Positions 1 through 64,000 of a stretch of DNA of 64,000 bases are shown here, in pieces. The position numbers were made by a program, and so were the translations under genes. Within the stretch, counting starts at the first letter, position 1, and the number at the start of each line of letters is the position of its first letter. Below the pieces are notes generated by a model. The model was given only the letters and a program-made list of their open reading frames with translations. It did no database searches and was not told the DNA's origin. This DNA is from an uncultured virus (IMG/VR IMGVR_UViG_3300031773_001380). Lineage: Duplodnaviria; Heunggongvirae; Uroviricota; Caudoviricetes. The stretch lies in IMG/VR virus record IMGVR_UViG_3300031773_001380. One strand, 5' to 3'.

Positions 1-252
1 TCAGCTGCGCCTATCATGTTTTTCTATTGCCTTTGTAATATCTTCCAGCACTTTAACATTATATGTCATTGGATCAACAAACTCTACATTCTGACCATGA
101 AAATGCATCATGGTATATCCTCTCTTGTCTTTCTTTGACATAACAAAATCTATCATCCTAGCGATGCCATCTTTTGTGCCTATTTTATAACTTGTATAGG
201 AACACCCTCCCATCACTAAAAACATAATTCCTAATTCTATGTAAGTTGTCAT
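1..252 (-). CDS. hypothetical protein with N-terminal hydrophobic helix
   Basis: 83-aa ORF; ATGA overlap with the upstream radical SAM gene. Confidence 0.6.
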   Translation of the reverse strand: MTTYIELGIMFLVMGGCSYTSYKIGTKDGIARMIDFVMSKKDKRGYTMMHFHGQNVEFVDPMTYNVKVLEDITKAIEKHDRRS

Positions 253-1868
253 ACTGCCTCCAATTTCTTTCTTTTGTAATCTTCTATTAATGACATGTGA
301 AGTTTTATATTCTCAACACCTAATGGCTTTATGTCTGCAAATGTCTTTCTCATGTCGTCTAAATTGTATTTACCACCTGTTATATATCTGTGGTAATAAA
401 ATATACCTGGACCTAGTTTACTAGGCAATTCAGGTGTTGAAACTATCTCAGCAAATATCTTCCATGCGTCCCAAACAGTCATATCGTCGTGTTCCCAATC
501 TAATACACCATCTGCCTTCATGTAAAACTCTACTACCTCTCGAAGTCTTTCAGGTATCTGGTTATAGTCTACTCCTAGTTCCTCGTGTGTTTTCTCTCTA
601 AATACATTTCCTTCTTGCCATGTTTTATCAAATACACTAGGGTTAGTCATCATTCGTAAACTATCATTATTTGATATCATTAATGGTGCAAAGTTATATG
701 ACTGCCCTGGCATGTTTTTCATTACCCAGTCTTTAGCATCGAGGAATGTTTCTTTTGTTTCATGTGGTATGCCTATTATCATAGATATTGTAGCTCTGTA
801 TTTGCCTTTTGCTTGGAACCACTCTCGAACTTTAATAAGTCCTTCTTTTAATCTATCAGGATTCATTCCCTTACCTACATACTTGCCTGCCTCATGATTA
901 AAAGTTTCTATGCCATAAAAGTGAGACCAAAAGCCCATATCCCACATGTCTTCCCAAGTTTCAGGATGTGCTACTAATAAATCTGCTCTGGCAAATCCTG
1001 ATAGCTGTGGTGTAAATGGTAATTTCCTAACAACACGAGCTATCTTTGCTAGCTTCTCAGGTCTGTCGTTCACTGTCTCATCTGAGATTGTGTACATTGT
1101 TGTTCCCCAACTTTTATAGTTGTCGTTAAGTTCATCTTCTAGGCTCTGTTCACATCTGGAATAATCTCCTTTAACTCCTAGCACTGTGAATGAACAGAAC
1201 TTACATTGGAACTTACACCCACGAGCTAATTCAATAGTTAATATCTCATCTGGTTGTATATAATCTCTTTCCTCATATTTAACATGAGCATTAGGAAATG
1301 GATATGCTGGGAAATCTGTTTGACATTCTATTACATTCCTTTCAGCACCCCAATAGAACTTTTTATGAACAATACAATTATTAGGTTTGCCTGTAAGTTT
1401 CTTTAATAATTCTAGTATGCCATACTCTCCAAATCCACCTATAAAATAGTCTAATGGATATGCTAGTGTAGCATTTATATTTTGTGAACCACCTACCCAT
1501 GTGAGATTAGGATATTTCTCTTTCATATATTTAAGATTCTCTACCAGCTCTGTTACTCGTTGCTGGTTCTTTTTGCCTGAGCCTCCTAATGGAAACATAG
1601 CAGACAATCCAACCCAGACTGTATCCTCTCTTACTCTTGATTCAAAGAACTGTTCAAGTTCCTCTCGTGTCCATGCAGGCCAAAAGTCTAAGACTTCTAT
1701 GTCCCATCCTTCCTCTCGTAAAAATGTAGCAATACGATGTGCACCTGCTGACCTTTTAATACTAGGCCAGAAGTCAGGTTTATCGCTATCGTCTTGAGCG
1801 TCTAACTGATTCCTTGTTTCCGAGGTATCCTCTCTTTCTAGGATGCCACCTAATATTATTCCGTGCAT
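249..1868 (-). CDS. B12-binding-domain radical SAM protein
   Basis: ELARGCKFQCKFC (CxxxCxxC), DET, FYGIETF and IIGIPHET motifs; N-terminal cobalamin-binding-like domain (AGAHRIATFLR...GLSAMF...VGG). Confidence 0.85.
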   Translation of the reverse strand: MHGIILGGILEREDTSETRNQLDAQDDSDKPDFWPSIKRSAGAHRIATFLREEGWDIEVLDFWPAWTREELEQFFESRVREDTVWVGLSAMFPLGGSGKKNQQRVTELVENLKYMKEKYPNLTWVGGSQNINATLAYPLDYFIGGFGEYGILELLKKLTGKPNNCIVHKKFYWGAERNVIECQTDFPAYPFPNAHVKYEERDYIQPDEILTIELARGCKFQCKFCSFTVLGVKGDYSRCEQSLEDELNDNYKSWGTTMYTISDETVNDRPEKLAKIARVVRKLPFTPQLSGFARADLLVAHPETWEDMWDMGFWSHFYGIETFNHEAGKYVGKGMNPDRLKEGLIKVREWFQAKGKYRATISMIIGIPHETKETFLDAKDWVMKNMPGQSYNFAPLMISNNDSLRMMTNPSVFDKTWQEGNVFREKTHEELGVDYNQIPERLREVVEFYMKADGVLDWEHDDMTVWDAWKIFAEIVSTPELPSKLGPGIFYYHRYITGGKYNLDDMRKTFADIKPLGVENIKLHMSLIEDYKRKKLEAV

Positions 1869-2176
1869 TATCCTGATAGGCTATTAAATAAATTTCTCAA
1901 TAGAAATAATAAACCTACTCCATTTAATAGTATTAAAGCTCTGTCCTTCCATAGGAAACTTACAATTAACCATAGAAATACACCAATAGATGATAATATT
2001 AAATCTGCTTGTTCCCAACCAACAACACCTCTGATAGACATTGCAGTCAATATAATAGAAGAAGCAACCCACTTAACATACCAATCAATAGTATATTTAG
2101 GAGTAGCTGATTTGAATATTCGTCTGGAGTTTTCTATTTCTTCTTTGGTAAACTTTACTTCATCTCTCTTTGACAT
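1868..2176 (-). CDS. small multi-pass membrane protein (DUF6552-like)
   Basis: Three hydrophobic segments; WYVKWVAS and WKDRALILLN motifs. Confidence 0.65.
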   Translation of the reverse strand: MSKRDEVKFTKEEIENSRRIFKSATPKYTIDWYVKWVASSIILTAMSIRGVVGWEQADLILSSIGVFLWLIVSFLWKDRALILLNGVGLLFLLRNLFNSLSG

Positions 2177-2753
2177 AATTATAAATGTCCTCCCAGGACT
2201 TAACCATTTTAATATCTCCGGAAGTGTAATCTAAATTATGACCATGTTCCATTAGTAAAGAATCAAAACCAACATTAGCTCCGGCTTCTGCGTTTATGTA
2301 TTTGTCTTCTACCCAAATACTACCATCGTATTTATTAGCCAATTCAATTAGAATATTATCTTTATCTGCACCACAAGGTAAGTAGTGATACTCTACAAAA
2401 GTATCGTTACCAAATAGTTTTTTGAGATTACATGTTCTAAGTCGCTGTGCATAAACATCATCACTTAGACTTGTAACTGCAACAAATCTGTATCCTAACT
2501 TTTCAGCTAGTAATTTAATGTAATATTGTGCATCCCTTAAGGGTGGTAAAAAGCCCATGTGTGCTGAGCTATTGAACTGAGCAACTAATCTGTCTGCTTG
2601 TTCTTTAGTTATGTCATACTGATTGCACACACTATAAACACCTTTGTTTACTGCTACATGACCATTTGATTCCATCCAAGTGTGGAATGCAAATTCCCAG
2701 TCTAGGCATACACCATCACAATCTGTTAATATTATCTTATTTTTCTTTATCAT
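2160..2753 (-). CDS. HAD-superfamily phosphatase (5'-nucleotidase-like)
   Basis: Motif I ILTDCDGV, motif IV WVEDK; start moved to ATG 2753, just downstream of a promoter. Confidence 0.75.
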   Translation of the reverse strand: MIKKNKIILTDCDGVCLDWEFAFHTWMESNGHVAVNKGVYSVCNQYDITKEQADRLVAQFNSSAHMGFLPPLRDAQYYIKLLAEKLGYRFVAVTSLSDDVYAQRLRTCNLKKLFGNDTFVEYHYLPCGADKDNILIELANKYDGSIWVEDKYINAEAGANVGFDSLLMEHGHNLDYTSGDIKMVKSWEDIYNYVKER

Positions 2754-2759
2754 ACTATA

Positions 2760-2788
2760 ATTATGCACTCTTTAGAACCTTTTGTCAA
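2760..2788 (-). promoter_or_regulatory. sigma70-type early/middle promoter
   Basis: TTGACA-17 bp-CATAAT, with GGTTC in the spacer. Confidence 0.7.
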
Positions 2789-3233
2789 GTGATTTTATTG
2801 ATTTAATGGAAGTTTTAAGGGTATTCTTTATAAATGAATGTGCTAGTTTAGGTTGTAATTCCCATGCTTCTCTCTCCCATGGTTCCTTTCTACCTGTCTC
2901 CAAGCCCTTCCAAAGTTGTTTTTGTCCTGATTTGTTATGTGTAAGCTCTTTCCTTACACCTTGTTTGACGTGTACCATCTCGTGGCATGTGGTTAGGATT
3001 AAACCGTATATTGGTTGGTCTTTGTCTATTTCTAACCAATAATAATTGTGTTCTAGATGACTACAATAGCCAACTACATTTTCTTTTTCTTCTAATCTGT
3101 CTAGTGTAACCTCTACCCATAGTGTCCTTACTCTAGGTATAAGTTGATCAACGCAATGTTCAACTACTTGTTCTACTATCTTACGCTGACTTTTTAAACC
3201 ACCAAACACTTCAACATGGTTGTTGGGGTGCAT
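2772..3233 (-). CDS. putative zinc metallopeptidase
   Basis: CHEMVH (HExxH) plus PWEREA third-ligand motif. Confidence 0.7.
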   Translation of the reverse strand: MHPNNHVEVFGGLKSQRKIVEQVVEHCVDQLIPRVRTLWVEVTLDRLEEKENVVGYCSHLEHNYYWLEIDKDQPIYGLILTTCHEMVHVKQGVRKELTHNKSGQKQLWKGLETGRKEPWEREAWELQPKLAHSFIKNTLKTSIKSIKSLDKRF

Positions 3234-3236
3234 GAT

Positions 3237-3494
3237 CTACTCCTCATTAGGCATATCAATTCTAGTAAGTGGGTTTTCTCTTTCCCTTAGAGTAACCTCT
3301 AATTTAGGCAATAACTTATCAGTCAAATGATCTTCTGTTAAGGCTGAAGCTAATTGTGTTAATTGCCAGTCAGTCATTCTTTTTATTTGTTCTGTAACAA
3401 AAACGACATCGGTTACGTCGAAGCCTGAGGCCCCCTTGCTAGATTTAGACATGTTAATGGTACCACGCTTAAATGGATTAGTTGGTATAGCCAT
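3237..3494 (-). CDS. hypothetical protein
   Basis: 85-aa ORF coupled to upstream gene (TAATG). Confidence 0.55.
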   Translation of the reverse strand: MAIPTNPFKRGTINMSKSSKGASGFDVTDVVFVTEQIKRMTDWQLTQLASALTEDHLTDKLLPKLEVTLRERENPLTRIDMPNEE

Positions 3495-3772
3495 TAATTA
3501 TTCCTCCTTAGATATTCGTCAACAAGTGAGTCTCCAGATGTTACATCATCTAGGAACCACACTTCCTCTCCTGTGTTGATTATGGTCCTTTGAATACGAC
3601 CATCGTTATATTGGATATCTCTTACATGGCCAGAGTCAGTATCTGCTGGTCTATTGTCGTACCACATGCTTTTCAGTCTATGTGAATGTACTGACCTAAT
3701 TCCTTTAGCCCACTTCTCTGCCTGTAACATTACCTTTTGGTATTCAACTCTATCATCATATTGTGTCATCAT
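3494..3772 (-). CDS. hypothetical protein
   Basis: 92-aa ORF with GAGGA RBS, downstream of a promoter. Confidence 0.6.
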   Translation of the reverse strand: MMTQYDDRVEYQKVMLQAEKWAKGIRSVHSHRLKSMWYDNRPADTDSGHVRDIQYNDGRIQRTIINTGEEVWFLDDVTSGDSLVDEYLRRNN

Positions 3773-3792
3773 ATTCCTCGATTTATGTGTAT

Positions 3793-3821
3793 ATGATAGC
3801 AGAAAGAGTACCTAAAGTCAA
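3793..3821 (-). promoter_or_regulatory. sigma70-type early/middle promoter
   Basis: TTGACT-17 bp-TATCAT, with GGTAC in the spacer. Confidence 0.65.
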
Positions 3822-3867
3822 CCTCGATTAGCTCTTTTGGTACTCTTCCCTTAGTGATATTATACTG

Positions 3868-4029
3868 TTATTCGCCTTTGACTAGTGTCCATATTCCGTA
3901 TGCTAAAGCCACCCACGCTGCTATTTTGGCAAGTCCACCAAATAATATAATAGCAAGTGATACTCCTATAATAACTGCACCATCCCAAGATGTTCTTTCT
4001 CCGATGCGATCTTTTAATATATCTAACAT
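3868..4029 (-). CDS. 53-aa two-helix membrane protein (holin-like size), not in ORF track
   Basis: MLDILKDRIGERTSWDGAVIIGVSLAIILFGGLAKIAAWVALAYGIWTLVKGE; AAGGAG RBS. Confidence 0.7.
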   Translation of the reverse strand: MLDILKDRIGERTSWDGAVIIGVSLAIILFGGLAKIAAWVALAYGIWTLVKGE

Positions 4030-4056
4030 AAGTTGCTCCTTAGTTTTAGTTAATGA

Positions 4057-4560
4057 TTAGTCAGTTTCTCTGGGAATTATTGACCAACGGCCAAACAATA
4101 CGACTGAATAGTATGATGCATATGCTTTCCATTTAGCAACAGGTGGAGTAGACTCCAACATTGCCTCTAGAAATATAGTATCCGCTATCTTTTTGCATTG
4201 TGCTGATAGTCGTTTTGAATGAGCGGTTTCCCCTTCACCACCTGAGCCGACATGATAGCCATTATCTTCACGATATTCTCTAATCTTAGAGTATAACTCG
4301 TCGTGTATAACAGCTGATCTTGCTATATCAAATGGGGCAATAAATGCCCATGCCACTCTAGGTACTGAAGCCAAATCAGTTTTAAATCCTTTTTTAGCAG
4401 TAATCTTTCCTGCCTTTGTAAGTTTAATACCAACTTCTTTTAGTGCTTTTCTATCTTTTTCATCTAGTATATCACTATCAAAAGTTAGACTAGCTTGCAG
4501 CTCCCACCTTTTAGGTGGTGTAAACTTAGCGTCAAGTAATTTGTTAAATTTCGATGCCAT
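4057..4560 (-). CDS. DUF1353-family protein
   Basis: GFKTDLASVPR...AVIHDELY...ADTIFLEAM signature; follows a late promoter. Confidence 0.75.
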   Translation of the reverse strand: MASKFNKLLDAKFTPPKRWELQASLTFDSDILDEKDRKALKEVGIKLTKAGKITAKKGFKTDLASVPRVAWAFIAPFDIARSAVIHDELYSKIREYREDNGYHVGSGGEGETAHSKRLSAQCKKIADTIFLEAMLESTPPVAKWKAYASYYSVVLFGRWSIIPRETD

Positions 4561-4585
4561 TATGTTCTCCATGTTTTAGCGTTAC

Positions 4586-4593
4586 TATTTATA
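4586..4593 (-). promoter_or_regulatory. T4-type late promoter TATAAATA
   Basis: Exact box; contains the stop codon of the upstream gene. Confidence 0.7.
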
Positions 4594-6010
4594 ATACCTT
4601 TACATTGTATCGTGCTTGAAATGCCTTTGCATCTGCTGTATTGTTTACAATAGGTTTACCTTTAATGTTTAGACTCGTATTTAATAACATAGGACAACCT
4701 GTTTGGTCTCTCCATGCTACCAGCAGTTGATATAGTCCAGGATGTTGTTTTCTTGTAACAGTTTGCACTCTACTTGTACCATCTATATGTACAATAGCAG
4801 GAAACATACCAGGCTCTTTACATCTAGCAGTAAACTGCATGAATGGTGTCTCCTTGCAAGGCATATTAAAATACTTATGAGCCTCTTCTGCTAATATTAC
4901 AGGTGCAAATGGTCTAAACTTCTGTCGTCTCTTTATCTCATTTACTTTATCTTTTATTTCAGCACCTCTAGGGTCTGCTAGTAGTGAGCGATTACCTAAT
5001 GCTCTAGGTCCAAACTCTGCTCTGCCATTTGCTACACCTACTATTTGATTATCTAATAGTTCTCTTAACAGCCCTTGTGCTGGATAAGGACCTGGTATAT
5101 TATATCCTAGATAAGGACTAAACTCTACATGTTTGTATGTGCTGTCTAATACAGCTCCTAGTGATGAACCAGCATCTCCAGGGTTAGGCATTATCCACAC
5201 ATTGTCATAATATTCTAATGCAATAGTATTTGCAACACAATTTAATGCACACCCACCCATGAGAACTAAGTTGTTACTCTTATCCCATTTTTTAGACTTG
5301 ACTAATAACTTTGTAAACTCTTCCTCATATATCTTCTGTGTAGCTGCTGCCATATCAAAATGGTCTTGTTCATTATTATATGTAGGTAACAATCCTCTCA
5401 CACCTCTGTGAACATTCTGTTTTAACAGTGGTTTAATGTGTTTGTAAAATCTATCAGGGTCTCCATATGCTGCCATACCCATTAATATATACTCGTCCTC
5501 AAGAGGTTTTAGTCCAATCCTTTGCGTCATTGCACTATAAAATAAACCTAATGACTTAGGATAATTAGCAGACCACATCGGTTCTTGATACATGCCATTC
5601 CATATGGTTGTAGTTTGGAACTCTCCTATAGCATCTATAACAATAATCATTGCATTGTCTATATCAAATGGACTTGTAAATAGTCCAGCTGCTGCATGTG
5701 TACTGTGGTGCATGTGATATCTAATTCTTTTATCTATACCAAATGCTCTTAATCTTTCTCTAAAATTGTTCTTTTTCCACTCTTGTCCAGCCCTCCAGCG
5801 TCTTATATTCTTTCTAAAATGATTTTCGTACCAATGTACCTGGTCAGGCTCGCCATACTGTAAAGCATCATCTATTATATCCTGATTTAGATTAGGATCG
5901 TTCTTAATACCGCTATATCTTTCTGCATGTCCAGCAAATAGTATCTCATTGCCATCTACTACTGCAATAGAGGCATCATGATTGTATGCAGATATACCCC
6001 ATTTAATCAT
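4589..6010 (-). CDS. carbamoyltransferase (NodU/CmcH/TobZ family)
   Basis: HDAS, HHSTHAA, DAIGE, GGCALNC, EFGPRALGNRS, RPFAP and LNTSLN motifs. Confidence 0.9.
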   Translation of the reverse strand: MIKWGISAYNHDASIAVVDGNEILFAGHAERYSGIKNDPNLNQDIIDDALQYGEPDQVHWYENHFRKNIRRWRAGQEWKKNNFRERLRAFGIDKRIRYHMHHSTHAAAGLFTSPFDIDNAMIIVIDAIGEFQTTTIWNGMYQEPMWSANYPKSLGLFYSAMTQRIGLKPLEDEYILMGMAAYGDPDRFYKHIKPLLKQNVHRGVRGLLPTYNNEQDHFDMAAATQKIYEEEFTKLLVKSKKWDKSNNLVLMGGCALNCVANTIALEYYDNVWIMPNPGDAGSSLGAVLDSTYKHVEFSPYLGYNIPGPYPAQGLLRELLDNQIVGVANGRAEFGPRALGNRSLLADPRGAEIKDKVNEIKRRQKFRPFAPVILAEEAHKYFNMPCKETPFMQFTARCKEPGMFPAIVHIDGTSRVQTVTRKQHPGLYQLLVAWRDQTGCPMLLNTSLNIKGKPIVNNTADAKAFQARYNVKVL

Positions 6011-6128
6011 ATATAAACGGGTCTCTCTTTCTGATTTCCTCTAGACGTTTCCTACGCTCTCGAGCCTTCTTCCACTTCTCGTAGCGTTCTAGGACTTTGG
6101 GTGATCGTTTCTTCTTCTCTTTGTCCAT
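6003..6128 (-). CDS. 41-aa basic peptide ending RKRDPFIYD, not in ORF track
   Basis: AGGAG RBS; overlaps the carbamoyltransferase start. Confidence 0.65.
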   Translation of the reverse strand: MDKEKKKRSPKVLERYEKWKKARERRKRLEEIRKRDPFIYD

Positions 6129-6145
6129 AATATAACTCCTATTCT

Positions 6146-6157
6146 TATTTATAAATA
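6146..6157. promoter_or_regulatory. overlapping divergent late promoters (TATTTATAAATA)
   Basis: Palindrome reads TATAAATA on both strands, at the strand switch point. Confidence 0.7.
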
Positions 6158-6183
6158 GTATTTAGACATTAGGATAAAGTGGT

Positions 6184-7635
6184 ATGGCAGATACAACGGC
6201 AAAAGCAGAATGCGCACAGGCACTATTTTGTGCTATGGCAGACTATATAGGCGCAACAGAAGTAGAGAAGATATTCAAAGGACCAGATGCACATGTAGAT
6301 GCTACTAATAAAGCTGGTACAAAGACAGGTCGTAAACGATTAGAAACATTTGAAGAATTTGAGAACAGACTATTACCATTAAGAAACGATAATGTTAATA
6401 CAGGACAAGACCTAGTAGAACTTGCCTGGAATGATAGAATACTATCTAAAACATTACCTGATGTTAATTTAAGAGTATTAAGAGAGTTCTTAAAAGATGA
6501 TAAGTGGCATTTATCTAGTAGAACTATTGCAATCACACTAATAAAAGATATAGCAGACAAACTAGACGCTGACTTAAAGTCTAAGTTCGTACCAGAAGGA
6601 TTTGATGAGATATTCTATTTCAGAGGAGATAAAGATGTCATGGCTAACCTAGAAAAAATGTTTAAAATTGCTAACAAGAATGAGGATAAACCATTTGGAG
6701 ATGTAAACAAGTGGAGTCCAGCTGATATATATTTCTCTACAAATGCAGGTAAAAAGAGAATAGGTGCGGAATTAGATATTGCAAACGATAAGAAGACTTT
6801 TACGTTTGACATGCATCTTAATCCTATTGTAATAGAACTAATAGACTCAGGTGATTTATTACCACTATCACTTAAAAAGGCAGGTGATACAGCAAGGTTA
6901 TATAAAATAAACTATGTAAGAGCAACGGAAGAAAGGATATTATCTGAAATTAAAAGAGACCCAAGTGCTTCAGGTAGGTATGGTGATACTGTAGATAAAT
7001 GGAAACCCATAACAAGTAGAGAACAAATAGGTGCTAAAGGTTATGCCAGGGACTTACAGATTGGTTGTGTAGCTGAAAATAGTGGTGGACAAATTAAACT
7101 TAGGCACGATGCTTCCGGTGCCTCCTGGAAGACAGAGTTTATTGGTGGTGCATTAGCTAGAGGTGGTAGTATTGGTTCACACAATATAATGTCAAAGGTA
7201 TGGGCTAATGTTAGTCCACAAAGAGCACAGGCATTCTTTAATGCGTTCGTTGCTGGCAATGAGAAGTTTAAGCAAACACTAAAAGATCCTAAGTATGTAG
7301 TAACAGAGTTGCCACCATGGCCACAATGGTCAGAAGAACAGAATAAGTTTGTGCCACAATCAGATCTATTACCAATAGGAGAATACAACGCTCCAGGTGA
7401 TAAGAAACCAAATGCAAAACTTACTCTAACATCTGTAAAGAGTAAACTAGATCAAAAACAAAAGAAATGGTTTGATGATGAACGTGGTTGGTTAAGTGCA
7501 ATACATGTTACAAACAATGTGCAACCTATAGTTATTGACCAAGTTAAAACTGCAGGCGATGATTTTATTAAATTTACATATGAGTATATGACATCGAGAA
7601 CAAGACGTTCTGCGAGATTTATAATAGCTAAATGA
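6184..7635 (+). CDS. putative PD-(D/E)xK-like endonuclease
   Basis: KWSPADIY ... LPLSLKK motif pair; 483 aa. Confidence 0.5.
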   Translation: MADTTAKAECAQALFCAMADYIGATEVEKIFKGPDAHVDATNKAGTKTGRKRLETFEEFENRLLPLRNDNVNTGQDLVELAWNDRILSKTLPDVNLRVLREFLKDDKWHLSSRTIAITLIKDIADKLDADLKSKFVPEGFDEIFYFRGDKDVMANLEKMFKIANKNEDKPFGDVNKWSPADIYFSTNAGKKRIGAELDIANDKKTFTFDMHLNPIVIELIDSGDLLPLSLKKAGDTARLYKINYVRATEERILSEIKRDPSASGRYGDTVDKWKPITSREQIGAKGYARDLQIGCVAENSGGQIKLRHDASGASWKTEFIGGALARGGSIGSHNIMSKVWANVSPQRAQAFFNAFVAGNEKFKQTLKDPKYVVTELPPWPQWSEEQNKFVPQSDLLPIGEYNAPGDKKPNAKLTLTSVKSKLDQKQKKWFDDERGWLSAIHVTNNVQPIVIDQVKTAGDDFIKFTYEYMTSRTRRSARFIIAK

Positions 7636-8159
7636 CCAATTTATTCTTTCTCTTTATCCACAATAACGAAATTTATATAACAGATAGTGATCATGTTCAA
7701 GATGTTCCTAAGCCTAGAGAGCTAGTAAGAAGGTTCTCTACTATTGAACAAATAAGAGACCATGCCTTATATTTAGGCATTCCAGTTAAAAGCGATACAG
7801 CTCGAGAGAGAACCAAACACCACACACCAGAAGGAATAGAAAGAATAAGAGAAGCAAAGTTGGGTGACAATCATCCAGCAGTACAAAATGGTAGAGGTGC
7901 AGAGTTTAGAGAGAAAGTATCAAGGACAATGACAGGCACAAGAGGTGGTGAGAACAATCCTATGTGGGGCAGAAGACATTCAAAAGAAACAAGACAAAAA
8001 ATGCACCAAGCAGCTGCACTTAAAGAGCGTAGACGTTGGTGTGTATCTCCTACAGGTAAATCAACTACAATAGCTATTAGTGAACCATTACCTGATGGTT
8101 GGCAATGGGGTAGGTTTTATGATAAGTACAGACCAGACCCTGAGAGACTACCTGAATAA
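7632..8159 (+). CDS. NUMOD3 DNA-binding-motif protein, no intact nuclease domain
   Basis: GENNPMWGRRHSKETRQKM, HTPEGIERIR and C-terminal PDGWQWGR; ATGA coupling. Confidence 0.7.
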   Translation: MTNLFFLFIHNNEIYITDSDHVQDVPKPRELVRRFSTIEQIRDHALYLGIPVKSDTARERTKHHTPEGIERIREAKLGDNHPAVQNGRGAEFREKVSRTMTGTRGGENNPMWGRRHSKETRQKMHQAAALKERRRWCVSPTGKSTTIAISEPLPDGWQWGRFYDKYRPDPERLPE

Positions 8160-9320
8160 AATAGGCCAAAGCTTTTTAGATGGCAATTTATCTTCTTTAA
8201 GTGAACCTTTAATCTTTCCTAATAATCTATCAGTTGTAGCATGGAATTTTGTAAAGTCCTCTCCAGGCTCGTGTAATCTATCTTCTAATGCTTTTTTAAA
8301 TTGTAGTAGATATTTTAGTTGTGGCTCTTTAGGGTGGAAGTCTATATTATTTAATACTATGTCTAATTGCCATAATGCTTCCTCTTTAATAGCAGGTGTC
8401 TGTTCCATTATATCTAAGGCTCGTGGTGTAATAAGACCAGTCCAACCTATGTTCCTATCAAATATGTCAGAATTAAGTACATAATCGTAAAATTCTGCTA
8501 AATTTAGAGCAGAATATACGCAATATGTAGGGAATACTCTTATCTTTTGTCCTGAACGTTCATGTATATATCGTAAGTTGTGTTCAAATTTATCCCAAAC
8601 ACCATTGTGTCTTACATATTCAAAACGAGGACCTATACATTCAAAACTAACTTGCCATTCTACCTGAGGAAAGTCTAGCAATGCTTGTGCTATATCATTT
8701 GTTTCCATAGGAGACATAAAATTACTCAATACAAAAAACTTAAAGTCTCCTGACTCCTTAGCTTTTTCAATAAGTTTAAGATTAGGTTTTAATAGTAATG
8801 GCTCACCACCTAATAGACTAGCACTTTTATATGTATCACTATGTTCAGCAAATATGTAATCAATTAAGTTATCAGGTGTATCAGGTAGGTTCTTCCACTT
8901 GTAATCATTCTTAACTCTAGCCCATTGTGATGAAAAGTGTGGACCACAATATGTACATGATAGATTACAAGTATTACTCCATCGTAAGTCTGTTTCTTTT
9001 AGTGCAAAGTAATCAGGTGTTATCTTATCTATTAAGTCGTCCCATCTAGGTGGTGCGTTCTGAGATCGCTGTGATTCCATTCCTTTAGACTCAGACTCTT
9101 TACATTGGATACAGGCAGGATGCCATTCACCATTACAAATAGACGTTCTCATGTCTTTAATGAGAGGACCGTCTATTATTTCTTTTAAGGGGATTTCTTT
9201 TATATTACCTAGTGAGCCTTCCATGGCACAACAAGGTTTAACTTTACCGTCTGTTTCTAAGAATAAGTTCTCAAACGGATAAGAGCAAAATGTTTCTTTA
9301 TTAGGGCTTCCTTTGGACAC
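8148..9320 (-). CDS. SPASM/twitch-domain radical SAM protein
   Basis: N-terminal FCSYPF...KPCC...CIQC; SNTCNLSCTYC; LGGEPLL. Confidence 0.85.
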   Translation of the reverse strand: MSKGSPNKETFCSYPFENLFLETDGKVKPCCAMEGSLGNIKEIPLKEIIDGPLIKDMRTSICNGEWHPACIQCKESESKGMESQRSQNAPPRWDDLIDKITPDYFALKETDLRWSNTCNLSCTYCGPHFSSQWARVKNDYKWKNLPDTPDNLIDYIFAEHSDTYKSASLLGGEPLLLKPNLKLIEKAKESGDFKFFVLSNFMSPMETNDIAQALLDFPQVEWQVSFECIGPRFEYVRHNGVWDKFEHNLRYIHERSGQKIRVFPTYCVYSALNLAEFYDYVLNSDIFDRNIGWTGLITPRALDIMEQTPAIKEEALWQLDIVLNNIDFHPKEPQLKYLLQFKKALEDRLHEPGEDFTKFHATTDRLLGKIKGSLKEDKLPSKKLWPILFR

Positions 9321-9325
9321 ATCGG

Positions 9326-9333
9326 TATTTATG
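9326..9333 (-). promoter_or_regulatory. late promoter variant CATAAATA
   Basis: 5 nt before the GTG start of the radical SAM gene. Confidence 0.55.
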
Positions 9334-9886
9334 CCGTGTCAGTTGCTGTAAAGTCTACCTTTGCTTTTAGCTCTTCCATTTTCTTAGAAGTATCTTTTGC
9401 CTTAAATGCTTTTTTCTTAGTTGCTTTTGTTACAGCGTCATACTCTGTAATACCTAAGTCTTTTAATATACCTTCTAATTTAGGATACAATACAATTAAA
9501 GATCTGTCTTTAACATGAGTAAGTAAATCTGCTTCCTTATGGTGTACACCTTCTAGGATTTGTAGCCAGTTCATCTCTTGTTTCCATTGTGGCAAGTTTT
9601 TCATATTACTTGCTGGATCTGTGAACTGTTTAATCCTTCGCCATTCCATAGTAATAGATGTTTCACCCATACCATCTGGTATGTCGTCTTGTATCTTATT
9701 ACCGTCTGGCATACCCTCAGGTAAATCCCACTCTATTTTCTCTGCGCCAACACCCCAACGAACTAACGGAACCACAGTTTGATTGGTCGCTGCTATTTCT
9801 TTTAATCTTGAGATGTGTTCTTTTTTGCCTTTGCCTTGGAATACCCAATCGAAGGCTTCATTCATTTGCCTAAATTTTTGTGCCAT
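9329..9886 (-). CDS. conserved T4-like phage protein (DUF6433-like)
   Basis: WDLPEG and QILEGVHHKEADLL motifs. Confidence 0.6.
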   Translation of the reverse strand: MAQKFRQMNEAFDWVFQGKGKKEHISRLKEIAATNQTVVPLVRWGVGAEKIEWDLPEGMPDGNKIQDDIPDGMGETSITMEWRRIKQFTDPASNMKNLPQWKQEMNWLQILEGVHHKEADLLTHVKDRSLIVLYPKLEGILKDLGITEYDAVTKATKKKAFKAKDTSKKMEELKAKVDFTATDTA

Positions 9887-10077
9887 TACTTAGCCTTTTT
9901 GTTCTTAGAGCCTTTAGGACGGCCTCTCCTTTTAGGAGGAGTCCTGCCATCTTTGTAGGCTTCGTTTACACCTTTAGTGGATTTGTCGTCTGCTTTGTAA
10001 CGACCCTTGTTGTCTCTAGCTCTTTCTCCTGTAGGAGGACCAACTAGAAAGTCAATAAATTTGTTCCAAAAACTCAT
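9886..10077 (-). CDS. small basic AT-hook protein
   Basis: C-terminal PKRRGRPKGSKNKK. Confidence 0.7.
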   Translation of the reverse strand: MSFWNKFIDFLVGPPTGERARDNKGRYKADDKSTKGVNEAYKDGRTPPKRRGRPKGSKNKKAK

Positions 10078-10099
10078 AATTTACTCCATATTATATTCT

Positions 10100-10107
10100 T
10101 ATTTATA
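10100..10107 (-). promoter_or_regulatory. T4-type late promoter TATAAATA
   Basis: Exact box upstream of the AT-hook gene. Confidence 0.7.
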
Positions 10108-10112
10108 AGTTT

Positions 10113-10134
10113 AAAGGGGAGTCTCCCCCCCTTT
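10113..10134 (-). terminator. intrinsic terminator after porin gene
   Basis: G-rich stem, GAGA loop, CUCCCC followed by UUU. Confidence 0.55.
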
Positions 10135-10138
10135 TGGT

Positions 10139-10732
10139 TTAGAAGTTATAAGCTAAGCCTATAACTGATTCCTCTGAACCTAAATGTGCTAACAAATTAA
10201 CCTTACCAAAATCTTTCGATATGTTTAGGGCTTGATAGTCAGCTCCATTAATTGTTTCACCGTGCTCTAGAGCCAAATTCCAACCTTCTTTAGACATAAC
10301 ATCTACTGCTACACTAACGAATTCGTTATCTGAATTATCTAAATCACGATAGTATGTTACACTCATAATTCCTAATGTGCCACCAACATATACTTCTTCA
10401 ACAGAAGTGTTGTCGTCGCCATCGAAATTGTATTGAATTAAACCTACATCTATAGACACGAGATCAGTTAAACTTGTGCTATAGCCTCCGTAGAAATCAT
10501 ATTCTACATTTGCGTCATCGTTATAATCTACTTGTGATGCCCATGCACCAGCATAAAAGCCGTTATTAGAATATTCTAATCCTGCTGATAGTGCTGGGTT
10601 ACCATTGTTCTGTGATGCTCCTCTCCAAACATAGTCAGAACCTAAACCAATAGCTCCCGAAAAGTTTGTTGATGAGAATGCACTGAATGGTGCTAGACAT
10701 AACAACATAACAAAAAGTGATTTTTTTAACAT
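10139..10732 (-). CDS. TorF/Gcw_chp-family putative outer-membrane porin
   Basis: Signal peptide; SDYVWRGASQ..NPALSAG; GFYAGAWAS; EYDFYGGY; C-terminal YNF. Confidence 0.8.
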   Translation of the reverse strand: MLKKSLFVMLLCLAPFSAFSSTNFSGAIGLGSDYVWRGASQNNGNPALSAGLEYSNNGFYAGAWASQVDYNDDANVEYDFYGGYSTSLTDLVSIDVGLIQYNFDGDDNTSVEEVYVGGTLGIMSVTYYRDLDNSDNEFVSVAVDVMSKEGWNLALEHGETINGADYQALNISKDFGKVNLLAHLGSEESVIGLAYNF

Positions 10733-10746
10733 ATATACTTCCTTAT

Positions 10747-11637
10747 TTAAAAATCATCAATAATATCAATCAATCTATCCATCTTATTAGCAATAAAATA
10801 ATTCAAGAGTTGATTACGATTGCCTCCTAATTGGGAGACGTAACTATTTATAATAGCTTCTTTTATATCTTCAGGTGTTTTGGTTAAATCAATCAGCGTG
10901 CTATTTCTTGTATAACCATGTGCTGTTTCACCTGTTACAAATTCTTCTGGTGGTAATGTTTTCCATTTGTTTAATAAAACCTTACGGATAGGACGCTGTC
11001 TCTTACCCTCTACAAACACATCATCGTCTGATAACATGTTAGGTATGCCATCACCTTTATCACCTATAATTATATGTTCCAATAGAACTTGGTCTGCTGG
11101 TCCGTTTATCTTTACCCAACGCTTTTGTGCCGGTGCCCATTGCTTTACATTAGAAAACTTCTGTAACTGTTTAAAGTCATGGTCTCCTGATACAATTAGG
11201 AAAGGATCAGGTACAATCTCATCTGCAAACAACGGTCCTTCTTCACCTATTGTTTGACTATACTCTGCTAATGTACCTATTACATCATCTGCCTCTGCAC
11301 CATCTATATCTATAAGAGGGTAAGGTAAAAACTCTGCTATCTCATCTCGTATAAGATTTAATGCACCAAATATTTCATTCCAGTCCATACCACTAGATTC
11401 TCTAGTAGCCTTTCTACTTGCCTTATAATATGGATAGTACTGACGTCTCCAATAATGTCTGTTATCACATGCAATAACAATATCTCCAAACTCGTTACCC
11501 CACCTCTTCTTATAAGACCTAATAGTATTTAATACCATATGCCTAAGTAACGGTAGGTTAACCTGTGGGTCTTGTTTGCCTTTTATCTCTGCCATAAAAG
11601 AACCTATAGCAGTTTGATTATAATCTACTACTATCAT
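10747..11637 (-). CDS. rnh: T4-type RNase H / 5'-3' exonuclease
   Basis: YWRRQYYPYYKASRK, EADDVI, SGDHDFKQL and GDKGDGIPN motifs; ATGA-coupled start. Confidence 0.9.
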   Translation of the reverse strand: MIVVDYNQTAIGSFMAEIKGKQDPQVNLPLLRHMVLNTIRSYKKRWGNEFGDIVIACDNRHYWRRQYYPYYKASRKATRESSGMDWNEIFGALNLIRDEIAEFLPYPLIDIDGAEADDVIGTLAEYSQTIGEEGPLFADEIVPDPFLIVSGDHDFKQLQKFSNVKQWAPAQKRWVKINGPADQVLLEHIIIGDKGDGIPNMLSDDDVFVEGKRQRPIRKVLLNKWKTLPPEEFVTGETAHGYTRNSTLIDLTKTPEDIKEAIINSYVSQLGGNRNQLLNYFIANKMDRLIDIIDDF

Positions 11638-12314
11638 TTCAATAACTCCCATGTATGTTGCCAATCTTTAACTGCAAAAACTTGTTCAGAGTGTAATAAA
11701 CTAGCAATGGAATAGTCATTACCTGCAGGGTCTGTTCTATCTCCATAAAATTGAATAGTATCTTTATCAAAGTCTTTTAATATTTGTGATTTGTCTTTGC
11801 CTTTAGGAAATATATCTATTCCTGTCTCTCCACCTACATCTGCCTGTATGCTTGGGAAGATAGTATTTACTGACTCTGCAATTTTTTCTCGTTCTTTATG
11901 TTCACAGTCCCATTTGTAATATTCAGTTCTGGCACTATTATCTGCATAACGACCTACAACACTAAAGTTGCACATGCCTGTTCTGTGTTCAAAATGTAGT
12001 CCTGTTCTGTTAGGAAACTTACTCTCAGTTAATTCTACAGAAAGATACTCATGTAACATTTCAGGCATTATCCAAGGACTCTTTGATACATTCTCTGAAC
12101 CCTCATAAACATCATTGCCACTGCAATTATATACTCGTTTACAAGCATTATAAACACTATAACCTACTTGCTCTAATGTCTTTAGTCTATCACTACCTGT
12201 AACCAGATAGACATTATTCTTATTACAAAATTCCTTAAAGAACTCTCTAAACTCAGGATCAATATATCCTCTTGATGGTGTCAATGTGCCATCTACATCA
12301 AATATATGATTCAT
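11634..12314 (-). CDS. HAD-IIB phosphomannomutase-like enzyme
   Basis: FDVDGTLTPSR, VTGSD, EHRTGMCNFS, GGETGIDIFPKG and GDRTDPAGNDY motifs. Confidence 0.8.
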   Translation of the reverse strand: MNHIFDVDGTLTPSRGYIDPEFREFFKEFCNKNNVYLVTGSDRLKTLEQVGYSVYNACKRVYNCSGNDVYEGSENVSKSPWIMPEMLHEYLSVELTESKFPNRTGLHFEHRTGMCNFSVVGRYADNSARTEYYKWDCEHKEREKIAESVNTIFPSIQADVGGETGIDIFPKGKDKSQILKDFDKDTIQFYGDRTDPAGNDYSIASLLHSEQVFAVKDWQHTWELLK

Positions 12315-13426
12315 TACTGCACCTTTAATAATAACATATTAGGATTAATACGAGTCTTAACTTTCATTTGTTTGCCTCTTATCTTTCCTACTGTATCGTG
12401 TAAAGCATTCTTAGACTTTTTCATAATAAGTTTAAGTTGCTCATCTGGTTTACGCAAAGTCTTTTCATATGATACACTATCATCATAACCTGTAATAGAA
12501 GTACCATGAACACCTAGTCCACCATCACTCTTAGACTTGTATAGCCCTAGTCTACGGCGTTTCGCGTCATATACCCACACCTCGGTACTACCTAATATAT
12601 CTACAGGGTTTATAGACGCTATATTAAGCTCCTTATCTGCCTGTAAATGCCTTAGACGTGCCACTATTTTGCGTGGGTCTTGTGCTTTCTTACGTCTAAC
12701 AGGTGTCTTTCTTTGACTACCTTCTAGAAGTTTCATTTGTGCTTCTTCTAACCAAGCAATAAGCTTTCTAGTATTAGGTGTATTAATGTGAGAGTATCCT
12801 TCTACCAATTGTTCGTCCCATTCACTTCTATCTCTAATTTTACGAACTCTTGCAAGTTCATTAAACTCATCTAGAATGTTACTAATATCTTGGTGTGCTA
12901 CTGAAGCCTCTTCTTTGTTCAGTTTAACATTATTCACTAACTGTTCAGCAGTAGATACTTTTAAACCTTTAGATAGTTTATCAATTGCTTCATCTTGTGC
13001 TGAACACCATAAGTCTAGTTCTTGTCTAATAGGTACAACCTTTCGTTCTACTGTCTTAGCCTTTTCAGCCTGTTTCTTTTCTGCTGCTTTTAAGAAGTAA
13101 TCATACTTTTGATATATAAACTCTTCCATTCTTTCAGTCATATAACCTACTTTACTATGGAACCATGTATATTCGGATATTGATAAGTATGCCCAGTCTG
13201 GTGCTTCCAGAACTTTCTTCTTTTCTTCTTTAGTCCAAGTAGAATGTGTTTTAGTCCAATGACGGAATGAGTTATAACATTCCTTAGAACTTATTTCGTA
13301 ATGGATAAAGTACCAACAGTTATCCCATGCTGATTTTTTATCCTCATCAGTCTCAGCAAGTGAATGCTGAGCCCAGTTAGGTTCCTTAATAAGATAAGGA
13401 CTTCTTCGTTGTTTCTTTTTAGCCAT
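12314..13426 (-). CDS. conserved hypothetical T4-like phage protein
   Basis: 370 aa; C-terminal SINPVDILG...KTLRKP...RINPNMLLLKV domain; has its own promoter. Confidence 0.6.
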   Translation of the reverse strand: MAKKKQRRSPYLIKEPNWAQHSLAETDEDKKSAWDNCWYFIHYEISSKECYNSFRHWTKTHSTWTKEEKKKVLEAPDWAYLSISEYTWFHSKVGYMTERMEEFIYQKYDYFLKAAEKKQAEKAKTVERKVVPIRQELDLWCSAQDEAIDKLSKGLKVSTAEQLVNNVKLNKEEASVAHQDISNILDEFNELARVRKIRDRSEWDEQLVEGYSHINTPNTRKLIAWLEEAQMKLLEGSQRKTPVRRKKAQDPRKIVARLRHLQADKELNIASINPVDILGSTEVWVYDAKRRRLGLYKSKSDGGLGVHGTSITGYDDSVSYEKTLRKPDEQLKLIMKKSKNALHDTVGKIRGKQMKVKTRINPNMLLLKVQ

Positions 13427-13456
13427 AATAGGTCTTCCTTAAGTTTCATATTAGTA

Positions 13457-13485
13457 ATTATACGACCATACGAACTTAAGGTCAA
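13457..13485 (-). promoter_or_regulatory. sigma70-type early/middle promoter
   Basis: TTGACC-17 bp-TATAAT. Confidence 0.7.
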
Positions 13486-13501
13486 GAAGTAAGAGGACCA
13501 A

Positions 13502-13837
13502 TTATGATTGGTCTCTGGTCCAGGAGGTGTCGTTTTCGGGTCTATCTCTGTTTGGTCCTAGAGAAATCCATGATATGACTTTTTCAAATGTAACAATCCT
13601 CCAACCCTCTACCTCTATATCCCATACAACGAGTTGTCCAGGTTTAGAGTTACTTTTTAGATTGGTTGTTTCTGCCAGGTCATCTGGTTTTAATGTACAT
13701 CTCATTTCTCTGATACTTCCATCATTCTTTTGAAATGTAAACAAACCATAACCAACAGTTAAATGATCTACTACTCTTGTTCGCCATTCATCATTATTTC
13801 GTAAAGGCTCAAAGTCTTTATCTTCTATATTAGGCAT
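13502..13837 (-). CDS. SH3/Sm-like beta-barrel protein (WYL_2-like)
   Basis: FTFQKNDGSIREMRCTL...VWDIEVEGWR. Confidence 0.7.
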   Translation of the reverse strand: MPNIEDKDFEPLRNNDEWRTRVVDHLTVGYGLFTFQKNDGSIREMRCTLKPDDLAETTNLKSNSKPGQLVVWDIEVEGWRIVTFEKVISWISLGPNRDRPENDTSWTRDQS

Positions 13838-15236
13838 CTTTTTTATCCTTTAGTTTTTTATCTATTAACCACTGTAAATCTGCTTCCTTCTTAGGGTCCA
13901 TCGCAGACTCACTCCCATACTTATCGCTAACCCAATTCTCTTCGGGGTCGGGTTTAACGTCATGTAATTCATTTAATTCTTTTTCAACTTGTACATTAAC
14001 AAATTCTGGTTCTACTTTTTGTTCTGGTACAAGTTCTTCTTTTTTATAATCAACAATATCATCTTCTAAATGTACAGGTGTTATAATTTCACCTTTGCGT
14101 TCTTTTATACTTAGATTAGCTGCAATAACTAATACAATAGCAAGTGGGTCGAACACAAATATAAGCAATAATATTAATATAAGAACTGCTGAGTCTATAC
14201 TACTAGCAGAGTCGTCTCCATATATTAGTTGTGCTACATATTTAATAGGACCTACTTCTTTCTCTAAAGTTCTAACGACAGCTCTCTTATCAAATAATGA
14301 TTCATTGTATTGTTCTATTTGAATGTAAGCATCGTCTATTGTTTCCTGAATATTATCTATTTGTGCGTCTTTTGTACCTTGTGAAGATGTTTCTTGTTCT
14401 CGTAATCTGTTTATTTCAGAATTAGCACTGTCTATTGTTGCCTGTGTATCTGCTCTATATTGTGTTATTTGGTTACGATAACCTGCTATTTGTTGTTCAG
14501 CATATGCTCTTAACTCTTGTATTTGTTCGTCTATTAAAGTTCTTTGAGATGCTTGTTGTTCTCTAACTTCAATACCTTTTGCTACATTATCTGTACGACT
14601 AAAGGCATTTCCAGTAGTACCTTGGCTTGTATAAGATGCTACTATTGCGTCTAATTCCGTAAGTTCTTGCTGTTTTTGTGCTATATCTGTGTCTAAACTA
14701 GACCTAATAGACTCAATTTGTGTCTCGGCGTATGTTATATCACCTTGTACTCTATCCCAGGCCGTATCTCGTATCTCTTCCTGTTGTCGTATAGATTCAG
14801 TTACATCTAAGTTACCACCTGCTTCTATTCTATCTATTCTTTCCTCAGCAACCTCTATCTTATTTTGTTGTCTATCTATTAACTGTTCAACCCTTTGAAC
14901 CTCAGCAAAAGCATCTCCTGTATTAGCAGACTGTTCTATATGTGCTTTAGATAAGAACCCAAAGATCCCTATAGACGTGATTATTGACAGTACTATTACT
15001 GCTGTAACCATATAAGTTTTCATTAAGAACTTAACCCTGGACCAATATTGGTATATCCAAGAGGCAGTAACGAGTTTTGCAATCTCTAAAACAATACCCA
15101 TCCACAGAATAGACAATGGCAAACCATTAAATATTGCCATCAATCCTACAATAGAAAAGTATGCAGCTACTGCTGAAACAGCAAGTGCTGAAAACAATAA
15201 ACCTATTATAAAGGTTAAACTTCTAGTTTCTAACAT
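13830..15236 (-). CDS. membrane-anchored coiled-coil protein
   Basis: Three N-terminal TM helices, long Q/E-rich coiled coil, GPIKYVA and IFVFDPLA TM segment. Confidence 0.65.
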   Translation of the reverse strand: MLETRSLTFIIGLLFSALAVSAVAAYFSIVGLMAIFNGLPLSILWMGIVLEIAKLVTASWIYQYWSRVKFLMKTYMVTAVIVLSIITSIGIFGFLSKAHIEQSANTGDAFAEVQRVEQLIDRQQNKIEVAEERIDRIEAGGNLDVTESIRQQEEIRDTAWDRVQGDITYAETQIESIRSSLDTDIAQKQQELTELDAIVASYTSQGTTGNAFSRTDNVAKGIEVREQQASQRTLIDEQIQELRAYAEQQIAGYRNQITQYRADTQATIDSANSEINRLREQETSSQGTKDAQIDNIQETIDDAYIQIEQYNESLFDKRAVVRTLEKEVGPIKYVAQLIYGDDSASSIDSAVLILILLLIFVFDPLAIVLVIAANLSIKERKGEIITPVHLEDDIVDYKKEELVPEQKVEPEFVNVQVEKELNELHDVKPDPEENWVSDKYGSESAMDPKKEADLQWLIDKKLKDKKDA

Positions 15237-15588
15237 TTGGACTCCATTCAATCTCTTTAAACTCTTTTAAATGACTTGCTCTTAATCTTACATGTAGCAT
15301 ATCATTAACACAATTAGGGTCATTTCTTTGTTGCCATTGCAATAAAAATTCCTGTATCTTTGCAGGTGCTCTACTTGGATATTCTGCTATAACTTCCTTA
15401 TCTAATATCTCATCCACTGGTTGACCTACATGTCTAGCATTTTCCTGTAGATAGTTTTTAACAAGAGATGAGCTTCCAAAATACTTTTCAAACTGTTTAT
15501 CAGTTTTACATGAATACCCTATATAATATCTTCCATCTGGGAAGTAAGTGCAATATACTCTGTGCGTTTTAGGTTGTTTCTTTGCCAT
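15223..15588 (-). CDS. stand-alone GIY-YIG nuclease domain (Seg-like)
   Basis: RVYCT...RYYIG...YFGSS...E...N; no DNA-binding tail. Confidence 0.7.
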   Translation of the reverse strand: MAKKQPKTHRVYCTYFPDGRYYIGYSCKTDKQFEKYFGSSSLVKNYLQENARHVGQPVDEILDKEVIAEYPSRAPAKIQEFLLQWQQRNDPNCVNDMLHVRLRASHLKEFKEIEWSPNVRN

Positions 15589-15593
15589 AGTAG

Positions 15594-15601
15594 TATTTAT
15601 A
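15594..15601 (-). promoter_or_regulatory. T4-type late promoter TATAAATA
   Basis: Exact box 5 nt before ATG. Confidence 0.7.
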
Positions 15602-16382
15602 TGTCTTTATATGCCTTTACAAATTTTGGTGAGATATACTCTCTGTGTACTAAAGGTCCAGGGTGCATGTTATCCCTTGCCAACATTGAATTATCAGTAG
15701 TACCATCACCCATGACATGTTTAATTTGAGACCAGTGGCGTGGTAACCCATCACTAACCTCTACCAATATAATTTTTGTTTCTCTACAAACATGGAACAT
15801 AGCAGCAAGATGTGCCTGTTTAAATAGGGTAACATTATCTTCTGATTCATTAGACACTTCAAAATAGTTTTTTAATTTAGGTTTCTTTTGCCAAATTCCT
15901 GCAACATCAGGACCATAACCATTGTTGTTAGAGCATCCTTGGTAGTGCCACAATTCTCTCCTACTACGATCTGGTATAAACCACATCACAACCTTAGGTT
16001 TTATAATAGGTACCCATTCGGCAGCTGCTCTATAACATGACTGAATACTACCTCCAGGTTGTGCTATGTTTATAGGATTCAAACCTAATTCTTTTGCAAC
16101 ATAATAAGGCCATGTCTGTTCATAGTTTACACCTATGCCAAATGTATTACTACAACCTAAAGCAACCAAACCATTTTTATCCTCACAAAATTCTTCATGA
16201 TGTCTAAAACCATAGCTGTTAAGTTTATATGATACATTATTTTCAGTCCAACCGTTTTTTTCAGATAAATGTTTTATCTTATGCCAATTTTCTTTTGTAT
16301 CAGTAGGGCACCATAGACTTTCATTAGTCTTCCATTTTGATGTAATTCGCCAATGTGTATAATTATATTTAAACTTCTCCAT
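15597..16382 (-). CDS. SGNH/GDSL-like protein
   Basis: NSYGFR, ALGCSNTFG, NIAQPGGS and ARDNMHPG (DxxH) motifs. Confidence 0.6.
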   Translation of the reverse strand: MEKFKYNYTHWRITSKWKTNESLWCPTDTKENWHKIKHLSEKNGWTENNVSYKLNSYGFRHHEEFCEDKNGLVALGCSNTFGIGVNYEQTWPYYVAKELGLNPINIAQPGGSIQSCYRAAAEWVPIIKPKVVMWFIPDRSRRELWHYQGCSNNNGYGPDVAGIWQKKPKLKNYFEVSNESEDNVTLFKQAHLAAMFHVCRETKIILVEVSDGLPRHWSQIKHVMGDGTTDNSMLARDNMHPGPLVHREYISPKFVKAYKDI

Positions 16383-17517
16383 TTAAAAGCTCCCACATTT
16401 CTGGATTATAGTCTTTAAAATGTTTCTTATGATATTTGTCTACTGATTTTACTTCACTAAAAAAGTAAGGCAAAAGATCTTGTGGTTCAGATGAAAATAA
16501 ATGTTCTTCTATTTTTTTAGTTACACCTATATCTATTAACTTCTCTTTTATATTGTTAGGAAGATGTCTTATATCTTGATGTGCAGGATACCTAAGGATA
16601 TCCTCAAAATGATGACCAACTAAAGTTTGAATATATTTTTGTAATTCAATTGTTTTATTTACATTAAAAATACTAATAACACTATTCACTTGAACATGAA
16701 AACGATCATGTGTATAAGAAAATTTTAACATTGACACTAGATTATTCCTTACAGTTTCCCAATTAGAATGTGTACGGATATATTCTCCTAACTCACCTAT
16801 AGCATCAATACTAACATACATCATTACCTCTTTACATTTACCTAACAAATCCTTCCAATCATCTGTAAGTGGATTCATTAAATTTGTTATAACTATTAAA
16901 CTCATATGTTCTAATTGTCCTAAAGAATCTAAGTGTTTTAATAATGCAACATTATCTTTAAGAAACATGGGCTCACCTCCCATAAGTTTTAAAGATGTTA
17001 AATGGCTTAAATCTATTTTTCTCCAATCAGGATATACCCAATTAAAGTCTTTTTGGTAATAGCCGAATGAACTTTCTTCTTTTAAATATTTTTCAACTGG
17101 TAACCATCTGCTTGAGAAACCTGAATTGCATGTTCTACAAGCTAGGTTACATACATTACTGGGTGTTATTTCTAAAAATCTTAACTTCTTTTCTTTGTAG
17201 GAACCGTCCTCAATTAAATGTTTAAACTCTTGATTCTTTCCTTGTCTATAACTTTGTTCTCCTACACTTTCATCTTTCCAACATCTTGAACAGCCTTTGC
17301 TCTTTATACCTGATGATAATTCCTCTTGTACTTTTTTAAAGAGTTTAGAATCTTCTATGGGTTTATAAGTACCAAATGTTTCATGGCCTTCATAACCATC
17401 ATATCTACAACATGGTTTAATATTACTTAATGCTGTGCCGTCGGGATAATCCTCATTAACATCATACGGATTAAAAACCGCATGTATATATGGTAGAATG
17501 CAGAAAGTATCTGACAT
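16369..17517 (-). CDS. SPASM/twitch-domain radical SAM protein
   Basis: FCILPY, KPCC, CSRCW, SNVCNLACRTC and MGGEP motifs. Confidence 0.85.
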   Translation of the reverse strand: MSDTFCILPYIHAVFNPYDVNEDYPDGTALSNIKPCCRYDGYEGHETFGTYKPIEDSKLFKKVQEELSSGIKSKGCSRCWKDESVGEQSYRQGKNQEFKHLIEDGSYKEKKLRFLEITPSNVCNLACRTCNSGFSSRWLPVEKYLKEESSFGYYQKDFNWVYPDWRKIDLSHLTSLKLMGGEPMFLKDNVALLKHLDSLGQLEHMSLIVITNLMNPLTDDWKDLLGKCKEVMMYVSIDAIGELGEYIRTHSNWETVRNNLVSMLKFSYTHDRFHVQVNSVISIFNVNKTIELQKYIQTLVGHHFEDILRYPAHQDIRHLPNNIKEKLIDIGVTKKIEEHLFSSEPQDLLPYFFSEVKSVDKYHKKHFKDYNPEMWELLNGEV

Positions 17518-17519
17518 AC

Positions 17520-17894
17520 TTAATGCTTCCTTCCTCCATCAAAAACACAAATAAAAGATAACATTCCTTCTGAATCGTTTATAACTTGATGAAACTTGCC
17601 GTCTTCTATTAAAACTATATCACCTTCATCAACTCTAAAATTCTTGTTTATTGTAAGTATATCAGAGTCTCCAGGTATTAGTCCATAGTCTCCCAACAAC
17701 ATTCTACCATTACCACCAGTAAATATATAAACTTCTTCTTGTCCTTTGTGATTGTGTCCTGATGTTTGTCTTCCAGGATTAAGATCAGTGCTGCTTAGTA
17801 CTAAGTTTTCTAAATGTGAGTTGTCTTTAACAACATATCTCTCATCATTCTTAACTATGTATCCACCTATATCTTTTGTATTCACTTTAACCAT
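17520..17894 (-). CDS. cupin-domain protein
   Basis: TSGHNHKGQEEVYIF...GKFHQV. Confidence 0.8.
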   Translation of the reverse strand: MVKVNTKDIGGYIVKNDERYVVKDNSHLENLVLSSTDLNPGRQTSGHNHKGQEEVYIFTGGNGRMLLGDYGLIPGDSDILTINKNFRVDEGDIVLIEDGKFHQVINDSEGMLSFICVFDGGRKH

Positions 17895-18072
17895 TTTGAT
17901 TAAACTCCTCTTCATATGGGTCTACAAACTCAAATGTTTCTTCATCTTCAAGTTCGTTACCACAAAAAGGACAAAACTCAATATTATAATATTGAGGGTC
18001 TAACTCATGTGAGACTTCAAATACAGCATCACATGAAACACATTCTTTTCTTTTCTTTAATTTATCAACCAT
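17887..18072 (-). CDS. small Zn-ribbon protein
   Basis: CVSC...FCPFCG with acidic tail. Confidence 0.65.
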   Translation of the reverse strand: MVDKLKKRKECVSCDAVFEVSHELDPQYYNIEFCPFCGNELEDEETFEFVDPYEEEFNQNG

Positions 18073-18974
18073 TTGTTTTTTATCTCGTAGTATAGTTCTA
18101 AATGCCAATCGGCACCTGGGTGCATACCATCCCTTGCATGTGGTTTCTTAAAGTCTTTCCATGGTTCGCCTTGTGTAAGTCTACTATATACCTGTTCCAT
18201 ATTATTATCTGCATTCCAAGTATAAGGATTTGGTTTACATAAAACATTTTCGTTAGGTGAAATAGAATTATATAGTGGTGATTCGTCCTGTATATTATCA
18301 GGTACCGTACTATTATGATCTAACCAATATAAATCTATATCATATGACTTACATATATTTTTTATATTTTCAATAGCTACAGCATTTTGCCATTTATCTG
18401 CCTCAATGTCTCTTCGACCATCTAGGAACTCTCCATAAGCTGGATTAGTATCTAATGCCTTTACCCACGGTCCTAAGTTTCTAACAATAGTATCACTCTT
18501 TATTGTATAATTGTATGTTGTTATTGGTAATGAAACTATAAGAAACCTTGGTGCTGGAAATAATCGTAAGTAAGTACCTAAGTTATACGCTATTGTAGTT
18601 GTATCTATTCCCGCTAATGCTGTATTGTATATAGGATTATTAAAATGTCTCCACCACAAATCATTTAAAAACATACCGGAACCTTCTGTAATAGAACTTC
18701 CTGTAACTAAACCATATCCTGGAATTCCGTGTTGTTGGGATTGATTTCTAAATCCGTTCTCATCATATTGATATGTTAATTCGGTATCTGAATTGTAGTA
18801 ATACCATTCCTCTCCAATTATCTCTTTTATTTTCTTAAACCATTCTTCACTTTCAATATTTTGCCATTGCCATTCAGAGCCTGGTTCTACATTTCTACTA
18901 ACTAAGCCATTATCATGTAATACTAATAAATCATTTGGGTGGCGTCTCCACGCTACCTTAGTTTGGTCATTCAT
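18057..18974 (-). CDS. SGNH/GDSL-like protein
   Basis: ENGFR, TGSSITEG, NTALAG and ARDGMHPG; paralog of 15597..16382. Confidence 0.55.
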   Translation of the reverse strand: MNDQTKVAWRRHPNDLLVLHDNGLVSRNVEPGSEWQWQNIESEEWFKKIKEIIGEEWYYYNSDTELTYQYDENGFRNQSQQHGIPGYGLVTGSSITEGSGMFLNDLWWRHFNNPIYNTALAGIDTTTIAYNLGTYLRLFPAPRFLIVSLPITTYNYTIKSDTIVRNLGPWVKALDTNPAYGEFLDGRRDIEADKWQNAVAIENIKNICKSYDIDLYWLDHNSTVPDNIQDESPLYNSISPNENVLCKPNPYTWNADNNMEQVYSRLTQGEPWKDFKKPHARDGMHPGADWHLELYYEIKNKWLIN

Positions 18975-19954
18975 GCCCATACCTCTTCCCATTCACCTTG
19001 AAGAGCACCTCTGGCATAGTCGGTTGCTCTATTCTCAAAAAAGTTAGTATGAGTAGGAGCGTTAATCATCTCTTCTACCCATATTAACGGGTTTCTTTTT
19101 ACTTTAAAGATTCCCTTCATTCCCATACTTATAAGCCTTCTATCTGCAATATATCTGATATATTTTTTAACATCATCTGCTTCTAAATTTTCCATAGGTC
19201 CCATAGCAAAACATGTGTCAATGAACTGCTCTTCTAAGTCTACCATCTTCTCTGCAATGTCGTATATGTCTTTCTTTAACTTGTCTTTCCACAAGTGTCT
19301 ATTCTCTCTTATGTAAGTCTTAAATAACTGTATCATAGATTCTGCGTGCATTGTTTCATCAACAATAGACCATGTAATAATTTGCCCCATACCTTTCATT
19401 TTGCCATGACGAGGAAAGTTTAATAGCATTATAAAAGATGAAAATAACTGCATGCCTTCTGTAAATGCTGAGAATGCTGCTATATTTGTAGCTACTGATT
19501 CCTCTGTTCCATTTGCACCTGCAAGTTTCATAAAGTATTCATGTTTTTCTACCATCGTTTGATACTCTAAGAACTCACTATAGGTAGACTCAGGCATACC
19601 TAAAGTTTCTATTAAATGTGCATAGGCAGCAACATGAAGTGCCTCCCTAGCAGCAAATCCTGATAACATCATACGAACTTCTGGTTGTGGAAAATAAGGT
19701 AGATAGTTATTTACATAACCACCTGCTACATCAATATCACCCTGCACAAAAAATCTAAATATATTTGTTAAAAATGCTTTCTCTGGATCTGATAGTTTTT
19801 CTTTCCAATCCTTTACGTCTTCTGCCATTGGTACTTCTGTATGTAACCAATGAGATTGCTCATGTTTTAACCACGCATCATATGCCCATGGATAACTGAA
19901 CGGTTTAAAATATTCCCTCTCTTCCGTTAATCTCGGTTTCCTTGCTCTAGCCAT
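18971..19954 (-). CDS. nrdB: ribonucleotide reductase class I beta subunit
   Basis: FFVQGD, EALH..AY, EGMQLF, DETMH and NFFENR motifs. Confidence 0.95.
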   Translation of the reverse strand: MARARKPRLTEEREYFKPFSYPWAYDAWLKHEQSHWLHTEVPMAEDVKDWKEKLSDPEKAFLTNIFRFFVQGDIDVAGGYVNNYLPYFPQPEVRMMLSGFAAREALHVAAYAHLIETLGMPESTYSEFLEYQTMVEKHEYFMKLAGANGTEESVATNIAAFSAFTEGMQLFSSFIMLLNFPRHGKMKGMGQIITWSIVDETMHAESMIQLFKTYIRENRHLWKDKLKKDIYDIAEKMVDLEEQFIDTCFAMGPMENLEADDVKKYIRYIADRRLISMGMKGIFKVKRNPLIWVEEMINAPTHTNFFENRATDYARGALQGEWEEVWA

Positions 19955-20628
19955 TATTCTTTTCCTTTATCTTTTATTCCTGCTTTAGAAAAAGCCCATT
20001 CCCTTTCCTTACACCAAAAACATTCTCCACATCTTCCTCTTGGTTGCATAGTACATGTATGCGTTATTTCAGAGAGAGCGTCTATTCTCTCTTCTTCGTA
20101 TGCTATTCTAACTAACCATTCTTTAGTTAGTTTTTCAAAAGGCATTTTTATTATTTCTTCGTAAATTGTTCCTGTACTAAATACTCTGCCTTTAGGTAAT
20201 TCATCTGCCCACTCTAATATGTCATCTGCAAATGGATTTGTACCTAAAAACATAACATCAGCACCGTGTTCTATATAAGCTTCTCTTATTCCTTTATTCA
20301 ACCAGAATACTAACGTCTCACTATCTGGTTCCCTATTATTTTTATCTACTGGACCAACAGGTATTGTATGTATTCTATTAGTTCCAAAGTACCTACATGA
20401 TTCTTCTAATACTTTATTAGCATAGTGTATAGAACCATCTGGTTTAGGTACAGTAAATGCTTTAATTTTAACTTTGTGTTTTAAGCATTGTTGGTAAACC
20501 ATATGCCATAAAACAGCGCTGTCAAAACCACCTGACATAATGACTCCAATTGTTTTATCGGATTCGTGCCAGGGTTTTATATAATCATAATAAAATCGTG
20601 CTAGAGGTGTTAAGTCTTGTTCTTCCAT
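19954..20628 (-). CDS. QueC-like PP-loop ATPase
   Basis: MSGGFDS PP-loop; THTC...CGECFWCKER Zn site. Confidence 0.7.
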   Translation of the reverse strand: MEEQDLTPLARFYYDYIKPWHESDKTIGVIMSGGFDSAVLWHMVYQQCLKHKVKIKAFTVPKPDGSIHYANKVLEESCRYFGTNRIHTIPVGPVDKNNREPDSETLVFWLNKGIREAYIEHGADVMFLGTNPFADDILEWADELPKGRVFSTGTIYEEIIKMPFEKLTKEWLVRIAYEEERIDALSEITHTCTMQPRGRCGECFWCKEREWAFSKAGIKDKGKE

Positions 20629-22424
20629 TAGCCTTCACAAGCTACACATTCGCCGTCAGCCAAATCAGCCATATCTAATTCTTGTATAATCTCTCTTTCA
20701 ATCCGTCTAGATACTTTATCTGCTTTGCCAAGTTTTTCTGAACGACAATAATATAGCGTTTTCACTCCTGTTTTCCATGCCAAAAAATGTACAGCATGTA
20801 GATAGGAAATATTTGTATTAGGTCTAAAGAATACATTTAAACTCTGTGCCTGATCTATAAATTCCTGTCTGTCTGCTGCGTGTTCTATAATCCATCTCTG
20901 GTCTATTTCCATAGATGTTTTAAATACTTCTCTCTGTTGGTCACTCAACTGTTTTATATGTTGTACTGAACCATCATTACTTATTATTGACGACCAAACC
21001 TCGTCATAATTTGTTCTCGGGTGTTGCTCACAGTAATCTTTAATGAGTTTATCCAAGAACTTATTTTTGTTGAGGTAAGCACCCGATAATGTGTCTTGCC
21101 TGTAAGCATTAGCTCGCCACGGTTCAATAGATGGCGAAGTGTTGCCCATAATAATACTACTGGAAGCGTTAGGAGCAATAGCCATGACATGACTAAAACG
21201 AATCCCTCGTCCTTTAGCATCTGGTGCCTCTCCTCTTTCTGTTCCAAGTTCTCTATTTGCTTCATCTAATTTTGTCCTAATATATCTAAATACTCTCAAA
21301 TTGGCACCTTTAGCTTCACTGCTTTCCCATGCAATATTGTTCTTTTGCAGATAGGCATGAAAACCTAAAGCCCCAACCCCTATACTCCTTTCTTGTTTGG
21401 CAGAGTATATAGCTCTACCTACTTCTTTAGGAGCATTTTCTATAAAAAACTGCAGGACATTATCTAACATCTCTGCTACGTCTTTTAAAAATTGTGAATT
21501 CTTACTCCAAGAATCGTAATGTTCTAAATTAACTGATGATAAGCAACATACTGCTGTTCGTTCCTCATTCGTAGGTAAAATAATCTCAGAGCATAAATTA
21601 CTCTGGTTAACTCTTAAACCTTTTTCCTTAAGGAATTCTGGCAATTCTCTATTGCTTGTATCAATATAATGTAAGTAAGGTTCTCCCGTCTCCATTCTCA
21701 TTTCTAATATTCTCTGCCATAGTTCTTTGGCAGATACAGTTTCTTTAATTAAACCACTATGAGGATCTGTTAAGTTCCAACCATCATCACATTCAGGATC
21801 TGTCATACAGGTTTCAATTATTCTCATAAAATTGTCTGTAATATTAATCCCGTGATGTAAGTTAAGGCATCTCATATTTTGATCGCCTGTTGGTTTCCTC
21901 ATTTCGAGGAACATTAGAATATCTGGATGGCTAATATCAAGGTAAGTAGCATAACTGCCCCGTCTAGTCCTGCCCTGACGGTAGGCCAGGCACGAGGCGT
22001 CGTAAGTCTTAAGATGAGGCATGACGCCAGTAGACTTATCGTCAGATGATCTAATACCAAACCCAATACCAACACCGCCACCAAGCATAGAAAGCCAATT
22101 TGTTTCTGATAAGTTTTCAACTAATCCCTCCGCTGTGTCATTTATATAGTTTAAAAAACATGATATAGGCATACCACGTCTGCTTCTGCCATAGGACAGA
22201 ATAGGAGTACTGTAGGATAGCCAATGCTTACTACTATACTCGTATAATCTTTGTGCATGTTCTGGATTACTTGAAAAGCTTTTACTCACGAATGCAAATC
22301 TTTCTTGTGGAGATTTTTCTTCCTCCATCATATAACTTTCTCGTAATCTTTGTAAACCTAATTGATCAAATAATTCATCACGCTCATAATCAATTTGTAT
22401 TCCTAAATATTCTGCTTTTGCCAT
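20628..22424 (-). CDS. nrdA: ribonucleotide reductase class I alpha subunit, no ATP cone
   Basis: PISCFL, QSNLCSEI, VCCLSS, IAPNASSS, TLYY and C-terminal CVACEG. Confidence 0.95.
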   Translation of the reverse strand: MAKAEYLGIQIDYERDELFDQLGLQRLRESYMMEEEKSPQERFAFVSKSFSSNPEHAQRLYEYSSKHWLSYSTPILSYGRSRRGMPISCFLNYINDTAEGLVENLSETNWLSMLGGGVGIGFGIRSSDDKSTGVMPHLKTYDASCLAYRQGRTRRGSYATYLDISHPDILMFLEMRKPTGDQNMRCLNLHHGINITDNFMRIIETCMTDPECDDGWNLTDPHSGLIKETVSAKELWQRILEMRMETGEPYLHYIDTSNRELPEFLKEKGLRVNQSNLCSEIILPTNEERTAVCCLSSVNLEHYDSWSKNSQFLKDVAEMLDNVLQFFIENAPKEVGRAIYSAKQERSIGVGALGFHAYLQKNNIAWESSEAKGANLRVFRYIRTKLDEANRELGTERGEAPDAKGRGIRFSHVMAIAPNASSSIIMGNTSPSIEPWRANAYRQDTLSGAYLNKNKFLDKLIKDYCEQHPRTNYDEVWSSIISNDGSVQHIKQLSDQQREVFKTSMEIDQRWIIEHAADRQEFIDQAQSLNVFFRPNTNISYLHAVHFLAWKTGVKTLYYCRSEKLGKADKVSRRIEREIIQELDMADLADGECVACEG

Positions 22425-22430
22425 TTTTTC

Positions 22431-23084
22431 CTACTCTTCAAATGCTTTAATAACATCTGGAAAATGTGTTCCAATTATGTCCCAACAGGTACTGGCAATC
22501 TCAGCGTGTTCCTTCTGTGTGCCATTACCCATCCTTAGTTGACAATAATGTATCCATGATCTTAATGTGCCTGCCATATAAAGAGTAGTCTTGGTAAGTC
22601 CCTCAGGCAATAAAGCCCTTGCTTGTTCTTTTGCTATACCTAACTTTAATGCTTTATTATATTTTTCTAAAGCACTGTGGCCTACAACATCCTGTAATGT
22701 TTTCCACTCTCTGTCCAGTGGAATATCATCAGTTTCAATAGAGTTTTGTCTATTTTTCTCATCTTGTAGACGTGTCTCCCTATCGTAAATAAGCTCTTCA
22801 GCCTCAGCATATCGTTGACTAAACTCTTGGAAACTAAAACTACGATGTCTGATAATCTGTCTAGATATATCTCTAGTAGTTGTAATCTCCATTGTAATAG
22901 AAACCATCTCAAAAGGACTCCAATGTTGGTTCTTAATCAAATATTTTAACAGTTTAGGAGCAGTTTCTTTATTGTTTTGATTACTAGGGTTACTAACTCT
23001 AGCACAATAAGCTACTAAATCTCCTGCCGTGTGGCAATCTTCTATTACACTTGGTTTCGTGACTCCGATTAAATTCACGTTCAT
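22431..23084 (-). CDS. thyX: flavin-dependent thymidylate synthase
   Basis: HWSPFE; RHRSFSFQEFSQRY. Confidence 0.95.
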   Translation of the reverse strand: MNVNLIGVTKPSVIEDCHTAGDLVAYCARVSNPSNQNNKETAPKLLKYLIKNQHWSPFEMVSITMEITTTRDISRQIIRHRSFSFQEFSQRYAEAEELIYDRETRLQDEKNRQNSIETDDIPLDREWKTLQDVVGHSALEKYNKALKLGIAKEQARALLPEGLTKTTLYMAGTLRSWIHYCQLRMGNGTQKEHAEIASTCWDIIGTHFPDVIKAFEE

Positions 23085-23087
23085 ATT

Positions 23088-24113
23088 TTATTGTCTCCAG
23101 TTGGTGAATCTTAATTCAGCTTCCAAATCTTTGAAGACATTATTACTTATAATTTCTTCAATGTTGACCCCTGCCAAAACCATATCATTTATGTCTTTTT
23201 GTACAATATCTTGTGGCCATATTACAACACTATTTCCGTCTCGTATAAGTTCTTCTAAAACTCTACAGACTTCTTTATTTTTAGGTTGGTTATCCACAAT
23301 AATGATCTTGTCCTCGGGTAATTGTAAGCTATCTAATTTGTTAAATGATGTACCAGCAACTGCTATAGAATTATCTAGAAATAGACTATCAAGAGGTCCT
23401 TCTACAACCTTCACTGGCTCATTATAATTTATAACATCTAGGCCGAAAACAGATGGAATATCTTCAACTATTTTTACCATAATGTATTTTAATGGTGAGT
23501 TACCATAATCCCTAAGGGATATAGAAGTTAACCTCCCATCCTTATCAAAGAATGGGATGGCTAACCTCGGCTCTTGAGTCTTGATTCTATCTTTATACTT
23601 AGGAGCTAACTGACGTATTTTGGAAATGTCGTCTATATGATATAGTCTATGCCATTGCTTCTTAGGTATCTTCCTTCTTTTAAGGAAGTCGACTGCTATA
23701 TGATTAGAATCACTCATCTCAGCCTGTTCATAAATTTTATCCACTCTATCCAAAACGCTATCAAGTAGTCTATCTGGATTATTAAACTTTGGTGGTTCAA
23801 ATTTGAACTCGGGAGTCTTATTGGCACGGGGTCCTGCTACACCTTCTGAGTATCTATCTAAAACATATTCTTTGTATAGAAGAGGATCGGTATCTTTTAA
23901 TAATCCACCAAAAGTCTTACCGGCACCACAGTTGTGGCACTTATAGAACATATCATTCTTTCGACGGTAAATATACCCCCGTGCCTTGTTCTTTTTGGCG
24001 CTACTGTCGCCACAGATAGGGCAACGGAAATTAAACAGATAATCGTCCTTGCGTTTGAAACGGTCAAACCTATGTGAGATCATCATAATATATTTCAAGT
24101 CTACATGTAACAT
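23088..24113 (-). CDS. gp61: DNA primase
   Basis: CPICGDS...CHNCG Zn finger; VEGPLDSLF TOPRIM; KDINDM. Confidence 0.9.
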   Translation of the reverse strand: MLHVDLKYIMMISHRFDRFKRKDDYLFNFRCPICGDSSAKKNKARGYIYRRKNDMFYKCHNCGAGKTFGGLLKDTDPLLYKEYVLDRYSEGVAGPRANKTPEFKFEPPKFNNPDRLLDSVLDRVDKIYEQAEMSDSNHIAVDFLKRRKIPKKQWHRLYHIDDISKIRQLAPKYKDRIKTQEPRLAIPFFDKDGRLTSISLRDYGNSPLKYIMVKIVEDIPSVFGLDVINYNEPVKVVEGPLDSLFLDNSIAVAGTSFNKLDSLQLPEDKIIIVDNQPKNKEVCRVLEELIRDGNSVVIWPQDIVQKDINDMVLAGVNIEEIISNNVFKDLEAELRFTNWRQ

Positions 24114-24120
24114 AGTCACT

Positions 24121-24149
24121 ATTATACGAAATTCCTAAGTAGGAATCAA
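24121..24149 (-). promoter_or_regulatory. sigma70-type promoter for primase operon
   Basis: TTGATT-17 bp-TATAAT. Confidence 0.6.
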
Positions 24150-24173
24150 CTGTCTATTGTACCGTTTGGTGAT

Positions 24174-24641
24174 TTATCCTGTGCCCAACATGGACACAAT
24201 TCTGCCTATATTAGGGAATAAAGCAGTTCCAGCAATCAGAATACCCATAAGAATCCATCTCCATTGTTCTAGTTTACGGATTCTATCTTCCATGTGTTCC
24301 TGCTCTTTATTTATTTCAGTTCGTAATAATTTGATTTCATCGAGGACTTTTGCTTCTGATGATGATATAGCTGCTTGTTGTTCTCTTGAGGCAGTGGAAA
24401 TCCTAGAGTGTACTTCTTTAACAGCAGCATCGGACTCTTTTCTCCTTTCCATTCTCTCCCTTTCTTGTGTATCGAGACGCTCTTCATGAACAGCCAAAAT
24501 TTGGCTTATATTATTACTTGCTTCTCCTATTTTTTCTATTGCATCATCTAGCTTTCCAAACAAATGACCCATAGCGGCTACATCAGCTTTGATTGTAGCT
24601 ATCTCTCTATCGATCTTTGGGTTGGTGTTATTTACGGGCAT
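24174..24641 (-). CDS. coiled-coil protein with C-terminal TM helix
   Basis: ILAVHEERL...RIRKLEQWRWILMG. Confidence 0.6.
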   Translation of the reverse strand: MPVNNTNPKIDREIATIKADVAAMGHLFGKLDDAIEKIGEASNNISQILAVHEERLDTQERERMERRKESDAAVKEVHSRISTASREQQAAISSSEAKVLDEIKLLRTEINKEQEHMEDRIRKLEQWRWILMGILIAGTALFPNIGRIVSMLGTG

Positions 24642-25203
24642 GCTTCTTTTTCTTTATTACTGGTTTTCGCCTAAACATGTCCGTCATTCCAATACCAGGG
24701 AATGGCCACTTCCTGAGTGAATCAACACCAGGTTCTCCTTTAGGGCCAATACCTACTCCATGAATACCACCGTGTCCAACTGCATTAGCTGCAACTTCTT
24801 CTTCCATTGTTATAAAGTTTCTAAATGAAACGACATTATATTGTTCTAATAATGTTGCTTGATCCTGTACATCTTCGTCTTCCATGTACATCTCTAATAA
24901 TGTGTGGACAGCAGATTCGTCATCGGTATCTTTGTATTCTCTTAACAATGCCATTGCTGCTGCAAATGTTAAAAGTCTTTTTGATTGCATATTTTGAGAT
25001 TTACTTAAAGCATATTGAACTTTAAAAACAAATCTTTGTAATAAAGAATAAGCATTCTTTTCTGCTGATGTTGAAGGATTTTTTAATTTTTTGGCATTAG
25101 CATCTACGACACCTAACTTGTATGCATCTGTATCTGTAATTTTAGTGGATAGCATTTTTAGTATTCTAATTACTACTACTCCGTCTAATAAATTTGATGC
25201 CAT
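24628..25203 (-). CDS. conserved hypothetical late protein
   Basis: AYKLGVVDANAK; internal SFRNFITMEEE and AANAVGHGG. Confidence 0.6.
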   Translation of the reverse strand: MASNLLDGVVVIRILKMLSTKITDTDAYKLGVVDANAKKLKNPSTSAEKNAYSLLQRFVFKVQYALSKSQNMQSKRLLTFAAAMALLREYKDTDDESAVHTLLEMYMEDEDVQDQATLLEQYNVVSFRNFITMEEEVAANAVGHGGIHGVGIGPKGEPGVDSLRKWPFPGIGMTDMFRRKPVIKKKKHARK

Positions 25204-25584
25204 TTAAATCTTCCTTAAATATTTTATTAATTCATCATTTAATGATATTTCGTCTTGTTTAATTCCTTCTGAAACTACTGTCTCCAAAGGTAAACGATTT
25301 AGAAACACCAAATAAGTTTTAAGATTTATCCAATACTTCTCTTCTAACTTATAAAACAGCATCTTAGTTGCTGCTGGTCCAAATACATTATATAATACAA
25401 TTAGATGATTTATAACAAGACGTTCATTTGGTAACCCCGTCTTTTCGTAACGATTTAAAAGTCGTTTAACATACTTAAACCGTTTTAAGTCATCTTCTAA
25501 GTCTGACATGCCTTCACAACCTGGATTGTTGTAATTTTTTATGGCAAATATCAGAAAATTATCATCATTTAAATTTTCAAACAT
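25204..25584 (-). CDS. conserved T4-like phage protein
   Basis: YNNPGC..DDLKRFKYVKRL..LVINHLIVLYNVFG. Confidence 0.65.
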   Translation of the reverse strand: MFENLNDDNFLIFAIKNYNNPGCEGMSDLEDDLKRFKYVKRLLNRYEKTGLPNERLVINHLIVLYNVFGPAATKMLFYKLEEKYWINLKTYLVFLNRLPLETVVSEGIKQDEISLNDELIKYLRKI

Positions 25585-25590
25585 CTAATA

Positions 25591-26037
25591 TTAACTTGCT
25601 GAGGCACTTCCTCCTATGAAATACCATTTGCTAGTTCCTGTATCATATAGTAAAGTTGCACTCTCCCCTGTAGCATCCCAAGATATATCTTGTGCTAAAT
25701 TTGCTGAATTAAGTGTAACTGTGTGTCCTCCTGAGTTGGAGGACATAATTATAATTTTAATCTGTCCGTCAACACCTGCTGCCAATGTTAAATTACCTGC
25801 TCCAGTTACATTATTAATAAATGTAACATTTGTGTCCACTGAAACAGCACCAATTGCTGTTATTGTATCGTGGTCACCAATAGATAATTTGTCATTAAAT
25901 ACAGCTGGTGTCGAGACATTACCAAACAGAACAGCATTTGTAACTGCTTTAGAGGCTGAGCTCTGAACCAAGTACATTTTGTCTGCAGCTGCTACTGCTG
26001 TAGCTGCTGTCATATCTGAGACTTTACTGTCTGCCAT
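25591..26037 (-). CDS. putative virion structural protein
   Basis: Ala/Thr/Gly-rich beta-type sequence; MADSKVSDMTA start typical of fibre/decoration proteins. Confidence 0.55.
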   Translation of the reverse strand: MADSKVSDMTAATAVAAADKMYLVQSSASKAVTNAVLFGNVSTPAVFNDKLSIGDHDTITAIGAVSVDTNVTFINNVTGAGNLTLAAGVDGQIKIIIMSSNSGGHTVTLNSANLAQDISWDATGESATLLYDTGTSKWYFIGGSASAS

Positions 26038-26047
26038 TGTTTACTCC

Positions 26048-26632
26048 TTACGCTACGACTGTTAATGTACCAGCTGCTGTACCTATACCTGCTGCACTTG
26101 TGATAGTAGAAACTTGTGAAGTTCCTTTATCTTTAATTGTGCCTGAGTTTAATGCAAGTGGATTAGTACCTATGCTTAATACATCGTCTGCGTTAGTAGC
26201 TGCGTTTGCTGCTGCTATAACAAGTGAGAACACTAATTCATTAGTCGCTGTACCACTAGCGTATGATAATACATGTGGTCCACGGCCTGAACCAGTACCT
26301 TCGTTGCCGTTAGTTACTGATAGTTGTGGTGTTCCTGTTACATCAACTGCTTCATTGAATCTTACTCTAGCTGAAAGTGTAAATCCTGCTGACTTATCTA
26401 CTGCTGTTGTAATCCATTCAATTTCTGTTATATCTGCTGCTCCAAGATTAGTTGTAAGAGAAGACATGGCTACTAGAACTTCTGGATCAGCGCCTGTACG
26501 GCCATTTCCTGTCATAGTAGAACCTGCTTCAACTACCCAACCTTGAGTGTTAGCATATACTTCTTTTTTCTGAGCGGTTGAAAGGAATTTAGGCTTACTT
26601 TCGTCCGCGTCAGTTGCTCCCCAATTTGACAT
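26048..26632 (-). CDS. putative virion structural protein (Ig-like)
   Basis: MSNWG...KPKFL, FNEAVDVTGTPQL and YASGTATNELVF. Confidence 0.6.
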   Translation of the reverse strand: MSNWGATDADESKPKFLSTAQKKEVYANTQGWVVEAGSTMTGNGRTGADPEVLVAMSSLTTNLGAADITEIEWITTAVDKSAGFTLSARVRFNEAVDVTGTPQLSVTNGNEGTGSGRGPHVLSYASGTATNELVFSLVIAAANAATNADDVLSIGTNPLALNSGTIKDKGTSQVSTITSAAGIGTAAGTLTVVA

Positions 26633-26644
26633 ATTTTTCTCCTA

Positions 26645-28225
26645 TTAATCTATGTGTGTTTTAAAATTATCATGTGATGCATGTGCATGAGACTGCATCT
26701 TAAGTTTATCAGCCGGTTTACCTGTAAGATATTTATTTAAAAACTTAGTAGCATGTGTTCGACTAACTTTATGAGTTTTACCGTCTTGGAATTTAACTCC
26801 ATCATGTTTATCTCCTAAACTTACAGCTTTTCTTAATTGAGAAACTATATGATCAGGACCTTTGTTCTCTGAACCGTCATGTTTTGACTTTCCAGGCTTA
26901 GGATCTTTCTTTCTAGGTGCCATTCCTTTTGTTGCTCCTGGAGATTTCATATCTCTAATAGCATCTTCTCTGGCGCCTTCTTTCATTGCCCTTCTTGTAT
27001 CAAATATGTTAAGGTTTTCTTTTACTTTCCTATCGGAAACAAGTTTTTTCTTTAGAGCCTTATCTGGGCCACCTGCTTTCTTAACTTTATCTGATAACCA
27101 TTTGTGAGGATCTTTTGGAGGACTGTCAAAGTTATATCCGTGGTCCATTGCAAAAGATTTAAGTGATCCTTCGTCTAGAGGGTGTTCTAATTCTTCATTA
27201 GCCCTTCTAAGTGCGTCATTAACTTCTGGATGATCGGAAAGTCCTTTCTTAATCTTCTCAGCTTGTTTAGCAGCTCCTGTCATGTTACCGCCTTTATAGC
27301 GTTTGTCAAAAGCAATACCCTTAGCCATCTTAATTTGTTTTTTACTGTAAGATGCTTCATCGACTTGTTTAAAGATTTCTTCTTTGTCGCCTGTATTAAC
27401 GTCTCTGATGTTATCAACACCTACATTAGCTAATGCACTTTCTAAATTTTGTTTGTAAAGATTGTTGAAGTTTTTAAGTTCTTCTGGAAGTAAAGATTCT
27501 GTAGATTCAGACTTTAACTTCTCTTTTCTAAGTGAACTAGGCATTGCTTTTAAAACGTCTTCTTTTGAACGTCTACCTAATTTCTTAAAACGTCTAGCAT
27601 CTCTTCCGCGCCTGCCTTCTGCATCTAAGTCTGCAAGTAAACCTTCTCTAATGTCTGGTTTACTCATTTGCTTAGGTCCATCAGTAACTTCAGGATTAAC
27701 TTCACTTCCACCTTGTGCAGGTTTCTTTTTAGCATCTCCTTCTTCTTGACCTTCATCTGCAGGTCTAGCTGCTGGTGCATGATTAGATTCTTTTACATCC
27801 TCTTGTTCTGGATTCTCAGATCCATTTTCAGATTCTTTGGACTTATCTTTGCCATTCTTTTTGGCTTTCTTGCCTTTTTTGGCTGTGTCTTCATCCTCGG
27901 AACCATCATAGACTTTTATGTCTTCTTCTTCTTTTGCCACGGTTCTCTCCTCGGTTTGATATTTTGTCTTTTGAGTATGTAGTCTAGCTCTGTTATATGT
28001 AATATCGTCGCCAAATTGGAAACCCATCATTTTATCTAAAAGTTTAGATAATGCTTCTCTCTCATAAGGTGTTAAAACTTTGCCCATCTTAACACTAGAT
28101 AATGCTCTATGCAATATAGGTAACTGCCTAGCGGGTAAAAGACCCTGTCTTATAAGTGTATCTAACCTTTGTTGCTGTGTTTGCACCTCAGTTAGACTGT
28201 CTAAAGCTTCTTGTATAGTTTCCAT
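26645..28225 (-). CDS. charged low-complexity late protein, putative internal head polyprotein
   Basis: K/E-rich modules separated by (L/I/V/M)xE sites; follows a late promoter. Confidence 0.55.
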   Translation of the reverse strand: METIQEALDSLTEVQTQQQRLDTLIRQGLLPARQLPILHRALSSVKMGKVLTPYEREALSKLLDKMMGFQFGDDITYNRARLHTQKTKYQTEERTVAKEEEDIKVYDGSEDEDTAKKGKKAKKNGKDKSKESENGSENPEQEDVKESNHAPAARPADEGQEEGDAKKKPAQGGSEVNPEVTDGPKQMSKPDIREGLLADLDAEGRRGRDARRFKKLGRRSKEDVLKAMPSSLRKEKLKSESTESLLPEELKNFNNLYKQNLESALANVGVDNIRDVNTGDKEEIFKQVDEASYSKKQIKMAKGIAFDKRYKGGNMTGAAKQAEKIKKGLSDHPEVNDALRRANEELEHPLDEGSLKSFAMDHGYNFDSPPKDPHKWLSDKVKKAGGPDKALKKKLVSDRKVKENLNIFDTRRAMKEGAREDAIRDMKSPGATKGMAPRKKDPKPGKSKHDGSENKGPDHIVSQLRKAVSLGDKHDGVKFQDGKTHKVSRTHATKFLNKYLTGKPADKLKMQSHAHASHDNFKTHID

Positions 28226-28253
28226 ATCCTACTCAATTTTCTTCTTATAATGG

Positions 28254-28261
28254 TATTTATA
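28254..28261 (-). promoter_or_regulatory. T4-type late promoter TATAAATA
   Basis: Exact box. Confidence 0.7.
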
Positions 28262-28299
28262 AGAATTGAGACGTAGAAAATAGAATAAGGTTAAAAAAA

Positions 28300-29598
28300 T
28301 TAACCTACTGAATAAGTAAATGCCTTGTAAGACTTAGATGCCTTTTTAAGTGTAGGACCACCAGATCTAGATTTAGATTTGTATTTAGGTTTCTTAGGTT
28401 GTTGATACTTACCTGGTTTTTTAATTTTATATCGTTTAGCTTTCTGTGAAGCTGCACCCCTAATAGGTTTAGCTGCTTTATACTTTTTAGATGTTTGTGG
28501 TTTTTGTCCACCCCTACTTTTCATTCTGTTTATTTCGTTTCTTCTCATCTGAGGAAGTAACTTAACAGCAACACGATTAACAAGTGGTTGGAATCTCTTA
28601 ATCATAGTTTCCAGTCTTGCCTTCTCTGCTGGTGGTAGTCCAGCTCTATCCCTACCTCTAAGTAGTCGTTTATAAACCATGAGCCTTGCACCCCTGGTTG
28701 CTCTTCTTTTTAATCTGTCTGGAGTAGAACCACGTCTTAGAGCTATACGTCTTGCTACTTTTAATTTTTGTCTGTTTCTTCTAGCAGCAAATCGTCTTTT
28801 CATTCTACCTTGGACTGATAATACTTCATGTATATCTACTTCATTATCAAATCCTGGTGTATTATCGAAATCTTCCCACTCTAATTCATCTTCATCATAC
28901 AATCCATCTTTTACTGCTTTATCAAATGTATAATTTTCTGCTTCTTTATCTAACTCTGTTATGTCATTATGTTCTATATACCATTCACCATCTTTACCTG
29001 TTAACCAATGATCTTTATCACCTTTGTCATGTGATTCTTTTTCATTGTCTTTAGGATATCGGTGTTTACTATGGTCTGCTTGATTAGGTTCAATTGATGA
29101 TAAATCTAAATCTTCTTTAATACCTGCATCCTTTTTCCAATCTAATACAGGTTTCTTTTTAAGGCCTAGCTTGCCTCTAATCTTATTTCCTACTCGTCTT
29201 TTAGCTTCTGAATACTCTGGTTCAAATTGTTTGAGTAAAGCTCCTTCTGTTACTTTAACTGCTTTTTCGTCCTCAGGTTTCCTTGCTTTAATGTCTAAAG
29301 GTTTAATAGGATCTTCTTTAGGATTACTTTGTCCAGGTGTTAAGGATTTAAGATAGTCTGTACCTTGTGGTGTTCCCCATTCATGTCCACCTATTGAAGA
29401 ATCATATCTGGCATCTTCTTTTAATTTGCCATCCCATACTCTTTTACCTAATTGGCTACCTGCACGAGCTAAACCTTTAGTTCTTTTCTTAACATTTTCT
29501 TTAGACGAATCTTTCTTTAGGGATATTTGTGCACCTTGAGTATAATTTGCTATGGTGTCAGTTTTAAGTTCTGTAAGATCGTTATCTATCTTTTTTTT
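28300..29598 (-). CDS. C-terminal part of frameshifted head-associated protein (-1 frame of 29586..30842); very basic C-terminus
   Basis: Frame stays open 232 codons above the TTG at 28902 with no ATG/GTG/TTG; protein-like translation (HEWGTPQGTDYLKSLTPGQ). Confidence 0.7.
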   Translation of the reverse strand, partial: KKKIDNDLTELKTDTIANYTQGAQISLKKDSSKENVKKRTKGLARAGSQLGKRVWDGKLKEDARYDSSIGGHEWGTPQGTDYLKSLTPGQSNPKEDPIKPLDIKARKPEDEKAVKVTEGALLKQFEPEYSEAKRRVGNKIRGKLGLKKKPVLDWKKDAGIKEDLDLSSIEPNQADHSKHRYPKDNEKESHDKGDKDHWLTGKDGEWYIEHNDITELDKEAENYTFDKAVKDGLYDEDELEWEDFDNTPGFDNEVDIHEVLSVQGRMKRRFAARRNRQKLKVARRIALRRGSTPDRLKRRATRGARLMVYKRLLRGRDRAGLPPAEKARLETMIKRFQPLVNRVAVKLLPQMRRNEINRMKSRGGQKPQTSKKYKAAKPIRGAASQKAKRYKIKKPGKYQQPKKPKYKSKSRSGGPTLKKASKSYKAFTYSVG

Positions 29599-30842
29599 TG
29601 TGATTTCCCAGGCAAGCCTTGAGGTGCAGTAGTTTTACCCATGACATCAACCATCTTACCGGATTTCTTATCTCTTTTTTGACCTACTCTTACAGTAGTT
29701 TCTTTTGATTTTGTTCTATTAAAAGAATTGGATTCAGGATCTCTATCAAAATATCTTGACTTTAAAGACTCTACAATTCTTTGTTGTTCTTCATCCATCG
29801 TATTCTTTCTAACTACTTCTTTTCCGCCAGGTCCAATGTCTGTTACTTTAACTCCAATTTTTTTCTTTGGATTAAGTTTTATCTTAAGTGTTTTAAGTTT
29901 GTCTTCACCTTTAAAATGTACTACAGGCTTCTTTCCTTCTTCTAAATCTGGAAATGCCTCTTTTGCTACAACACCATAAGTAGTTTTCTTTTTTCTTATT
30001 TGTTTAGCTGTGCTTGAGTTTCTGAAATTTTTAAGTCCACGCTTAATTTGGGTTTTAATACCTTGTGTTTCGTGTCCTAACTCGTGTTCCATTTCTTGTC
30101 TTTTAAAGTCTTCTTTGTAGCCTTCCTTTTGCAGTTTTTTAGCTGCTTTCTTAATTGTTTTTAAGCGATCATGTTTGCTTAAAGCATCAGCTACTTTATC
30201 ACCATCTCTATCAGGTGCTATGTGTGGACTTTTATGAAGGGTTCCTTTTTTACTAACAGTCTCACTTCCCTTTCTAAAGCCTGATACTAATTCATTTATG
30301 TTTTCTTCTTTTCTATATAAAGCTTTCGCTTTCCCATCTTTGTCTGGAAAACGATAAGCAGAAGGTTCTTTTTTCTTTTTTAGAAATTCATCTCTTTCAG
30401 ATTTTGAAAAAGGTCTAGGCCATTTTGTATCTTCAAGGAATCTTTTAGATTCTTTAGCTCTCTCTGCAGGTGTAAGTTTCATAAAGCCACTTTTAAGAGC
30501 TTTTTCGTTTTCTTGTGCTCTTCTTTTAAGTAAGCTACTTGATACTGGTTTTTTTATTGGCCTACCTGATGCTAAGTCTTCTTTAACTGCCTTTTGCTTT
30601 TTCTTAACAAATTTACGCAGTTCATTTCCTGCCTCAGCTGCTTTTTGGAAGTCTTTTTTTAGATCTTCTTTTTGTAAATGTGGATTTTTTACTGGATCGT
30701 TTCTATGGTATCTCGCTGGTGAACCACAGGATCTACATTGATCGCTACGATTCTTCTCAGCACCACAGTCGCCACAATTCCAGCCTGTCTTAGCTGCTCG
30801 GCCACCGTCATACATCTTTCTGGCTTCTGAGAATGTCTTCAT
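29586..30842 (-). CDS. Lys-rich late protein, putative internal head polyprotein (N-terminal part)
   Basis: Starts MKTFSEA; CGDC...CRSC; ends at CAA AAA AAA AGA TAG. Confidence 0.65.
   Translation of the reverse strand: MKTFSEARKMYDGGRAAKTGWNCGDCGAEKNRSDQCRSCGSPARYHRNDPVKNPHLQKEDLKKDFQKAAEAGNELRKFVKKKQKAVKEDLASGRPIKKPVSSSLLKRRAQENEKALKSGFMKLTPAERAKESKRFLEDTKWPRPFSKSERDEFLKKKKEPSAYRFPDKDGKAKALYRKEENINELVSGFRKGSETVSKKGTLHKSPHIAPDRDGDKVADALSKHDRLKTIKKAAKKLQKEGYKEDFKRQEMEHELGHETQGIKTQIKRGLKNFRNSSTAKQIRKKKTTYGVVAKEAFPDLEEGKKPVVHFKGEDKLKTLKIKLNPKKKIGVKVTDIGPGGKEVVRKNTMDEEQQRIVESLKSRYFDRDPESNSFNRTKSKETTVRVGQKRDKKSGKMVDVMGKTTAPQGLPGKSQKKR
29591..29599 (-). other. A9 slippery run, candidate -1 frameshift or transcriptional slippage site
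   Basis: A-AAA-AAA just before the stop, joining two long open frames. Confidence 0.55.
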
Positions 30843-30847
30843 ACTCT

Positions 30848-30855
30848 TATTTATA
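30848..30855 (-). promoter_or_regulatory. T4-type late promoter TATAAATA
   Basis: Exact box 5 nt before ATG. Confidence 0.7.
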
Positions 30856-30860
30856 CATCG

Positions 30861-31256
30861 TTAGTCTTTGGATACTGAATCTTCCAAAACTATTTCTGCT
30901 GTAACTCCAGTAATAGATTGCTCATAGTATATAATAATAGTCTTTTGTTGATCTATATAGCGTTTTAATTCGCTCATGTTTAGGGATAAGTTCTCATAGT
31001 CAGGAACACTTAATGCAAAATATACTAAATCTGCATTTTCTTTCTCAAATTTCTCTTTAAATTCTTCGAAGTTTTCTTCCGTAACAGCATAAAACTGTAT
31101 AGGATACATGGTTAATCCTTTAGGGTGTCCTTGTATTGGTATTTGTTTTTCTACGAATTTAGTCTGTACTTGTACTTCTTTTGGTATTAAACTACAACCA
31201 CTAAGGGCTAGTAGCAGTATCAGACTCGAGATCGTTAAGAATCTTTTGTGTTGCAC
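30861..31256 (-). CDS. o-spanin (Rz1-like lipoprotein)
   Basis: Lipobox LSGC; overlaps 3' end of the i-spanin gene. Confidence 0.75.
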   Translation of the reverse strand: MQHKRFLTISSLILLLALSGCSLIPKEVQVQTKFVEKQIPIQGHPKGLTMYPIQFYAVTEENFEEFKEKFEKENADLVYFALSVPDYENLSLNMSELKRYIDQQKTIIIYYEQSITGVTAEIVLEDSVSKD

Positions 31257-31569
31257 TATTCACTCTCCGTTCAATTAACCCAGGTTTTCTGAGGGTTAAC
31301 ATTGTTAAATCATGTTCCCTTAACTTCTTAGCTAAGTTATCTCCATAAGCCTCTGAGGCTTTTAATTTTATTCCAAGTTCTGTATTCAGAGCCTGTTGTT
31401 TTACAAAATCCTCTGAAAGTTTATCTATTGTTTGTTGATTTGTTGTAGCTGCTATTGATAGTTTGGCATTGTTTTCTGTTAAGACTGTAAGTCTTTTTTC
31501 TGTCATCCAATAATAAGCGCCAAAAGCAAGTACCATTGCAACAATAATGCCTAAGAGTATTTTACTCAT
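31201..31569 (-). CDS. i-spanin (Rz-like)
   Basis: N-terminal TM helix plus coiled coil; KPGLIERRVN. Confidence 0.7.
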   Translation of the reverse strand: MSKILLGIIVAMVLAFGAYYWMTEKRLTVLTENNAKLSIAATTNQQTIDKLSEDFVKQQALNTELGIKLKASEAYGDNLAKKLREHDLTMLTLRKPGLIERRVNSATQKILNDLESDTATSP

Positions 31570-31831
31570 CTAAAACCTTCTTCCATTCTTCATAACCGTC
31601 TACCTTTGCTTCTATTTTATCTATTCGTTCAGCTAACATAGGATAATCTGATCTCCATTTAGCTTCTTTCTTGGCAATCTCTATGTTATATCTATCTGCT
31701 AAGAATGACATTAGTTTGTTTATTTTAAGTTGAAACCATGCGCCAACTTTAGTATTAAGAAACCACTTACTAAAAGCGTTTCCAAATACTGCTGTTACAC
31801 ATGCAATTGCTAGTCTAGTTAATATTAACAT
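31562..31831 (-). CDS. small membrane-associated protein in lysis region
   Basis: Hydrophobic N-terminus; next to spanins. Confidence 0.55.
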   Translation of the reverse strand: MLILTRLAIACVTAVFGNAFSKWFLNTKVGAWFQLKINKLMSFLADRYNIEIAKKEAKWRSDYPMLAERIDKIEAKVDGYEEWKKVLDE

Positions 31832-32448
31832 TGTTCTGTTAAGAATGTTCTGAAATCTAACATTCCCCTCTCTTCTTTTTGTAAATTCATGCCTTGTCTT
31901 GTTGCCTTAAATAACTTCTTGGCATGATCATCGCTGTGGTTGGCATGTAACCCAGCTTTAAAAGACTTATAATCATTACCACTGGCATGGGCTCTCATCT
32001 TTGTTCCACTAATTCCTGCTACTCCTTCAGCATCAGGATCTCTATGGCCTGCTGATAATATATTTATTTTCTTATAATTGTATTCTTTTCCGTTATACTT
32101 TGTAGCAAGAGCTTTAAATTGTTTTACTCTATCACTACCAACAACCATTGTTGCGTGTGTATGTCCTTCTTGATGAAACTTTTTAAGTTGTGCTAAGAAG
32201 TGTGGGTGTTCTTTTGTGGAATGCTCAAAGTTTACATCTGGGTGTACATGTTGTAGGTATTCTTTTTTATGATTGTGATGTAATGGATCTGTTTTATTGT
32301 TTTGTGAATGACTAACAATAACTGCGTGATTAGCACCAATTGAATCTGCATGAGATTTAACTTTGTCCACAACCTTACTATGTCCAGCAGTTGGTGGATT
32401 CATCCTTCCGTATGAGAATACTATGTGTTTATCTGGTTTTTCTGCCAT
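31825..32448 (-). CDS. cytidylyltransferase-like (HIGH-superfamily) nucleotidyltransferase
   Basis: FSYGRMNPPTAGH, VVGSDRV and SAGHRDPD...ISGTKMR. Confidence 0.8.
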   Translation of the reverse strand: MAEKPDKHIVFSYGRMNPPTAGHSKVVDKVKSHADSIGANHAVIVSHSQNNKTDPLHHNHKKEYLQHVHPDVNFEHSTKEHPHFLAQLKKFHQEGHTHATMVVGSDRVKQFKALATKYNGKEYNYKKINILSAGHRDPDAEGVAGISGTKMRAHASGNDYKSFKAGLHANHSDDHAKKLFKATRQGMNLQKEERGMLDFRTFLTEQC

Positions 32449-33605
32449 TATCCTTTATTGAAATTAGCTGCGCTAAATTCACTCCTATCTACAAATTTAG
32501 AAGGCCTGCCATTTCTTATAGCAACAAACCCTTCTGGTTTACTTGGTGCTCCTGCTATTTCATGTCCCCATTGTGATTTTTGAGACATGGTGTTTGTAAT
32601 AATATTCTTTGCTGCTTGTAAATGCTTGTGCATGTTCATAGGGCCTTCAAAGTGTTCTTTATTCTTATTTATATGTCCTATTGTGTTATCTTTAGTTGTT
32701 TGATGCCTTGCTTTAGCTACATCTGTTTTAACACCATCTATTCGTTTCTGATGAGCTAGGCTTGCATGTTTAACAAATCCTTCATGAGAATATTGTTCGC
32801 CTGTCCTTACAGTATGGTTAATATATGTTTTCTTTGCAGTAGCATGTTTCTGTACAGTTTCATGGTGCTCATCAGGGGTATTTTTAAAGTGTGCTACTGC
32901 CTGTTGTAAGTGGTGGTCTACTTGTTTTCTATCCTCTGCAGAGTATCTATGAGTGCTTGTATCATGGTTAGCATCCATCATGTGAACATCTTTATGTTTT
33001 TTAAAGTTACCATGATCAACAGCTCCATGTACTGCTTTCATATCTGCTATAGTCTTACCTTCGTATTTTGTATGAACTGCTAGTCCTAATTTAGATTTAA
33101 GTGCTGCTTTACCATGATCTGAATCATGAGGTGCATGGTATGTAATTGTGTTTGGTGTAAAATGTACTTTAGTACCTTTCTTTTTAACATCTCCAGCGTG
33201 CATAATATCTGCCTGATATACACCATCAGGTTCTATTTTATGTGCATGGTCTAATGCTGCACTTAACTTCTGAACAAGTCCTGGAGCATGTCCGTGATTC
33301 TTTTGTATGTCTTCGTGTGTATGGTTTATTTTAGGATTCTTATTAAATGCTGATTTAGATGCTACAAAAAACTTACCATTCTCTGGGTGTTTCCCAAATA
33401 CAACAGCTGGACTACCATCATATTTTATTGTGGTTTGTGTTTGTCCTTGTCCTTTACCTTGTAGTCCATTGTGAACATCATTTAAAGTATGAAAAGCATG
33501 TCCAAACCCTTCCTTACCTGCATGTATGACGTGGTCTTCTACATGTTCTAGGTGTTTGAGTTTGTCTTCCTCATTTGCTTCTATTAAAAATTCTTTGAAT
33601 CTCAT
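32448..33605 (-). CDS. DUF6267-like protein with nucleic-acid-ligase-like KxDG motif
   Basis: HLEHVED, TIKYDGSPAV, PEGFV and KFVDRSEFS. Confidence 0.7.
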   Translation of the reverse strand: MRFKEFLIEANEEDKLKHLEHVEDHVIHAGKEGFGHAFHTLNDVHNGLQGKGQGQTQTTIKYDGSPAVVFGKHPENGKFFVASKSAFNKNPKINHTHEDIQKNHGHAPGLVQKLSAALDHAHKIEPDGVYQADIMHAGDVKKKGTKVHFTPNTITYHAPHDSDHGKAALKSKLGLAVHTKYEGKTIADMKAVHGAVDHGNFKKHKDVHMMDANHDTSTHRYSAEDRKQVDHHLQQAVAHFKNTPDEHHETVQKHATAKKTYINHTVRTGEQYSHEGFVKHASLAHQKRIDGVKTDVAKARHQTTKDNTIGHINKNKEHFEGPMNMHKHLQAAKNIITNTMSQKSQWGHEIAGAPSKPEGFVAIRNGRPSKFVDRSEFSAANFNKG

Positions 33606-33610
33606 ACCCG

Positions 33611-33618
33611 TATTTATA
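33611..33618 (-). promoter_or_regulatory. T4-type late promoter TATAAATA
   Basis: Exact box 5 nt before ATG. Confidence 0.7.
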
Positions 33619-34369
33619 ATAAACGGATAAATGGAAAGTCTAATTGTGTTTTCTTTTTCCCTGCTAAATTATCCATTTCTTCATTAGTTAATGGGGTTTC
33701 GTAAACATAATTTTTTACACTCTCATCATATCCGATATATTTCATCCTCTCTAAACCTTGCATTATTCTGCCATGTTTACCTGGCTCTGTACTTTCTGTC
33801 CTACAACCTGATTCCCTTGCTTCTGTTGTAGCTGATAATCTTTTTAAGAACTCTCGATCGCCATAATGATATCCTGTAAAAGATTCATCATAACCACCTG
33901 CTTCCCAGAAGTCATCTTTATGTACTACAAAAACATTTTGATGGCCTATCTGTTTGTTGTCTATTACTTGATTATATCTTTGATAACATTTATGATAATA
34001 AACTGAACCTTTATTAAACATAACCTGTTTTAATAATGCAACATCTGGTGGATACATTATAACATCAGAATCAAAATATGCTATCCAATCTGTTGTAGCA
34101 TATTTTGCTATAAGGTTTCTACAACCATGTGAATTGAACCCTATGTCTCTGGATACTCTCCATACCTGTATAGTTGGACCATAATCAGTTAAATTTAATT
34201 CTTTTTTTACAATGTTTATTGCAGGATAATCTGGTGATCCATCATCTACTAAAAATATGTCAACACCACTTGGCCATTTTTCCCATGCTCTGAATAACTC
34301 TATAAGTCTTTCAGGTTCGTTGTAGTAAGTATAACCAGCAGTAAATCTAAGTGAGTTCATCCGAGACAT
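33614..34369 (-). CDS. GT-A fold glycosyltransferase (GT2/GT7-like)
   Basis: YYNEP, VDDGS, CRN, DSD and GGYDESFTGYHYGDREF. Confidence 0.8.
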   Translation of the reverse strand: MSRMNSLRFTAGYTYYNEPERLIELFRAWEKWPSGVDIFLVDDGSPDYPAINIVKKELNLTDYGPTIQVWRVSRDIGFNSHGCRNLIAKYATTDWIAYFDSDVIMYPPDVALLKQVMFNKGSVYYHKCYQRYNQVIDNKQIGHQNVFVVHKDDFWEAGGYDESFTGYHYGDREFLKRLSATTEARESGCRTESTEPGKHGRIMQGLERMKYIGYDESVKNYVYETPLTNEEMDNLAGKKKTQLDFPFIRLL

Positions 34370-34700
34370 CCACCTTTGTTAGGTCTACAGCAGGGAAGTC
34401 TATAGCTCCACCGCTTTGTAATTGAAACTGCTCGTTATGTGTTAAATTGTCTCCAACATAAACTTCATAACCAGTAAATATCTCAACGACATCTGATCTT
34501 ATTTGGCCTTCTAACATGTGCTGAAATTTCAAAACATGTTCATTAATAATTGCTAATGTTAGACCACCCTCAGGTTCATCTAAATGAGCTATGATATATT
34601 CGTTACTAATGCCTGGTCTCCACATTGGAAGATCTTTATCAAGACCCTCTGCTTTCCAGAGTTTAGTGCACGCTACGATTTTTAACTTCTGAGCCATCAT
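34347..34700 (-). CDS. hypothetical protein
   Basis: 117-aa ORF in operon. Confidence 0.55.
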   Translation of the reverse strand: MMAQKLKIVACTKLWKAEGLDKDLPMWRPGISNEYIIAHLDEPEGGLTLAIINEHVLKFQHMLEGQIRSDVVEIFTGYEVYVGDNLTHNEQFQLQSGGAIDFPAVDLTKVDVSDELT

Positions 34701-34863
34701 ACATCTCTAAATTGTTTCTGATATCATTTATATCTATATTGTTTTTTCTTGCCAGTTGCTCTGACGTTACTTTCCAATAAGATTTAAACTCCCCATGTAA
34801 AGCTCTCTTTTCTGCCTTAACACAATTAACTATTCTTTGGATTGCTTTTGCTTTCATTTTCAC
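34663..34863 (-). CDS. hypothetical protein
   Basis: 66-aa ORF overlapping its neighbours. Confidence 0.5.
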   Translation of the reverse strand: MKMKAKAIQRIVNCVKAEKRALHGEFKSYWKVTSEQLARKNNIDINDIRNNLEMYDGSEVKNRSVH

Positions 34864-35290
34864 TCCTTGCTGTGCGTCTTCTGAGATCAGTACTACTGAA
34901 AGAATGATCTCGTTTATTATAAATTATTTCAATTTTCCTTTTATAGCAAATTCTTTTTGCTGTAAATTCTTGGTCCTTATATTCATCACCTAGTATCCTA
35001 ACATTAATAGGTAAGGTTAAAAATATATCTTCTAATTCTTTTTCTGTGTTATATACTACAATTTCATCTACAAATCTAATTGCTGCTAATTGTATTTGTC
35101 TTTCTACGACACTTTGTACCGGAGGGTTCTTGGCTTTTCTATCTTGAGTTGGATCTACTTGCAGCGCTGCTATCAGGTAATCACAATGTCTTTTGGCCTC
35201 TTCTAACATAACGACGTGTCCTGCGTGAAGAAGGTCAAAAGTGCTGCAGGTTATTCCAATGCGTCCGCAATTTTTGTAATCTAACCTCAT
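34826..35290 (-). CDS. glycerol-3-phosphate cytidylyltransferase-like (TagD family)
   Basis: TFDLLHAGH, LGDEY and RDHSFSSTDLR. Confidence 0.85.
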   Translation of the reverse strand: MRLDYKNCGRIGITCSTFDLLHAGHVVMLEEAKRHCDYLIAALQVDPTQDRKAKNPPVQSVVERQIQLAAIRFVDEIVVYNTEKELEDIFLTLPINVRILGDEYKDQEFTAKRICYKRKIEIIYNKRDHSFSSTDLRRRTARSENESKSNPKNS

Positions 35291-35468
35291 AACTCAATCT
35301 CCACTGCCTGTTCGCCTTTGTTGGTAGTTGTTTTGGCTAATTTCAGATCTTCTTCTACTAAATAACATAACAGTAGCAATAAGAGATTGTAAACTAAATG
35401 TTGCCATTTCTTTCACATTACTCATTATATATCTCCGAAACACAAAATCAACATAAAATTAACACAAT

Positions 35469-35972
35469 TTAGGTATTCAATAACTCAAGACCCCATTTCT
35501 GTATCTCATCATGCACAAATTCCTGAAAGTCTCCAGAATTTCCACTATAAGATTCAAGTCTTTCCTTAAACCAAACACCTGTTTGCTCTTCTCCGTTCAA
35601 ATATTCTTCACTATAAACATATGCACCAGCAAAATTATAGAATTCATCTGTATAAGTCATCATTAGTCTAACACTAGGATCTATACGGATTAAATATTCA
35701 CCTAATCTTTCAAACCATTTATAGGGTGATGACCATGTGGAAGTGATTGTTGCTTCTTCTCCGTCGAAGCCTGTAAAGTAAGCTACCTGAGGTCCTACCT
35801 CTTCTTCCATAAACTCATTATCTATTATTTCCACGTCAGACAGGAAGTGAGAAAACTCTAATCCTTTCTCATCATAGTCTTCAACTATGGAATTAAAAAC
35901 GTCAATGAAATTGCTAATTACTAGCGCGTTTCCTTTGACTACCTTTACTGTGCTATAAACATTGTTTGCCAA
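35469..35972 (-). CDS. acidic hypothetical protein
   Basis: 167 aa; STWSSP...YTDEFYNFAG. Confidence 0.55.
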   Translation of the reverse strand: MANNVYSTVKVVKGNALVISNFIDVFNSIVEDYDEKGLEFSHFLSDVEIIDNEFMEEEVGPQVAYFTGFDGEEATITSTWSSPYKWFERLGEYLIRIDPSVRLMMTYTDEFYNFAGAYVYSEEYLNGEEQTGVWFKERLESYSGNSGDFQEFVHDEIQKWGLELLNT

Positions 35973-36171
35973 TTAAATCACCTCTATTAAAAACGAAATC
36001 TTTTGCAGTCTGCATGGCAAGTCTTTTGCCTTCAGGCTGATCTATAATATGTTGTGTAAAAACTGGCTCTTTTAATTTAAAAAAAGTAACCACAAATTGC
36101 TTAATAGGAACATCTTGCTGTTCTATTTTAGCACTAAAAAATTCGTTTCCAAAAGATGATATAAATCTCAT
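35953..36171 (-). CDS. hypothetical protein
   Basis: 72-aa ORF in operon. Confidence 0.5.
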   Translation of the reverse strand: MRFISSFGNEFFSAKIEQQDVPIKQFVVTFFKLKEPVFTQHIIDQPEGKRLAMQTAKDFVFNRGDLIGKQCL

Positions 36172-36173
36172 GC

Positions 36174-36416
36174 TTACTCCACAGGGTATTTATTTTGACT
36201 AAAGTTATATCTTCTACTTAACAACAATTCAAGCTTCTCATGAGCTGTTGCCATTTTTTGTAATTCCATGTCTATTGCTTGCACCACGTCAGGATGTTCT
36301 CCTATGCCTACAGGATTTTCTAAATATACTCTGACGTTTGCTTTAGCTGAGGCAATCTCGCCTCTATATTTTGTCTCAAGAGCTTCTAATAATTCTTTGC
36401 CTATTTCTGATACCAT
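36174..36416 (-). CDS. conserved small phage protein
   Basis: VYLENPVGIGEHPD motif; GAGGG RBS. Confidence 0.7.
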   Translation of the reverse strand: MVSEIGKELLEALETKYRGEIASAKANVRVYLENPVGIGEHPDVVQAIDMELQKMATAHEKLELLLSRRYNFSQNKYPVE

Positions 36417-36420
36417 TGTT

Positions 36421-36581
36421 TCCCTCTTAATAAGGGACAGTTTAATGTCTTGTCCCAGGACTCTCCTTTTGTTGTCTGGTTATTTGGCACTGACACCTAG
36501 GTAACCACCCCAAAAAGAGGTTCTAAAATTTGTGGTTGTTTATTTGATTTCCGAAAGTGTTGAACAACCAAAACTCACTTA
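36421..36581 (-). ncRNA. putative structured RNA / 5' leader
   Basis: Stems GGTTGTT/AACAACC, CTTTT/AAAAG, TGGTTA/TAACCA and GGGACA/TGTCCC, downstream of CATAAATA (36582-36589). Confidence 0.45.
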
Positions 36582-36590
36582 TATTTATGC

Positions 36591-36848
36591 CTAGCTAAAA
36601 AGCCTAGAACCGGTAGTTGCAAATGCACTAGCGATCATTGCTCTGCTAGGAGTTCCAAGACGATAAGTTGGGTTACCAGCTTTATTCGTGTTGGTGTAAA
36701 TAGCATATCCTTTACCTCTAAGAACATTAATCTTAGCAGGAAGTCTATTTACTCTGAGCTTGTGTGTTGCCACAGCGTTGCTCAATGCTTTGCCAGAAGT
36801 CAAAAAGTTAAGAACTTTTTGTTCCTGACTCACTTTACGAGTTGCCAT
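36591..36848 (-). CDS. putative winged-helix DNA-binding protein
   Basis: KVLNFLTSGK...LRGKGYAIY...YRLGTPSRAMIA. Confidence 0.6.
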   Translation of the reverse strand: MATRKVSQEQKVLNFLTSGKALSNAVATHKLRVNRLPAKINVLRGKGYAIYTNTNKAGNPTYRLGTPSRAMIASAFATTGSRLFS

Positions 36849-37203
36849 ATTGGCCTCCTTCATTTATGGCACCTTCATTTACTACTGAAGTGATAGAAAC
36901 ACTAGGTGTTCCTGTATTCACGATAGTCGTAGTTTTAGGTACCGTTCTAAAAACGACCTTCTGGAGCGCATCTCTCACAGCTGGATTAAACTCTGAAATT
37001 TCTTTCTGTTTATCCTGCTCTAACAAAAATTGAGAAGCTTCCTTCTTGGTCATTGCTTCCGGCAATTCTATGAACATGGTGTCCGTATTAGATTTTGCCG
37101 TAAGTTTCTTTATACGAGAAACCATATCGTTTCCAAACCTGGCCTTAGTTGTGCCGTGTTCAGTTACGCTATATCCCGCATATTTAAATAGTTGTTCAGT
37201 CAT
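36835..37203 (-). CDS. hypothetical early protein
   Basis: AAGGA RBS; has its own promoter. Confidence 0.6.
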   Translation of the reverse strand: MTEQLFKYAGYSVTEHGTTKARFGNDMVSRIKKLTAKSNTDTMFIELPEAMTKKEASQFLLEQDKQKEISEFNPAVRDALQKVVFRTVPKTTTIVNTGTPSVSITSVVNEGAINEGGQYGNS

Positions 37204-37235
37204 AACATTTCCTTTTTTAATTAACTATACTACAC

Positions 37236-37264
37236 ATTATAGACTCTCGTAAACCAAGAGTCAA
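37236..37264 (-). promoter_or_regulatory. sigma70-type early promoter
   Basis: TTGACT-17 bp-TATAAT. Confidence 0.75.
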
Positions 37265-37289
37265 CCTTTTTGTGGACCAAAAGAGCAAT

Positions 37290-37664
37290 TTAACTTGCTA
37301 ACCTTTGAATAACTCTTTCCTTGGAGTATGCAATGCCTTTTTTGTAACAATAGAAACCATAGTCTCCTGATACATCTTCTGCATCCATATCCCATTGAAG
37401 AGCTTGTTTAAAGTCTTTTGCTCCCATATTAACTAAATTAGAGAAGTGCTTATGCAACTCTGTGTAGTTTTCATTTTCTAACTTCTGCTGATATTCATAA
37501 GCTTCGTTAGCTTCAACTACAAGGTCATCAAGGACCGACTTTAACTCTTCAACAGATAAGTCATTATAGATGCCTCTAGGTCTAAACCCTCGAGCGTCTT
37601 TATGACAGTCGCTTATATAAGTAAGTAACTGTTCTTTTTCTGTTAAATCGTCCCAATCTGTCAT
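37290..37664 (-). CDS. hypothetical early protein
   Basis: YISDCHKDARGFRPR motif; has its own promoter. Confidence 0.6.
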   Translation of the reverse strand: MTDWDDLTEKEQLLTYISDCHKDARGFRPRGIYNDLSVEELKSVLDDLVVEANEAYEYQQKLENENYTELHKHFSNLVNMGAKDFKQALQWDMDAEDVSGDYGFYCYKKGIAYSKERVIQRLAS

Positions 37665-37678
37665 TTATTAATCACCTT

Positions 37679-37732
37679 TTTATTTAATATACCGTTATTA
37701 TGCACTCTGGTGGACCATAAGTCAAGCATTTT
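37679..37732 (-). repeat. ~55-bp repeated early-promoter element, copy 1
   Basis: TTGACT-17 bp-CATAAT; nearly identical to 56240-56293 and 58751-58804. Confidence 0.8.
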
Positions 37733-37769
37733 ATTAAATCTTTTCCTTTGTTATATCAATAACTTAAAA

Positions 37770-38342
37770 TTATTTTTCTGATAAATCTTCAGATTCGTTG
37801 TTTCTTTTGATGAATTTTGCTGGATTTCCGTACCAAATCTCCCCTGGTGGGACGGATTTTCGTAATACTGTATTAGCACCTATAACAGAACTTTCCCCTA
37901 TATCTACCCCTGGCATTAGGGTTACATTAATACCTATGAGTACATTGTCGCCTATTATACCCCCAGGTTCTTTAATGTCTGTAGCGTACTTCTCTGGCCC
38001 TTTGTGGACCTTATTTGTTTGGAAAAACGATGCTGACATTACTACATTGTTGCCTATAACCGCATCCTGTGTTATGCCACATAAGGAACCTATTTGGCAG
38101 TTGTCTCCTATTTTAGCTCTTTCCCTGATATCTCCGCCAAATCCTGATATTGTAGTATTTTGTCCTATTACAACATCATCCCTTAGCCAGACATAATGAC
38201 CGATTTTAGAACCTTTACCGATTTCCACACCTCGATCAATAACACAAAAAGGTCCTATTTCAACATTGATCCCTATATGTGTATCTTTGTCTACCCAGGC
38301 TGTTGGGTGGATGCCTCTTCCAGTTCTTCTTCTGTCTTCCAT
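37770..38342 (-). CDS. hexapeptide-repeat (left-handed beta-helix) acyltransferase
   Basis: IHPTA, repeated IG.N hexapeptides, YGNPAK. Confidence 0.85.
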   Translation of the reverse strand: MEDRRRTGRGIHPTAWVDKDTHIGINVEIGPFCVIDRGVEIGKGSKIGHYVWLRDDVVIGQNTTISGFGGDIRERAKIGDNCQIGSLCGITQDAVIGNNVVMSASFFQTNKVHKGPEKYATDIKEPGGIIGDNVLIGINVTLMPGVDIGESSVIGANTVLRKSVPPGEIWYGNPAKFIKRNNESEDLSEK

Positions 38343-38542
38343 TGTAACTTCACTCCTCTTCTAGTAAGCTCATTTATAAATTTTGTACGATGCTTCCTTT
38401 TTCCTTTATTGATGCCATCGATAATTTCTTCTGTTGATGTTGCTTTGAGATAAAAATGTTTCCACCTCCACCTAGACGTTGCTCGTCCTGTTGTTTTATG
38501 TTTGATATATTCTTTCACTGATGGTTTAAACTTTGGTGGCAT
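38291..38542 (-). CDS. small basic hypothetical protein
   Basis: MPPKFKPS start with AGGAG RBS. Confidence 0.55.
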   Translation of the reverse strand: MPPKFKPSVKEYIKHKTTGRATSRWRWKHFYLKATSTEEIIDGINKGKRKHRTKFINELTRRGVKLQWKTEEELEEASTQQPG

Positions 38543-38558
38543 TCTATCTCTCCTATTT

Positions 38559-39086
38559 TTATTTATTAATAATATTCTCCTTGCATTCGTTAAAGGTAAT
38601 ATCAAACATACTAAATTTTAATAATACTCTTTCTTTCGAATGTGCTGGCACTCCATGTCTTTTTTGTGTATCTATTAATGCACAATTATAATTTATTAAA
38701 CCTATATCTTCAAATTCTATAGGTCCTGAATCTTCTGTCAATACAATATTTACTGCTGATAATGTTCCTGTGTCTGCGTGCATTGGAACAGCAGTATTTG
38801 CTTCTTGTTTGTAGAATCTAGGCCTGATATCATGACTGTTAAAAAGCTCTCTTAATTGAACTTTAAGTTTGCTTATTTCGGATTGTTCTTCTAGATCAAC
38901 TCTTACATGGCCTAATAACCAGGTGGGTGGATTGTGAAACCAATGACCTTCAGGTATTTTACTGACACCTTGTTGTTCAGGACCCAAGTCATTAAATGGG
39001 TGAAAATTCACATACTCCATTTCACTAATTAATTTATCTTTATCGTAAGTTAAATTAATATCATATATATAATCACTTTTTTCCAT
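38559..39086 (-). CDS. double-stranded beta-helix (2OG-Fe(II)/cupin-like) protein
   Basis: PMHAD...HGV...R.LLK. Confidence 0.55.
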   Translation of the reverse strand: MEKSDYIYDINLTYDKDKLISEMEYVNFHPFNDLGPEQQGVSKIPEGHWFHNPPTWLLGHVRVDLEEQSEISKLKVQLRELFNSHDIRPRFYKQEANTAVPMHADTGTLSAVNIVLTEDSGPIEFEDIGLINYNCALIDTQKRHGVPAHSKERVLLKFSMFDITFNECKENIINK

Positions 39087-39486
39087 TCTTTAGTTTTTCA
39101 ATCTCACTTCCATTCTTTTCTATATTGGCATCTTGCATAGCATCAACTAATTTTTGTGCCTTCTCTTGTGCTGTGTCCCTGTGTAAGTCTGGATCAACAA
39201 TTTTTTCTAACTTCAAAAACTCTATTCTAGTATTTGGGACATACCTCCATGTATAACCATCATCTCCATATATTCCAAAAACTGTTTCTGATAATCCTAT
39301 TTTTACGATCATTGCAGTACTACCATCTAGTAGCACTTTATCACCTTCTTGGAAGGCGGGATTAATTTTAAACTTTACACCTTTAACAAATGCTCCAGTC
39401 CAATCTTTGATTGCAAGTCCTACCATCAGGGTAAGTAAAAATCCTATAAACTCTATATAGAAATCTGATAACACTATCTCGGGCAT
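39073..39486 (-). CDS. MscS-like mechanosensitive channel domain protein
   Basis: GLAIKD...FQEGDKV...IVKIGL...VPN. Confidence 0.7.
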   Translation of the reverse strand: MPEIVLSDFYIEFIGFLLTLMVGLAIKDWTGAFVKGVKFKINPAFQEGDKVLLDGSTAMIVKIGLSETVFGIYGDDGYTWRYVPNTRIEFLKLEKIVDPDLHRDTAQEKAQKLVDAMQDANIEKNGSEIEKLKNGKK

Positions 39487-39839
39487 TACTTCTTATCCTG
39501 GCCTGTGCTTGTACTGTTTACATATAGTCCAAACCAAGCTGCTCCAGCTCCTACAATAACACTAACTAAAGCAGACTGTTCTGCTATAGGTGCTGGTAAA
39601 TTCATAAACCAAGTTACAACCTTAAATAACAAGTAGATATACATGCTAATAAATGCACGAGGAAATAACCTCCATCTACTAAAATATTCAGGAGCAATCC
39701 ATATCCAACCTCTATCGTCAGGTGCACTCCACCAGGGTTTAGCTGAATCTGCTTCTGGTTCGTCGCTAGGTATTTGTGCTTTTAATTCTTCGTATTCGTC
39801 TAAACTAATTTCTACGAAATTTTCTCTTTTGTCTGGCAT
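39486..39839 (-). CDS. two-helix membrane protein
   Basis: WRLFPR...EQSALVSVIVGAGAAWFGLY; follows a late promoter. Confidence 0.6.
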   Translation of the reverse strand: MPDKRENFVEISLDEYEELKAQIPSDEPEADSAKPWWSAPDDRGWIWIAPEYFSRWRLFPRAFISMYIYLLFKVVTWFMNLPAPIAEQSALVSVIVGAGAAWFGLYVNSTSTGQDKK

Positions 39840-39864
39840 AATATTCTCCTATTATATAATAGTA

Positions 39865-39872
39865 TATTTATA
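39865..39872 (-). promoter_or_regulatory. T4-type late promoter TATAAATA
   Basis: Exact box containing the upstream stop codon. Confidence 0.7.
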
Positions 39873-40413
39873 TAGATAAGAAAACAATATCATCATCTTT
39901 ATCGGATAAAAAGAAATCTAGTAGTTTTTCAGCTTTGGTTAAATAATTTTCCTCGTTTAAACGCCCAGGGTCACAAACAAATGTGTTATATTTTTGTCCC
40001 CAGAATCTTTGTTGGCCCTGATGTGCTGACTTAATAAGAAGATAAGCCTGAATTCCTTCATCCAAAGAATATTGTTCTGTAGGGTAACCCATATGTAAAT
40101 GAGCATCTCCTGTAGTCATCCAACCAACTTTGTTCCAAGATCTTCTTAATTTCGTCTGTTTGGCAACAATTCTATAAGGTAATTTAACATCAATTTCTAT
40201 TGCTTCATCTATCTTTAGAAATCCACTAGAACCTCTATTATGATTAAAGAAAATAAAATCATAGTCGTCATCTATAAATTTTATAATCTCTGGTGAATTT
40301 AATTGTTCCCTTGTTGGAATTGTTAGATCGCAATGCTGTTTTAATAATTCACCAAACACTTTGCCAAATTTTGTGTTTCCACCACACAATAAACCTTTCA
40401 GATTATTCTCCAT
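39868..40413 (-). CDS. divergent short-chain dehydrogenase-like protein
   Basis: GGNTKFG glycine-rich loop; YLLIK (YxxxK); DPG. Confidence 0.5.
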   Translation of the reverse strand: MENNLKGLLCGGNTKFGKVFGELLKQHCDLTIPTREQLNSPEIIKFIDDDYDFIFFNHNRGSSGFLKIDEAIEIDVKLPYRIVAKQTKLRRSWNKVGWMTTGDAHLHMGYPTEQYSLDEGIQAYLLIKSAHQGQQRFWGQKYNTFVCDPGRLNEENYLTKAEKLLDFFLSDKDDDIVFLSI

Positions 40414-41789
40414 TAAAACTTAAAGTCAGAGAACTTGTCTTCTTCTTTTCCTCTGTCAAATACAGGTATATCAATACCAGAGTCTGTTAAATTCTGCTGT
40501 GCTGAAGCATCTAAATCATATAATTTCATTTTAGCTCTATCAACACCTATCATAAATCTTTTATTTCTTGTAGGATCAGCATATCTGTTTTTCAACTGTT
40601 TAATCATAAACTGCCCTAACTGTTCTAATTCCTCTGTACTAATAATAGCAAACATTAAGTCTGCTGTAGCAGGCAAACCAAAACTTTCTGAGGTGTCTGT
40701 TAAATCTACATCACTACTATTATAACCACCTCTTGTTGTTTGTGTAGCACTAAAAATAGGAACATCTTGTTCTACTGCCAACCCTCTAAGTTCTTCTGCA
40801 ATACTCTTGATAACTGTATAAGAGTTAGCACTACTACCTGGCCTAAACCTAGAACTTGTACATATATTCAAATAATCTATGAATATAATATCTGGAAAGA
40901 AACTTCTTTTAAGTTTCAATTCATTTATCAATGCCTTAAAGTGTCCTGCATGTGCAGATGCTGTAGGATATTCTTTAACAATTAACCTACCTTCTATCTT
41001 ATCATTAATTTTCTTTACCCTATCTTCAAACATAGGTTTAGATAAGTCTTTTAAATCCATAATAGGAATATTCATTAAGTTAGCATCCACTCTTTCTGCT
41101 ATTCTTTCTTCTGACATTTCTAGGGTAATATATAACACATTTTGACCCTTAGCGATGCAAGCAGACGCCATATGACACATAAACAGGGATTTACCTACAC
41201 CAGTACCCGCTAATGCTATGTTTAGCGTCTTATTACTTAAACCACCCTCTGTTATTTTATTAAACATGTCTAAGTCAAACGAAACCTTCTCTTCTAGCCT
41301 ATGATAGAAGTCATATCGTTTATCAGCATCTTCAATAAAGTCATGACCTACATTAGTATCAAAACCTACACTCAATGCCTCAGATAAAATACTTGGTAAA
41401 GCATCTGTAGACACATCTTTCTTTTTGCCATCTATAATTTGGATACTTTCCATAACACCCAAATACAATGCTTTATCTTTACAGAACTTTTCTGTTTCGT
41501 CTACTAACCAATTCTTATCTACTTCATCGCCATTTAATGTATTAATAACTTCCATACATTTAGCATGACTATCTTCATTTAAAGTTTTGTCTTCATTTAT
41601 TGCTAACAGGATTGCCTGTTTACTAGGTGGGTTATTATATTTTTCTACAAAATCATAGATAACTTTAAAGACGGCTTTGTCTTCAAATGTCATAAAGTAA
41701 TCAGGCTTTAGGAAAGGAATTACTTTCCTTACATAGTCATCATCTTTAATCAGATTCTCTAATATTACTTGCTCTATTCTGTTCTTCAT
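40413..41789 (-). CDS. gp41: replicative DNA helicase
   Basis: AGTGVGKS, ITLEM, IDYLNIC and KQLKNRY. Confidence 0.95.
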   Translation of the reverse strand: MKNRIEQVILENLIKDDDYVRKVIPFLKPDYFMTFEDKAVFKVIYDFVEKYNNPPSKQAILLAINEDKTLNEDSHAKCMEVINTLNGDEVDKNWLVDETEKFCKDKALYLGVMESIQIIDGKKKDVSTDALPSILSEALSVGFDTNVGHDFIEDADKRYDFYHRLEEKVSFDLDMFNKITEGGLSNKTLNIALAGTGVGKSLFMCHMASACIAKGQNVLYITLEMSEERIAERVDANLMNIPIMDLKDLSKPMFEDRVKKINDKIEGRLIVKEYPTASAHAGHFKALINELKLKRSFFPDIIFIDYLNICTSSRFRPGSSANSYTVIKSIAEELRGLAVEQDVPIFSATQTTRGGYNSSDVDLTDTSESFGLPATADLMFAIISTEELEQLGQFMIKQLKNRYADPTRNKRFMIGVDRAKMKLYDLDASAQQNLTDSGIDIPVFDRGKEEDKFSDFKF

Positions 41790-41937
41790 CTATATATTCT
41801 TTAAAAACTTCTTTGACACATTCTTCGCAAATGTATATTTCTTGTTCCTCTGAGTGGAAACAATACGCTTTATCTTTTTTTAGGTTTAGAGATACCTCAC
41901 ACCTATCACACTTTGTCGTATTCTTCTTGAATATCAT
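41746..41937 (-). CDS. small Cys-rich protein
   Basis: CDRC...CEEC. Confidence 0.55.
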   Translation of the reverse strand: MIFKKNTTKCDRCEVSLNLKKDKAYCFHSEEQEIYICEECVKEVFKEYIDEEQNRASNIRESD

Positions 41938-42982
41938 CGTCTGATACTTCTTCCCCTACCATTTCTACTGATCCTATGGTATATCTTTTTTGTATCCAAT
42001 CAGTAAATGTTTTGTCTTGTAAAATTGGTAACCAAAATTCTTTGGTTTGTGTATCTTTTAATCTAACTTTCGCCTCAGGTATTATCTCTCCTGTTGCAGG
42101 ATTTTGTTTCTGATACCAACCATTACTAGGTTTAATAACATGTCCAGATTCCAATGCCATTTCTAACAAACCAGACCATTTATGTATTCCTTTTTCCCAT
42201 GATACTTCAATAGGAATTTTAGAATTCTCTCTAACAAACCTAGACTTTTCAACTTTAATTACAAATTCATAACCTGTAACTTCTGTTCCTGTCTTTTGTT
42301 GCCTTCTACCAATAATGTAAATATTATCTGCAGAATAATAAATGCCTGTGCCACCACTAACCACATCTTTAGGAAATAATCCTATCTCTTTATATGTGTG
42401 ATTAACTACAATAGCAGGAATGTCTTTAATTGTTAAGTGAGGAGTAATCATCCTAAACAAGGATTTCATTTGTTTAGCTCTTGTCATGTCTGCTACACTC
42501 TTGCCATCAAGAGCATCTTCAACTTCTTTTTTACTTGCCAAGTTACCTACACTATCAACAATAATCATAACATGATCACCTCTTTCCAAACCATTCAATT
42601 GTTGCATGGAATCATGTTTTAATTGTTCTACATCTGTGATAGGTGTATGCACTACTCTGTTTGTGTCAATTTCAAATGTTTCAAAATAAGACTGTGGAGC
42701 GCCAAACTCACTATCATAAAATAAAATAACACCATCATCATACTTGTCTAAATAAGACTTTGCCAACAACATAGCAAACGCTGTTTTAAAGTGTTTACTA
42801 GGTCCTGCAAATACAGTAAGTCCTGGTGTAAGTCCACCATCTAATCTTCCACTCAATGCAACATTAACTGCTGGAACTGAGGTTTGTACTAGATCTTTAG
42901 AATTAAAAAACTTAGAGTCAGTTATAATATCTGTTTCTCTGATTGTGGAATTCTTTTTAATCCTGTCTATTAGATTTGCCAT
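41906..42982 (-). CDS. uvsX: RecA-like recombinase
   Basis: GPSKHFKT, YDSEFG, DSVGNLASKKE and SGGTG. Confidence 0.95.
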   Translation of the reverse strand: MANLIDRIKKNSTIRETDIITDSKFFNSKDLVQTSVPAVNVALSGRLDGGLTPGLTVFAGPSKHFKTAFAMLLAKSYLDKYDDGVILFYDSEFGAPQSYFETFEIDTNRVVHTPITDVEQLKHDSMQQLNGLERGDHVMIIVDSVGNLASKKEVEDALDGKSVADMTRAKQMKSLFRMITPHLTIKDIPAIVVNHTYKEIGLFPKDVVSGGTGIYYSADNIYIIGRRQQKTGTEVTGYEFVIKVEKSRFVRENSKIPIEVSWEKGIHKWSGLLEMALESGHVIKPSNGWYQKQNPATGEIIPEAKVRLKDTQTKEFWLPILQDKTFTDWIQKRYTIGSVEMVGEEVSDDDIQEEYDKV

Positions 42983-43793
42983 CTTTTCTCCTAATTTTAT
43001 TAGCTGCTATTGCAGTTTTCATAATACTATCGCTACTATAGCACAGACTTGAACTGTGTGTCAAGTCTTTTGGTAAACAAGTTCCACCAAAACCAACTTT
43101 TCCATCAGGTCCTGGAACTTGCCAATGTGTGCCTAATGTTTTATCTTGCATAAAGAAATCTTTAACGTCTCTATAATCTAAATCATATACATCACAAATT
43201 TCTTTAAATTCATTTGCCAACCCTGCATTAACTGCTAGTGCAGCATTTCTAAATATCTTAATTGCTGATGCCTCACCTGGGTTAACAACCCATACTTTTT
43301 TATTTAATATTCTATCCCTTGTATCTTTTATCCATAATAAGAACTCTTGATGACTATCAACATATGCGCCTACAACGGTAGGAATTTTTATATCTAATAC
43401 ATCTTCTTGCCAATGCTCTTCTCTTAAAAACTCTGGCATAATAATTGCACCATATTTTCTAGTAAGAGATAATGCTTGATCTGGACCTACTGTGCTTCTT
43501 ATTACAGGTGTTAACCAATTGGGCAACATACTTAAAACATCTTCTACTATACTGATATCTAATTTACTAGGCCAAACTGCTGATCCTGTTTTTTCTTTTT
43601 CTGGATCAACCCAAAGATTTGTAGGAACACATATAAAGGCATAATCAATACCTGTCCAATCTTCTATTTTATATCTATATGCAGGGTCATGAATTTGTAC
43701 ATCAGTTCCTTCATAGTATGAATCTACTAAAAGATGTGTAGCCTTACCTACGAATCCGTATCCGATAATAGCAATTTGTTTATTTCGTCCCAT
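42957..43793 (-). CDS. UDP-glucose/GDP-mannose dehydrogenase-like, lacking C-terminal domain
   Basis: GYGFVG, CVPT, RSTV, PEFLRE and GFGGTCLPKD. Confidence 0.8.
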   Translation of the reverse strand: MGRNKQIAIIGYGFVGKATHLLVDSYYEGTDVQIHDPAYRYKIEDWTGIDYAFICVPTNLWVDPEKEKTGSAVWPSKLDISIVEDVLSMLPNWLTPVIRSTVGPDQALSLTRKYGAIIMPEFLREEHWQEDVLDIKIPTVVGAYVDSHQEFLLWIKDTRDRILNKKVWVVNPGEASAIKIFRNAALAVNAGLANEFKEICDVYDLDYRDVKDFFMQDKTLGTHWQVPGPDGKVGFGGTCLPKDLTHSSSLCYSSDSIMKTAIAANKIRRKDGKSNRQD

Positions 43794-43841
43794 TGTGTTT
43801 TTATTTCCGCCTGTTGATCTTTAAGTTGCTTCTTTTGAAAC

Positions 43842-44039
43842 TTAACCTTGTGCGCCTCTAATTCTTGATTCAAGAGTTTCTCTTGCCTTTTCTTTCTTCT
43901 CATTCCAGTTCTTTTCATTCCTTTCTTTTCCTTTTATAAGTTTAGGTGTGAAATTACTTTTAATAAGACGTTCTAACGCTCTTTCACGTCTTGCCTTCCT
44001 TCCACCGGTGGCGGAATATTTTCTATTTTTTCCGTGCAT
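43842..44039 (-). CDS. small basic hypothetical protein
   Basis: GGAG RBS before MHGKNRK. Confidence 0.5.
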   Translation of the reverse strand: MHGKNRKYSATGGRKARRERALERLIKSNFTPKLIKGKERNEKNWNEKKEKARETLESRIRGAQG

Positions 44040-44145
44040 TGTCTCTCCAAAAATTATTTTCAAATGCCATATCAATACCCCAATACATGGCACAATTAAT
44101 TAAAATACATACTCCAAATATTGCCCAACCTGCTAAAATATCCAT
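44023..44145 (-). CDS. 40-aa membrane peptide, not in ORF track
   Basis: MDILAGWAIFGVCILINCAMYWG...; AGGAG RBS; TAATG coupling. Confidence 0.55.
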   Translation of the reverse strand: MDILAGWAIFGVCILINCAMYWGIDMAFENNFWRDNARKK

Positions 44146-44474
44146 TATGTTTCTCCTATAATGCCATCATAACCTTTGAATCTATAATAAACAGTAATCT
44201 CCTCTCCTGCCTTTATAGGCTTAACTGCATATAAAGTTCTATCACCATCTTCTGTAGTAATAAAACAGTTGGGATCATTACTATGATTTATAAACCCTCC
44301 TAAGGGTGTCCTTATCCATTCATGTCTATCTCTACTATGTACCAAGACATGTGTTTCTCCAAATACTGTTCCAGCATCAAAAGCTTTTGATGCGTGTAAT
44401 CCTAGTCCGTCAATTTTACTAGATTTTATTGTAAGCCCTTCTGGTAGGGGCCTATAAGTGTCCATAAATTCCAT
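44145..44474 (-). CDS. SET-domain protein
   Basis: GLGLHA, GFINHSNDPNC and GEEITVYY. Confidence 0.85.
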   Translation of the reverse strand: MEFMDTYRPLPEGLTIKSSKIDGLGLHASKAFDAGTVFGETHVLVHSRDRHEWIRTPLGGFINHSNDPNCFITTEDGDRTLYAVKPIKAGEEITVYYRFKGYDGIIGET

Positions 44475-44481
44475 CCTGTAA

Positions 44482-44631
44482 TTATACCATCTCCTCGATG
44501 ATACCAAATAATTCTGCTGCTATTAACAACCCTCCTGCCATTACATAGTCTCCAAATATGAGTACTACACCTGCTAAAATTCTTAGTGCGCTTTTAAGAA
44601 TACTAAATCCAAAATGTCCGTCTATCTTCAT
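44482..44631 (-). CDS. small membrane protein
   Basis: HFGFSILKSALRI...AELFGIIEE; ATGA-coupled to gp43. Confidence 0.6.
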   Translation of the reverse strand: MKIDGHFGFSILKSALRILAGVVLIFGDYVMAGGLLIAAELFGIIEEMV

Positions 44632-47126
44632 GCGAATAAATCCTCCAATGTTGCTTGTGGTTCTGTATGCCAACCAATAGGTTTCAAAATGTTGTCCAAC
44701 GGATCTACAAATGCCTTCTGCCATATTGTATCATAGTCAACATACTTTTCTAAATCAAATTCCGTTGGTAACTTACCAGCAAATGCAATAGTATTTTCAC
44801 CTATAACATTTGGCTCTTTTAAATAAACAAATTTAATCTTATCTCCTTCTTGTATTCTTTCATACTTTAATTTAAGATCAAGTTTATCTATATAATAATT
44901 ATATAACAAACCACCTCTAACATGTATAGGTGTTCCTTTAGAATAAATATCTGCATTACTCTTATACTTTGCCATATTATTACACCCTCGAGGAAATGCT
45001 ATTTCTTCTACCCTCTTATCATTAAACTCTTGTCTAGTGTTCTCTATAAACGAATGTAAGGTCTCCTCATCACTTGTTAATATTAACCTAACTGCTTCCC
45101 TTAACGACTCTCTAATAGGTCCAGGTGTACTGCTTCTTACAATTTCTAAACCCATGACTTTAAGTTTAGGTTTTGTAAGTCTTAATCCTTCGTCATCAAA
45201 TACATTTAAGGCATATCGTTTTTTAGCAACAAACACACCTTTGTCTGCTATAATTTCTCTCTTAAAGTCTAACTTATTAGCAAACGCGTTAGTATAGTTA
45301 GCAAGTTTTGTCATTGCCTGTTCAATTGCCGGTTCTATTTTTTCCGTTGCAATCTTATCAAGTAGATCAATTGTTTTATCTTTGCCTTTGTCTGGGAAGA
45401 AGTTGTCAACCATATCCTTCAATGTAACATAACAAGAATCAGTATCAGAATAAAAAGAATAAGTTTTATCTTCTGTGCCACAGACTTTGTTAACATAATT
45501 ATCTATTGCCTTTGCTGTATCTCGAATAACTAATTGCCCTGTCATTGTAATACCTTCAGCAATCCTATCATCATAGAATCTAAAGTATTGGTTAGCGAGG
45601 GCACCATATAAACTGTTTAATTGAATCTTTCTTGCCATTTGGAAGTTATTATATTTACTAACTTCATTCTCATAAACTTTGGCTCCTGTCTCTTGGAACT
45701 TCCGTTGTGATTCCTGCATTAGTTTTTTATACTTCAATCTATCATTAAAAAACTTCTGAACTATCTCAGGAAACAAACCTTGTTTATCTCTCTTGTAGCA
45801 AGTGCCATTAGCTGCCATGGCATAATTCTTTTCCTTTAACTTGTCTAATTTATATCTCTCCAACAAGTCATCAACCTTAACATCATATGTATAATCATTA
45901 ATGATTGTTTCAGGACTCATATTATACTGCATAAGTATAGAAGGATACAGACTTGTAGCATCAAAACTAGCCACCCAATCATAACCACCTGGTACAGGCT
46001 CTTGAACATATGCTCCTTCAATTTGTCTTTCTTTCCTGCCACCGCCTTGGTGTAAGACAATTTTCTTCTCCCATAAGTGGTTATATAATAAACTATCCCA
46101 AGTTCTAACTGCTGAAAATACATCATTATAATTACACTTAGCATCGTATGCCATTGTAATAGCCAGTTCAATAAGTTTCATTTTGTCTTCCAACTCATCA
46201 ACAAGAACTGTATCAATAATATTATATTCTACAAACCTATTCCAGTCACCATCATAAAACTCTTTAAATGTATCAAAACCAGACTCTAGTTTTTTATGTC
46301 CTAGTTCTGTTTGTGCAATAAAGTCTAGTTTATAACTCTCTCTTGTAACATAAGTAAACTTCTTATATAAGTCTAAATAATCTAATTGTGCAACACCTAC
46401 AATTTCATAAGCAGTCATTTCCCTTTGTTGGAATCTAATGTTACGTCTTTGAACAATGCCAAAAGGAGAAAACCTTTTGTGTTCGTCTTTTCCTAGGATT
46501 GCTTCTGTCCTTGCTAACAAATAAGGAATATCAAATAACTGACTGTTCCAACCAGTAATAATATCAGGACAATTATCCCTCCACCATCCTTGGAAACTTA
46601 CAAGCAGTTCTGTTTCATCTTTACAATTAACATATTCTATATCTAAATGTTTTGTATCTTCTCCTGGAGTAAACTCCCCTACACCCCATGTTGTTATTTT
46701 CTTGGTGTTGTTGTCTTGAATAGTAATAACTAACAGTTGTTCTGTAGGGGAGTCTACATTTGGAAATCCACCCTCTGATGTTGTTTCAATATCAATTGAG
46801 TAGACTCTTATGTGTTTAGCATCCCAATTTATTTCACTAGGATATTTCTCGGTAATAAATTGATAGCCATAATAGTTTTGGCCATATATTGGAAAATTAG
46901 ATACATCTTTATATCTATCAAAAAAGGCAGTTGCCTCTTTATTAGTTTCAAATTGGATAGGCGACACAGGGTCACCATAAATTGATTTGTAGTCTGATGG
47001 TTTGTCTGATTTTACAAATAGGGTTGGTCTGAAATCTTGCTTTCTAGTTACCCTGCCACCATGTTCATCTACACCACGGTAAAGTATCTTATCGCCGTAA
47101 TGTCTCGCATAAGTATAAAATTTCAT
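44628..47126 (-). CDS. gp43: family B DNA polymerase
   Basis: DIET exonuclease; FDATSLYPS, KIQLNSLYG, YSDTDS and KKRY. Confidence 0.97.
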   Translation of the reverse strand: MKFYTYARHYGDKILYRGVDEHGGRVTRKQDFRPTLFVKSDKPSDYKSIYGDPVSPIQFETNKEATAFFDRYKDVSNFPIYGQNYYGYQFITEKYPSEINWDAKHIRVYSIDIETTSEGGFPNVDSPTEQLLVITIQDNNTKKITTWGVGEFTPGEDTKHLDIEYVNCKDETELLVSFQGWWRDNCPDIITGWNSQLFDIPYLLARTEAILGKDEHKRFSPFGIVQRRNIRFQQREMTAYEIVGVAQLDYLDLYKKFTYVTRESYKLDFIAQTELGHKKLESGFDTFKEFYDGDWNRFVEYNIIDTVLVDELEDKMKLIELAITMAYDAKCNYNDVFSAVRTWDSLLYNHLWEKKIVLHQGGGRKERQIEGAYVQEPVPGGYDWVASFDATSLYPSILMQYNMSPETIINDYTYDVKVDDLLERYKLDKLKEKNYAMAANGTCYKRDKQGLFPEIVQKFFNDRLKYKKLMQESQRKFQETGAKVYENEVSKYNNFQMARKIQLNSLYGALANQYFRFYDDRIAEGITMTGQLVIRDTAKAIDNYVNKVCGTEDKTYSFYSDTDSCYVTLKDMVDNFFPDKGKDKTIDLLDKIATEKIEPAIEQAMTKLANYTNAFANKLDFKREIIADKGVFVAKKRYALNVFDDEGLRLTKPKLKVMGLEIVRSSTPGPIRESLREAVRLILTSDEETLHSFIENTRQEFNDKRVEEIAFPRGCNNMAKYKSNADIYSKGTPIHVRGGLLYNYYIDKLDLKLKYERIQEGDKIKFVYLKEPNVIGENTIAFAGKLPTEFDLEKYVDYDTIWQKAFVDPLDNILKPIGWHTEPQATLEDLFA

Positions 47127-47152
47127 AACAACACCTTAAACATAATATACAC

Positions 47153-47181
47153 ATTATAAGGCCTTAGGAACCTAGAGTCAA
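47153..47181 (-). promoter_or_regulatory. sigma70-type promoter for gp43
   Basis: TTGACT-17 bp-TATAAT, with GGTTC in the spacer. Confidence 0.75.
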
Positions 47182-47583
47182 TTATAATTCTTTTACTTTG
47201 GTCCTATTGCGCAAGTGGCCTTCTGCTATTTCTGATTTACTTGCACCATGATATGAGACTGCATGATGTTTTAATATCATAAGCTCATTTATGTTTGTTC
47301 TATCTTCTAGACTAAGAAATTCACCGAGGATTCTTCCGTATTTACCTTTACCGTCTTTATGTGTTTTAAGTATGGCTCCATCTTTAAGTTGTTCTGTAAT
47401 GTATGCTTTTGCCATAAGTCCATACTTCTTTTCTTCGAGGTCACGGGTTCTACTTTCTGGTGTGTCAATTCCGTATAATCTAATTCTTTGTTTCTTTAGC
47501 CAAACACCGAAGCCTAGGTCGATATCAACATCGACTGTATCTCCGTCTACTATTTTGACTACATTAATTCTATATTCATACAT
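47182..47583 (-). CDS. thermonuclease (SNase) family nuclease
   Basis: VDGDT, RLYGIDTPE and GKYGRIL. Confidence 0.9.
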   Translation of the reverse strand: MYEYRINVVKIVDGDTVDVDIDLGFGVWLKKQRIRLYGIDTPESRTRDLEEKKYGLMAKAYITEQLKDGAILKTHKDGKGKYGRILGEFLSLEDRTNINELMILKHHAVSYHGASKSEIAEGHLRNRTKVKEL

Positions 47584-47925
47584 TTATTTTCCTTTAATTG
47601 TTTCGTTTAAGACTTTTTTATTTATAAGATCAGGCTGTATGATACCTGAACCATATCTTTTATTATACTCGTTCTTCAATTGAATTTCTGGTTCGTATAA
47701 TGAAACAACATGGGAAGGGAATATAGGAACTTTATGTTCCTTTGCAAAGGGGGCATAAGGAGCAAGTCCCACGCCAAACTCTGTTTCAGAATCTCCCTTA
47801 GGTTGCATGAAGATAATTGCAGGTTTTGACATTATTATAAACTGTTGTGTATCTATCTCAGCCTCTGAAATGTCTGCTATTATTTCTTCCCCTGTGGTTA
47901 ATTTTACTATCTGAACGTTTGACAT
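47584..47925 (-). CDS. conserved T4-like phage protein (Sm-like fold)
   Basis: IVKLTTGEEIIA...YNKRYGSGII. Confidence 0.65.
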   Translation of the reverse strand: MSNVQIVKLTTGEEIIADISEAEIDTQQFIIMSKPAIIFMQPKGDSETEFGVGLAPYAPFAKEHKVPIFPSHVVSLYEPEIQLKNEYNKRYGSGIIQPDLINKKVLNETIKGK

Positions 47926-47943
47926 GCTCCTTATCTCCTATAA

Positions 47944-48396
47944 TTATTTAATTTCTATCACTTGTGGTTTCTGGGATTCTGGAATAACATTTACTAACGC
48001 TATTGATAAAATACCATCAACATATACTGCAGAACTAACTTCAATAGTATCTGCAAGGTTCCAAGCTCTTTTAAAGTTTCTGCCACCTATACCTTTATGT
48101 ATATAGTCATCATCTTCCTTTTCAGCTTGTGAGCCTTCTACGATTAAAAGCGCATTTTTATTATCTGCTTCTTTTCGTATTGTTATCTCATCTTTCTTAA
48201 AACCTGATACGGCAAGTTCAATAAGATAATTTTCTTCGTCCACCTTTTTAACATTGTATGGAGGATAAGAACTTTGGACACCAGGATTAGATGCTGTGAT
48301 AGCATCGAATACTTTGTTGAATCCAATAAATTCTCTCTCTATTTGTGGAAATGTTCGGACAAAATTGTCCCAGTTTGTTGTGTTTACTCTAACCAT
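47944..48396 (-). CDS. hsp20: small heat-shock protein (IbpA-like)
   Basis: IGF, YPPYNV, IELAVSGF, YIHKGI and DGIL. Confidence 0.9.
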   Translation of the reverse strand: MVRVNTTNWDNFVRTFPQIEREFIGFNKVFDAITASNPGVQSSYPPYNVKKVDEENYLIELAVSGFKKDEITIRKEADNKNALLIVEGSQAEKEDDDYIHKGIGGRNFKRAWNLADTIEVSSAVYVDGILSIALVNVIPESQKPQVIEIK

Positions 48397-48402
48397 TTTT
48401 TT

Positions 48403-48452
48403 CTCCTTTATTAAGCGAGTTATTAAACTGCAGACCCATAATTGGCATCTGC
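48403..48452 (-). promoter_or_regulatory. ROSE-like RNA thermometer in hsp20 leader
   Basis: CUCGCUU-AAUA-AAGGAG hairpin (bulged G opposite SD) plus upstream GCAGA/UCUGC hairpin. Confidence 0.65.
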
Positions 48453-48508
48453 TATAATATATATAATACTTTTATTCAAAATTACAAGTTCTTTTGGTAT
48501 TATTTACC

Positions 48509-49042
48509 CTAATTGAAAATATAATATACACTGGACCTAACTAAACCAGGTGGAACGACTTCTCCACTTCCATGCCACATCGTTTGTGCATTTGTTATAA
48601 AATATCCTGTATTAGATACAAAAGGAACTCTTATATAAGGTTCATATGCAGGGTCGCCATTTATATTACTCATATAAAATTCTGTTCCTGTTTCTTTTAA
48701 ACCTTCATCATCTGGTAAATATATTTGCATTGCACCTTCAACATCTTCATTATCTTTATGTACATTTATCTTATATCCAGGTGTGTCTTCCCATAACGAT
48801 GCTTTTACATTGGTAAACTTTTTTCCAGATAGTTCTTTTATCTGTGATAGTATTTCACTAGGATTGTCTATTGGAAGATCCCAAGAGCGTCTTTCTGTTT
48901 GATTAGGAACTTCTTTAGATGGAGTTTCCTTTTTAATTTTATTAAAAACTTTTATAGTTTCATCGTCAAAAACTCCACCAAGCAAGTATAAAGATTCTCC
49001 ATCAATTGTTGACTTCAAATATCTTGCTTCGGGAATTTCCAA
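48509..49042 (-). CDS. 2OG-Fe(II) oxygenase
   Basis: LWED..GY..HKDN...MQIYL...GTEFY...NTGY...WHG...RSS. Confidence 0.75.
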   Translation of the reverse strand: MEIPEARYLKSTIDGESLYLLGGVFDDETIKVFNKIKKETPSKEVPNQTERRSWDLPIDNPSEILSQIKELSGKKFTNVKASLWEDTPGYKINVHKDNEDVEGAMQIYLPDDEGLKETGTEFYMSNINGDPAYEPYIRVPFVSNTGYFITNAQTMWHGSGEVVPPGLVRSSVYYIFN

Positions 49043-49134
49043 TCAATTAACCTTGTTAGATAATAACATATCACACATATAAAGATACACCCAATCATCC
49101 TTGGAATAGAATCACTTGGTGGTTCTGCGTTCAG

Positions 49135-49557
49135 TTATTTTGTTTTTTTGCCTATGTTATACTTTGGTATCAACTCCCATTCACCTTTCTCTTTAAACGA
49201 AATAATTTTTATTTGGCTTAAAGGTGCGTAGTCTAGTTCTTGTTCAGTAACTATGTCTACAAGACCCCAATCGGATAATAGTTTACCTATGGTATTCCTT
49301 CGTTCTAAATCATTGTCTTGAAAGTCAGCTTCCTTGCCGTCTAAAGCAAATAGTTCTTTAAAGTGTGTTATAAAGTATCTGCCTTTCTTATGTAAGATAT
49401 GGCAGGACTGATATAATACTTTGTCCTTTTTTGAAGCTACTCCAATTCTCGACAATGTTTCACGAACCTTCAGGAAATCCTCTGGATCTTTTAGTGAAAC
49501 TTCTAAGGGTGTGTACCCTGGATAGTCAATATTAAAGTAATTCTCTTGATCACTCAT
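49135..49557 (-). CDS. regA: translational repressor
   Basis: FLKVRETLSRIG; LYQSCHILHKKGRYFITHFKELF. Confidence 0.95.
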   Translation of the reverse strand: MSDQENYFNIDYPGYTPLEVSLKDPEDFLKVRETLSRIGVASKKDKVLYQSCHILHKKGRYFITHFKELFALDGKEADFQDNDLERRNTIGKLLSDWGLVDIVTEQELDYAPLSQIKIISFKEKGEWELIPKYNIGKKTK

Positions 49558-49604
49558 TTCAATACGTCTCGTTTTATTCTATATAAAGTTTGGTTATAAT
49601 ACCT

Positions 49605-49612
49605 TATTTATA
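49605..49612 (-). promoter_or_regulatory. T4-type late promoter TATAAATA upstream of regA
   Basis: Exact box containing the gp62 stop codon. Confidence 0.6.
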
Positions 49613-50072
49613 TTTTGCCACCTTTAGACGTATTCAAATGTAACTTAATTAAGTCAATATCTGTCTGTGAAAGCAGATTTAATGTTTCTTTTGCCTTAAA
49701 AAAGCTATATCCGAAGAACTTCTGTATAGCTTCAATGTTATCTTCTTCTGATTTTAACCATTTATTATATCGTTTGGCTTTTCTTACTACACTCTTTAGA
49801 AAGTCATATTGTAACTTTTTATCTAAATGTGGTCTGGCATTCATTTCGTTACCTGCAATAATTGTGTCTTTGCCAAAGCCCATTGCACGATTTACTATGA
49901 AAGGATTGTATTCATTTTCTGTTCTTTCATCTACAATTAAGTTCTCTTTAGTATAGTTGATGCTATTAGCAAAGTCGAAAGGAGAAATCTTTTTCAGTTT
50001 ATGCTGAAACTCCTCCTCGTCTATTTCTTCTATAGGTTCTCCAAAACCTTCTAGAATTGCTTTTTCAACCAT
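49608..50072 (-). CDS. gp62: clamp loader small subunit
   Basis: PFDFANSIN, YNPFIVNR, QYDFL and C-terminal KGG. Confidence 0.9.
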   Translation of the reverse strand: MVEKAILEGFGEPIEEIDEEEFQHKLKKISPFDFANSINYTKENLIVDERTENEYNPFIVNRAMGFGKDTIIAGNEMNARPHLDKKLQYDFLKSVVRKAKRYNKWLKSEEDNIEAIQKFFGYSFFKAKETLNLLSQTDIDLIKLHLNTSKGGKI

Positions 50073-50152
50073 CTCCAAATCCTTGTTGCTAATATGTATG
50101 TTATAGAACCTATAAAGAACCATATGAAAAAGTTATACCACCAACTACTCAT
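50051..50152 (-). CDS. 33-aa hydrophobic peptide
   Basis: MSSWWYNFFIWFFIGSITYILATRIWRWLKKQF; ATGA coupling. Confidence 0.5.
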   Translation of the reverse strand: MSSWWYNFFIWFFIGSITYILATRIWRWLKKQF

Positions 50153-50211
50153 GATAAACCCCATACGGTTACCAATATAACTATTAATACTAATATCTGT
50201 TCTATAGTCAT
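50149..50211 (-). CDS. 20-aa hydrophobic peptide
   Basis: MTIEQILVLIVILVTVWGLS. Confidence 0.4.
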   Translation of the reverse strand: MTIEQILVLIVILVTVWGLS

Positions 50212-50212
50212 A

Positions 50213-50293
50213 TTAACTAAAACTGTAGCTGATTATTAAAAGTATTATGATAAAATATATTGTTAATATTTTTATGTCTGTATCGTTATCCAT
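50213..50293 (-). CDS. 26-aa hydrophobic peptide
   Basis: MDNDTDIKILTIYFIIILLIISYSFS; TAATG coupling. Confidence 0.45.
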   Translation of the reverse strand: MDNDTDIKILTIYFIIILLIISYSFS

Positions 50294-50457
50294 TAGAAAT
50301 GCCTTAAAACTCCTGCTATAATAAAAAAGCAGGTTATGAAGTTTACACCTACGACTATTGTTCTAAAGATAGCTACTGTATCAGCTTCCTTGGAATCATC
50401 GCTTGCTTTTTCTCCTAATGACATACACCACAATTTCCATAATCTACTTAAAGTCAA
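50293..50457 (-). CDS. 54-aa membrane protein
   Basis: LWKLWCMSLGEKASDDSKEADTVAIFRT...IIAGVLRHF; TTG start after AAGGA. Confidence 0.6.
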   Translation of the reverse strand: MTLSRLWKLWCMSLGEKASDDSKEADTVAIFRTIVVGVNFITCFFIIAGVLRHF

Positions 50458-50608
50458 TGTATTGTCCTTCTTTTAAAATACTGTAACCTTTTAACAATAG
50501 CTCAGTTACAGTGGTTTCCCTTATTTTAGCTTCTTCCTTGATTTCTTCCTTCAACGATGAAGGGACACGAATTATGATATTTGTGTCTTTAGGCTCTTTT
50601 TGTGCCAT
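50444..50608 (-). CDS. 54-aa ribbon-helix-helix-like protein
   Basis: NIIIRVPSSLKEEIKEEAKIRETTVTELL pattern. Confidence 0.6.
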   Translation of the reverse strand: MAQKEPKDTNIIIRVPSSLKEEIKEEAKIRETTVTELLLKGYSILKEGQYIDFK

Positions 50609-51547
50609 TTACTTAAATTCCACATTCGCCATAATTTCTGTCAAACAAGCTGTCAAGTTAATCTCCTGATCTGCAACAAATGCTGCTTTATACTGATAAT
50701 CAGCAATTAACAAGACTAGCTGAGGAACACTCTTAACCTCTGGGAGTAGAGTGTCGTATATTTGCCTAAATATACCCTGGGGGTCAGTATCTACATTATT
50801 AACGACCCACTGTCTCATCTTCTTCCAGTCCTTTTCCCTTAGACTCTCTACAAGGGCCTTAGCATTAATTTCCTGGAAGTTACTTAATATACCCTCATCA
50901 ACTTTATTCCCTGCGCTGTAACGCTGCAGTTCATTTATAACCCTTCTATAATCGGGAAAATACTTGTTTAAGAGCTCCGCTAATACCCTCTGATTATACT
51001 CTACACCTTCGGTATCTAGTATGTACTCCATCCTTTTTAGGAACTTAGAGGCTAATACAGGCTTATCTGAGGGTGCTAATTTAAAGTCTATAACAGTAGT
51101 CCTGCTATGTAGAGGGTCTATAAGTCTATTGGCATAGTTACATGTAAATATAAATCTACAGTTCTCAGAGAACGTCTCTATGAACCCTCTAAGTGCTGGT
51201 TGTACACTTTCCCTGTTCATATAGTCTGCCTCATCTAGAATAACAACCTTAGTCTTACCCTCAAATGATACAGCACTAGCAAAGCTTCGTATCTTAGTTC
51301 TGAGGGTATCTATCTGCCTACCTTCATCACTACCATTAATAACAATGTAATCACAACCTAACTCATTACACAAAGCACGAGCAATAGTTGTCTTACCTGT
51401 TCCTGCACTACCACTTAATAATAGATTAGGAACCTCTCCTTTTGCTATAAATTGTTTAAACTGTTCTTTTACCTGATCAGGTATAATACAGTCTTCTATG
51501 CGTGTGGGTCTATATTTCTCAACCCATAAAAATTGTCCAGGTTCCAT
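50609..51547 (-). CDS. gp44: clamp loader large subunit
   Basis: WVEKYRP, GSAGTGKT, DEADY and PLHSR. Confidence 0.95.
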   Translation of the reverse strand: MEPGQFLWVEKYRPTRIEDCIIPDQVKEQFKQFIAKGEVPNLLLSGSAGTGKTTIARALCNELGCDYIVINGSDEGRQIDTLRTKIRSFASAVSFEGKTKVVILDEADYMNRESVQPALRGFIETFSENCRFIFTCNYANRLIDPLHSRTTVIDFKLAPSDKPVLASKFLKRMEYILDTEGVEYNQRVLAELLNKYFPDYRRVINELQRYSAGNKVDEGILSNFQEINAKALVESLREKDWKKMRQWVVNNVDTDPQGIFRQIYDTLLPEVKSVPQLVLLIADYQYKAAFVADQEINLTACLTEIMANVEFK

Positions 51548-51619
51548 TATCTACTTCTCCAAACTAGCGAACTTTTTTTGCTCCAAAATTCTGGCCTTTT
51601 ATTCCTCGACATTTTTGAA

Positions 51620-52294
51620 TTATCGAATTTTCTCCTTAACGACGGTCGAATCTGAGAGATCTAAATCTATATGCTTACCTTCTGCCTCAGCAATAGCATC
51701 ATCTAAATCACCAAAGGTTTCTAACTCATTACTAACAGGCTCATCATTTAAGCTAGTAGTAACAGATGGCCATCCAAATGCTTTAACATTGTCTAAAACA
51801 TTTTCAGGGTTACTCTTTTCATAAGGGTCACCTTCAACGTCATCACCATAACCTTCTTCTACACCTGACCAGACAAGTTCTTTGTCATCATATACAGCTG
51901 CATATCTCCATGACCTTACACCAAATCCTAGGTTGTCTTTTCTAACATCCATACCTAATTTAATAGTAAAGTCTGCACTACCATCTGGAATCAACTTAAC
52001 ATTAACAAGACCCTGATCTATAGCCCACTCGTTCATAACGAATGTATCATTAACACTAACGCAATAAATATCATCTATTCCTGCTAGTCTAAACTCATGG
52101 TATAATGCTTCAAAACCTGGTAATTGTTGACCAGAACATGTAGGGGTAAACGCTCCAGGCAATCCAAATAAAACAATTTTCTTTCCTTCAAATAATTCTA
52201 ATGAGGATAATTCAACCCACTTGCTTACGCCGTCGGTTGTTCTTATATGTTTCTTAAAGATTGATGGAGGTATTTGTGGGTTTAACTCACTCAT
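51620..52294 (-). CDS. peroxiredoxin (Prx5-like)
   Basis: LPGAFTPTCS, SVNDTFVM and RSWRY. Confidence 0.9.
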   Translation of the reverse strand: MSELNPQIPPSIFKKHIRTTDGVSKWVELSSLELFEGKKIVLFGLPGAFTPTCSGQQLPGFEALYHEFRLAGIDDIYCVSVNDTFVMNEWAIDQGLVNVKLIPDGSADFTIKLGMDVRKDNLGFGVRSWRYAAVYDDKELVWSGVEEGYGDDVEGDPYEKSNPENVLDNVKAFGWPSVTTSLNDEPVSNELETFGDLDDAIAEAEGKHIDLDLSDSTVVKEKIR

Positions 52295-52469
52295 CTATTT
52301 CCTCCTGCGAAAATACATCTAGCTCACCCTTCATTACTTTTCTTACAAGCGAGATAGCTGGATTAGGGCGAGTAAATATATACTCAACTGTCTCACCAAA
52401 TTTATTGAACTCTACAATCCAACCATTTGTTGCCTCTCTAAGAGAGACTTCTAATTTATCTTCGTCCAT
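52287..52469 (-). CDS. hypothetical protein
   Basis: 60 aa; AGGAG RBS. Confidence 0.55.
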   Translation of the reverse strand: MDEDKLEVSLREATNGWIVEFNKFGETVEYIFTRPNPAISLVRKVMKGELDVFSQEEIDE

Positions 52470-52477
52470 TACGACTC

Positions 52478-53134
52478 CTATATATCTGATGAACGCTCAA
52501 GCGCCAACCAGTATTTCAAATCACCTTTACTGCTTTCCAAGTGCATAAACTTCTTCTGAGAAAGTATTACACTATAACCACCAGGAATAACCTTAAAGTT
52601 TTCCATTGCTAGTTTAGCATCAAAAGTTTTATCCGTAGTTCCTATAGCTTGTCTAAAACTATTAGACTTAGGTGTACTAGGGTCACCTACACTAATCACA
52701 ACCTCTCCATTATCACCTACAACACTCAACATAGGACCTGCTGTAATAGCAGCTGCCTTAAGTATCATATCTACATCATCTTTAGTTAAGTCAAACTGAA
52801 AGAATGTATCTACTTCGATACTTTTGTCAGGTGCACTAACAATAATGTTAGGATCTGCATAGAAATATTCGAACCTTGAGTTGCCTTTCGTAACCACTAA
52901 GGATTCGTCTCCAAACTCAACGTCTGTGTCTTCCATTAATGTAAGTAATGAAAGCAAACTATTTAGATCATAGATTGCGAATTCTTTAGGGAAGGATTCA
53001 CTAACTTCTGCTCTAGCAAAAATGTTTTTGCCTGTGCTTATTGTGGATAGTGTTGAACCTTCTCGAACAAGAATGTTTGTGTTAACTGTAGCAAAGTTCT
53101 TGAGGACTTCAAGAGTTTGTTTACTAATTTTCAT
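52478..53134 (-). CDS. gp45: sliding clamp
   Basis: MKISKQTLEVLKNFATVN, FAIYDLN and YWLALE. Confidence 0.95.
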   Translation of the reverse strand: MKISKQTLEVLKNFATVNTNILVREGSTLSTISTGKNIFARAEVSESFPKEFAIYDLNSLLSLLTLMEDTDVEFGDESLVVTKGNSRFEYFYADPNIIVSAPDKSIEVDTFFQFDLTKDDVDMILKAAAITAGPMLSVVGDNGEVVISVGDPSTPKSNSFRQAIGTTDKTFDAKLAMENFKVIPGGYSVILSQKKFMHLESSKGDLKYWLALERSSDI

Positions 53135-53166
53135 AATATACTCCAAATTTTTAAATCTATAACCGT

Positions 53167-53195
53167 ATTATAGATTCTTTCATACTAAAAGTCAA
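53167..53195 (-). promoter_or_regulatory. sigma70-type promoter for gp45 operon
   Basis: TTGACT-17 bp-TATAAT. Confidence 0.7.
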
Positions 53196-53212
53196 TATAG
53201 TAGGGTACCGTT

Positions 53213-53587
53213 TTAGGTATTATGTTCTACCAAAGTACCTGCAGTTCCGTCATCAATCTTTTGGATTGTGTATCCTATACCTCTAGAAGTGCAATCACTT
53301 TTAATTGCTGATTGAACTGCTGTCCAATTAGAACTTTTTAATGCACTACCATTACCTGTAGCATCTTCTACCAATGCCAGGTGAGCATTCCAAGTAGCTG
53401 CGTCAGGTGCATTAATCTCTGCTGTAAGTGTTAACTCGTCTTCTGAAAGAGAATAACTTACAGAAATACCTCGACTAGAATAATCAGCTAGTCTTTCGGT
53501 ATGAAGATCTGAATCATGGTCAGATATTTTAGGCCAATCAACTCCTGTGTTTGGTCTAGTATAAATTTGTCTTACGACGTATGCCAT
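53213..53587 (-). CDS. hypothetical late protein
   Basis: YTRPNTGVDW; GGAG RBS; follows a late promoter. Confidence 0.55.
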   Translation of the reverse strand: MAYVVRQIYTRPNTGVDWPKISDHDSDLHTERLADYSSRGISVSYSLSEDELTLTAEINAPDAATWNAHLALVEDATGNGSALKSSNWTAVQSAIKSDCTSRGIGYTIQKIDDGTAGTLVEHNT

Positions 53588-53616
53588 TTTGGTCTCCAAT
53601 AATTGTCTTACACTCT

Positions 53617-53624
53617 TATTTATA
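53617..53624 (-). promoter_or_regulatory. T4-type late promoter TATAAATA
   Basis: Exact box inside ACTCTTA/TAAGAGT inverted repeat. Confidence 0.7.
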
Positions 53625-53644
53625 AGAGTTTTGTCTTTAATTTA

Positions 53645-54709
53645 CTAAAAAAGGTAGGCTTCCATATCATCTGGTAAGTCTTCAAACTCTAATAATCCTA
53701 ACTCATCATAATAAGGTCTAACTTTATCAGTTAATAATCCTATTCGTTTAATATTAGGTATAACCCTTCTTAATAGATACTTTCTCATGAGTTTAAAGTT
53801 CTTACCTAGTTCAGTTGTTTCAAATTCACATGCGTAATTATGTGCATCATCTGCATGCCAACCAAACTGTCTATAAAATCCAGATGTAAATCCAACTCTG
53901 TTTAATAATGTTTGGCAACATTCAAGAGCATAATTTGCTCTATATTCTAACTCTCCTTTATTTAAAGTACTTAAATAATCAGTTAAATAATTAATACCAA
54001 AAGTTATATGCCTTGCTTCATCTTGTAATATGTAATCCATTATCTCTGCTAAGAGAGGATCATTGGTTCTCTCTTTACAGATTTGGAATGTGCTTAATGC
54101 TAATCCTTCCACTACTATCTGTACAATAATAAATTTCAAGTCCCACTCTTTAGATGCTAATGCTTTATCAAAAATATGTTTCACACCATCTTGGATAGGA
54201 TAAACACAACCATATCTTTCTTTAATATATCGTTGCATTGTTTCAGCATGTCTTGCTTCATCTGCTGCTTGTTGTGCTGCATATAATTTTGCTTGGAATG
54301 TTGGTGCACAGCTTACAAGTTGGCCACAACATATTGCACCCATTTGTTCACCGTGCAAGATAGATGATAACTGCCACAGGTTTTTATGTTTCTGAAATTC
54401 TCTCTTATCATCATCAGAAAGCTCTCTATATGGTCTATAGTTAAACCAAAAAGGATCGTCTCCCTCAGGCCATTGTCCTAATACATTAATGTCTCCTGGA
54501 TGTTCTATAGTCCAATCAATATCTGTAGTAGGATTCCAAGCTCTTTCTTTACCTAACTCATATATTTTTCTAATACGATTATCTTCTATCTTATAGTCCC
54601 AATTATAAGAAGCCTCCAAAGGTGAATCAAATAATTCAACTAAGTCTGAATCGTTCTGAGATGGAAACTCCTGAAAACTATCAGGAGTATTTACTTGAGT
54701 GATTTTCAT
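53645..54709 (-). CDS. ferritin-like diiron oxygenase (AurF-like fold)
   Basis: HGEQ...DEARH...VEGLA...DEARH diiron ligands. Confidence 0.8.
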   Translation of the reverse strand: MKITQVNTPDSFQEFPSQNDSDLVELFDSPLEASYNWDYKIEDNRIRKIYELGKERAWNPTTDIDWTIEHPGDINVLGQWPEGDDPFWFNYRPYRELSDDDKREFQKHKNLWQLSSILHGEQMGAICCGQLVSCAPTFQAKLYAAQQAADEARHAETMQRYIKERYGCVYPIQDGVKHIFDKALASKEWDLKFIIVQIVVEGLALSTFQICKERTNDPLLAEIMDYILQDEARHITFGINYLTDYLSTLNKGELEYRANYALECCQTLLNRVGFTSGFYRQFGWHADDAHNYACEFETTELGKNFKLMRKYLLRRVIPNIKRIGLLTDKVRPYYDELGLLEFEDLPDDMEAYLF

Positions 54710-54714
54710 ATCAA

Positions 54715-54722
54715 TATTTATA
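54715..54722 (-). promoter_or_regulatory. T4-type late promoter TATAAATA
   Basis: Exact box 5 nt before ATG. Confidence 0.7.
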
Positions 54723-54724
54723 CA

Positions 54725-55048
54725 TTAATCATCTAAGTAGTGCTTCACTGCATGGATATCATGTTCGTTTAGTGCAATAATAGCGTAATGTAAAACCTTC
54801 ATTAGATCACGTCTGTGGTCTTCATGGTTACCTTTTTTTCCATATCGTTGTGCATACTTTAGAATATTACCTATGGCAAATCCAATTCCGTGTCCACAAT
54901 CACTAATGAATTCTGTTGATTGAAATTTGTTCTTTGAGTAGTGTCCATTATAAGTTTCATCGATATAAGATTGGAGCTCCCTAATGAGAGCTCCTTCGTT
55001 GAACTTATAAGGTACAGTATCAGCTGCTTTCTTACTCGGCATCTTCAT
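54725..55048 (-). CDS. DUF3310-like protein
   Basis: HYS...GFAIGNILKYAQRYGKK...DLMKVLHY. Confidence 0.75.
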   Translation of the reverse strand: MKMPSKKAADTVPYKFNEGALIRELQSYIDETYNGHYSKNKFQSTEFISDCGHGIGFAIGNILKYAQRYGKKGNHEDHRRDLMKVLHYAIIALNEHDIHAVKHYLDD

Positions 55049-56219
55049 GTATCTCCTGTTCTGCTTCTGTTTCCATCTGTTGTTCTAGTTCAACAGTTGG
55101 ATCAACCTTAGTGTAAAGGTCTATGAATGCCTGTTTGGTATCATCATCAAACCTGTTAACACAAAGTTGAACTGCTTTTTGTTTGTCTCCAAACACTGCA
55201 AACGCATTAACAATATGTTCCAACCTTCTAGTTGAAATCAACTCGTCAATTGCACCGTCGTAATAAGTTCTTCTTATTACATCACTCCAAGTTACCAAGT
55301 GAGTTGCAAACTCATCGTCTTCGATGTTAGCCTTAGCCATTTTCTTAACAACGATCTTTTTCTCGGTAGCCATTGTAGGGTACTCCTGCTCCACGGTAAT
55401 GGCAAACCTTTCTAGGAATGCCTCGTCGAGTATGTTGGCGCTTATGAACTTGCCATCATCTGAACCTCGACCTTTTGTGTTGGCTGTTGCAACAATGTTA
55501 AAGCCGGGAGCAGGAGTAACGGTCTCGCCTGTCTTCTTGTTGAAGTAAGGTTTCCCCTCAAGGATGGCTTGTAAGCACATCAACTTGTTTGAACCCCTAT
55601 CTATTTCATCAAGAACTAAGACTGCCCCTCGCTTCATCGCGGTGAGGACGGGGCCTTCTCTGTAGACGACGTTACCGTCAACTAATGTATTGCCACCGAT
55701 TAAATCGTCCTCATCAGTTTCAATACTTATATTTACTCTTAATGCCTCTCTTTTAAGATTAGCACATACTTGTTCAACCATTGTAGTCTTACCATTACCT
55801 GATAATCCACTAATGAATATTGGGTAAAACATATTACCTTGTAATACGGATTTTAGGTCTTTGTAGAAACCAAATGGAACAAAAGTTTCGTCCTTACTTG
55901 GGATCAAGTCTTGAACATCAACTCTTAATTTGGCTTGAACAACCTCTACTGGTTGAGTTTCAACCACTGCAAGTGGAACCCTAGCTTCTGGAGCTGCTAC
56001 TGGAGCAACTGGTTTTGCTATTGTTTGACCACTGAACATGGTTGTAAGATTGTAGATGCCTCTGTCTACTTTATAGTCTGGTTTGTTTACCAACCAAGCT
56101 GGGAAACCAAGTCCTATTTCAGTAGAAGCTGCTATAATCTGCTTTCTTGTAAAAACACCTGTGCCATTGTCTTTGGACTCCAGGTTACTAATTAAGTTTT
56201 CTCTATCTTTTGCTTTCAT
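55032..56219 (-). CDS. CobS/MoxR-like AAA+ ATPase
   Basis: GLSGNGKT, LDEID, ATANTKG, LERF and ISTRRL. Confidence 0.85.
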   Translation of the reverse strand: MKAKDRENLISNLESKDNGTGVFTRKQIIAASTEIGLGFPAWLVNKPDYKVDRGIYNLTTMFSGQTIAKPVAPVAAPEARVPLAVVETQPVEVVQAKLRVDVQDLIPSKDETFVPFGFYKDLKSVLQGNMFYPIFISGLSGNGKTTMVEQVCANLKREALRVNISIETDEDDLIGGNTLVDGNVVYREGPVLTAMKRGAVLVLDEIDRGSNKLMCLQAILEGKPYFNKKTGETVTPAPGFNIVATANTKGRGSDDGKFISANILDEAFLERFAITVEQEYPTMATEKKIVVKKMAKANIEDDEFATHLVTWSDVIRRTYYDGAIDELISTRRLEHIVNAFAVFGDKQKAVQLCVNRFDDDTKQAFIDLYTKVDPTVELEQQMETEAEQEIHEDAE

Positions 56220-56239
56220 ATTATAATGTCCTCACATTT

Positions 56240-56293
56240 ATTATTTAATATACCGTTATTATGCACTCTGGTGAACCAAGAGTCAAGCATTTT
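56240..56293 (-). repeat. ~55-bp repeated early-promoter element, copy 2
   Basis: TTGACTCTTGGTTCACCAGAGTGCATAAT. Confidence 0.8.
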
Positions 56294-56313
56294 TTCTAAA
56301 TCTTTTGAAATAA

Positions 56314-58728
56314 TCACGCTACTAACTCTATGATTTGATTAAGGAAAACTCTTTGTGTTGATTTTCCTTTACTAAATTGTCTAAATCCACGGAGCAAATC
56401 GCCTTTTTTGTTGGATTTTACCACCAAATCAGTGTCTTTTATCTCTAATTCTCCCTTACCTTTAATAAGGAACCTAGCACTATATCCAAAGTCGTCTTCA
56501 ACTCTAGAAAACTTCTGTGCAAGTACCTGCTTCCATTCACTATCTGCATAACCTTCATGGTTCTTTTTGTTAACAAAGTTATTCTTGCTTTGCTCTCTTT
56601 CAAAACTATATCTAGAATTATCATCTAGTAAATGGAAGTTGATTAGAGTTGAACCAGTTACTTTCTTATAATATTCCAAAAGTAAAAGCATATTTTCTTG
56701 TCTATCATTTCTATAATAGTCGCTTGTATTAGATGGAATTGCGTAAGTTGCTGTTCCGTCTTTGATTACAAATTTGGAATCATATCTACGGTAGCCTCTC
56801 TCTGCTTCCTCTTGACTTGCAACCCAAGTAAGATCATCTGTTGGATCACCATCTGTTAAAACTATTGTAGTCAATTTTTCTACATTGTAATTCTTTTGGA
56901 ACCTTTTTGCTAACTCAGGAGCTAATGTCAATGCTGATACAAGTGGTGTACCACCTAGTCTAAAGTACCTGTTTTCAATTCTAGCATATACACCATCAGA
57001 TAAATCGTTGTAGTATCTCTGCTTTTCAAAACCTCTTTTCATCAACTGTAGGTATGCCATTGTGTCATTCCATTGAACATTATTACACTTAGAGCTAAGT
57101 AGGTGTGCAAAGCTAAAGTTACCTCTACCACCCTCTGCTGTAAGTTCATGTACCAATTGTTCTTTGGTTGTTTCTTTTATTTGGCCACAGTCACTAAAAC
57201 CATAAACATCAAAAGGAATATTAACTCTTCTGCAGAACATTGCCATCGTTTCCATTTGTTCTATTGTGCCTTTCATTTGTCTGTACATGCTACCTGACAT
57301 GTCTACAAACATTAGGACACCATGGTTCTTACCTTGTGGTAAGATTTGAGTCTGATGAAACATATCTTCAGTTAGTTTGTATGCCCAAAGTTTATCCTCA
57401 TTCAACTTACCTGTTTTAGAAATTTTAGATTTCTTAAATGCTACAGCTGCTTTTTTAAGTTCAAAAGTTTGAGCCATTGAATTAATTATAGACCTTTGCT
57501 TAGGTTCAAACTCTTTCCAAAGTTTATATCCATAGCCTTTAACATCTGTAATTTGCTCATCGTCCCAAGTATCATTTAAGGTATATTTAGTAAGTTCAAC
57601 ACATTCTTCCCAATTATATACTTCCTCCATTGGAACTACATAATCTGCTACTTCACCTTGGAATGGTTTAACATGAATCAACTCTTTAGAGTCTTGATCA
57701 ACTAAATCTTTCTCATTTTTTCTAAACTGTGAATCTGTAATTGAATGACCGTCGTTATCTAGATACTCTTGAAGTTCATCTAACTTTTCTTTTTCTTTCA
57801 TTTGATCTACAATGTCTTTAGCATCTGCTTTTTCTTCTTTGTGGATCTCTTCTTCTTTTTCTTCGATCTTACGTCTTTCTTCATAGTTCATTCCGTCATA
57901 TCGAGATTTCGATCTGTGTTCGTCGTTGCCTTCTTCATCAGTAAAGTCTGGTCTCTCATCACCTTCATCGTAGGCTTCATTCATTATCTTCTCCCTACGC
58001 TGTTCTTCTTTTTCAAACTCTTCAAGTTTTTCTGATTTTTGTTGTTCAAGATCTTCTTTGGCTTCGTCTCTTGCGTCTTGCCTTTCTTTTAACTGTTCTC
58101 TTCCTTCTTCAGTAAAAGGATGTGGCATGTTTTTTTCAATGAAATCTGAGAGGTCTTCTTGTCTTTCCTGCTGTTCCTGTTGATGATTTGTATAAAGTTC
58201 ATCAGCAAGTGCCATAACCTCTTCGAAGGTTTTAACATTACCAATTCTTTTTACTAAATCTTTTTCGTGGTCTGCAAAAGTAACACCAAGTAGATGACCT
58301 ACTTTATAATGTAAGTTCACTCTATCAATAAGTGGTAGTTGGGCAACGTCTAATTTACCAATACCAAAAAAGTCTTTGTCAAATAGTTCTTTGTAACCTT
58401 TATGGAAGGACTTAACTAAACCAGGGTATCTTGCTTTAACTGCTTTCTCAATACGAACATCTTCAACAACATTAAGGAATGCTTTTTTGTTCATGTCGTC
58501 AACTACAAAATCATGCCACCCTTCTTCAGGAGTTTCATGTGCGTGTCCTACTTCATGTCCAATAAACAGATCATATAAGTCTTTAGACATCTCCTTCCAA
58601 ACTGGAAGATATAACTGTCTGTTTTTGACATCAAATGCCGCTGTCTGCATTGTTTTATCATGAATGACTTCAATGTTTTCCGTTGCCAAACATTTTGCTA
58701 GTATTGATTGTGATTGTATCTGGTTCAT
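56314..58728 (-). CDS. HExxH + vWA domain protein (CobT-like partner of the AAA+ ATPase)
   Basis: HEVGH, NVVEDVRIE, acidic linker, DMSGS MIDAS, GGTPL and LTDG. Confidence 0.85.
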   Translation of the reverse strand: MNQIQSQSILAKCLATENIEVIHDKTMQTAAFDVKNRQLYLPVWKEMSKDLYDLFIGHEVGHAHETPEEGWHDFVVDDMNKKAFLNVVEDVRIEKAVKARYPGLVKSFHKGYKELFDKDFFGIGKLDVAQLPLIDRVNLHYKVGHLLGVTFADHEKDLVKRIGNVKTFEEVMALADELYTNHQQEQQERQEDLSDFIEKNMPHPFTEEGREQLKERQDARDEAKEDLEQQKSEKLEEFEKEEQRREKIMNEAYDEGDERPDFTDEEGNDEHRSKSRYDGMNYEERRKIEEKEEEIHKEEKADAKDIVDQMKEKEKLDELQEYLDNDGHSITDSQFRKNEKDLVDQDSKELIHVKPFQGEVADYVVPMEEVYNWEECVELTKYTLNDTWDDEQITDVKGYGYKLWKEFEPKQRSIINSMAQTFELKKAAVAFKKSKISKTGKLNEDKLWAYKLTEDMFHQTQILPQGKNHGVLMFVDMSGSMYRQMKGTIEQMETMAMFCRRVNIPFDVYGFSDCGQIKETTKEQLVHELTAEGGRGNFSFAHLLSSKCNNVQWNDTMAYLQLMKRGFEKQRYYNDLSDGVYARIENRYFRLGGTPLVSALTLAPELAKRFQKNYNVEKLTTIVLTDGDPTDDLTWVASQEEAERGYRRYDSKFVIKDGTATYAIPSNTSDYYRNDRQENMLLLLEYYKKVTGSTLINFHLLDDNSRYSFEREQSKNNFVNKKNHEGYADSEWKQVLAQKFSRVEDDFGYSARFLIKGKGELEIKDTDLVVKSNKKGDLLRGFRQFSKGKSTQRVFLNQIIELVA

Positions 58729-58750
58729 ATTTTATAAAAGTCCTTACATT

Positions 58751-58804
58751 TTTATTTAATATACATACATTATGCACTCTGGTGAACCAAGAGTCAAGCA
58801 TTTT
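58751..58804 (-). repeat. ~55-bp repeated early-promoter element, copy 3
   Basis: Core identical to copy 2. Confidence 0.8.
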
Positions 58805-58837
58805 TTTAAAAGATTTGAAATCTTTTTCTACAGAGAA

Positions 58838-60286
58838 TCAAAGACTTAGGAGTCTAGACTTATAAAAATCGAATTTTTCTTGCTCTCTTCTGATGATTTC
58901 TGTGTCCAAAACGTCATTTGGATACCCTAATGAGGTTTTCTTGAATTGTTCTGCACTAAACCCTAAGTTCTGGAACCTATTAAAGAAGGTCCAAGCACCG
59001 CGTTTTAAGGGTTCTCCTTTAGCAAAGTCTAACTGTAATTCAGTTGCCAATGCTGTAGCTTCTTCCCTTGTAAACCCATCATTTCGTTTCCATCCACCCT
59101 GTCCATCTAATTCATATCCATATTGTCCTGGATTCTGAGACATTAGACTGCCATCATGTGGGTGTATGTATAGTGGGTGATATGAAACTACGTCTACGGG
59201 GCAGTCTGGCTGCATTAACCACTCGTTATTAGCTCGTAATGTATCAGGTGTATCATGTGGTAATCCAACAATTAAACCTGTAAGAATAATCATCTCAGGA
59301 CATTCCTCTCGTAATCTTATAAGACCTTCTTTAAGTTTCTCACCTGGCATACCTTTACCAATTGATTTACCTGATGCTGTATTAAAGGATTCAACACCAA
59401 AAAATACACTTCTAAGACCACTTTCATATAATTGTTTTGCTGTCTCCCAATGAGATACTATTAAATCTAATCTAGCAAAACTACTGAACTCAATATTGAA
59501 ATCCATTTTCATAAATTCCTCATGGAACCTTGATACTTTTTCTGGACTATCATTATATGTATCATCACAGAACATAAATCCTGTACTACCAAATCTATTC
59601 CTGGCATCTTCTATTTCTTTTTTAACTAATTCAGGAACCCTGTTGAACTCCCATATCTTTTTACCATTAAGATCATAACTACAATAGCTACATTTGAATA
59701 TGCAACCTCTAGCAATTTCTATAGGTAAGTGTTCATTAGGAAATATTAAATCATCATCGTCCCATAATATAGAACATGTTGAAAATCTTTCATACCCTAA
59801 GTTTAATGTTCTTTTAGAAGGTCTTTTCTCTTCTATTTCTTTTGTGATTTGTAGAACACTTTCCTCACCTTGGCCTTTTATTATAATATCAAATGATTTA
59901 TCATCAGGTCTTATATGGTTTGCTTTGTGTCCTCCTGCTACAATTTTACAATCAGGATTGATTGATCTTATTTCATCTACTAATTCTTGCCAATCATCTC
60001 TTCCTGTAACAGTCATCTGTGCAGTAAAAATATTCGTTCTATTTTTACCTGTTTGGAGCATTCTATCATACTCCAGAAAAGTTGTACTAAGACCAACCCA
60101 TAAAGTATTCTTACCAACAAATTTTTTAATTATGCCTATAAGTTCTTCTGTTGACCACTTAGTAAAGTATTCTATAACCTGTACTTTATATCCATTAGCC
60201 CTGAGCTCAGATGCTATACGATATGTCCCAGCATATCTTCCAAAACCGGGACTACATATATCTGTGAATAGTATTATATCAGGCAT
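58838..60286 (-). CDS. B12-binding-domain radical SAM protein
   Basis: EIARGCIFKCSYC, DDTYN, FFGVESF and IVGLPHD; paralog of 249..1868. Confidence 0.85.
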   Translation of the reverse strand: MPDIILFTDICSPGFGRYAGTYRIASELRANGYKVQVIEYFTKWSTEELIGIIKKFVGKNTLWVGLSTTFLEYDRMLQTGKNRTNIFTAQMTVTGRDDWQELVDEIRSINPDCKIVAGGHKANHIRPDDKSFDIIIKGQGEESVLQITKEIEEKRPSKRTLNLGYERFSTCSILWDDDDLIFPNEHLPIEIARGCIFKCSYCSYDLNGKKIWEFNRVPELVKKEIEDARNRFGSTGFMFCDDTYNDSPEKVSRFHEEFMKMDFNIEFSSFARLDLIVSHWETAKQLYESGLRSVFFGVESFNTASGKSIGKGMPGEKLKEGLIRLREECPEMIILTGLIVGLPHDTPDTLRANNEWLMQPDCPVDVVSYHPLYIHPHDGSLMSQNPGQYGYELDGQGGWKRNDGFTREEATALATELQLDFAKGEPLKRGAWTFFNRFQNLGFSAEQFKKTSLGYPNDVLDTEIIRREQEKFDFYKSRLLSL

Positions 60287-60294
60287 CTCATCAG

Positions 60295-60302
60295 TATTTA
60301 TA
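60295..60302 (-). promoter_or_regulatory. T4-type late promoter TATAAATA
   Basis: Exact box 8 nt before ATG; contains the receptor stop codon. Confidence 0.7.
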
Positions 60303-61869
60303 TACTGATGTCGAGACTAAGAGTTACTTCTCTACCACCTGCGCTGTAGCCAGGTAGTATCTCGAAATTCCTGTTAAAAATGTCTCTAATTTGGAAGCCT
60401 ATACGATATCTAGGTGTTAGATAGTATCCAGCATTAAAATTAAAACTTGATACATTATCAATAGGACTGCCATCAAAGTCATTACCCTTATCAAACTGGC
60501 CTACATACGATATTAGATAGTCCCAACCAGGCAATGGTGAGCCTCCATACCAAGATATTTTAGTTTTATATTTGGCATTTCGTATTCTGTCTGAATCTGT
60601 ATATTTAACCATGATATGTAATGCACCGTCAGACATAAGCAAATGTTTCTGATACTTTATACCTTTGGATTCATATCCTCCTGAATTGATATACATATTA
60701 TCCTGGAAATTATAATCAATACTTTCATCAAATCGATAGAACCATGTAGTAAAATCTGCCCATGATAATTGTAAACCTTCTCCTCTCTCAGGTTGTAAGT
60801 TAGGATTTCCTTTAACCCAATCATCACCATATCTCTCATATAAATTTGGTGCTCTAAAACTATTTGATATAGCCCACTTAACACGAACAAGATCAAAGCC
60901 AGCTCTTATTGTTACCCTATCCTCTTCATACCTAGCTCCAAAAGCAAATTGTTTCTGTGTATAATTTAAATAGGTTGCTAACCTCTGATCCCACGCACCA
61001 TTATATTCTTCTCTGTGTTGTTGTGCGCCTAGTAATAGGCCAGGTTTTACTTCTTTATTAGCATCAATAAAATATCTTTCACTAATTGCATTCCAACCTG
61101 AATTGTGTTTAACATTATTACGACTATATCCTAGTGTAAGCCAATCACCTCTGATTGATGTGTCATACTTTCGTCCTTTCTGTGTGCATTTATGTTTATC
61201 GCTTTGTTTAACTATCGTTACATAATCATTACAACCATCATAATCATATTTGTAATCTTGCATTACTGAAATTACTTTCCATTGTTTCCATTCAGTTTTA
61301 GTTTTTAATGTAGTGTTCTCAAACCAATCCTCTTCATCGTTATCTGTTTTAACAGAACCATTAGAACCTTTATATCTAGAAACTTGAAACCAATCTGTTC
61401 CACCTATTATATAATTAAGTTTCTCTCCACCCTTATAGAAAAATTCTTTTTCAAAATTGTCCTCTATAAGTATAGTCCCTGCCATTGAAGAACTACCATA
61501 TAAAGAACTATTAGGTCCATGAATTGTTCTATATGATTGGAATGAAGGTAGATCAGTTCCAAAATCATACCACCCAGAGCCAGGATCATTAACAGGTATT
61601 CCGTTCCTATAGACTGCTGTATGTTTTACATCAGTTCCATTTGGACCATGTCCTGCAAATCCACCATTGCCACCTGGTTGATATATTTTAGTTGAATCTA
61701 ATCCTTCCATGACTGAATTGTCATATTCAGGTTGTGAATATCCTATGGATTCCTTTGCTCCAACTACTATTACTTCTTCTATGTCTGATGCTAGAACTTT
61801 TACAGAACACATCAGCACGAAAAGTATGACCGCAAAGTGCAGAACATACTTGTACATTATTTCTTTCAT
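60298..61869 (-). CDS. TonB-dependent outer-membrane receptor (BtuB-like)
   Basis: Signal peptide; TonB box EEVIVVG; plug GPNSSLYGSSSMAGTI; SFRAPNLYERY; GNPNLQPE; C-terminal GYSAGGRE. Confidence 0.8.
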   Translation of the reverse strand: MKEIMYKYVLHFAVILFVLMCSVKVLASDIEEVIVVGAKESIGYSQPEYDNSVMEGLDSTKIYQPGGNGGFAGHGPNGTDVKHTAVYRNGIPVNDPGSGWYDFGTDLPSFQSYRTIHGPNSSLYGSSSMAGTILIEDNFEKEFFYKGGEKLNYIIGGTDWFQVSRYKGSNGSVKTDNDEEDWFENTTLKTKTEWKQWKVISVMQDYKYDYDGCNDYVTIVKQSDKHKCTQKGRKYDTSIRGDWLTLGYSRNNVKHNSGWNAISERYFIDANKEVKPGLLLGAQQHREEYNGAWDQRLATYLNYTQKQFAFGARYEEDRVTIRAGFDLVRVKWAISNSFRAPNLYERYGDDWVKGNPNLQPERGEGLQLSWADFTTWFYRFDESIDYNFQDNMYINSGGYESKGIKYQKHLLMSDGALHIMVKYTDSDRIRNAKYKTKISWYGGSPLPGWDYLISYVGQFDKGNDFDGSPIDNVSSFNFNAGYYLTPRYRIGFQIRDIFNRNFEILPGYSAGGREVTLSLDISI

Positions 61870-61883
61870 AATTTACTTAAAAT

Positions 61884-62465
61884 TTATTTGTTATATAAAT
61901 CTGCAACTTCCATGCAGCCCCTAATCCCAACTGGAACATAACCTGAATGTCCACAAGGATAAGTGTAGCGTTCTACCAATGCTCGGTGATCGCCACTCCT
62001 TCTTTTACCATGAACCCTATTTACATATGGTTGAGCATAAGAACCCAAATTTAACATTCGGTCTATCTCCATGTAATTAAACCCAGAGTCTTTCATATAA
62101 CCTATATCAATATCTCTACACCTAGGTAGCTCTGTATTAGGGTTTACATACCAACAATAATCTTCCCTAACTCTAGGTAAACTTACTCTTGGTTCAATTA
62201 TAGTTCCGTCAGGTAATATCAATATACTTGGTTGGTAATAGTGTCTGTAATTACCACCCCTACGTCTTGATTCATACCCACCGTAACTATCATAGCGTTC
62301 GCTGTAATAAGGATCTCTGTGGTCTTTATCTTTTTGGATTTCGGAACCTAAGATTCCACCAAAGATAATACCAGCAATCACATCACTTGTATCTGCTGCC
62401 TTTGCAGGGGTGGCAATAAATATTGCTCCTAAAATAACCCCTATTACTATTAATCGTTTTTTCAT
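61884..62465 (-). CDS. secreted hypothetical protein
   Basis: Signal peptide ending AKA; glycine-zipper-like IAGIIFGGILG. Confidence 0.55.
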   Translation of the reverse strand: MKKRLIVIGVILGAIFIATPAKAADTSDVIAGIIFGGILGSEIQKDKDHRDPYYSERYDSYGGYESRRRGGNYRHYYQPSILILPDGTIIEPRVSLPRVREDYCWYVNPNTELPRCRDIDIGYMKDSGFNYMEIDRMLNLGSYAQPYVNRVHGKRRSGDHRALVERYTYPCGHSGYVPVGIRGCMEVADLYNK

Positions 62466-62507
62466 CAGTACCTCCACTAACTATATATACACTAATTAAA
62501 GCACATT

Positions 62508-63116
62508 TTAAGCCTTTTGTCTACCTTTTCCTTGCTCTTTTGGTCCTTTAGATCTTTTGACTTTTTTGTTTCGTTTCTCTAATCTTTGGTGTACTTCATC
62601 AGGAGTCATCCAAAAGTCTTTGCCATCTATCATTTGTTTTAGCTCTTGTGGAGTTAGAAAGTCTCCATATACAGAGCGAAATAGATTCCTTGCCCATTTA
62701 TCATCTGCTTGTACACCTGCTAATTGCTCGTTACCCTTGCCCCAATTGCCTGAACTATATGTATGGAACATGAAATGACTATGTTCAGACATCTCACATA
62801 TCTCAGCACTTAAAAATATTAATGTTGCTGCTGACATACACATACCTTCTACAGATGCAATTGTTGCTGCAGGACTTTCTGCAATTGCTTTCATTAATTG
62901 TATGCAGGTAAACATATCACCGCCACTAGAATTAATGTGTATAATAACAGCATCGTTCTCGGTAGACATTCTTAGTATCTGATTCCAATCTTGATACTCT
63001 TTTGCCTCCCCTATATGTCCTGTTAAGTAGAGATCAAATACACGGGCAACTGGCCTTTCGTAAGCGTTGCCCGTGGGTTGATTATTTATTGGTTTTGTTG
63101 GACTAGATTCGCTCAT
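62508..63116 (-). CDS. ClpP-like protease
   Basis: HINSSGG, CMSAAT, FMFH and DFWMT. Confidence 0.85.
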   Translation of the reverse strand: MSESSPTKPINNQPTGNAYERPVARVFDLYLTGHIGEAKEYQDWNQILRMSTENDAVIIHINSSGGDMFTCIQLMKAIAESPAATIASVEGMCMSAATLIFLSAEICEMSEHSHFMFHTYSSGNWGKGNEQLAGVQADDKWARNLFRSVYGDFLTPQELKQMIDGKDFWMTPDEVHQRLEKRNKKVKRSKGPKEQGKGRQKA

Positions 63117-63453
63117 AATATCTCGTTACCGCCTTTATTTTTTCAACTTGTTTATCAATTATTGCCGTTCTATTAGGCCAATGTATATATTCCTTCTCAG
63201 GATTTTTCTGCAAGTTAAACAGTAAAGGTAGTATGAGATCTTCTACATCACGAAGTTTAGTTGCCACATCAGATTCAATTAGAGCTCTGTGCTCATTAAT
63301 CATTCCGGAGTTATCAGCTGTCAGTATCTTGGCTTCTAGCTGCTGTAATTTATCCATTATCTTATCTTCATCAACGGACGGAGCTACTTGTTGAGTTGCC
63401 GGTTGGTCCGGTTCGTCAACTGCCGTAAAACCAAAATCAAATTCTTCTGCCAT
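63103..63453 (-). CDS. conserved hypothetical phage protein
   Basis: FDFGFTAVDE...ILPLLFNLQKNPEKEYIHWPNR. Confidence 0.65.
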   Translation of the reverse strand: MAEEFDFGFTAVDEPDQPATQQVAPSVDEDKIMDKLQQLEAKILTADNSGMINEHRALIESDVATKLRDVEDLILPLLFNLQKNPEKEYIHWPNRTAIIDKQVEKIKAVTRYYERI

Positions 63454-63475
63454 AGTGTTTTCCTCCTACTACTAT

Positions 63476-64000
63476 TTATGCCTGTTTGAGATGTTTCTGT
63501 TGTCTTTGGTACTTCTTTATTTTTTTCTCTATAGATTTAAAAGCACGCTCTAGTTTAAGTTTTGATACTCTTTGGGTCATGTTTTGGCCAACCATATGAT
63601 CGTATTCGTGTAGTATAACCCTTGCACCTATCCCTTCATATGTTTCTGTCTTCTCTTCACCCTCAGAAGTATGATACATTATTGTACATTGTTTAGGTCT
63701 TTTTACCATTAGCCACAAACCTGGAAATGATAAACAACCTTCTTTCATAACTTCCTCTTCATCACTAACTGCTATTAATAGTGGATTGAAAAATGCTTTT
63801 TGCATGCCTTCAGGTTTGCCATCTCCAATAACAAAACATGCTTTGTCTATACCTACTTGGTTTGCAGACAAACCTACACCACCAAACTTTTGCATTGCTT
63901 GTAATAGGCCAAATTTAATAGCTTTTAAATCATCCTTTTCTAAGTCCACTTGCTGTGGAGATTCTTTTAATGCTGGAGATGTAAAAGGTATTAACTCTAA
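63476..64000 (-). CDS. def: peptide deformylase (5' end beyond window)
   Basis: GVGLSANQ, EGCLS and HEYDH; frame open to window edge. Confidence 0.9.
   Translation of the reverse strand, partial: LELIPFTSPALKESPQQVDLEKDDLKAIKFGLLQAMQKFGGVGLSANQVGIDKACFVIGDGKPEGMQKAFFNPLLIAVSDEEEVMKEGCLSFPGLWLMVKRPKQCTIMYHTSEGEEKTETYEGIGARVILHEYDHMVGQNMTQRVSKLKLERAFKSIEKKIKKYQRQQKHLKQA

Follow-up and report, generated by a model that had tools for sequence, protein, structure and literature searches.

Organization of the locus

The window, by which we mean the whole 64,000-nucleotide stretch of DNA that was analysed, comes from an uncultured virus whose gene matches (nrdA, a family B polymerase, Rz-like spanins, a cytidyltransferase, DUF7207 and DUF7201) identify it as a marine T4-like phage, and the DNA datasets containing its sequence are all marine or viral metagenomes. 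The phage also encodes a TorF-family porin (above the cut-off) and a TonB-dependent receptor-like protein (below it), at 10139-10732 and 60298-61869, and this TorF-type porin and receptor fragment hint at a proteobacterial host. The gene considered here adjoins the spanin pair on its downstream side and is organized as follows.

30848-30855, minus strand: TATAAATA box, 5 nt ahead of the ORF1 ATG; none occurs within ORF1 or the -1 ORF
29586-30842, minus strand: ORF1 (418 aa, 47.6 kDa, pI 10), starting at ATG 30842; predicted default short product, small basic modules in a chain
29591-29599, minus strand: candidate slip site, C-A9-G, with the C at 29600 and A_AAA_AAA in the ORF1 frame at 29598-29592
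29586-29588, minus strand: TAG stop of the short form, 2 nt past the run; the third frame is closed within at most 5 codons
28300-29598, minus strand: -1 frame, C-terminal half of the predicted 847-aa long form (96.7 kDa), with no canonical start for 229 codons past the run
29416-29589, minus strand: first module past the junction, with weak homologues inside ORF1 of relatives (tblastn E about 0.001-0.005 against L095, the L024 group and L099)
28450-29400, minus strand: conserved family core (EWGTPxGTDY module, acidic stretch, helical basic domain; alignment A1; 232 longer homologues)
28500-28830, minus strand: Arg/Lys-rich helical domain, phrog_23027 (no assigned function), pLDDT 66-92
28254-28261, minus strand: next TATAAATA box, preceding a 526-aa gene at 26645-28225

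We take the TATAAATA motif to be a T4-type late promoter, and the box at 30855-30848 agrees with the label "late" that a preliminary description had given to these ORFs. The neighbouring 526-aa gene (26645-28225) has its own TATAAATA box and a modular, charged look, contains no A-run, and returned no Pfam or PHROG match. At a related locus (L004:5122-6735), a 520-codon gene resembling window ORFs 249-1868 and 58838-60286 separates the recoded gene from the modular gene that comes next.

On the minus strand ORF1 ends TCA CAA AAA AAA AGA TAG, and the -1 frame, bounded by a TAA at 29637-29635 just upstream, is open from 29634 to a stop at 28300 (444 codons). Its first ATG, GTG or TTG is the TTG at 28902, 229 codons past the run and 232 from 29598, and its first ATG lies 262 codons past the run. 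Adding one A to the run gives a computed translation of 847 aa, the length of the fusion proposed in the preliminary description, whose coordinates and counts for the ORF1 end, the A9, the open -1 frame and its start-less stretch were likewise reproduced from the sequence.

The length of the run was compared among four sequencing runs, as contigs, with two further runs excluded because they were flagged as a possible source of the window; contigs hide rare variants, so this comparison gives the consensus only. At this level A9, not A10, was found at 29591-29599 in 4/4 runs: contigs from three (X3, X4 and X7) span the A9 with at least 31 letters per side, 0 differences and 0 gaps, and the fourth (X12) agrees at the A9, with no indel listed, but has only 17 letters on one flank. 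In the database cluster of ORF1 all four members stop at the same place (418-419 aa, ending [QE]KKR), and a near-identical fused protein is absent among 13 longer homologues. One record (G001, the same as L001) is 100% identical to the window and was not treated as independent; L002-L004 are mutually identical and count once.

Conservation of the run across related phages

Scans with alignment A1 yielded 47 viral and 80 metagenome loci. One locus (L122) was dropped before counting, having no core motif and a bacterial-looking flank, as were 6 of the remaining 126 without the full core, and the 120 loci left formed 59 clusters at 95%, 43 of which make up a close set with core identity of at least 0.72 to the window. 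A run of A9-A11 lies within the gene in 41 of these 43 close lineages; one lacks it and one is uninformative. L032 has no run, and a stop followed by its own ATG. An extra A is needed to reach the C-terminal half in 32 close lineages, 31 with frame-breaking runs only and one with an in-frame run as well; the 31 include L100, which has a one-base offset upstream, and L028, L031 and L097, in which translation after a slip would stop 52-65 codons on and the core is provided with an overlapping ATG of its own. Nine close lineages (among them the L087 cluster, scored in frame, which has a split member, L086) possess only in-frame A9-A11 runs, such that the long form is the default and a slip would truncate it. 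Among 16 distant clusters, 14 have no run and 2 are uninformative. The slippery run and stop that the preliminary description had proposed to look for in homologous contigs are thus conserved, and the homologues are far from uniformly uninterrupted, 32/43 being broken by the run.

After de-replication the frame-breaking sites number 34, comprising 32 A9 and 2 A10, with none of 7 or 8. All of them need one extra A (-1) and none is +1, the third frame being closed within 4-8 codons. Each of the three codon phases is represented among the runs, as are both polarities; in the case of in-frame runs, either slip leads to a stop within 3-20 codons. Eight of the nine in-frame lineages belong to one starred clade, together with L019, and several relatives carry two runs. 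At the protein level, the ending [QE]KK[RN] plus 0-4 residues is shared by 89 of the best 120 of 168 ORF1 homologues and by 79 of the top 82. Pattern scans of viral contigs for the A10 form gave 0 matches, a result that carries no information in view of the A9 control scans, which gave 1 family match in 15 (the window's own twin) and 0; a scan with the C-terminal half of ORF1 added only unrelated module carriers.

Long A runs are otherwise avoided in these genomes. The A9 is the sole A/T run of at least 8 in the 64-kb window; codon resampling of 70 minus-strand ORFs (54.8 kb) predicts 16.7 +/- 3.1 runs of A8 or longer (minimum 9 in 300 trials), against 1 observed, and A7 is also depleted (11 vs 28). 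Six related whole contigs (510 kb) contain 8 such runs, all inside the recoded gene, and a 170-kb relative that is 99% complete (G002) has one A9, at this junction, and no A8; two distant genomes have no such runs. Across the related loci, 48 runs of at least 9 were counted in 157 kb of the gene, compared with a single one in 295 kb elsewhere.

Exchange of modules and coding selection

The modules upstream and downstream of the run differ between phages, while the run stays. Its first and ninth A are invariant, and at the synonymous position two bases upstream each of the four letters occurs. For the codons between the run and the first ATG we counted 357 synonymous vs 68 non-synonymous pairwise changes (15 sequences, 11 codons), and in a second module group 176 vs 113 (12 sequences, 23 codons), the sequences being related and the events therefore not independent. 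By these counts the start-less -1 frame is under purifying selection. As judged from sequence, the gene carries three marks of programmed slippage: a run of at least nine A/T at the junction, a conserved relation between run and frame with coding selection on the new frame, and avoidance of such runs elsewhere in the genome.

A -1-type recoding that joins two late ORFs, as the preliminary description had proposed, is borne out by a run that is conserved and unique in the window and by purifying selection on the start-less frame, and recoding of one kind or another very probably gives rise to both 418-aa and 847-aa products. The mechanism is of a known type, in a gene family without an earlier description. 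Judging by known cases, it is plausible that the long form is the minor product in the window phage; in nine related lineages it is the default. In L081 the product with one added A ends IKNRSTY, and the default ORF1 ending in L028 and L032 is IKNKSTY; these near-equal endings suggest that polarity can flip with both products kept.

Probable mechanism of recoding

We consider slippage of the host RNA polymerase at the A9, giving 418-aa and 847-aa products, to be the best reading of these data, with a probability of roughly 0.55. The host RNA polymerase would begin late transcription at the TATAAATA box and, on reaching the nine-A run, would slip some of the time. Messages with 9 A (also 8 or 11) would encode the 418-419-aa protein, and those with 10 A the 847-aa protein, with its extra modules and conserved acidic-plus-basic C-terminal domain, so that the run would set the ratio of C-terminal to N-terminal modules. 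The modular protein may then be targeted into the prohead via its N-terminus and cut after glutamates by a T4-type prohead protease. That slipping takes place, and does so in RNA, is inferred here, as are the resulting ratio, the packaging into the head and the cleavage. The host enzyme would be the slipping one because the multisubunit RNA polymerase family PF00562 has no match in the nearly complete relative G002.

The evidence leans towards slippage over -1 ribosomal frameshifting because the run is never shorter than 9, whereas a ribosomal heptamer needs only 7; because its first and ninth A are invariant, three codon phases are used and A8+ is avoided genome-wide; and because no stimulator was found at the window site and ORF1 tolerates A_AAA_AAG heptamers. 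Nine A/T is the length for efficient slippage of bacterial RNA polymerase in the accessible parts of PMC5009743 and PMC1088944. At the window site no hairpin was found (z -0.06, -1.0 and +0.4) and no Shine-Dalgarno-like element was supported; a GGGA lying 6 nt upstream of the A9 has a pairing energy of -6.3 kcal/mol and is not conserved (median -3.7). An in-frame A_AAA_AAG occurs twice in ORF1 without a frame break, and this heptamer is among the best ribosomal shifters in E. coli in excerpts of PMC4066793. Counting against slippage are the in-frame heptamer at every site, a stable downstream fold (z below -2) in 17/34 relatives and a one-A difference in DNA at the run between L086 and L087. 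Since the lineages are related, the invariance may also be partly inherited, or may reflect selection on lysines.

The strongest competitor, which we regard as possible but unlikely, is a -1 ribosomal frameshift in which two tRNA-Lys slip together on A_AAA_AAA, aided by the following AGA/AGG and stop; it may also act alongside slippage. The heptamer is in the zero frame (29598-29592) with the downstream ORF in -1, all 34 frame-breaking sites are -1 and none +1, and because A_AAA_AAA is in frame at every site, an added A in mRNA and a -1 ribosomal shift would yield the same protein. Sites with z below -2 make up half of the 34, and the EVAPP-module group has a hairpin about 20 nt downstream, farther from the run than the usual 5-9 nt spacing of a frameshift stimulator. 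The hairpin itself (z -3 to -5) was observed in L075, L080, L085, L107, L108 and others, about 20 nt past the run. Partial texts describe -1 shifts for phage virion genes (PMC5009743) and a proven A_AAA_AAA with stem-loop in an IS (PMC4066793). Against a ribosomal origin stand the absence of 7- or 8-long runs, which it leaves unexplained, the lack of any stimulator found in the window, and the tolerance of in-frame A7 and A_AAA_AAG heptamers at 8 other window places.

Replication slippage in DNA could instead change the run length, so that each genome makes one form; we think such phase variation improbable. It would account for a pair of loci, 99.9% identical over 3.3 kb, that differ at the run (L086:1267, A10, split; L087:1543, A11, continuous), a difference that may be a real polymorphism or an assembly slip, and it fits the A11 of L091 and the nine lineages that are continuous by default. 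However, the state of the gene tracks the tree, with 8/9 continuous lineages in one starred clade, and the window allele is A9 in 4/4 runs, although contigs drop rare variants and a low rate is possible. The stop shared by 4/4 cluster members, with no near-identical fusion among the 13 longer matches, and the purifying selection on the start-less frame in OFF lineages also speak against it.

Even less probable are two separate genes, the downstream part starting at a non-canonical codon or by re-initiation. An ATG does lie 13-37 codons past the run in many relatives, L032 has a stop and its own ATG with no run, the core of L028, L031 and L097 has an overlapping ATG, and the basic domain stands alone in phage HTVC008M; in the window, however, 229 codons pass before a canonical start, the run is followed by differing codons (ATA, ATT, GTA, TTA, AAA), the codons before the ATG are conserved as protein, and the genome-unique run would be left unexplained. 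A homopolymer assembly error or a broken gene, the main alternative in the preliminary description, can be set aside, for although homopolymers are error-prone and the one-base offset near the run of L100 is perhaps such an error, the identical break recurs in independent sequencing runs and in 32 lineages.

More broadly, and only tentatively, slippage by host RNA polymerase may serve as a portable stoichiometry joint in marine T4-like head-cargo polyproteins, in which an A9-A11 run stays fixed while modules are swapped around it and the ratio is retuned by a flip of the default or by a second run. If true, a tailed phage would be making conserved, functional use of transcriptional slippage, and we found no tested case of this in the literature. 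The orthologues, whose default is the short form in some and the long form in others, and which include double-run and split genes, would then amount to a natural experiment on the value of the short/long ratio.

Protein features and a possible role in the head

Both forms are basic (pI 10), and their composition is most extreme at the end of the long form, where the last 167 residues, following an acidic stretch, have a pI of 12 and 34% K+R, consistent with the very Arg/Lys-rich C-terminus noted earlier. From its composition, this end is a putative DNA-binding region. The basic domain matches phrog_23027 and AGE60476.1, a 123-aa stand-alone gene of Pelagibacter phage HTVC008M (30% identity over 116 aa). 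In relatives the same core is joined either with P-loop kinase domains or with a module matching Pfam Gp23. In three of them (P0004, P0047 and P0057) this VQPMxGPTG module matches Pfam Gp23 (major capsid protein); the window protein is without it. Pfam has no family for ORF1 or the -1 ORF, and a PDB sequence search gave nothing credible (best E 0.03). An AlphaFold model built from 5 sequences was poor overall (pLDDT 58, pTM 0.29), and its weak Foldseek matches (TM about 0.24) to uncharacterised or cytidyltransferase-fused phage proteins serve as leads only; matches in the ESM Atlas were to unnamed viral clusters. Cytidyltransferases are listed in cyanophage virion proteomes, with a co-purification caveat, in the accessible part of PMC10665884.

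The N-terminus of ORF1 (MKTF..E) is like a capsid-targeting tag, in which residues 4 and 7 are key. An aromatic residue 4 with a glutamate by residue 10 is found in 78/89 homologues and F/Y4 with F/Y7 in 54/89; the window protein has F4 and lacks F7. The relative G002 has a T4-type prohead protease. Overall, no enrichment of the motif [ILVM]-x-E is seen (0.15-0.21 of glutamates vs 0.27), and it occurs at 4/12 homology-defined module starts vs a 12-14% background. The likeness of the N-terminus to the tag, the prohead protease of G002 and the fusions in relatives together make head cargo the most likely role, and head packaging of the protein is plausible on these sequence features.

Comparison with known systems

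The layout of the window gene is shared with Shigella flexneri spa13/mxiE and Citrobacter rodentium tssM1, where a homopolymer before a premature stop leads, through an added mRNA nucleotide, to a longer product and where the short form is likewise the default; in the accessible parts of PMC5009743, PMC1088944 and PMC4256274 the longer product of spa13 amounts to 25-30%, and for tssM1 both forms, and the ratio between them, are important. In contrast to these bacterial secretion-system genes, where slippage was established by experiment, the window has an unrelated phage late gene known from sequence, with modules exchanged around the run. Thermus thermophilus dnaX (tau/gamma) has nine sense-strand A with close stops in both other frames, according to the accessible text of PMC1088944 and PMC5009743. 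The nine continuous relatives have exactly this long-by-default layout whereas the window is short by default, so that the family displays both polarities.

Among phages, T7/T3 10A/10B, Lactobacillus phage A2, Listeria A118/A500/PSA and lambda gpG/gpGT likewise make a short and a C-terminally extended product from one late gene (PMC5009743, in part). Those cases, however, involve shifts of the ribosome, lie in genes for capsid, tail or chaperone proteins and frequently append Ig-like domains, while the window phage is T4-like, its protein is modular and basic with an extension of 429 aa, and the A9 is invariant; the G-T tail frameshift is given as absent from T4 in the accessible part of the same review. 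Like the T4 internal proteins IPI-IPIII and the core proteins processed by gp21, as described in excerpts of PMC9026906, our protein would come from a late gene, and it has a tag-like N-terminus and modules often starting after glutamate. Unlike the T4 IPs, which those excerpts do not present as recoded, the window protein is much longer and modular, and its motif enrichment is weak; searches of Pfam, PHROG and PDB linked it to no T4 protein.

A description of this slip site was not found in the literature, where supplementary tables of GeneTack or PRFect could list related phage sites; in the part of PMC2853527 that was accessible, phage slippage appears as an untested suggestion for a Campylobacter phage methyltransferase. 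If the slip takes place at the RNA level, programmed transcriptional slippage, familiar from bacteria and some RNA viruses, extends to T4-like phages. In dozens of abundant ocean phages the gene is split by gene callers, which shorten its second half to an internal ATG or TTG, so that real products would be missing from databases.

Similar sites in other genes

Comparable arrangements were observed in other genes. At L142:2822-3750, minus strand, a 249-codon gene without a PHROG match ends TCN-C-A9-G-R-TAG and is followed by a start-less 61-codon -1 frame resembling the window's post-junction module; by this resemblance it is probably a second family with the same device. In L146 and L155 (2753-3453) a 150-codon ORF (phrog_709, no assigned function) ends SQKKR-stop and is followed by an 84-codon -1 frame, sizes that presumably recall the gpG/gpGT tail chaperone pair. 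The same pattern is seen at L143:2030-3765, minus strand, where a 254-codon ORF (phrog_28018) precedes a 325-codon -1 frame. Finally, in L188 and L189 (at 6067 and 4326), which belong to another phage group sharing the EMEHELGHE module, an A9 lies near the end of a 208-codon frame.
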